Source: a virus
Lineage: Duplodnaviria > Heunggongvirae > Uroviricota > Caudoviricetes
Length of the DNA stretch: 8,870 nt
IMG/VR virus record: IMGVR_UViG_2671180906_000004
Strand: one strand, 5' to 3'
Shown: piece after piece, positions 1 to 8,870 of the stretch
Layout of the letters: each line of letters opens with the position of its first letter
How positions within the stretch are numbered: the first letter of the stretch is position 1
The notes under the pieces: generated by a model
Told to the model about the DNA's origin: nothing
The model's database searches: none
Seen by the model: the letters and a program-made list of their open reading frames with translations, nothing else
Made by a program: the position numbers and the translations under genes

Positions 1-41
1 AGATGGCTGCTTAAAAAAAGAACAAATGGTAGTGTCCGCTA

Positions 42-365
42 TTGCCAGTACACCTCAAACTACTCATTGCCAGATGGGAACTGACCGCAGAACAGGCTGT
101 CGCACAGCAGTTAAAAAATCAGGTGTCAAAAGGAAATCTTATCGATACCGGATTTTGTATTTTTGCCCTTAGTAAGCTGGCGATGGCTTTATCCAGTACG
201 CTTGACTCCATTCCTTTGTCCATGCAACGACAGTTCCCGGATTTAACGCCGCGTCATATTGATCATCTGAAAATCCTTATTGCTAAGGGAGCGAATCAGT
301 GCGCGCGTGCGGGGGATAAATTACCGGATTTACTCGATGAATATATCAGAACAACAACTGAGTAA
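42..365 (+). CDS. nu1: Terminase small subunit (Nu1-like), C-terminal portion only; 5' end not resolvable in this window
   Basis: The ~95 C-terminal residues (GFCIFALSKLA...SIPLSMQRQFPDL..RHID.LK...LLDEYI) resemble the C-terminal half of lambda gpNu1 as I recall it. The frame is open only from nt 33 because of in-frame stops at 12-14 (TAA) and 30-32 (TAG). The ORF track start at 42 is a TTG. It sits immediately upstream of, and overlaps, the large terminase gene as in lambda. Confidence 0.7.
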   Translation: MPVHLKLLIARWELTAEQAVAQQLKNQVSKGNLIDTGFCIFALSKLAMALSSTLDSIPLSMQRQFPDLTPRHIDHLKILIAKGANQCARAGDKLPDLLDEYIRTTTE

Positions 366-2247
366 TATGATGGTGGCAGTCACTATCGCACTGCAGCCAC
401 TGGTCAGGGTATTGCCGGTGACGGCTGTAGAATGGGCCGATCAAAATTATTACCTGCCTAAAGAATCGTCATACGGTGAGGGGGAATGGAAAACGCTGCA
501 GTTTCAGGTCGCCATCATGAACTGCATGGGCAATGACGAGATTCGTACAGTTAACCTGATTAAATCTGCCCGTGTTGGTTATACAAAAATGGTGCTTGGT
601 GTGATCGGGTATTTTATTGAGCACAAATCCCGCAACACTCTTCTTTTTCAGCCGACGGACTCAGCTGCTGAAGATTTTATGAAGTCTCACGTGGAAGCAA
701 CAATTCGTGATGTTCCTTGCCTGAAAAAACTTTCTCCCTGGCTGGGCCGGAAACACCGGGATAATACGCTCACACTGAAGCGTTTTTCCTCTGGTGTGGG
801 GTTCTGGTGTTTGGGTGGTGCTGCTGCCAAAAACTACCGTGAAAAATCTGTCGATGTGGTCTGCTATGACGAACTCTCCTCGTTTGAACCGGATGTGGAA
901 AAAGAAGGTTCGCCAACACTGCTTGGCGATAAACGTATTGAAGGTTCGGTATGGCCAAAATCCATACGCGGTTCAACGCCAAAAATTAAAGGCTCCTGTC
1001 AGATTGAAAAAGCTGCGAATGAATCTGCGCATTTCATGCGGTTTTATGTCCCTTGCCCTCATTGCGGGGAGGAGCAGTATCTGAAGTTTGGCGATGATGC
1101 GACGTCGTTTGGCCTGAAATGGGAGAAGGGTAAACCGGAAACGGTGTATTACCTGTGTGAACATAATGGCTGCGTGATCCGTCAGTCTGAACTTGATCAG
1201 ACCGGGGGGCGCTGGATTTGTGACAATACCGGGATGTGGACGTGTGACGGTCTGACGTTTTTCAGTGCTTCGGGTAATGAAATTCCGCCGCCGCGCTCCA
1301 TCACTTTCCATATATGGACGGCGTACAGTCCGTTCACCACCAGGGTACAGATAGTCTGTGACTGGCTGGATGCACTGAAAGATCCCAACGGCGTGAAAAC
1401 TTTTGTGAACACCACGCTGGGCGAGACCTGGGAAGAGGCCGTGGGCGAAAAACTCGATCACCAGGTACTGATGGATAAGGTTGTGCCTTACACGGCAACG
1501 GTGCCTGTCCGGGTGGTTTATCTGACGGCGGGCATTGACTCGCAGCGAAACCGTTTTGAGATGTATGTCTGGGGGTGGGCTCCGGGAGAGGAAGCCTTTC
1601 TGGTGGATAAAATCATCATCATGGGACGTCCTGATGAGGAAGAGACGCTGTTACGTGTGGATGCGGCGATCAATAAAAAATACCGCCATGCAGACGGTAC
1701 CGAAATGACCATTTCCCGTGTCTGCTGGGATATCGGGGGGATCGATGGCGAAATCGTGTATCAGAGGTCAAAAAAACACGGTATTTTCCGGGTACTGCCG
1801 GTAAAAGGTGCCTCTGTCTATGGCAAGCCGGTGATCACCATGCCGAAAACCCGCAATCAGCGGGGTGTGTATCTGTGTGAGGTGGGGACGGATACCGCAA
1901 AAGAAATTCTCTATGCCCGAATGAAGGCCGATCCCACCCCTGTGAATGAGGCCACATCGTATGCCATCCGCTTTCCTGATAATCCGGAGATTTTTTCGCA
2001 GACAGAGGCACAACAACTGGTGGCGGAGGAACTGGTGGAAAAGTGGGAAAAAGGAAAGATGCGTCTGTTGTGGGATAACAAAAAGCGGCGTAACGAAGCG
2101 CTGGACTGCCTGGTGTATGCCTATGCGGCATTACGTGTGTCCGTGCAACGCTGGCAACTTGATCTGGCTGTGCAGTTGCATCCCGCAAGGATGCAACTGC
2201 ACAACCGACCCTTGAAGAACTGGCAGCGAAGCTGTCCGGAGGAGTGA
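337..2247 (+). CDS. A: Terminase large subunit (gpA-like)
   Basis: Strong similarity along the whole length to lambda gpA as recalled (MNIS..., TAVEWAD.NYYLPKES, KSARVGY.KM, FMRF.V.CPHCGEEQYLKFGD, FVNTTLGETWE, YLTAGIDSQ, RWQLDL). The ATG at 337 gives the MNIS N-terminus with the same 28-residue spacing to TAVEWAD as lambda, so it is preferred over the longer ORF from 280. Overlaps the nu1 3' end by 29 nt. Confidence 0.93.
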   Translation: MNISEQQLSNMMVAVTIALQPLVRVLPVTAVEWADQNYYLPKESSYGEGEWKTLQFQVAIMNCMGNDEIRTVNLIKSARVGYTKMVLGVIGYFIEHKSRNTLLFQPTDSAAEDFMKSHVEATIRDVPCLKKLSPWLGRKHRDNTLTLKRFSSGVGFWCLGGAAAKNYREKSVDVVCYDELSSFEPDVEKEGSPTLLGDKRIEGSVWPKSIRGSTPKIKGSCQIEKAANESAHFMRFYVPCPHCGEEQYLKFGDDATSFGLKWEKGKPETVYYLCEHNGCVIRQSELDQTGGRWICDNTGMWTCDGLTFFSASGNEIPPPRSITFHIWTAYSPFTTRVQIVCDWLDALKDPNGVKTFVNTTLGETWEEAVGEKLDHQVLMDKVVPYTATVPVRVVYLTAGIDSQRNRFEMYVWGWAPGEEAFLVDKIIIMGRPDEEETLLRVDAAINKKYRHADGTEMTISRVCWDIGGIDGEIVYQRSKKHGIFRVLPVKGASVYGKPVITMPKTRNQRGVYLCEVGTDTAKEILYARMKADPTPVNEATSYAIRFPDNPEIFSQTEAQQLVAEELVEKWEKGKMRLLWDNKKRRNEALDCLVYAYAALRVSVQRWQLDLAVQLHPARMQLHNRPLKNWQRSCPEE

Positions 2248-2451
2248 ATGGTTACAGTCGCTGAACTGCAGGCGCTGCGTCAGGCGCGCCTTGATTTATT
2301 AACCGGTAAACGGGTTGTGTCGGTACAGAAAGACGGTCGCAGGATCGAATATACGGCAGCGTCCCTGAATGAGCTTAACCGTGCGATCAACGATGCGGAG
2401 TCGGTTCTGGGTACGACCCGACGCCGCCGACCGCTGGGAGTGAGGTTATGA
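2248..2451 (+). CDS. W: Head-tail joining / head completion protein (gpW-like)
   Basis: 67-aa ORF with the motif LTGKRVVSVQKDGRRIEYTAASL matching lambda gpW ([22 protein letters not shown] as recalled). GGAGGAG at 2238-2244; the ATG directly follows the TGA stop of gene A (TGAATG). Confidence 0.9.
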   Translation: MVTVAELQALRQARLDLLTGKRVVSVQKDGRRIEYTAASLNELNRAINDAESVLGTTRRRRPLGVRL

Positions 2452-4041
2452 AACGAACGCCTGTCCTGATTGATGTGAACGGCGTTCCGCTTCGTGAGAG
2501 TCTCAGCTACAACGGAGGCGGCGCAGGATTTGGCGGGCAAATGGCAGAGTGGTTACCACCGGCGCAGAGTGCCGATGCGGCCCTGTTGCCTGCATTGCGT
2601 CTGGGGAATGCCCGGGCAGATGATCTGGTGCGCAATAACGGTATCGCGGCTAATGCGGTGGCCCTGCATAAGGATCATATCGTCGGGCACATGTTTCTTA
2701 TCAGCTACCGTCTGAACTGGCGTTGGCTGGGGATGCGGGAGACCACGGCAAAAAGTTTTGTCGGGGAGGTGGAAGCAGCCTGGTCGGAATACGCAGAAGG
2801 AATGTTTGGCGAGATCGACGTGGAAGGGAAACGCACGTTTACGGAATTTATCCGTGAAGGGGTGGGCGTGCATGCCTTTAACGGCGAAATCTTTGTGCAG
2901 CCGGTCTGGGATACGGAAACCACGCAGTTATTCCGTACGCGTTTTAAAGCCGTGAGTCCGAAACGGGTGGACACGCCAGGACACGGTATGGGGAACCACT
3001 TTCTGCGGGCCGGGGTTGAGGTCGATCGGTATGGGCGGGCGATTGCGTACCATATCTGTGAGGATGATTTTCCGTTCTCTGGTGCCGGACGCTGGGAGCG
3101 GATCCCGCGTGAGCTTCCCACCGGGCGTCCGGCCATGCTGCATATTTTTGAGCCGGTGGAGGACGGGCAGACCCGTGGGGCTAATCAGTTTTACAGCGTA
3201 ATGGAGCGGATGAAGATGCTGGACTCCCTGCAGGCCACGCAGCTTCAGTCGGCCATTGTGAAGGCGATGTATGCAGCCACAATCGAAAGTGAACTTGATA
3301 CCGAAAAGGCATTTGAATATATCGCGGGGGCACCGCAAGGTCAGCAGGATAATCCGCTTATTAATATTCTGGAGAAGTTCACCCGCTGGTATGACACGAA
3401 TAACGTGACGCTGGGCGGTGTTAAAATTCCGCACCTTTTTTCCTGGCGATGCGCTGAACCTGCAGACAGCGCAGGATTCAGACAATGGATTTTCGGCGCT
3501 TGAACAGGCGCTGCTGCGGTATATTGCAGCCGGTCTTGGCGTTTCCTACGAACAGTTGTCCCGTGATTACTCGAAGGTCAGTTACTCAAGTGCCCGCGCC
3601 TCCGCCAATGAGTCGTGGCGCTATTTTATGGGGCGGCGAAAATTTATTGCGGCCCGGCTGGCCACGCAGATGTTTTCCTGCTGGCTGGAAGAGGCGCTTC
3701 TTCGGGGGATTATTCGTCCGCCACGGGCGCGTTTTGATTTTTACCAGGCGCGTTCAGCCTGGTCACGGGCAGAGTGGATTAGCTCCGGAAGAATGGCCAT
3801 TGACGGGCTCAAGGAGGTCCAGGAATCGGTGATGCGCATTGAGGCCGGACTGAGCACGTATGAGAAAGAACTGGCACTGATGGGCGAAGATTATCAGGAC
3901 ATTTTCCGCCAGCAGGTCAGGGAATCCGCAGAGCGCGAAAAAGCCGGACTCTCACGTCCGGTGTGGATAGCCCAGGCGTATCAGCAGCAGATAGCGGAGA
4001 GTCGCAGGCCGGAAGAGGAGACAACATCACGTGAGACGTAA
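2448..4041 (+). CDS. B: Portal protein (gpB-like), reading frame interrupted at a T6 run (3436-3441), so either a pseudogene or a sequencing indel
   Basis: Two ORFs (2448-3503 and 3418-4041) are together colinear with lambda gpB (NGGGAGFGGQ, ARADDLVRNNG, FEPVEDGQTRGAN.FYSVME.MKMLD, LQTAQD.DNG, LLRYIAAGLGVSYEQLSR, RMAIDGLKEVQE). Removing one T from caccTTTTTTcctggcgat restores ...IPHLF-PGDALNLQTAQD... in a single frame. The ATG overlaps the W stop (ATGA). Confidence 0.85.
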
Positions 4042-5592
4042 TCTTTCACATATTATCGCTGCGGCATTCAATGAGCCGCTGCTTCTGGAGCCCGCCTATG
4101 CGCGGGTTTTCTTTTGCGCGCTCGGGCGTGAGATGGGCGCAGCAAGCCTTTCGGTACCGCAACAGCAGGTACAGCTTGACGCTCCCGGGATGCTGGCTGA
4201 AACGGACGAGTACATGGCCGGAGGCAAACGACCTGCCCGTGTTTACCGGGTGGTGAACGGTATTGCTGTACTGCCGGTGACCGGCACGCTGGTACACCGG
4301 CTGGGTGGCATGCGGCCATTTTCCGGAATGACTGGCTATGACGGCATTGTCGCCTGTCTTCAGCAGGCAATGGCGGACACTCAGGTACGGGGCGTACTGC
4401 TGGACATTGACAGTTCTGGCGGGCAGGCCACCGGCGCGTTTGACTGCGCTGACATGATTTACCGTCTCCGGCAGCTGAAGCCTGTCTGGGCACTGTGCAA
4501 TGACACGGCCTGTTCAGCCGCCATGTTACTGGCATCGGCCTGCTCCCGACGGCTGGTTACCCAGACATCCCGTATCGGCTCCATTGGGGTGATGATGGGC
4601 CATGTCAGCTATGCCGGTCATCTGGCACAGGCCGGTGTGGATATCACGCTGATTTACGCCGGATCGCACAAGGTGGATGGCAATCAGTTTGAATCCCTGC
4701 CAGCAAAGGTTCGCCAGGACATGCAGCAGCGCATTGATGCGGCGCGCCGGATGTTTGCTGAAAAAGTGGCGATGTATACCGGTTTATCTGTGGATGCGGT
4801 TATGGGAACAGAGGCCGCCGTTTTTGAAGGTCAGTCCGGTATTGAGGCCGAACTGGCGGATGAATTAATCAATGCGTCGGACGCCATCAGCGTGATGGCT
4901 GCGACGCTGAACACACACGATACAGGAGGCACTATGCCGCAATTAACTGCAACGGAGGCTGCCGCGCAGGAGAACCAGCGAGTGATGGGGATCCTGACGT
5001 GTCAGGAAGCGAAAGGACGTGAACAACTGGCCACGATGCTGGCAGGGCAACAGGGTATGAGCGTTGAGCAGGCCCGGGCGATTCTGGCCGTGGCGGCACC
5101 GCAACAATCTGGTGTATCTGCGCAGAGTGAAGCCGATCGCATTATGGCATGTGAAGAGGCGAAAGGACGTGAACAACTGGCGGCAACGCTGGCGGCGATG
5201 CCGGAGATGACGGTGGAAAAAGCCCGTCCGATTCTGGCTGCTTCACCGCAGGCGAATGCCGGACCCTCACTTCGTGATCAGATTATGGCCCTGGATGAGG
5301 CAAAAGGGGCAGAGGCGCAGGCTGAAAAACTGGCGGCCTGTCCGGGGATGACCGTGGAGAATGCCCGGGCTGTACTGGCGGGGGGCCCCGGNNNNNNNNN
5401 NNNNNNNNNNNNNNNNNNNNNNNNNNNNNNNNNNNNNNNNNNNNNNNNNNNNNNNNNNNNNNNNNNNNNNNNNNNNNNNNNNNNNNNNAACATTTCATGG
5501 CGAACCATTCACCGGCAGCGGTACAGGGTGGCGTGCCACAGACGTCAGCAGACGGTGATGCGGACGTGAAAATGCTCATGGCCATGCCATGA
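4031..5592 (+). CDS. C: Prohead protease / scaffold (gpC-like, S49/ClpP-like serine peptidase family), interrupted by an assembly gap
   Basis: GTG start at 4031 gives MRRNLSHIIAAAFNEPLLLEPAYARVFFCAL, matching the lambda gpC N-terminus (AFNEPLMLEPAYARVFFCAL as recalled). Conserved core VNGIAVLPV.GTLV, GMTGY.GI, FDCADMI, KPVWAL.ND..CSA..LLASA.SRRLVTQT, GSIGVMM, ITLIY.GSHKVDGN. After the N run the matching C-terminus (...SADGDADVKMLMAMP*) is in a different frame and stops at 5590-5592. Confidence 0.85.
4934..5592 (+). CDS. nu3: Nu3-like scaffolding protein, nested in-frame within the 3' part of gene C (partial because of the gap)
   Basis: In-frame ATG at 4934 preceded by AGGAGG (4924-4929) with a 4-nt spacer, positioned like the internal Nu3 start of lambda. 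The downstream sequence carries the Nu3-like motif IMGIL.C.EA.GRE....LA..PGMTVE.AR.ILA.APQ. Confidence 0.5.
4979..5391 (+). repeat. In-frame tandem coding repeats (at least 3 units of ~47-53 codons) of the Nu3-like scaffold motif, running into the assembly gap
   Basis: Unit starts at about 4979 (RVMGILTCQEAKGREQLATMLA...GMSVEQARAILAVAAPQ), 5138 (RIMACEEAKGREQLAATLAAMPEMTVEKARPILAASPQ) and 5279 (QIMALDEAKGAEAQAEKLAACPGMTVENARAVLAGGP...). A near-identical 26-nt core, ga(a/g)gcgaaaggacgtgaacaactggc, occurs at 5005-5030 and 5157-5182. Confidence 0.8.
5392..5488. other. Assembly gap (run of 97 N)
   Basis: Uninterrupted N run visible in the sequence; the reading frame of the gpC/Nu3 gene differs on the two sides. 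Confidence 0.99.
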
Positions 5593-5628
5593 AGTCAGTG
5601 CTGACCATCAATATGAGGTTTTTACAAT

Positions 5629-5976
5629 ATGGTAACGAAAACCATCACTGAACAGCGTGCGGAAGTACGTATTTTTGCCGGTAATGATCCGGCCCATACC
5701 GCCACAGGCAGCAGCGGGATTTCCTCGGCAACACCGGCTCTGACGCCCCTGATGCTGGATGAGGATACCGGGAAACTGGTGGTCTGGGACGGACAGAAGG
5801 CAGGCCATGTGGTTGGCATACTGGTACTGCCGCTTGAAGGTACAGAGACGGTGCTGACGTATTACAAGTCGGGGACCTTTGCGACGGAGGCCATCCACTG
5901 GCCTGAGAGAGTGGATACACACAAAAAGGCGAATGCCTTTGCCGGCAGTGCCCTGAGTCACGCAGCGCTGCCGTAA
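5629..5976 (+). CDS. D: Head decoration protein (gpD-like)
   Basis: 115-aa ORF with DPAHTAT, TPLMLD, KLVVWDG, VGIL, YYKSGTF, and AFAG near the C-terminus, matching lambda gpD as recalled. GAGG upstream at 5614-5617. Position between C/Nu3 and E as in lambda. Confidence 0.9.
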   Translation: MVTKTITEQRAEVRIFAGNDPAHTATGSSGISSATPALTPLMLDEDTGKLVVWDGQKAGHVVGILVLPLEGTETVLTYYKSGTFATEAIHWPERVDTHKKANAFAGSALSHAALP

Positions 5977-6033
5977 CATTTTATCAGGTCACTGCGGTAG
6001 CCTGACTGATTTCTGAATGAAAGGAACTGATTT

Positions 6034-7062
6034 ATGGGATTGTTTACGACCCGCCAGTTACTCGGTTATACCGAACAAAAAGTTAAATTTCGTGCGCTGT
6101 TTCTGGAGCTGTTTTTCCGCCGTACGGTGAATTTCCATACCGAAGAGGTAATGCTGGACAAAATTACCGGAAAAACGCCGGTGGCGGCCTATGTCTCCCC
6201 GGTTGTTGAAGGAAAGGTGTTGCGTCACCGTGGCGGTGAAACTCGTGTACTGCGCCCGGGCTACGTTAAGCCGAAACACGAATTTAATTACCAGCAGGCG
6301 GTGGAGCGTCTTCCCGGTGAAGATCCGGCCCAGCTGAACGGCCCGGCTTACCGTCGCCTGCGTATCATCACCGATAACCTCAAACAGGAAGAGCACGCCA
6401 TTGTCCAGGTGGAAGAGATGCAGGCGGTGAATGCCGTGCTGTATGGCAAATACACCATGGAAGGAGAGCAGTTTGAAACTGTTGAGGTCGATTTTGGCCG
6501 GTCGGTGGGAAATAACATTACGCAGGCAGGAGGGACGGAGTGGAGCGCTCAGGACCGCGATACCTTTGATCCGACGCATGATCTGGATGCGTACTGTGAT
6601 TTTGCTTCCGGCACCATCAATATTGCCATTATGGATGGTAAGGTCTGGCGTCTGCTGAATGGCTTTAAGCTGTTCCGCGAAAAACTGGATACCCGTCGTG
6701 GCTCAAATTCACAGCTGGAAACGGCAGTGAAAGACCTGGGGGCGGTGGTGTCCTTCAAAGGGTATTATGGTGATCTGGCAATCGTGGTGGCAAAAACGTC
6801 CTATGTGGCAGAGGACGGTACCGAAAAACGTTATCTGCCGGACGGCACACTGGTACTGGGAAATACGGCCGCAGAGGGTATTCGTTGCTACGGTGCCATT
6901 CAGGATGCGCAGGCATTGTCTGAAGGCGTGGTGGCGTCTTCCCGTTATCCGAAACACTGGCTGACCGTGGGTGATCCGGCGCGTGAATTCACCATGACGC
7001 AGTCCGCGCCGCTGATGGTGCTGCCGGATCCGGATGAGTTTGTGGTGGTGCAGGTGAAATAA
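6034..7062 (+). CDS. E: Major capsid protein (gpE-like)
   Basis: 342 aa, the same length class as lambda gpE, with extensive matches (TTRQLL..EQK.KF, LFL.LFF, YVSP.V.G, PGYVKPKHE, RLP.EDP, AIVQVEEMQAV.AVL.GKYTM.GE.F, NNITQ.GGTEWS, KLDTRRGSNS.LETAVKDLG, GNT.A.G.R.YG.IQDA, RYPK.W.T.GDPAREFTM.QSAPLM, DPDEFV.VQ). AAGGA upstream. Confidence 0.95.
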   Translation: MGLFTTRQLLGYTEQKVKFRALFLELFFRRTVNFHTEEVMLDKITGKTPVAAYVSPVVEGKVLRHRGGETRVLRPGYVKPKHEFNYQQAVERLPGEDPAQLNGPAYRRLRIITDNLKQEEHAIVQVEEMQAVNAVLYGKYTMEGEQFETVEVDFGRSVGNNITQAGGTEWSAQDRDTFDPTHDLDAYCDFASGTINIAIMDGKVWRLLNGFKLFREKLDTRRGSNSQLETAVKDLGAVVSFKGYYGDLAIVVAKTSYVAEDGTEKRYLPDGTLVLGNTAAEGIRCYGAIQDAQALSEGVVASSRYPKHWLTVGDPAREFTMTQSAPLMVLPDPDEFVVVQVK

Positions 7063-7067
7063 TCCGT

Positions 7068-7094
7068 GAGCGGGAGCTAAATGCTCCCGTTTTT
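7068..7094 (+). terminator. Terminator-like GC-rich hairpin followed by a T5 run, between capsid gene E and FI
   Basis: Stem cgggagc (7071-7077) pairs with gctcccg (7083-7089) around loop taaat, followed by ttttt (7090-7094). It lies 6 nt after the E stop and ends about 20 nt before the FI start. Confidence 0.5.
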
Positions 7095-7113
7095 CATTCA
7101 ATCAGGAGCGGGT

Positions 7114-7500
7114 ATGGCTACGAAAGAAGAAAACCTGAAACGTCTTTGTGAGCTGGCTGAGAGGCTGGGGCGTGAACCGGATGTCTCCGGTAGTGCGGCA
7201 GATATTGCGCAGCGAGTGGCGGAACTGGAGGAAGAGCTTGGAGATGCGGGGGAGGTCGCAGAGCCGGATACGTACTCACCATCGAAAGATGATCCGACCG
7301 CGCATAAAGGCGAGTCAGTTCCTGAACAGCCAGGCATTGTTACCGGAGACGAAACGGGGCAGGTTACGGTGGTGGCACTGGCGACACTGCATACAAAATG
7401 TAATGGTTCAGTGATATTTGTTTCACCGGGAACGTCGTTTCGTGTTTCTGCTGAGGTGGCTGCCAGCATGGCGGCAGGTGGTCTGGCAAAAAGGCAGTAA
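7114..7500 (+). CDS. FI: DNA packaging protein FI-like
   Basis: ATG at 7114 preceded by AGGAG (7104-7108). N-terminus MATKEENLKRL..LAE.L.R...VSGSAADIAQRVAELEEEL and C-terminal VTVVAL..LHT, V.PGTSFRVSA.VAA.MA..GLA resemble lambda gpFI as recalled. The ORF track start at 7081 lies inside the terminator hairpin and is rejected. Confidence 0.85.
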   Translation: MATKEENLKRLCELAERLGREPDVSGSAADIAQRVAELEEELGDAGEVAEPDTYSPSKDDPTAHKGESVPEQPGIVTGDETGQVTVVALATLHTKCNGSVIFVSPGTSFRVSAEVAASMAAGGLAKRQ

Positions 7501-7511
7501 CAGGAGATGTC

Positions 7512-7889
7512 GTGGACGGTTTCGATAATCTGTTTGATGCTGCGCTTGCCGGTGTCAATGAAGTCATTCTCCGTGATATGGGGATCAGCGCCGTCATTAC
7601 GTCCGGAGAACTTGAGGGGACACACCTGACAGGGGTTTTTGATGATCCCGAAAGTATTTCTTTTGTTGCCGGGGGGATCCGGCTTGAGGATTCCTCACCG
7701 TGCCTGTTTGTGAAAACGGCAGATATATCGCAGTTACGCCGTCAGGATACGTTAACTATCGGGGATGATTCTTTCTTTGTGGATCGTATTACTCCGGATG
7801 ACGGGGGATGCTGTTATATCCGGTTAAGGCGGGGCAGTCCTGCCCCACAGAATAATGCCAGAATGAGGCGATATGATGAAGGGACTTGA
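7512..7889 (+). CDS. FII: Head-tail joining protein FII-like
   Basis: GTG start at 7512 preceded by AGGAG (7502-7506). MDGFDNLFDAA...ITSGE..G....GVFDDPE.IS......R.E.SSP.LFV.T....QLRR.DTLTIG...F.VDR..PDDGG matches lambda gpFII (MADFDNLFDAA...GVFDDPENIS...LRRGDTLTIG...PDDGG as recalled). Confidence 0.85.
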   Translation: MDGFDNLFDAALAGVNEVILRDMGISAVITSGELEGTHLTGVFDDPESISFVAGGIRLEDSSPCLFVKTADISQLRRQDTLTIGDDSFFVDRITPDDGGCCYIRLRRGSPAPQNNARMRRYDEGT

Positions 7890-8460
7890 GAATGCCATCC
7901 GCAATCTGAACAGCCTCGATACCCGCATGGTGCCACAGACCAGCGCATGGGCGGTAAACCGTGTGGCGGCAAAGATTGTTTCTGTCGCCACACGGCAGGT
8001 TGCGCAGAATACCGTTGCCGGGGATAACCAGGTGAAAGGTATTCCCCTGAAAACGGTCAGGGAGCGTGTCAGGCTGCTTAAAGCCAGCCCCTCAGGAAAA
8101 ATGTATGCCCGCATGCGTGTTAACCGGGGTAACCTGCCCGCCATTAAGCTGGGTACCGCACAGGTCAGACTGGCCCGCTCCCGGCATGGCAGCAACTCAC
8201 GTCATCGTGGCAGCGTACTGAAAGTGGGGAAATACCTTTTCCGGGATGCGTTTATTCAGCAACTGGCGAATGGTCGCTGGCATGTGATGCGGCGTATTGA
8301 CGGCAAAAATCGTTACCCCATTGATGTGGTGAAAATCCCGATGTCCGGACCGCTGACACAGGCATTTGAAGATGCCCGCGACCGCATCATTGCTGCGGAA
8401 ATGCCGAAACAGCTGGGGTATGCCCTGAAACAACAACTGAGGTTACATCTGAGTAAATGA
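7873..8460 (+). CDS. Z: Tail assembly / head-tail joining protein Z-like
   Basis: MMKGLE N-terminus, NRVA, LPAIKLG, AFIQQL.NGRWHVM.R..GKNRYPIDVVKIPM, LGYAL..QLR match lambda gpZ as recalled. GAGG at 7865-7868. The start overlaps the FII 3' end by 17 nt. Confidence 0.85.
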   Translation: MMKGLENAIRNLNSLDTRMVPQTSAWAVNRVAAKIVSVATRQVAQNTVAGDNQVKGIPLKTVRERVRLLKASPSGKMYARMRVNRGNLPAIKLGTAQVRLARSRHGSNSRHRGSVLKVGKYLFRDAFIQQLANGRWHVMRRIDGKNRYPIDVVKIPMSGPLTQAFEDARDRIIAAEMPKQLGYALKQQLRLHLSK

Positions 8461-8858
8461 ACCGACACACACAAATCCGTCAGAGCGTGCTGGCACGCCT
8501 TCGGGAACAGTGTGGAGACAGCGCCACGTTTTTTGACGGGCTTCCGGCATTTATTGATGCGCAGGAACTGCCCGCCGTGGCGGTGTGGCTGAGTGATGCG
8601 CAGTACACCGGAAAAATGACGGATGAGGACGACTGGCAGGCTGTTCTGCATATTGCCGTTTTCGTCCGTGCACAGGCGCCGGATTCTGAGCTGGATACGT
8701 GGATGGAGAACACCATATTTCCGGCCATGAAGGATATTCCGGTGCTTTCCGGACTCATCGACACCATGATCCCACTCGGTTTTAACTATCAACGTGATAA
8801 TGAGATGGCCACCTGGGCGATGGCGGAAATCACGTACCAGATCACGTACACGAATTAA
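8457..8858 (+). CDS. U: Tail terminator protein U-like
   Basis: ATFFDG.PA..D....PAVAV.L..A.YTG......D.WQA.LHI.VF..AQ.PDSELD.WME..I.P...DIP.LS.LI......G..Y.RD......TY.ITY matches lambda gpU as recalled. ATGA start/stop overlap with Z. Confidence 0.9.
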   Translation: MNRHTQIRQSVLARLREQCGDSATFFDGLPAFIDAQELPAVAVWLSDAQYTGKMTDEDDWQAVLHIAVFVRAQAPDSELDTWMENTIFPAMKDIPVLSGLIDTMIPLGFNYQRDNEMATWAMAEITYQITYTN

Positions 8859-8864
8859 GGAGGT
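8857..8864 (+). promoter_or_regulatory. Shine-Dalgarno sequence for the next gene (expected major tail protein V by synteny); start codon lies beyond the window end
   Basis: AAGGAGGT lies immediately after and partly over the U stop codon. In lambda, V follows U directly. Confidence 0.5.
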
Positions 8865-8870
8865 GGTAAT

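What the first reader, a model, noticed from the sequence alone, without database searches (positions are those of the whole stretch)
3425..3510. Portal gene broken by a +1 nt frameshift inside a T6 homopolymer
The gpB-like protein is colinear with lambda portal over ~530 residues only if one T is removed from the T6 run at 3436-3441. As written, the first frame terminates at 3503 after 21 missense codons, and the remainder is in the +1 frame. Lambda portal is a single ORF with no known programmed frameshift, so this is either a homopolymer sequencing error or an inactivating mutation in a decaying prophage. The same record contains an N gap, which makes a draft-quality error plausible.
Basis: partly seen in the sequence, partly recalled or inferred. 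Interest (0 to 1): 0.45.

Follow-up and report, generated by a model that had tools for sequence, protein, structure and literature searches.

The report
Real portal frameshift in dead Shigella prophage
The extra T that breaks the phage portal gene is a real, inherited mutation found in Shigella flexneri genomes from many independent assemblies, in a lambda-like prophage that is disabled in several other ways too, so it is an ordinary and already annotated pseudogene rather than a sequencing error.

Summary
A T6 run at 3436-3441 splits a lambda/phage-21-type portal gene into a 351-aa ORF (2448-3503) and a +1-frame remainder ending at 4041. Removing one T gives a 530-aa portal.

The sequencing-error reading is refuted.
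- The exact 351-aa truncated product occurs on at least 1000 contigs (2587 index blocks). These include the S. flexneri reference genomes 2457T, 301, 8401 and 2002017.
- The window is 100% identical to 2457T over bases 1-5381.
- All 14 Shigella-lineage loci I fetched as T6 carriers have T6. E. coli orthologues have T5 and an intact gene. Phage 21 has T4, and lambda has no T run at the site.
- The few "T5" S. flexneri assemblies are mostly noisy ones that undercall other homopolymers of 6 or more bases nearby. There, errors repair the gene rather than break it.

The prophage is otherwise dead.
- IS600 splits the small terminase gene Nu1; the window starts inside IS600.
- The cos/Nu1 5' region is missing upstream in the 2457T genotype.
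- A quasi-palindrome mutation at 2166-2206 frameshifts the C-terminus of the large terminase.

There are no recoding signals. This is ordinary, already annotated prophage decay.

The parts
1..56 (+). Right end of an IS600 copy that interrupts the small terminase gene (Nu1)
   Evidence: The E. coli orthologous prophage aligns only from window base 57. The matching stretch of 2457T (L014 6340-7612) is 99.4% identical to elements annotated 'IS3-like element IS600 family transposase'.
57..365 (+). 3' remnant of Nu1 (small terminase), lacking about the first 67-69 codons
   Evidence: Pfam PF07471 matches profile positions 85-163 of 164 only.
337..2247 (+). Large terminase (gpA-like), 636 aa, with a frameshifted C-terminus
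   Evidence: PF05876 and PF20454 match. The last ~24 residues differ from the 642-aa orthologue because of a net -1 change at 2173-2177.
2166..2206 (.). Near-perfect 18-nt inverted repeat made by a quasi-palindrome (template-switch type) mutation; this is the cause of the TerL frameshift
   Evidence: One search finds 18-nt arms, 94% complementary, with a 5-nt loop in the window and nothing in L003. The window reads GCAGTTGCATCC where relatives read GCTGGCGGCATCC.
2248..2451 (+). gpW-like head-tail joining gene, intact
   Evidence: 67-aa ORF. PF02831 is recorded in the identical Shigella loci.
2448..3503 (+). Portal pseudogene, 5' piece: 331 authentic codons, 20 missense codons, then a stop
   Evidence: PF05136 profile positions 2-288.
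3436..3441 (+). T6 run holding the 1-nt insertion; the ancestral state is T5
3442..4041 (+). Portal pseudogene, 3' piece in the +1 frame (the mechanical ORF is 3418-4041). It carries G445S at 3781.
   Evidence: PF05136 profile positions 288-354. G445S versus the G of phage 21, lambda and group-B Shigella is shown.
4031..5569 (+). S49 protease/scaffold gene (gpC/Nu3-like), interrupted in this record by the assembly gap
   Evidence: PF01343 is recorded in the identical loci.
5382..5488 (.). Assembly gap: 10 bases that differ from the finished sequence (5382-5391), then 97 N. Together they replace 51 bases of that sequence.

Best explanation
One extra T was added to a T5 run, most simply by replication slippage, in codons 330-331 (Leu-Phe) of the portal gene of a phage-21/lambda-type prophage. 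This happened in an ancestor of Shigella flexneri, and the mutation has been inherited vertically ever since. It truncates the portal after 331 authentic residues of 530 and removes the last fifth of the conserved portal domain and the C-terminus. No dodecameric portal can be made, so no heads can be made. The prophage is a defective remnant in any case: IS600 splits its small terminase gene, and in the lineage this window belongs to, the large terminase C-terminus is also frameshifted. The reality and inheritance of T6, the co-occurring lesions and the ancestral T5 state are shown by the data. The slippage mechanism and the loss of portal function are inferred.
For: (1) Independent assemblies. 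The exact 351-aa product is listed in 2587 index blocks and on at least 1000 contigs from NCBI, ENA and Logan. Its accessions are AAN42336.1 (which the source names S. flexneri 2a str. 301), AAP16213.1, ABF04804.1 and ADA73063.1. The 3' piece is annotated separately as AAN42337.2/AAP16214.1. From my own knowledge, not a tool result, the other three 351-aa accessions belong to strains 2457T, 8401 and 2002017, and the 2002-2003 reference genomes were finished by Sanger sequencing.
(2) Identity to a reference. Window 1-5381 is 100% identical to AE014073.1 (2457T) with no indel. Two IMG/VR contigs without an N gap, and SFBU1023 and ECMA0423, also carry T6.
(3) Phylogenetic nesting. T6 occurs both in loci with the derived TerL allele (group A: window, L005, L006/L012, L007, L009, L011, L014) and in loci with the ancestral TerL allele and about 10 further SNPs (group B: L008, L010, L013, L015, L016). 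T6 therefore predates that split.
(4) Ancestral state. Four E. coli loci have T5. In three of them the portal is an intact 1593-nt gene; in the fourth (CFSAN029787) it is broken by a different 1-nt deletion. After repair, the group-B Shigella protein is identical to the intact RMDEC364 portal. All 30 listed E. coli matches and every full-length phage match (query 1-401) span 400 bases for the 401-base query. Phage 21 reads CTT TTC CCT and lambda reads CTG ATG CCG.
(5) Other lesions. IS600 splits Nu1. The cos/Nu1 5' region is absent from the 10 kb upstream in seven of the ten 21-kb loci, including all five of group A. TerL has a C-terminal frameshift. G445S lies downstream of the frameshift at a residue that is G in lambda and phage 21.
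(6) The apparent T5 exceptions in S. flexneri are artefacts. Seven of the nine Logan assemblies also delete a base from other homopolymers of 6 or more bases in the region. CP037996.1 carries unique insertions.
Against: I could not see raw reads for the particular draft record the window comes from. Its T6 is inferred to be real from identity with other assemblies. That record does contain ten divergent bases next to its N gap. Nineteen contigs of S. flexneri show an in-frame T5 gene with the group-A marker S445. Two of them (L032, L034) show no other indel in the stretch covered, so a rare true reversion cannot be excluded. Loss of portal function is inferred from sequence, not tested.
Confidence: 0.94

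Rival explanations
1. The extra T is a homopolymer sequencing or assembly error in a draft record, and the gene is really intact (T5).
For: The record is a draft, with a 97-N gap and 10 divergent bases just before it. A few S. flexneri assemblies show T5.
Against: T6 is present in at least 1000 contigs and 2587 index blocks from different sources, including finished reference genomes. It occurs in two diverged sublineages. Most of the T5 assemblies are the error-prone ones: seven of the nine Logan assemblies lose a base from G6, A6, A7 or T6 runs elsewhere in the same 8 kb. The window has no other indel relative to 2457T.
Confidence: 0.02
2. The T6 run is a recoding site. A +1 ribosomal slip of tRNA-Phe on CUU UUU U, or loss of one U by transcriptional slippage, yields full-length portal at a useful level, so the gene is functional despite the frameshift.
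For: A +1 slip on UUU-U would re-pair perfectly and give exactly the ancestral H-L-F-P-G-D sequence (read directly). The downstream frame is still open to the normal stop. From my own knowledge, Shigella does use transcriptional slippage at a run of nine Ts in mxiE.
Against: The site is not conserved. All relatives with a working gene have T5, T4 or no run, and a single ORF. The next 0-frame codon is an ordinary UCC, not a stop or a rare codon. There is no Shine-Dalgarno-like stimulator upstream. There is no unusual RNA structure (z = -1.02). From my own knowledge, six Ts is below the 8-9 or more usually needed for appreciable transcriptional slippage. Terminase and cos are broken, so nothing would select for portal function.
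Confidence: 0.02
3. The 351-aa N-terminal portal fragment has been kept because it does something for the host, for example poisoning portal assembly of superinfecting lambdoid phages.
For: The fragment is identical across very many S. flexneri genomes and keeps its start, its translational coupling to gpW and most of the portal domain.
Against: Identity is expected anyway in a young clonal lineage. No family of similarly truncated portals turned up: the other short cluster members listed are named 'partial' by their sources, and most sit on short contigs. There is no evidence of expression. I ran no PADLOC search.
Confidence: 0.02

Closest known systems
Phage 21 gene 4 product (record M81255.1 labels it 'head-tail preconnector gp5') and lambda gpB portal, Pfam PF05136
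   Same: The repaired protein is 96.4% identical to the phage 21 portal and 61.2% to lambda gpB, colinear over 530 residues. The gene order is the same: Nu1, A, W, B, C/Nu3, D, E, FI, FII, Z, U. The lambda portal structure 8K38 matches at E = 4e-213.
   Different: Here the gene is broken at codon 331 by a 1-nt insertion, whereas the phage genes are single ORFs.
Cryptic or defective lambdoid prophages of Shigella flexneri
   Same: IS-riddled phage remnants with deletions are the rule in S. flexneri. [quoted passage not shown] This locus shows IS600 insertion, deletion and frameshifts.
   Different: Nothing of substance. This is one such remnant. The split portal is already deposited as two CDS in the strain 301 record (AAN42336.1 and AAN42337.2), with AAP16213.1 and AAP16214.1 as a second pair.
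Programmed +1 frameshifting (prfB type) and transcriptional slippage (mxiE type in Shigella)
   Same: A U-rich slippery stretch (CUU UUU U) on which +1 re-pairing would restore the ancestral protein.
   Different: There is no stop or hungry codon in the A site, no upstream SD-like element, only six Ts, and no conservation in relatives. The properties of prfB and mxiE are from my own knowledge.

Membership tests
Lambda-family phage portal protein (PF05136) | Significant match to the family profile over its full length | tested here: met
   The repaired protein matches at E = 2.8e-97 over profile positions 2-354 of 354. As written, the match is split: 2-288 in the 351-aa piece and 288-354 in the 207-aa piece.
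Functional portal gene | A single uninterrupted ORF of about 530 codons, as in lambda B and phage 21 gene 4 | tested here: not met
   The gene is split at 3436-3441. Lambda and phage 21 have single ORFs of 1602 and 1593 nt.
Sequencing or assembly artefact | The variant is confined to one record and absent from independent, high-quality assemblies of the same lineage | tested here: not met
   T6 is in at least 1000 contigs and 2587 index blocks, including 2457T and 301.
Defective (cryptic) prophage | Additional inactivating lesions in essential phage genes | tested here: met
   IS600 splits Nu1. TerL has a C-terminal frameshift. The cos/Nu1 5' segment is missing within 10 kb upstream in seven of the ten 21-kb loci, including all of group A.
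Programmed +1 ribosomal frameshift (prfB/antizyme type) | A slippery P-site codon followed by a stop or rare A-site codon, with an upstream stimulator | tested here: not met
   The A-site codon is UCC. The upstream sequence GUUAAAAUUCCGCAC has no SD-like element. The local fold is unremarkable, z = -1.02.
Programmed +1 ribosomal frameshift (prfB/antizyme type) | The frameshift site is conserved among orthologues | tested here: not met
   Orthologues in E. coli prophages, phage 21 and lambda are in-frame at this site with T5, T4 or no run.
Transcriptional slippage site | A homopolymeric A or T run of about 8-9 or more (threshold from my own knowledge) | tested here: not met
   The run is six Ts.

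The most novel reading that the evidence does not exclude
The T6 tract is not merely a scar. Either it acts as a slippage-prone switch, through rare reversion to T5 or low-level +1 recoding that gives some full-length portal, or the conserved 351-aa N-terminal fragment has been co-opted by S. flexneri to interfere with head assembly of incoming lambdoid phages.
Probability: 0.03. Interest if true: 0.45.

Novelty: already known. Interest (0 to 1): 0.07.

Why it matters
It matters little biologically. It is one more frameshifted structural gene in an IS-ridden cryptic prophage of Shigella flexneri, and public reference genomes have carried it as two separate CDS since about 2002-2003.

It has some practical value.
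- It is a clean example of why a homopolymer frameshift next to an assembly gap should not be written off as an error without checking other assemblies.
- The converse also holds: noisy long-read assemblies can falsely "repair" a true pseudogene by undercalling the homopolymer.
- The T6 allele and the nested TerL quasi-palindrome mutation could serve as simple lineage markers within S. flexneri.

Tried and rejected
(1) Sequencing error. I rejected this after finding T6 in many independent assemblies.

(2) I looked for in-frame (T5) versions within S. flexneri as a sign of phase variation. I found 19 contigs. Seven of the nine Logan assemblies also drop bases from other runs of 6 or more bases. 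The one NCBI assembly, CP037996.1, has peculiar insertions, including one that also restores the TerL frame, which looks like noisy data or frame-aware polishing. I therefore rejected this as evidence for reversion. L032 and L034 show only the T deletion, so a rare reversion is not formally excluded.

(3) Recoding. There are no stimulatory signals and no unusual RNA fold.

(4) I tried to read the 2457T and 301 genome papers (PMC153260, PMC137130). Neither is held. Two literature searches gave only general statements on cryptic prophages in S. flexneri.

(5) My first attempt to locate the N run with the DNA search failed because the pattern was all N. I did it in Python instead.

(6) dN/dS after the frameshift was not attempted. 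There are only one or two substitutions in the gene among Shigella loci.

Full report
**The observation**

The window carries a lambda/phage-21-type head-gene block on the + strand. Its parts in order are:
- a Nu1 remnant
- large terminase (337-2247)
- gpW (2248-2451)
- portal
- S49 protease/scaffold (4031-5569)
- decoration protein
- major capsid protein
- FI, FII, Z and U

These come from the ORF list and from Pfam labels on identical loci.

The run TTTTTT is at 3436-3441. The portal reading frame that starts at 2448 passes through it as CAC CTT TTT TCC TGG CGA. The rest of the portal (…FPGDALNLQTAQDSDNGF…) is in the +1 frame and ends at 4041.

Removing one T gives a 530-aa protein. It is 99.6% identical to an intact E. 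coli prophage portal, 96.4% to phage 21 gene 4 product and 61.2% to lambda gpB. The Pfam portal profile PF05136 is cut at position 288 of 354 between the two pieces. The 97-N gap at 5392-5488 is real.

**Is the extra T real?**

The closest complete E. coli genomes have T5: both copies in FDAARGOS_943, RMDEC364 and CFSAN029787. In the first three loci the portal is an intact 1593-nt gene. Over the portal, the window differs from FDAARGOS_943 only by the extra T and two substitutions. That alone would be compatible with a sequencing error.

Other assemblies settle it.
- An exact 52-nt pattern containing T6 occurs in two complete genomes, S. flexneri SFBU1023 and "E. coli" ECMA0423.
- The exact 351-aa truncated protein is on record in 2587 index blocks and on at least 1000 contigs from NCBI, ENA and Logan. 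Its accessions are AAN42336.1 (which the source names S. flexneri 2a str. 301), AAP16213.1, ABF04804.1 and ADA73063.1. From my own knowledge the other three belong to strains 2457T, 8401 and 2002017.
- The 3' piece is deposited as a separate CDS (AAN42337.2, AAP16214.1).
- The window is 100% identical, with no indel, to 2457T (AE014073.1) over 1-5381.
- Two IMG/VR contigs without any N gap are also identical and carry T6.
- All 14 Shigella-lineage loci fetched as T6 carriers (L005-L018) have T6, and all four E. coli loci have T5.
- Phage 21 reads CTT TTC CCT and lambda reads CTG ATG CCG at this site.
- Every full-length phage match (query 1-401) and each of the 30 listed E. coli matches spans 400 bases for the 401-base query.

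**The mutation is old within the lineage**

The Shigella loci fall into two groups.
- Group A (window, L005, L006/L012, L007, L009, L011, 2457T = L014) has a derived 636-aa large terminase and a G445S change in the portal 3' piece.
- Group B (L008, L010, L013, L015, L016) keeps the ancestral 642-aa terminase and G445, and differs at about 10 further sites in 5.4 kb.

Both groups have T6, so T6 arose before they split. After repair, the group-B portal is identical to the intact portal of E. coli RMDEC364. At protein level, the single T is the only difference between that pseudogene and a working gene.

**Apparent exceptions**

An in-frame portal with the group-A marker S445 exists on 19 S. flexneri contigs.

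I fetched nine of the Logan assemblies. Compared with 2457T, seven of them also lose a base from other homopolymers of 6 or more bases in the same region. The affected runs are G6 at 1204, A6 at 1675, G6 at 1735, A7 at 1770, T6 at 1991, A6 at 113 and 724, and G6 at 7615. This is systematic homopolymer undercalling.

The one NCBI assembly, CP037996.1, has unique insertions (+G at 596, +CGG at 2418). It also has a +T at 2173 that happens to restore the TerL frame as well. That looks like noisy data or frame-aware polishing.

So in this lineage, sequencing error tends to "repair" the pseudogene rather than create it. Two short Logan contigs (L032, L034) show only the T deletion, so I cannot formally exclude a rare true reversion.

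**The surrounding prophage is defective**

- Window 1-56 is the end of an IS600 copy. The E. coli orthologue aligns only from base 57.
- The Nu1 remnant lacks about its first 67-69 codons.
- In three group-B loci, the Nu1 5' part and the cos region survive about 3.8 kb upstream, behind further IS elements. In the other seven loci, including all five of group A, they are absent from the 10 kb upstream.
- In group A, TerL carries a complex change at 2173-2177. GCTGGCGGCATCC becomes GCAGTTGCATCC, a net loss of one base. This turns an imperfect inverted repeat into an 18-nt near-perfect one (arms 2166-2183 and 2189-2206). It replaces the last ~30 residues with 24 unrelated ones.

This last change has the signature of a quasi-palindrome template-switch mutation, which is a replication event and not a typical sequencing error. 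From my own knowledge, the C-terminus of lambda gpA is the part that binds the prohead portal.

**Mechanism**

The most likely history is replication slippage adding one T to a T5 run. The T5 run is itself peculiar to this E. coli/Shigella prophage subgroup, since phage 21 has T4. The change then became fixed in an S. flexneri ancestor because the prophage was already, or soon became, non-functional.

The consequence is loss of residues 332-530 of the portal, and therefore loss of the portal ring. This is inferred from homology to lambda gpB, whose structure is solved (8K38, E = 4e-213).

**Recoding considered**

A +1 slip of tRNA-Phe on UUU-U would regenerate the ancestral protein exactly. 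However:
- the following codon is an ordinary UCC
- there is no upstream SD-like element
- the local RNA fold is unremarkable (z = -1.02)
- six Ts is, from my own knowledge, too short for efficient transcriptional slippage
- no relative conserves the arrangement

With cos, Nu1 and TerL broken, nothing would select for portal function.

**Comparison with what is known, and verdict**

This is a member of the lambda-family portal genes that has become a pseudogene in a cryptic Shigella prophage. That kind of decay is described as typical for S. flexneri (PMC6424224). The split is already in public annotation. It is ordinary and already known, so interest is low.

Of the two readings offered, the pseudogene reading is right and the sequencing-error reading is wrong.

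Noticed in passing
window 2166-2206 (change at 2173-2177): The large terminase gene carries a quasi-palindrome 'correction'. GCTGGCGGCATCC in relatives is GCAGTTGCATCC here, a net loss of one base. This creates an 18-nt near-perfect hairpin and frameshifts the last ~30 codons, giving 636 aa instead of 642. It is present in 2457T-type S. flexneri (group A) and absent from group-B S. flexneri and from E. coli.
   Followed up: partly
window 1-56 and 57-365: The window starts inside the right end of IS600, which cuts off about the first 67-69 codons of the small terminase gene Nu1. The Nu1 5' part and the cos region lie ~3.8 kb upstream behind more IS elements in three group-B loci. They are missing within 10 kb upstream in the other seven, including all of group A.
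   Followed up: partly
window 5382-5391, next to the N run 5392-5488: The ten bases before the N run (the end of GGGGGGCCCCGG) do not match any relative, which read GCAGCCTCAGG... These ten bases plus the 97 Ns replace only 51 bases of the finished sequence. So the record does have local draft-quality errors, just not at the T run.
   Followed up: yes
window 3781: A versus G gives G445S in the out-of-frame 3' part of the portal. The residue is G in lambda, phage 21, E. coli orthologues and group-B Shigella. This fits relaxed constraint after the frameshift, but it is a single observation.
   Followed up: partly
L005, L006/L012 and L027, at window-equivalent 934 and 1062: SFBU1023, ECMA0423 and one Logan assembly share a paired +A (934) and -T (1062) in TerL. 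The pair scrambles ~43 codons and splits the gene into 201 + 397 aa. Neither change is at a long homopolymer. It could be a further real lesion in a sublineage or a shared systematic error.
   Followed up: no
window 8573-8810: Twenty-two substitutions in the tail gene U region separate the window (and L007, L009, L011) from 2457T and the group-B loci, which are otherwise nearly identical. This looks like a recombination or gene-conversion patch from a related prophage.
   Followed up: no
L025 (CP037996.1) and L026-L034 (Logan assemblies): These S. flexneri assemblies show an 'intact' T5 portal. Seven of the nine Logan contigs also undercall other homopolymers of 6 or more bases nearby. CP037996.1 has a +T at 2173 that also restores the TerL frame. 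True pseudogenes can thus be falsely repaired in noisy or frame-polished assemblies.
   Followed up: yes
L001 (E. coli CFSAN029787), window-equivalent 3704: The orthologous portal in this complete E. coli genome is also annotated 'frameshifted', but for a different reason. It has G4 instead of the G5 run at window 3704-3708, and T5 at the T run.
   Followed up: partly
L002 and L003 (E. coli FDAARGOS_943): This genome carries two copies of the same head-gene block, encoding identical terminase, portal and protease proteins. Each copy has an ISEc60 insertion at the end of the head-tail joining gene. In the first copy that gene is also annotated as frameshifted.
   Followed up: no

What the first reader, a model, noticed from the sequence alone, without database searches (positions are those of the whole stretch)
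4979..5391. Nu3-like scaffold motif is present in at least three tandem copies, where lambda has one
Three consecutive in-frame units of ~47-53 codons each repeat the motif I-M-x-x-x-E-A-K-G-R-E-Q-L-A...P-G/E-M-T/S-V-E-x-A-R-x-I-L-A. Most codons are diverged between units, with one 26-nt core kept nearly identical, so this is an established duplication and not a collapsed assembly artefact. The third unit runs into the N gap, so the true copy number is unknown. As I recall lambda Nu3/gpC-C-terminus, it has a single copy. The number of copies could affect scaffold stoichiometry or the protease-scaffold tether.
Basis: partly seen in the sequence, partly recalled or inferred. Interest (0 to 1): 0.6.

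Follow-up and report, generated by a model that had tools for sequence, protein, structure and literature searches.

The report
Triplicated scaffold module, phage-21-type head gene
The three repeats are real and are three copies of the small helical module that lambda's scaffold protein Nu3 carries once, but this is the ordinary head protease/scaffold gene of phage 21, found in about a third of complete E. coli genomes, and the sequence gap hides no further copies.

Summary
Observation confirmed. Window 4949-5389 encodes three in-frame, diverged copies (periods 150 and 141 nt) of a ~45-residue motif. Each pair aligns 12-16 SD above shuffled controls, and each copy matches lambda's single Nu3 unit.

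The gene (4031-5592) is an S49 prohead protease with a nested scaffold gene that starts at an AGGAGG-N4-ATG (4934). It is ~91% identical in DNA to genes 5/6 of the classic lambdoid phage 21, which has the same three units (501/200 aa).

In closed relatives the 97-N gap corresponds to 41 nt of unique sequence, so the copy number is exactly three. Most of the 1,870 (of 5,426) complete E. coli genomes with a match appear to carry the same arrangement; Salmonella Gifsy-1 carries it too. Units are orthologous by position, so the triplication is old.

Copy number does vary. Lambda and 107 of 122 family representatives have one unit. E. coli alleles with 2, 2.5, 3 and 4 units exist, some joined exactly at the 23-nt core shared by units 1 and 2.

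AlphaFold2 predicts each unit as an independent three-helix bundle (pLDDT 97) joined by disordered linkers. No Pfam or NCBIfam model and no PDB structure covers it.

What the extra copies do is inferred, not shown. Ordinary, already known; low interest.

The parts
4031..5592 (+). Gene C / phage 21 gene 5 homologue: S49 prohead protease fused in frame to the scaffold region. The reading frame appears shifted across the N run only because 97 N stand in for 41 nt.
   Evidence: PF01343 Peptidase_S49, E 2.6e-33, residues 147-292. PHROG 53 head maturation protease, E 1.4e-194. ~91% DNA identity to phage 21 from terminase to gene 5. The closed relative encodes 501 aa.
4924..4936 (+). Internal ribosome-binding site AGGAGG (4924-4929) and in-frame ATG (4934-4936), the start of the nested scaffold gene (phage 21 gene 6 / Nu3-like, 200 aa in closed relatives).
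   Evidence: Sequence read. The same position is annotated as the RBS and start of 'scaffolding protein' CPT_21_06 in phage 21. Lambda has GGAGGGcgaATG at the aligned position, 5342. Expression was not tested.
4949..5092 (+). Unit 1: three-helix module, the orthologue of lambda's single unit.
   Evidence: AF2 helices 307-323, 331-339 and 345-354 of the 501-aa protein. Single-unit model has pLDDT 97 and pTM 0.81. 64% identical to the lambda unit.
5129..5242 (+). Unit 2: three-helix module.
   Evidence: AF2 helices 367-373, 381-389 and 395-404, pLDDT ~88-91. 79% identical to unit 2 of Gifsy-1.
5270..5389 (+). Unit 3: three-helix module, the most diverged (GAEAQAE replaces the family's GRExLA). 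It ends just before the N run.
   Evidence: AF2 helices 414-419, 428-436 and 442-453. Clusters with the third units of Gifsy-1 and P0121.
5009..5031 (+). 23-nt core of unit 1, identical to 5159-5181 in unit 2 (GCGAAAGGACGTGAACAACTGGC, encoding AKGREQLA).
   Evidence: Two-unit alleles P0085 and P0118 are unit1/unit2 hybrids joined within this core.
5159..5181 (+). 23-nt core of unit 2, identical to 5009-5031.
5392..5488 (.). Scaffolding gap of 97 N. Closed relatives have 41 nt of unique sequence here, encoding ...SGRAEPVSASTTAMFE.
5489..5592 (+). Single-copy C-terminal tail of the protease/scaffold (..HFMANHSPAAVQGGVPQTSADGDADVKMLMAMP, stop TGA at 5590-5592).
   Evidence: It contains the tail motif F/L-x3-M-x4-P-x-V, which is seen once after the last unit in distant family members.

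Best explanation
The window is the head-gene module of a phage-21-type lambdoid prophage of E. coli. Gene 5 (4031-5592) encodes an S49 prohead protease. Its C-terminal 200 residues are also made separately as the scaffold protein (gene 6, the Nu3 analogue) from an internal in-frame start at 4934.

That shared region is built like beads on a string. It has a short leader, then three ~45-residue three-helix modules separated by 10-15-residue Ala/Pro/Gln/Ser-rich linkers predicted to be disordered, then a single ~47-residue tail.

The module is the most conserved part of Nu3-type scaffolds. Lambda has one. The 21/Gifsy-1 lineage acquired three by ancient tandem duplication, and each position has since been kept under purifying selection.

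Inferred, not shown: each module is a protein-binding unit used for scaffold self-association or for contacts with coat or portal. On this reading three copies make the scaffold, and the protease carrying the same C-terminus, multivalent, while the single tail motif supplies a second, non-duplicated contact.

Copy number keeps changing by unequal recombination between units, sometimes within the 23-nt core shared by units 1 and 2. This yields 2-, 2.5-, 3- and 4-unit alleles in E. coli.
For: Identity and architecture: S49 domain; gene order and ~91% DNA identity to phage 21; phage 21 annotation of nested genes 5 (501 aa) and 6 (200 aa) with an RBS at the same internal ATG; identical three-unit protein in phage 21 and in closed E. 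coli genomes.

Homology to lambda Nu3.

Age and selection: units cluster by position across E. coli, Gifsy-1 and metagenomic relatives. There are 27 synonymous against 10 non-synonymous codon differences from phage 21.

Fold: the single unit has pLDDT 97 and pTM 0.81 with three helices. In the full-length model the units score 83-92; linkers 298-306, 357-364 and 455-463 fall below 50, and the unit 2/3 linker (~405-413) sits in a 10-residue block averaging 70. The same fold occurs in S49 peptidases of unrelated phages, at TM 0.90.

Copy-number variation and its mechanism.

Literature: Nu3 self-interacts and interacts with E and C in two-hybrid tests (PMC3224144). Lambda gpNu3 is described as intrinsically disordered (title of Medina et al. 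2011, seen in a reference list). This fits a single 45-residue folded module in a 131-residue chain.

Against: Lambda functions with one unit. Alleles with 2 or 2.5 units are abundant in E. coli (the 482-aa form P0030 occurs on at least 1000 contigs), so three copies are not strictly required.

Unit 3 of the E. coli lineage has lost the family's near-invariant Arg (GAE instead of GRE).

The conserved single-copy tail could be the real coat-binding element, with the modules acting only as spacers.
Confidence: 0.9

Rival explanations
1. The extra units are functionally neutral padding. Only one module (unit 1, the lambda orthologue) plus the tail does the work, and copy number drifts by unequal recombination without consequence.
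For: Lambda and 107 of 122 family representatives have one unit. E. coli alleles with 2, 2.5 and 4 units exist, and the 2.5-unit form is very abundant. Unit 3 has lost a near-invariant residue.
Against: Units 2 and 3 have been retained as position-specific orthologues between the E. coli and Salmonella lineages (66% identical proteins). They evolve mainly by synonymous change. They keep confident folds. Many of the variant alleles may sit in defective prophages, which was not checked.
Confidence: 0.3
2. The repeat is an assembly artefact, or a collapsed array with more copies hidden in the N gap.
For: An N run abuts unit 3, and the sequence just before it is of poor quality. Related proteins are often partial at contig ends.
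Against: Closed chromosomes and the finished phage 21 genome show exactly three units, followed by 41 nt of unique sequence where the gap lies. The units are only 56-69% identical in DNA over the 108-nt core, too diverged to collapse.
Confidence: 0.03
3. The repetition reflects a DNA- or RNA-level element, for example repeated regulator-binding sites such as the CII-type TTGYN6TTGY matches annotated in the phage 21 record, rather than protein modules.
For: The phage 21 record annotates two pattern matches on the minus strand in this region. Units 1 and 2 share an exact 23-nt run with all synonymous sites identical.
Against: Conservation is at the amino-acid level with third-position divergence. 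The motif is conserved as protein in distant phages with unrelated DNA. I worked out by hand from the sequence that the unit 1 copy of the core does not match TTGYN6TTGY. The annotations are pattern matches only.
Confidence: 0.03

Closest known systems
Escherichia phage 21 genes 5 and 6 (capsid protease/scaffolding protein and nested scaffolding protein; GenBank OL657228, CPT_21_05/06)
   Same: Same gene order and ~91% DNA identity. Same 501-aa/200-aa nested architecture, the same internal RBS and ATG, and the same three units and tail.
   Different: Only allelic differences: 10 non-synonymous codons in the repeat region. The window copy is a draft with an N gap and a frameshifted portal gene.
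Lambda gpC protease / gpNu3 scaffold (NC_001416, 4418-5737)
   Same: Homologous S49 protease with an in-frame nested scaffold, 57% protein identity. Unit 1 is orthologous to lambda's unit, and the tail is homologous.
   Different: Lambda has one unit and a 36-residue longer polar leader before it. The RefSeq Nu3 start (5132) is an Ile codon in the 21-type gene; the conserved start signal is at lambda 5342.
Salmonella prophage Gifsy-1 STM2605 (lambda gpC homologue, 498 aa)
   Same: Three units in the same order, each closest to the unit in the same position here. Same tail motif.
   Different: 66% identity. Its unit 3 keeps the GRE consensus that the E. coli unit 3 has lost.
P22 gp8 scaffolding protein, C-terminal helix-turn-helix coat-binding domain
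   Same: A functional analogy only: a small helical element near the C-terminus of a scaffold protein. This comparison rests on my own knowledge of P22.
   Different: No detectable sequence relationship (hhalign probability 0.8%). Two helices rather than three, single copy, and no fused protease.
Tandem three-helix-bundle binding modules such as staphylococcal protein A domains or GA modules
   Different: Scores are at the level of generic three-helix bundles, with 9-16% identity. There is no evidence of common ancestry or shared ligands.

Membership tests
Lambda gpC/gpNu3-type (phage 21 gp5/gp6-type) nested prohead protease-scaffold gene | N-terminal S49 (SppA/ClpP-like) peptidase domain | tested here: met
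   PF01343, E 2.6e-33, 115.6 bits against a cutoff of 24.9. TIGR00706 SppA_dom, E 1.6e-29.
Lambda gpC/gpNu3-type (phage 21 gp5/gp6-type) nested prohead protease-scaffold gene | In-frame internal translation start giving a scaffold protein that shares the protease's C-terminus | tested here: met
   AGGAGG-N4-ATG at 4924-4936 in frame, at the position annotated as the gene 6 RBS and start in phage 21 and aligned with GGAGGG-N3-ATG in lambda. Met at sequence level only; translation was not tested.
Lambda gpC/gpNu3-type (phage 21 gp5/gp6-type) nested prohead protease-scaffold gene | Position between the portal gene and the decoration and major capsid genes | tested here: met
   ORF map, annotation of closed relatives and collinear blastn.
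Lambda gpC/gpNu3-type (phage 21 gp5/gp6-type) nested prohead protease-scaffold gene | C-terminal region homologous to Nu3 (unit plus tail) | tested here: met
   Units against lambda Nu3 give z = 22, 16 and 14. PHROG 8399 head scaffolding protein matches in 3 stretches.
Lambda gpC/gpNu3-type (phage 21 gp5/gp6-type) nested prohead protease-scaffold gene | Protease activity and scaffold function in prohead assembly | not testable with these tools
   Needs genetics or biochemistry.
P22-type scaffolding protein coat-binding helix-turn-helix | Sequence or profile similarity to the P22 gp8 C-terminal domain | tested here: not met
   hhalign of the unit profile A4 against gp8 gives probability 0.8%.
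Helix-hairpin-helix motif (Pfam HHH / HHH_5) | Match to the HhH profile above the curated threshold | tested here: not met
   Only 5 of 81 diverse units give weak HHH_5 hits (best E 0.02) and one gives HHH at E 0.0022. The window units give none.
Protein-A/GA-like three-helix-bundle binding modules | Fold similarity beyond a generic three-helix bundle | tested here: inconclusive

The most novel reading that the evidence does not exclude
The ~45-residue three-helix module is an uncurated and structurally unsolved domain: no Pfam or NCBIfam model and no PDB entry covers it. It may be the working core of Nu3-type scaffolds. Its copy number (1 in lambda, 3 in phage 21 and Gifsy-1, 2-4 in E. coli alleles) may tune how many coat, portal or scaffold partners each scaffold or protease molecule engages. 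If so, the natural allelic series would be a ready-made test of scaffold valency in capsid assembly.
Probability: 0.25. Interest if true: 0.45.

Novelty: already known. Interest (0 to 1): 0.2.

Why it matters
It matters little as a discovery. The sequence is the long-known phage 21 head protease/scaffold gene, which is extremely common in E. coli prophages.

Three by-products are modestly useful.

1. The conserved core of lambda-type scaffolds can be defined as a discrete three-helix module that no domain database describes.
2. Lambdoid phages offer a natural series of 1-4 modules, which could be used to ask how scaffold valency affects procapsid assembly and protease incorporation.
3. Annotators should expect in-frame length variants and contig breaks in this gene.

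Tried and rejected
- **Tandem Repeats Finder** on 4800-5391 found nothing, because the copies are too diverged.
- **blastp self-comparison** returned only the trivial hit. I replaced it with Smith-Waterman plus shuffles.
- **Pfam and NCBIfam** have no model for the unit. The weak HhH and T2SSK hits were rejected as sub-threshold.
- **PDB sequence-profile search** found only designed repeat proteins by chance.
- **P22 gp8 comparison** was negative.
- **Literature:** six full-text searches found no description of the triplication. Medina et al. 2010 and 2011 are not held. Smith & Feiss 1993, the phage 21 head-gene paper I know from memory, could not be consulted. I therefore cannot say whether the repeat was noted in print.
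- **CII-site idea for the 23-nt core** was rejected. It rests on pattern matches only, and unit 1's copy does not fit the pattern.
- **The 657-aa '6-unit' protein (P0001)** is a larger duplication that includes the end of the protease domain. It occurs on a single contig, and I did not count it as a bona fide allele.

Full report
**What is in the sequence**

The segments are:

- ENQRVMGILTCQEAKGREQLATMLAGQQGMSVEQARAILAVAAPQ
- EADRIMACEEAKGREQLAATLAAMPEMTVEKARPILAASPQA
- LRDQIMALDEAKGAEAQAEKLAACPGMTVENARAVLA...

Pairwise local alignment scores are 101, 82 and 103. Shuffled controls give about 24 +/- 5, so z = 12.5-15.8, and none of 2000 shuffles reaches the observed score. At the DNA level the copies sit 150 and 141 nt apart and are 66-76% identical where they align. 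Over the 36-codon core, nucleotide identity is 57-69%. Units 1 and 2 share an exact 23-nt run (5009-5031 = 5159-5181); unit 3 does not. Tandem Repeats Finder reports nothing, consistent with old, diverged copies.

**The gap**

The N run is 5392-5488, 97 bases. The closest closed genome is E. coli VL7S7, 98.4% identical. It has 41 nt of unique sequence there, encoding ...LAAASGRAEPVSASTTAMFEHF..., and a 501-aa protein with exactly three units. I sampled 60 records evenly down the ranking of 1,875 matching E. coli records. Of these, 58 span 938-945 nt for the 1001-nt query, which is the same structure. One has a 57-nt deletion and one is partial. So nothing is hidden in the gap. The apparent frame change across it arises because 97 N replace 41 nt. 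The last ~10 nt before the gap differ from that closed relative and look like poor contig-end sequence.

**What the gene is**

- Residues 147-292 match Pfam Peptidase_S49 (E 2.6e-33). The whole protein matches PHROG 53, head maturation protease.
- The window is collinear with, and ~91% identical to, Escherichia phage 21 from the large terminase gene through gene 5. It is 88% identical through the decoration and capsid genes.
- In the phage 21 record, gene 5 (501 aa, 'capsid protease/scaffolding protein') contains nested gene 6 ('scaffolding protein', 200 aa). Gene 6's annotated RBS and ATG correspond exactly to AGGAGG (4924-4929) and ATG (4934-4936) in the window.
- Phage 21's protein has the same three units.
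- Lambda gpC is 57% identical and has one unit.

**How common it is**

- 1,870 of 5,426 complete E. coli genomes have a match covering the region at 90-99% identity, and in the even sample nearly all best matches are the three-unit form. Among them are Nissle, O104:H4, O157:H7 and ST131 strains.
- In the phage collection, 20 of 190 matching records cover at least 80% of the three-unit query. These include phage 21, several induced E. coli phages and Salmonella Gifsy-1. Lambda, 434, HK629, phi80, mEp237 and many non-enteric phages match through a single unit.
- An exhaustive search of 1.84 billion representative proteins found 122 relatives. A unit HMM counts one unit in 107, two in 9 and three in 4.

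One copy is therefore the family norm. Three is the norm of the phage 21/Gifsy-1 lineage.

**Age and dynamics**

Units cluster by position. Unit 1 groups with other first units and with lambda's unit, unit 2 with second units, and unit 3 with third units, across E. coli, Gifsy-1 and metagenomic relatives. The triplication therefore predates the split of these lineages. Against phage 21, 33 of 42 nucleotide differences are at third codon positions (27 synonymous and 10 non-synonymous codons), which indicates purifying selection on this frame.

The array is still recombining. E. coli alleles found are:

| Length (aa) | Units | Structure |
|---|---|---|
| 451/452 | 2 | Unit1/unit2 hybrids joined within the shared AKGREQLA core, a unit1/unit2 fusion joined near the end of the third helix (P0108), or clean loss of unit 2 |
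| 472 and 482 | 2.5 | Half a unit deleted; the 482-aa form occurs on at least 1000 contigs |
| 501 | 3 | The form in this window |
| 551 | 4 | A unit3/unit2 hybrid inserted |

A second E. coli prophage lineage carries four units, with near-identical neighbours. In short-read assemblies it appears only as 234-530-bp contigs.

**Structure**

AlphaFold2 on the 501-aa protein, with a 39-sequence alignment, gives confident units (pLDDT 83-92). Each has three helices (307-323/331-339/345-354; 367-373/381-389/395-404; 414-419/428-436/442-453). Linkers 298-306, 357-364 and 455-463 have low confidence, as does the tail. A single unit modelled with 81 diverse units gives pLDDT 97 and pTM 0.81, with helices at 2-18, 26-33 and 40-49.

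Near-invariant positions are R12, I16, E21, A22, G24, R25, A29, A33, A43 and L47 of that 54-residue segment. This is the motif ExxR-I...EAxGR...A...A.........A...L.

**How it probably works**

*Shown.* The scaffold region is a string of independently folding three-helix modules on flexible linkers, followed by a single tail. The tail motif (F/L-x3-M-x4-P-x-V) is also conserved in distant relatives. The protease carries the same C-terminus.

*From the literature.* Nu3 interacts with itself, C and E in two-hybrid assays, and is needed for portal incorporation (PMC3224144). Lambda gpNu3 is described as intrinsically disordered (title of Medina et al. 2011, seen in a reference list). This fits one folded 45-residue module in 131 residues.

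*Inferred.* The module is a protein-binding element for scaffold self-association and/or coat or portal contact. Three copies would then make the phage 21-type scaffold, and the co-assembling protease, multivalent. I put about 0.4 on this functional reading. The main rival, at about 0.3, is that the extra units are tolerated padding, given that lambda works with one and that 2- and 2.5-unit alleles are abundant. Assembly artefact and DNA-level function are effectively excluded.

**Verdict**

The gap conceals no extra copies. Interest is low (0.2). What remains of interest is that the module is an undescribed domain with natural copy-number variation.

I could not check whether the 1993 phage 21 head-gene paper already noted the triplication. 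Neither it nor the Catalano-lab gpC/gpNu3 papers are in the searchable library.

Noticed in passing
window 3431-3436 (portal gene 2448-4041): There is a one-base insertion in a T run relative to phage 21 gene 4. It splits the portal gene into ORFs 2448-3503 and 3418-4041. It is either a homopolymer sequencing error or an inactivating frameshift in a decaying prophage.
   Followed up: partly
window 5382-5391: The last ~10 nt before the N run (GGGGGCCCCGG) disagree with the closest closed relative, E. coli VL7S7 (GCAGCCTCAGG). This is probably low-quality contig-end sequence. The 97-N run stands for 41 nt, so the frame shift across it is artificial.
   Followed up: yes
L002 (lambda) 5132 vs 5342; window 4721-4936: The RefSeq start of lambda nu3 (5132, MDATRQ...) aligns with an Ile codon in the 21-type gene. 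The start signal conserved between lambda (GGAGGGcgaATG at 5342), phage 21 gene 6 and the window (4934) is further downstream. This would give a 131-aa lambda Nu3 rather than 201 aa.
   Followed up: partly
L007 3026-4630 (E. coli CP091026.1, 2986943-2995278, reversed): A different E. coli prophage S49 protease/scaffold gene carries four units, with near-identical neighbours, indicating recent expansion. In this closed genome it is broken by frameshifts. In short-read assemblies the array shows up only as 234-530-bp contigs annotated 'S49 family peptidase, partial'.
   Followed up: partly
P0084 (721 aa) and P0087/P0088 (577 aa), E. coli: In these proteins the protease/scaffold reading frame continues, right after unit 3, into unrelated sequence that looks like tail-fibre protein. 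They look like prophage rearrangement or deletion junctions located at the same place as the window's gap.
   Followed up: no
sequences; window 5489-5560: A single-copy motif F/L-x3-M-x4-P-x-V/I follows the last unit in distant family members (lambda ALDRLMQGAPAPLAAG, phage 21 type MFEHFMANHSPAAVQGG, others NHFAAAMDATGNPGVG). It is never duplicated along with the units, and its role is unknown.
   Followed up: no
L003 2506-2519 and 2740-2753 (phage 21 5314-5327, 5548-5561); window ~5173-5186: The phage 21 record annotates two minus-strand 'CII binding site' pattern matches (TTGYN6TTGY) inside the scaffold gene. One overlaps the conserved core of unit 2. These are pattern matches only, and the unit 1 copy does not fit.
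   Followed up: partly

Follow-up and report, generated by a model that had tools for sequence, protein, structure and literature searches.

The stretch of DNA analysed here (8,870 nucleotides, referred to as the window) comprises a block of head genes from a prophage of the phage 21/lambda type. Its ORFs follow the order terminase large subunit, W-like, portal, protease-scaffold gene, decoration-like (5629-5976) and major-capsid-like (6034-7062), which agrees with the operon order in the annotated phage 21, lambda and E. coli prophage records. Coordinates below are those of the window unless another sequence is named, and the genes, sites and domains described are on the + strand.

The full-length protease-scaffold gene, a homologue of lambda C and phage 21 gene 5, occupies 4031-5592 and starts with GTG at 4031. 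The gene shares 92% nucleotide identity with phage 21 gene 5, and its protein shares 52% amino acid identity with lambda gpC (E = 3e-139). Sequence conservation of the full-length product starts at residue 3. The Shine-Dalgarno (SD) sequence of this gene, AGGAG at 4016-4020, lies 10 nt before the GTG with a pairing energy of -9.1 kcal/mol, and it is marked as a putative ribosome-binding site (RBS) in the phage 21 records. The GTG lies just before the stop codon of the portal gene (TAA 4039-4041), and this overlap of the two genes suggests translational coupling. A Peptidase S49 (SppA-like) domain is encoded at 4469-4906, corresponding to residues 147-292 (Pfam PF01343, E = 2.6e-33), and residues 81-298 of lambda gpC align to solved SppA structures. 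We also aligned the protein in a set of six sequences (phage 21, lambda, phi80, Aeromonas phiARM81ld, Gifsy-1 and an E. coli prophage). S162, which lies in a C-S-A motif, and K214 are invariant across this alignment; on the basis of work on SppA and gpC, they are candidates for the Ser and Lys that act in catalysis in the S49 fold.

Nine codons past the end of the S49 domain there is a candidate start site in the same frame. AGGAGG at 4924-4929 is followed by the spacer CACT (4930-4933) and by ATG at 4934-4936, as read directly from the sequence. The distance between 4031 and 4934 is 903 nt (3 x 301), so this ATG is codon 302 (Met302) of the ORF that starts with GTG 4031. Rereading the sequence therefore gave the same coordinates and frame as the earlier note, which had pointed out the AGGAGG, the 4-nt spacer and the in-frame ATG. 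In the protease frame the SD is read as aca-GGA-GGC, encoding Thr-Gly-Gly. Its pairing with the 3' end of 16S rRNA (-10.3 kcal/mol) is the strongest among the in-frame starts of the ORF, and a moderate SD (-7.4) is found at GTG 4982 and ATG 4985. The 4-nt spacer is near the short limit of the functional range. RNA folding around the start gave no strong structure (z = +0.34 against shuffled sequences, and +0.55 for the lambda site), and an Rfam scan of the window returned zero matches. In the phage 21 record OL657228, a minus-strand 'CII binding site' is placed over the start (window 4939-4952, TTGC-N6-TTGC); this pattern was found 2 times against 1.7 expected and was treated as chance.

The coding region of the nested scaffold (Nu3 / gp6-like) would extend from the ATG to the end of the gene, 4934-5592. 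It is about 200 aa long in intact relatives and is interrupted by a run of N in the window. An alignment with lambda Nu3 had been suggested as a check on the scaffold assignment, and it shows that the 152 readable scaffold residues are homologous to Nu3 (BLASTP, E = 5e-17), with three repeat segments. Each of these three segments matches the same single segment of lambda Nu3, residues 113-176. All three lie downstream of ATG 4934, and the description of this ATG as upstream of Nu3-like repeats is therefore correct. Three stretches of the scaffold region also match PHROG 8399, 'head scaffolding protein' (1e-33). As delimited by the BLASTP segments, three diverged protein repeats ('Tri boxes') occupy 4952-5389, at approximately 4952-5146, 5141-5254 and 5282-5389, with the motif I-M-x-x-x-E-A-x-G-R-E-x-L-A...P-G-M-T-V-E-x-A-R-x-I-L-A. 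Tri1, Tri and Tri3 boxes are marked in the phage 21 record M81255. No DNA-level tandem repeats were detected for the Nu3-like repeats, which are present at the protein level only.

The run of 97 N is located at 5392-5488, where the relatives have 41 nt, and it disrupts the reading frame. The apparent end of the ORF at 5569 is due to this run, and the real stop is TGA at 5590-5592; both the stop and the size of the gap were deduced from alignments to phage 21 and to an E. coli O121 prophage. Both flanks of the run match intact relatives and the sequence on its 3' side is identical to them, with the bases just 5' of the gap (GGGGGGCCCCGG) diverging from the relatives. In addition, a single surplus T in the T run near 3436-3441 shifts the frame of the portal gene, which appears as two ORFs. 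The copy resembles a draft-quality assembly or a prophage in decay. It may come from an assembly of low quality or from a defective prophage, and it may yield no functional product. The gap and the portal frameshift have no effect on the start site itself.

Within the window, AGGAGG occurs 4 times against 2.86 expected and GGAG-N4-10-ATG occurs 10 times against 8.9 expected. By SD energy, ATG 4934 is 7th among the 517 candidate + strand starts and 3rd among the 199 ATGs. The SD and ATG motif by itself is not beyond chance in the window, and an argument from the single sequence is weak. We used comparative data because the motif is not enriched in the single sequence, and it is conservation in relatives that raises the site above chance.

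The closest annotated counterpart is found in phage 21. Gene 6 of this phage, encoding the scaffolding protein, starts at 2404 with an RBS just upstream in two independent records (M81255, OL657228). The phage 21 match begins at 1501, which corresponds to window 4031, and position 2404 therefore corresponds exactly to window 4934. Phage 21 resembles the window in operon position, in the annotated start and RBS of gene 6, in the three Tri boxes and in the GTG start of the full-length gene with AGGAG. The four codons before Gly-Gly encode THDT in the window and SNVR in phage 21, and because of this difference the SD is AGGAGG (-10.3) in the window but GAGGAGG (-12.0) in phage 21. The window copy also differs from phage 21 in having the assembly gap in its 3' part. 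In N15 and phi80, gene 6 encodes 137 aa in each case and is annotated as 'head scaffolding protein; internal in-frame translational start within gene 5'. The Met of both proteins shares an alignment column with window Met302, and genes 5 and 6 of both phages are like the window in having the nested start at this column preceded by GGAGG-N4-ATG. Unlike the window, N15 and phi80 have lambda-type single-repeat scaffolds, which are about 50% identical to the window protein, and the full-length gene of phi80 starts with ATG instead of GTG. The view of ATG 4934 as the start of a nested Nu3-like scaffold, put forward in the earlier note, is supported by its mapping onto the gene 6 starts of phage 21, N15 and phi80.

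Conservation of the site extends well beyond these phages. In the six-sequence alignment Met302 is invariant and the linker around it is variable. From 80 loci in one-genome-per-species contigs, we kept those with the C-terminal extension and aligned 56 distinct proteins. Nearly all of them have ATG at the Met302 column after GGAG, GGAGG or GGGAG, as in lambda (tcaGGAGGgcgaATG), phi80 (cttGGAGGaactATG), Vibrio (tatgGGAGcaaccATG) and further gammaproteobacterial contigs (ataGGAGcaactATG). We then compared 36 representatives that are less than 80% identical. The Met302 column is Met in 31 of the 36, a Gly stands a few columns upstream in 28, and the adjacent columns have no consensus. GGAG at -17 to -5 was found at 24 of 30 sites, compared with 13 of 496 other in-frame ATGs. 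Median SD pairing was -6.55 kcal/mol, compared with -2.7 kcal/mol for the 496 other in-frame ATGs (Mann-Whitney p = 5e-13; the representatives are related and were treated as independent, so p-values are indicative only). When the Met columns in the 3' two-thirds of the gene were scanned, only the Met302 column joined ATG (29 of 33 representatives less than 80% identical, ranging from enterobacteria to alphaproteobacteria) with GGAG (24), and GGAG was found upstream of any other Met column in at most 3 of the 33.

In lambda, the homologous site differs from the one in the databases. The nu3 gene in GenBank/RefSeq starts at 5132, which is Met239 of gpC, and encodes 201 aa. The AGGAGG-GCGA-ATG of lambda is located at 5332-5342, corresponding to Met309 of gpC, and it is this Met that lies in the conserved column. 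Met239 has a weak SD (-6.9) and is inside the S49 fold. At the equivalent position phi80, phage 21 and phiARM81ld have Ile or Val, and the window has ATT (4733) with no SD, which rules out the database start of lambda nu3 as the site homologous to ATG 4934. The N15 record, whose start is noted as 'assigned by similarity with lambda', places it at the Met309-equivalent column. The product starting at Met309 has 131 aa and a computed mass of 13.39 kDa. Purified lambda gpNu3 is reportedly about 13.4 kDa, in agreement with this product. The earlier note had seen the site as mirroring the lambda arrangement. This holds for the architecture, since lambda C/Nu3 shares with the window an S49 protease, an in-frame nested scaffold with a common C terminus and AGGAGG-N4-ATG at the same column; the homologous lambda site, however, is 5332-5342 and not the database nu3 start at 5132. 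The two also differ in that lambda has one repeat unit instead of three and a Ser/Thr/Ala-rich stretch after the Met that is about 45 residues longer than in the window.

It had further been proposed that the internal SD is better than that of the full-length gene, in line with production of scaffold in excess over protease. The first part is true, narrowly, of the window (-10.3 versus -9.1) and of phage 21. The order is reversed in lambda, phi80 and Gifsy-1, with full-length and internal energies of -12.0 and -10.8, -11.8 and -9.3, and -12.1 and -10.3, respectively. Because the full-length SD is the stronger one in these three, SD strength cannot generally explain the excess of scaffold. In the window the internal start has ATG and a 4-nt spacer, whereas the full-length start has GTG and a 10-nt spacer. 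Start codon and spacing are more consistent differences between the internal and full-length starts than SD strength is.

Taken together, AGGAGG and ATG 4934 are very probably the start of a head-scaffolding protein nested inside the head-protease gene, as judged from comparison of sequences. In the full explanation, to which we give a probability of about 0.9, a single frame from GTG 4031 to TGA 5592 would yield two proteins. Ribosomes starting at GTG 4031, probably through coupling to portal-gene termination, would produce a protein of about 500 aa in which a short linker joins the S49 serine protease to a scaffold domain that carries three helical repeats. Others would bind AGGAGG 4924-4929 on the same late polycistronic mRNA and start at ATG 4934, producing the C-terminal 200 aa or so as the free scaffolding protein (Nu3 / gp6). 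Neither a sigma-70-like promoter nor a terminator was found at 4600-5400, and the lack of a promoter-like site upstream suggests that the start is translational, not transcriptional. Independent translation initiation on the late mRNA is the simplest reading. In lambda, gpC and Nu3 co-assemble via their common C-terminal domain, and the scaffold is in excess over the protease. In the same way, the C-terminal domain common to both products may allow a few protease molecules to co-assemble with many scaffold molecules in the procapsid and later to digest the scaffold.

Three other explanations were weighed against nested initiation. The SD and the Met could be a by-product of coding for Gly-Gly-Thr-Met, and the free scaffold could arise otherwise, for example by proteolytic cleavage. 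This would fit the chance frequency of AGGAGG and of GGAG-N-ATG in the window and the presence of equally strong SD-like sites elsewhere inside genes, and a Gly-Gly linker could be retained for flexibility. A linker kept for its amino acids, however, does not account for the codons used: for the conserved Gly, 21 of 28 representatives use the rare GGA, which makes up 8.8% of the other Gly codons in the same genes, and this bias reflects selection on the nucleotides, not on the amino acid. Nor does it account for retention of the Met where the rest of the linker is unconserved, or for the association of GGAG with the Met302 ATG as opposed to other ATGs. As a negative control we used a comparable site inside the portal gene (3812-3832), where AGGAGG at 3812-3817 is followed by an in-frame GTG at 3829 and ATG at 3832; this site is not conserved, since phage 21, lambda and phi80 all carry synonymous changes that destroy it. 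We therefore regard a coding by-product as very unlikely.

An equally slight chance is given to a scaffold that starts elsewhere in the frame, at the Met239 equivalent or at 4721 (M231), 4751 (M241) or 4985 (M319). The 201-aa form of lambda Nu3 in GenBank/RefSeq, a PHROG built on that form and the moderate SD at GTG 4982/ATG 4985 would speak for such a start. However, the ATT without SD at 4733, the Ile or Val in the relatives and the position inside the S49 fold disfavour the Met239 equivalent, and the N15 start and the mass of the lambda Met309 product favour the conserved column. The remaining candidates are poorly conserved, with ATG at M231, M241 and M319 in 3, 10 and 16 of 33 representatives and GGAG upstream in 0, 0 and 3. 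Finally, the internal SD could serve as an elongation pause at the domain boundary that aids folding of the protease domain, and not as an initiation site. It sits precisely where the protease domain ends, which suits this role, and conservation of GGAG alone would be compatible with pausing as well as with initiation. Yet a pause needs no ATG, and in 29 of 33 representatives an ATG follows the SD at a short, constant spacing; moreover, a separate Nu3/gp6 product is annotated in the phage 21, N15 and phi80 records. Later ribosome-profiling work is said to have found SD-dependent pausing to be largely an artefact, which we also counted against it. Pausing is thus the least probable of the three, and even taken together they account for a small part of the probability.

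The nested start as such is not new. Records of phage 21, N15 and phi80 have long carried it at this very position, and the C/Nu3 arrangement of lambda is a textbook case. What the comparison adds is the likely conclusion that this start is ancient and family-wide in S49 protease-scaffold genes, that it goes uncalled by automated annotation and that the lambda nu3 start is placed 70 codons too far upstream. Prophages whose S49 protease-scaffold genes have the nested start occur in Enterobacterales, Vibrio, Aeromonas, Pseudomonas, Marinobacter and some alphaproteobacteria. About a third of complete E. coli genomes (1,867 of 5,426) contain a match to the gene. In the RefSeq E. coli matches listed, only 'S49 family peptidase' is annotated under the match. 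Exact short products are present in public protein collections, where they are mostly unnamed or called hypothetical. The scaffold of a very common prophage head type is invisible to pipelines that allow one product per reading frame, and the start in the lambda reference nu3 is unsupported by family-wide conservation. When head-assembly proteins are counted, cloned or modelled from such records, the scaffold would be missed or mis-sized.

Similar arrangements are known from other viruses. In herpesvirus UL26/UL26.5 and phage Mu I/Z, the 3' part of the maturation-protease gene also codes, in frame, for the scaffold, and the protease and the scaffold have a common C terminus and co-assemble. 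The fold of herpesvirus assemblin is unrelated to that of the protease described here, and UL26.5 has its own promoter and transcript, unlike the nested start in the window, which has no promoter-like site and appears to be translational. Giving the protease the scaffold's own C-terminal domain is a textbook means of delivering it into the procapsid.

The nested scaffold start that is conserved in the family differs from the reference start of lambda nu3. In lambda (NC_001416; locus L003 of our comparison), the reference nu3 start is located at 5132 (L003 2433), corresponding to Met239, and yields a product of 201 aa, whereas the conserved AGGAGG-N4-ATG is located at 5332-5342 (L003 2631-2643), corresponding to Met309, and yields a product of 131 aa and 13.39 kDa. 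Met239 is an unconserved residue within the S49 domain. The alignment column of Met309 is the start chosen by the annotators of N15 and phi80.

Two relatives have no Met in this column. The linker of the Providencia alcalifaciens locus (L012) has Glu there and an ATG 2 codons upstream (aagaggacaagATGtct), and that of the Escherichia whittamii locus (L068) has Thr there and an ATG 5 codons upstream (cgatttATGtct). In both, the nested start may be slightly shifted, or the alignment may be a few columns off. A lambda-type C gene was also found in assemblies of unrelated organisms, such as Kitasatospora, Shewanella, Neobacillus, an Akkermansia MAG, Enterococcus and Paenibacillus (L016, L018-L023, L032, L041, L046, L055 and others). 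The identity of these genes to the query is 52-54%, the same as that of lambda's own C gene, and several of them are on short or low-coverage contigs. In L016 and L022, the ones that were taken into the alignment, the linker and start context are the same as in lambda. These genes look like contaminating lambda control or cloning-vector DNA.

A match to the CII-box pattern TTGY-N6-TTGY (TTGCAGTTAATTGC, 4939-4952, minus strand) directly overlies the nested gene's first codons, and in the phage 21 record (OL657228) this match is annotated as a CII binding site. The pattern occurs in the window at chance frequency (2 versus 1.7 expected) and is absent from the corresponding place in lambda.

Of all SD pairings in the window, that of an AAGGAGG inside the portal gene is the strongest (-12.6 kcal/mol); in-frame GTG and ATG codons follow 11 and 14 nt later (3812-3832). 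This site has no nucleotide-level conservation in any of phage 21, lambda and phi80 and is therefore probably meaningless; it served as the negative control for the nested start. The portal gene itself consists of two overlapping ORFs (2448-3503 and 3418-4041), and the overlap zone, 3418-3503, contains a T run near 3436-3441. A T/C homopolymer stretch with one surplus base (CACCTTTTTTCCTGG in the window versus CACCTTTTCCCTGG in phage 21 and an E. coli O121 prophage) causes the split; either the homopolymer was misread in sequencing, or the portal gene is pseudogenised and the prophage defective.

Within the protease/scaffold gene, 97 N at 5392-5488 stand in place of only 41 nt in close relatives, so the reading frame is not preserved. 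The 12 bases preceding the run (GGGGGGCCCCGG) differ from the relatives, like a poor-quality contig end, and the run, directly after the third repeat, is probably an assembly gap.

Follow-up and report, generated by a model that had tools for sequence, protein, structure and literature searches.

A leaky terminator, T-phi, stands directly behind the major capsid gene of phage T7 (gene 10), where it gives an abundant, stable capsid mRNA and lets polymerase read through to the genes downstream. T-phi acts on T7 RNA polymerase in a system without antitermination, and it has no sequence relation to the element studied here. The malE-malF REP and the hairpin of the Rhodobacter puf operon are stable hairpins located 3′ of the more abundant cistron; they are proposed to block 3′ exonucleases and to be the source of unequal segment stability within a polycistronic mRNA. 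In phage lambda and phage 21, polymerase modified by Q or Q21 is terminator-resistant across the whole late operon.

In a 2020 study of phage L, lambdoid late operons were described as transcribed by Q-modified, terminator-resistant polymerase, and it was said of the terminators within these operons that "their roles are not known" (PMC8022706). Two options were given there: partial termination, or a block to transcription without antitermination. The use of inefficient terminators by T7 for balancing expression is cited in the ONT-cappable-seq paper, and the Pseudomonas phage transcriptome papers make general statements on leaky terminators only. No per-gene mRNA data for the lambda late operon were found in PMC5737525. 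The new small RNAs of the lambda RIL-seq preprint lie at tL2a and near 6S RNA, not at E-FI; given these locations, a 3′-derived Hfq small RNA from the E-FI site was unsupported.

Stem-loops behind the capsid gene are present in several lambdoid phages. In the N15 record, the stem-loops after genes 7 and 8 are labelled putative rho-independent terminators. The lambda E-FI stem-loop (ATGGCCC-UUCG-GGGCCAU) and the gene 8-9 stem-loops of N15 and phi80 occupy the same site as the hairpin of this study, 2–9 nt downstream of the capsid stop and ahead of the FI Shine-Dalgarno. The capsid proteins of these three phages are homologous to that of the window (60–63% identity), and a 7-bp GC stem is found in all. 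They differ from the present locus in their unrelated stem, their tetraloops (UUCG in lambda) and their weaker, interrupted U-tracts, with terminator scores of d = +9 to +16. In HK97 (gp5) and P22 (gene 5), a GC hairpin with a short U run is located right after the capsid gene and before the next ribosome-binding site. The HK97 record contains a "terminator, putative" after the capsid gene and also on both sides of the major tail gene. The P22 record contains a stem_loop after gene 5, the location of which is likened to those of the HK97 and lambda stem-loops. HK97 and P22 differ in belonging, by annotation alone, to other lambdoid head-gene types, and their downstream gene is not FI. The E-FI hairpin described below is the phage-21-lineage copy of this long-recognised post-capsid stem-loop of lambdoid phages, and it is not a new element.

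The window, which is the whole stretch of 8,870 nt analysed in this study (IMG/VR record IMGVR_UViG_2671180906_000004), comprises the left portion of a lambdoid late operon resembling that of phage 21, with the genes for terminase, W, portal, C/Nu3, D, E, FI, FII, Z, and U. The E region was 100% identical to prophages in Shigella flexneri and E. coli. An intact prophage of E. coli RMDEC364 (L270) was 95.9% identical; its order is the Q antiterminator gene, tRNAs, lysis genes, and then terminase to tail fibre, all on one strand. Three gaps in the window are sizeable, namely the unstructured C-D gap (36 nt), the D-E gap (57 nt), and the E-FI gap (51 nt). A mosaic joint with phage 21 is located inside FI at ~7240, away from the hairpin.

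Three other features of the window were recorded. A run of 97 N at 5392–5488 lies in C/Nu3, at the place of the "Tri box" repeats annotated in the phage 21 record. The run shifts the frame in the mechanical ORF list, so that the C stop appears at 5569, while the real stop is 5590–5592, as in phage 21. The apparent C-D gap of 59 nt was an artefact of this frame shift, and a 7-bp hairpin at 5576–5592 was rejected as a structure of the C-D gap because it belongs to the coding sequence of C. The portal gene is broken up: the ORF at 2448–3503 matches residues 1–331 of phage 21 gp4 and the ORF at 3418–4041 matches residues 325–531, with the frameshift near a T6 run at ~3436–3441; the portal gene of L270 is intact. 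The split points to a decaying prophage or a sequencing error. The third feature is a perfect 15-bp inverted repeat, TGTGCAGTTGCATCC-CGCAA-GGATGCAACTGCACA, at 2169–2203 within the 3′ end of the terminase large-subunit gene, with an RNA fold of −30.8 kcal/mol (z = −6.9). Its flanks are those of phage 21, and a patch of ~35 nt is replaced. Compared with the phage 21 sequence, which is not palindromic, the patch is shorter by 1 nt; the reading frame of the last ~25 terminase codons is changed, and the gene stops at 2247 without overlapping W. By its sequence, the patch looks like a template-switch (quasi-palindrome) event. Among the 267 loci compared, only L222 shared the repeat.

The major capsid gene E (6034–7062 in the ORF list) ends in a TAA stop at 7060–7062, and its protein shares 94% identity with phage 21 gp7 and 63% with lambda E. 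The E-FI gap reads ...gtgaaaTAAtccgtgagCGGGAGCtaaatGCTCCCGtttttcattcaatcAGGAGcgggtATGgct, and all its features are on the plus strand. The hairpin consists of the 5′ arm cgggagc (7071–7077), a 5-nt loop, taaat (7078–7082), and the 3′ arm gctcccg (7083–7089). The stem has seven perfect pairs, six of them G-C, with one G-U pair adjoining. In the ViennaRNA minimum free energy fold of 7066–7095, the stem is optionally extended from 7068–7070 by the pairs G7068-U7092, A7069-U7091, and G7070-U7090. The U-tract is T5 at 7090–7094, followed by cattc (7090–7099 in all). The FI Shine-Dalgarno, aggag, is at 7104–7108 and corresponds in position to a ribosome-binding site annotated in the phage 21 record, M81255. 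The layout, with the capsid stop, the hairpin at 7071–7089, and the FI Shine-Dalgarno following one another in sense orientation, is the same as in N15, HK97, and P22.

The initial annotation had described a perfect 7-bp GC-rich stem with a 5-nt loop and T5, just upstream of the FI ribosome-binding site, and this description was borne out at 7071–7094 and 7104–7108. The distance of 6 nt from the E stop given there needed correction: the 7-bp stem starts 8 nt after the stop, and a distance of 5–7 nt is obtained only with the wobble extension. The hairpin had also been taken for the sole sizeable structured intergenic element of the operon, which was wrong, since the 57-nt D-E gap contains a decayed hairpin at 5984–6005.

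FI starts with the ATG at 7114–7116 and extends over 7114–7500; in alignment, this ATG falls on the ORF1/FI starts annotated in phage 21 and in PhiR12_1. The mechanical list has an ORF at 7081–7500 instead, headed by a spurious in-frame ATG inside the hairpin loop. As indicated by homology and by the ribosome-binding site, 7114 is the true FI start and the loop ATG at 7081 is not. In the phi80 record JX871397 (L006, 1130), the FI start is given as a GTG within the post-capsid hairpin, leaving a gap of 9 nt. In N15 and in the Enterobacter locus L038, the FI start is an ATG ~35 nt downstream of the phi80 GTG, after GGAG. The GTG start of phi80 FI is probably mis-annotated.

The stability of the hairpin was investigated by RNA folding, which the initial annotation had proposed as a check against a structure too weak to be stable. 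The fold of 7066–7095 had a free energy of −17.7 kcal/mol (z = −5.8), and 0 of 200 shuffled sequences were equally stable; the structure is thus not too weak. The full E-FI gap (7063–7113) folded at −21.1 kcal/mol (z = −3.3). Our own enumeration of perfect hairpins with a stem of 7 bp or more gave just seven per strand of the window, and the E-FI hairpin was the sole one with at least six G-C pairs and a T-rich tail. In first-order Markov sequences of the same size and composition, a comparable site occurred in ~1.5% of trials, a figure that applies per window with position not yet considered. The hairpin sequence occurs once within the window. These results showed that the E-FI hairpin is stable and non-random.

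The anatomy of the hairpin was compared with that of intrinsic terminators. The stem and loop fall within the size range of GC-rich intrinsic terminators (stem of ~5–14 bp, loop of 3–8 nt). U5 (7090–7094) abuts the stem, and the tail weight T was 4.4–4.9. The d'Aubenton-Carafa-type score was +34 to +39, and the trp attenuator scored +41 in the same script. A consensus terminator scanner run over the window did not have the E-FI hairpin among its listed sites. Presumably the scanner counts G-U and A-U pairs with the T run as part of the stem, which leaves too few T residues in the tail. The E-FI hairpin has the anatomy of an intrinsic terminator.

Several other identities of the element were considered. 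A minus-strand or bidirectional terminator was rejected, since the minus-strand version is an A run before the stem without a U tail. An RNase III site of the T7 type, with ~20 bp or more of double-stranded RNA, was rejected because the hairpin has at most 10 contiguous pairs including wobbles. A REP/BIME element was rejected because there was no Rfam match at E <= 1 and the hairpin sequence is unique in the window; the hairpin has neither a REP sequence nor a REP-type Rfam match, and it has a U-tract, which is absent from REPs. An Rfam scan of the whole window at E <= 1 gave no match, and there is no Rfam family for the element.

The hairpin in the phage-21-type lineage was examined in 17 distinct versions of the E-FI gap. 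The hairpin between gene 7 and ORF1 (FI) of phage 21 (M81255), which has no annotation in that record, and those of many E. coli prophages are orthologous to the window element. Phage 21 and the window have in common the flanks (TAATCCGTGAG...), the 8-pair register, the 5-nt loop, and the placement between the capsid stop and the FI ribosome-binding site. They differ in one stem pair, which is G-C in phage 21 and A-U in the window, and in the loop (GAAAT and TAAAT, respectively). In the window, U5 abuts the stem, whereas the U6 run of phage 21 is displaced by UGUC; the window copy therefore scores higher as a terminator, with d of about +36 compared with +16 to +25 for phage 21.

All eight stem pairs were kept paired in all 17 versions (100% of cells). 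One pair was G-C in 14 versions, A-U in two (the window type and L243), and G-U in one (L111); the G-U pair of L111 is the intermediate between the G-C and A-U states. Two further stem pairs changed to wobble only, and the loop varied among relatives (GAAAT, GATAT, TAAAT). All stem changes within the lineage were thus compensatory or G-U wobble. Because G-U pairs work only in sense-strand RNA, the selected structure is in the mRNA. As judged from these substitutions, a sense-strand RNA structure was shown to be under selection, with a covariation that is modest and comes from few independent events.

The position behind the capsid gene was then compared across homologues of E. The 133 loci gave 50 distinct downstream sequences, and 24 representative lineages were compared. 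E genes identical to that of lambda were also present on low-coverage contigs of unrelated taxa (L017–L032 and others), such as Kitasatospora, Bradyrhizobium, and Neobacillus; these are almost certainly contaminating lambda control DNA. A GC-rich hairpin of −8 kcal/mol or lower was present at the post-capsid position in 23 of the 24 lineages, starting 2–17 nt past the capsid stop. In the first 60 nt downstream of the stop, the best simple hairpin had a median of −13.4 kcal/mol, compared with −7.3 kcal/mol in controls, which were 192 coding windows inside E. Values of −12 kcal/mol or lower were reached in 75% of lineages and 7% of controls (Mann-Whitney p = 2e-10).

Stem sequences were unrelated between lineage types. 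The stem is GCGGGRGC/GCYCCCG in phage 21 and the window, TGGCCC-UUCG-GGGCCA in lambda, GTGGCCC/GGGCCAC in N15 and phi80, CGGCGGG-GAAA-CCCGCCG in Providencia, and AGGGGC/GCCCCT in Serratia. An 11-bp stem is found in Trabulsiella guamensis, CATGCCCC/GGGGCATG in an Aeromonadaceae MAG, and GGCGGCGCCC/GGGCGCCGTC in Methylorubrum, in which E is just 30% identical. The U-tract ranged from excellent (the window, Phytobacter) to absent (T. guamensis, Buttiauxella, Methylorubrum). Terminator scores across lineages ranged from −10 to +42, U-rich tails were present in most, and the window copy is among the most terminator-like. Since the hairpin is kept where the U-tract is absent, the hairpin, and not termination as such, is the conserved part. 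Across the E-gene family as compared here, conservation was shown for the position of the hairpin but not for its sequence.

Two stems resembled those of other phages. The Providencia stem (L010/L011, CGGCGGG-GAAA-CCCGCCG) is nearly that of HK97 (L268, GGGCGGG-GAAA-CCCGCCC), and the Serratia stem (L013, AGGGGC-TAC-GGCCCCT) is nearly that of P22 (L269, AGGGGC-TGC-GGCCCCT). As HK97 and P22 are of other head-gene types by annotation, the likeness may reflect either convergence or exchange of the element.

Hairpins were also found in other gaps of the operon. The D-E gap (5977–6033) contains a decayed sister hairpin, tcaggtcactgcggtagcctga, at 5984–6005 on the plus strand, which is intact in phage 21 and L270. 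Its fold was −9.4 kcal/mol in the window, where it has a C·A mismatch and a G-U pair, compared with −16.8 kcal/mol in phage 21; the whole D-E gap of L270 folded at −17.5 kcal/mol (z = −3.75). A D-E gap hairpin was present in nearly all relatives, and that of lambda is a textbook, canonical terminator-like hairpin, AAAGGCCGC-CUGU-GCGGCUUUUUUU, with U7. In the L270 late operon, six gaps are 15 nt or longer, and a perfect GC hairpin with a U run was present in five of them, namely D-E, E-FI, V-G, I-J, and J-lom. The L270 hairpins after V (the tail tube gene), I, and J are at 21524–21541, 27632–27653, and 31173–31192, respectively, and the one after V parallels the HK97 sites around the major tail gene. 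Hairpins were thus shown to occupy nearly all sizeable gaps of the operon, being located after D, E, V, I, and J. Their association with the abundant proteins D, E, and V is real but not exclusive, because I and J, both low-copy, also precede hairpins.

A role of the E-FI hairpin as a partial terminator or as an mRNA stabiliser, as the initial annotation had put it, is plausible. The best explanation, in which we have moderate confidence, is a post-capsid stem-loop of terminator type that would terminate unmodified polymerase and would mainly cap mRNA in lytic growth. Polymerase without Q modification would terminate appreciably at the E-FI hairpin, and Q-modified polymerase in lytic growth would mostly read through. 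The hairpin would then fold behind the polymerase within the long late mRNA and would be mainly a barrier to 3′-to-5′ exonucleases (PNPase, RNase II) once the downstream RNA had been cut. The D and E segments ending at the hairpin would outlive the FI-U segment. This stabilisation, with any residual termination, would leave more functional capsid mRNA than mRNA of the low-copy downstream genes.

Since Q-modified polymerase resists terminators, termination in lytic growth should be weak. Taken with the hairpins kept without a U-tract, this makes a post-transcriptional role the most likely common function. As expected of a stabiliser, a stable hairpin follows the cistron with the higher expression: one is found after E (−17.7 kcal/mol) and others after D and V. 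Sampson et al. in 1988 reportedly ascribed differences in yield among the lambda late proteins mainly to translation initiation; if so, little would be left for effects at the mRNA level, which speaks against the best explanation. As the D hairpin of the window is decayed and the portal gene is frameshifted, this prophage may no longer be under selection. Stabilisation and termination are not separated by the comparative data, because both need the same hairpin.

The same evidence was weighed for a pure attenuator, at which a fixed fraction of polymerase would stop after E in lytic growth too, so that transcription of FI and the downstream genes would be lowered. The canonical terminator anatomy and high score of the window copy are consistent with such a device, as are the U-rich tails of most lineages and the labelling of homologous sites as putative terminators by the annotators of N15 and HK97. 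Partial termination is also one of the two options in PMC8022706; however, Q-modified polymerase is terminator-resistant over the whole late operon according to the same source. The major tail gene V, which needs high expression, is downstream of both the D and E hairpins, and several lineages retain the hairpin without a usable U-tract (d <= 0). Moreover, the E stop is 8 nt upstream of the stem, and a ribosome terminating there would sit over the 5′ arm and counteract folding during transcription. Pure attenuation was therefore judged unlikely.

Hairpins may also serve as a fail-safe against polymerase that has not started at the late promoter and lacks Q, from spurious internal starts or from read-through in the lysogen, and would in this way silence the structural genes of the prophage. 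The presence of hairpins in five of the six sizeable gaps of the L270 late operon, including those after I and J, both low-copy, argues for this role, which is the second option named in PMC8022706. The same logic is put forward for conjugation operons with antitermination systems in passages of PMC8955417 and PMC8191782. However, neither the exact place 2–17 nt after the capsid stop in unrelated lineages nor the persistence without a U-tract is explained by it. As a full account of the hairpin it was considered less likely still than attenuation, but it is compatible with the best explanation and does not exclude it.

A translational device, in which the hairpin would insulate FI from E ribosome traffic by blocking re-initiation or scanning, possibly with a switch in the phage-21 lineage, was regarded as improbable. 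GCUCC (7083–7087) is complementary to GGAGC (7105–7109) of the FI ribosome-binding region, and the sequence GAGCGGG occurs twice, at 7068–7074 and 7106–7112; a C-rich arm, however, pairs with any G-rich Shine-Dalgarno, and the complementarity may be incidental. Without the 5′ arm, an alternative hairpin of −10.0 kcal/mol is formed in the window, −16.8 kcal/mol in phage 21, and −13.7 kcal/mol in L243, and the stem start 8 nt past the stop would be inside the ribosome footprint. The pairing is nevertheless imperfect in PhiR12, v5, v7, and v9 and missing from the lambda, N15, and Providencia types. The three-way match of the window and L243 counts as one event, since both come from the same sub-lineage.

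The specific form of such a switch would be a three-way competition, in which the 5′ arm (GAGCGGGAGC) and the FI ribosome-binding region (AGGAGCGGG), which are near-repeats, compete for the C-rich 3′ arm. If this were true, the ribosome terminating on E would strip away the 5′ arm, the 3′ arm would mask the FI Shine-Dalgarno, and FI translation would be throttled in proportion to capsid translation. Alternative folds between the 3′ arm and the FI ribosome-binding site were −7.6 to −16.8 kcal/mol in the phage-21-type variants. No independent covariation was found for this pairing, which is absent from other lineages, and the three-way switch is improbable.

An origin without RNA function, as a chance palindrome, a DNA-level site (protein binding or a recombination joint), or a small mobile palindrome, would agree with the lack of an Rfam family and with stems that differ between lineages as expected of independent insertions, but it is very improbable given the chance of ~1.5% per window even before position is counted, the conserved position in 23 of 24 lineages, the G-U wobble variants that keep pairing in sense-strand RNA alone, the consistent orientation with the U-tract always 3′ on the coding strand, and the phage 21 mosaic joint located at ~7240 in FI and not at the hairpin.

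The post-capsid stem-loop that would mainly cap mRNA, as preferred here, bears on how expression is graded in this family, since lambdoid late proteins range from a few to >400 copies per virion and are all made from one transcript of more than 20 kb. For annotation, FI should be started at 7114, and the E-FI gap would be treated as a regulatory RNA element and not as spare DNA. The comparative picture permits a clean test: distant lineages have a hairpin in the same place after the capsid gene, built from unrelated stems and kept even without a U-tract, and the sister hairpins in nearly every gap of the operon form the third part of this picture.
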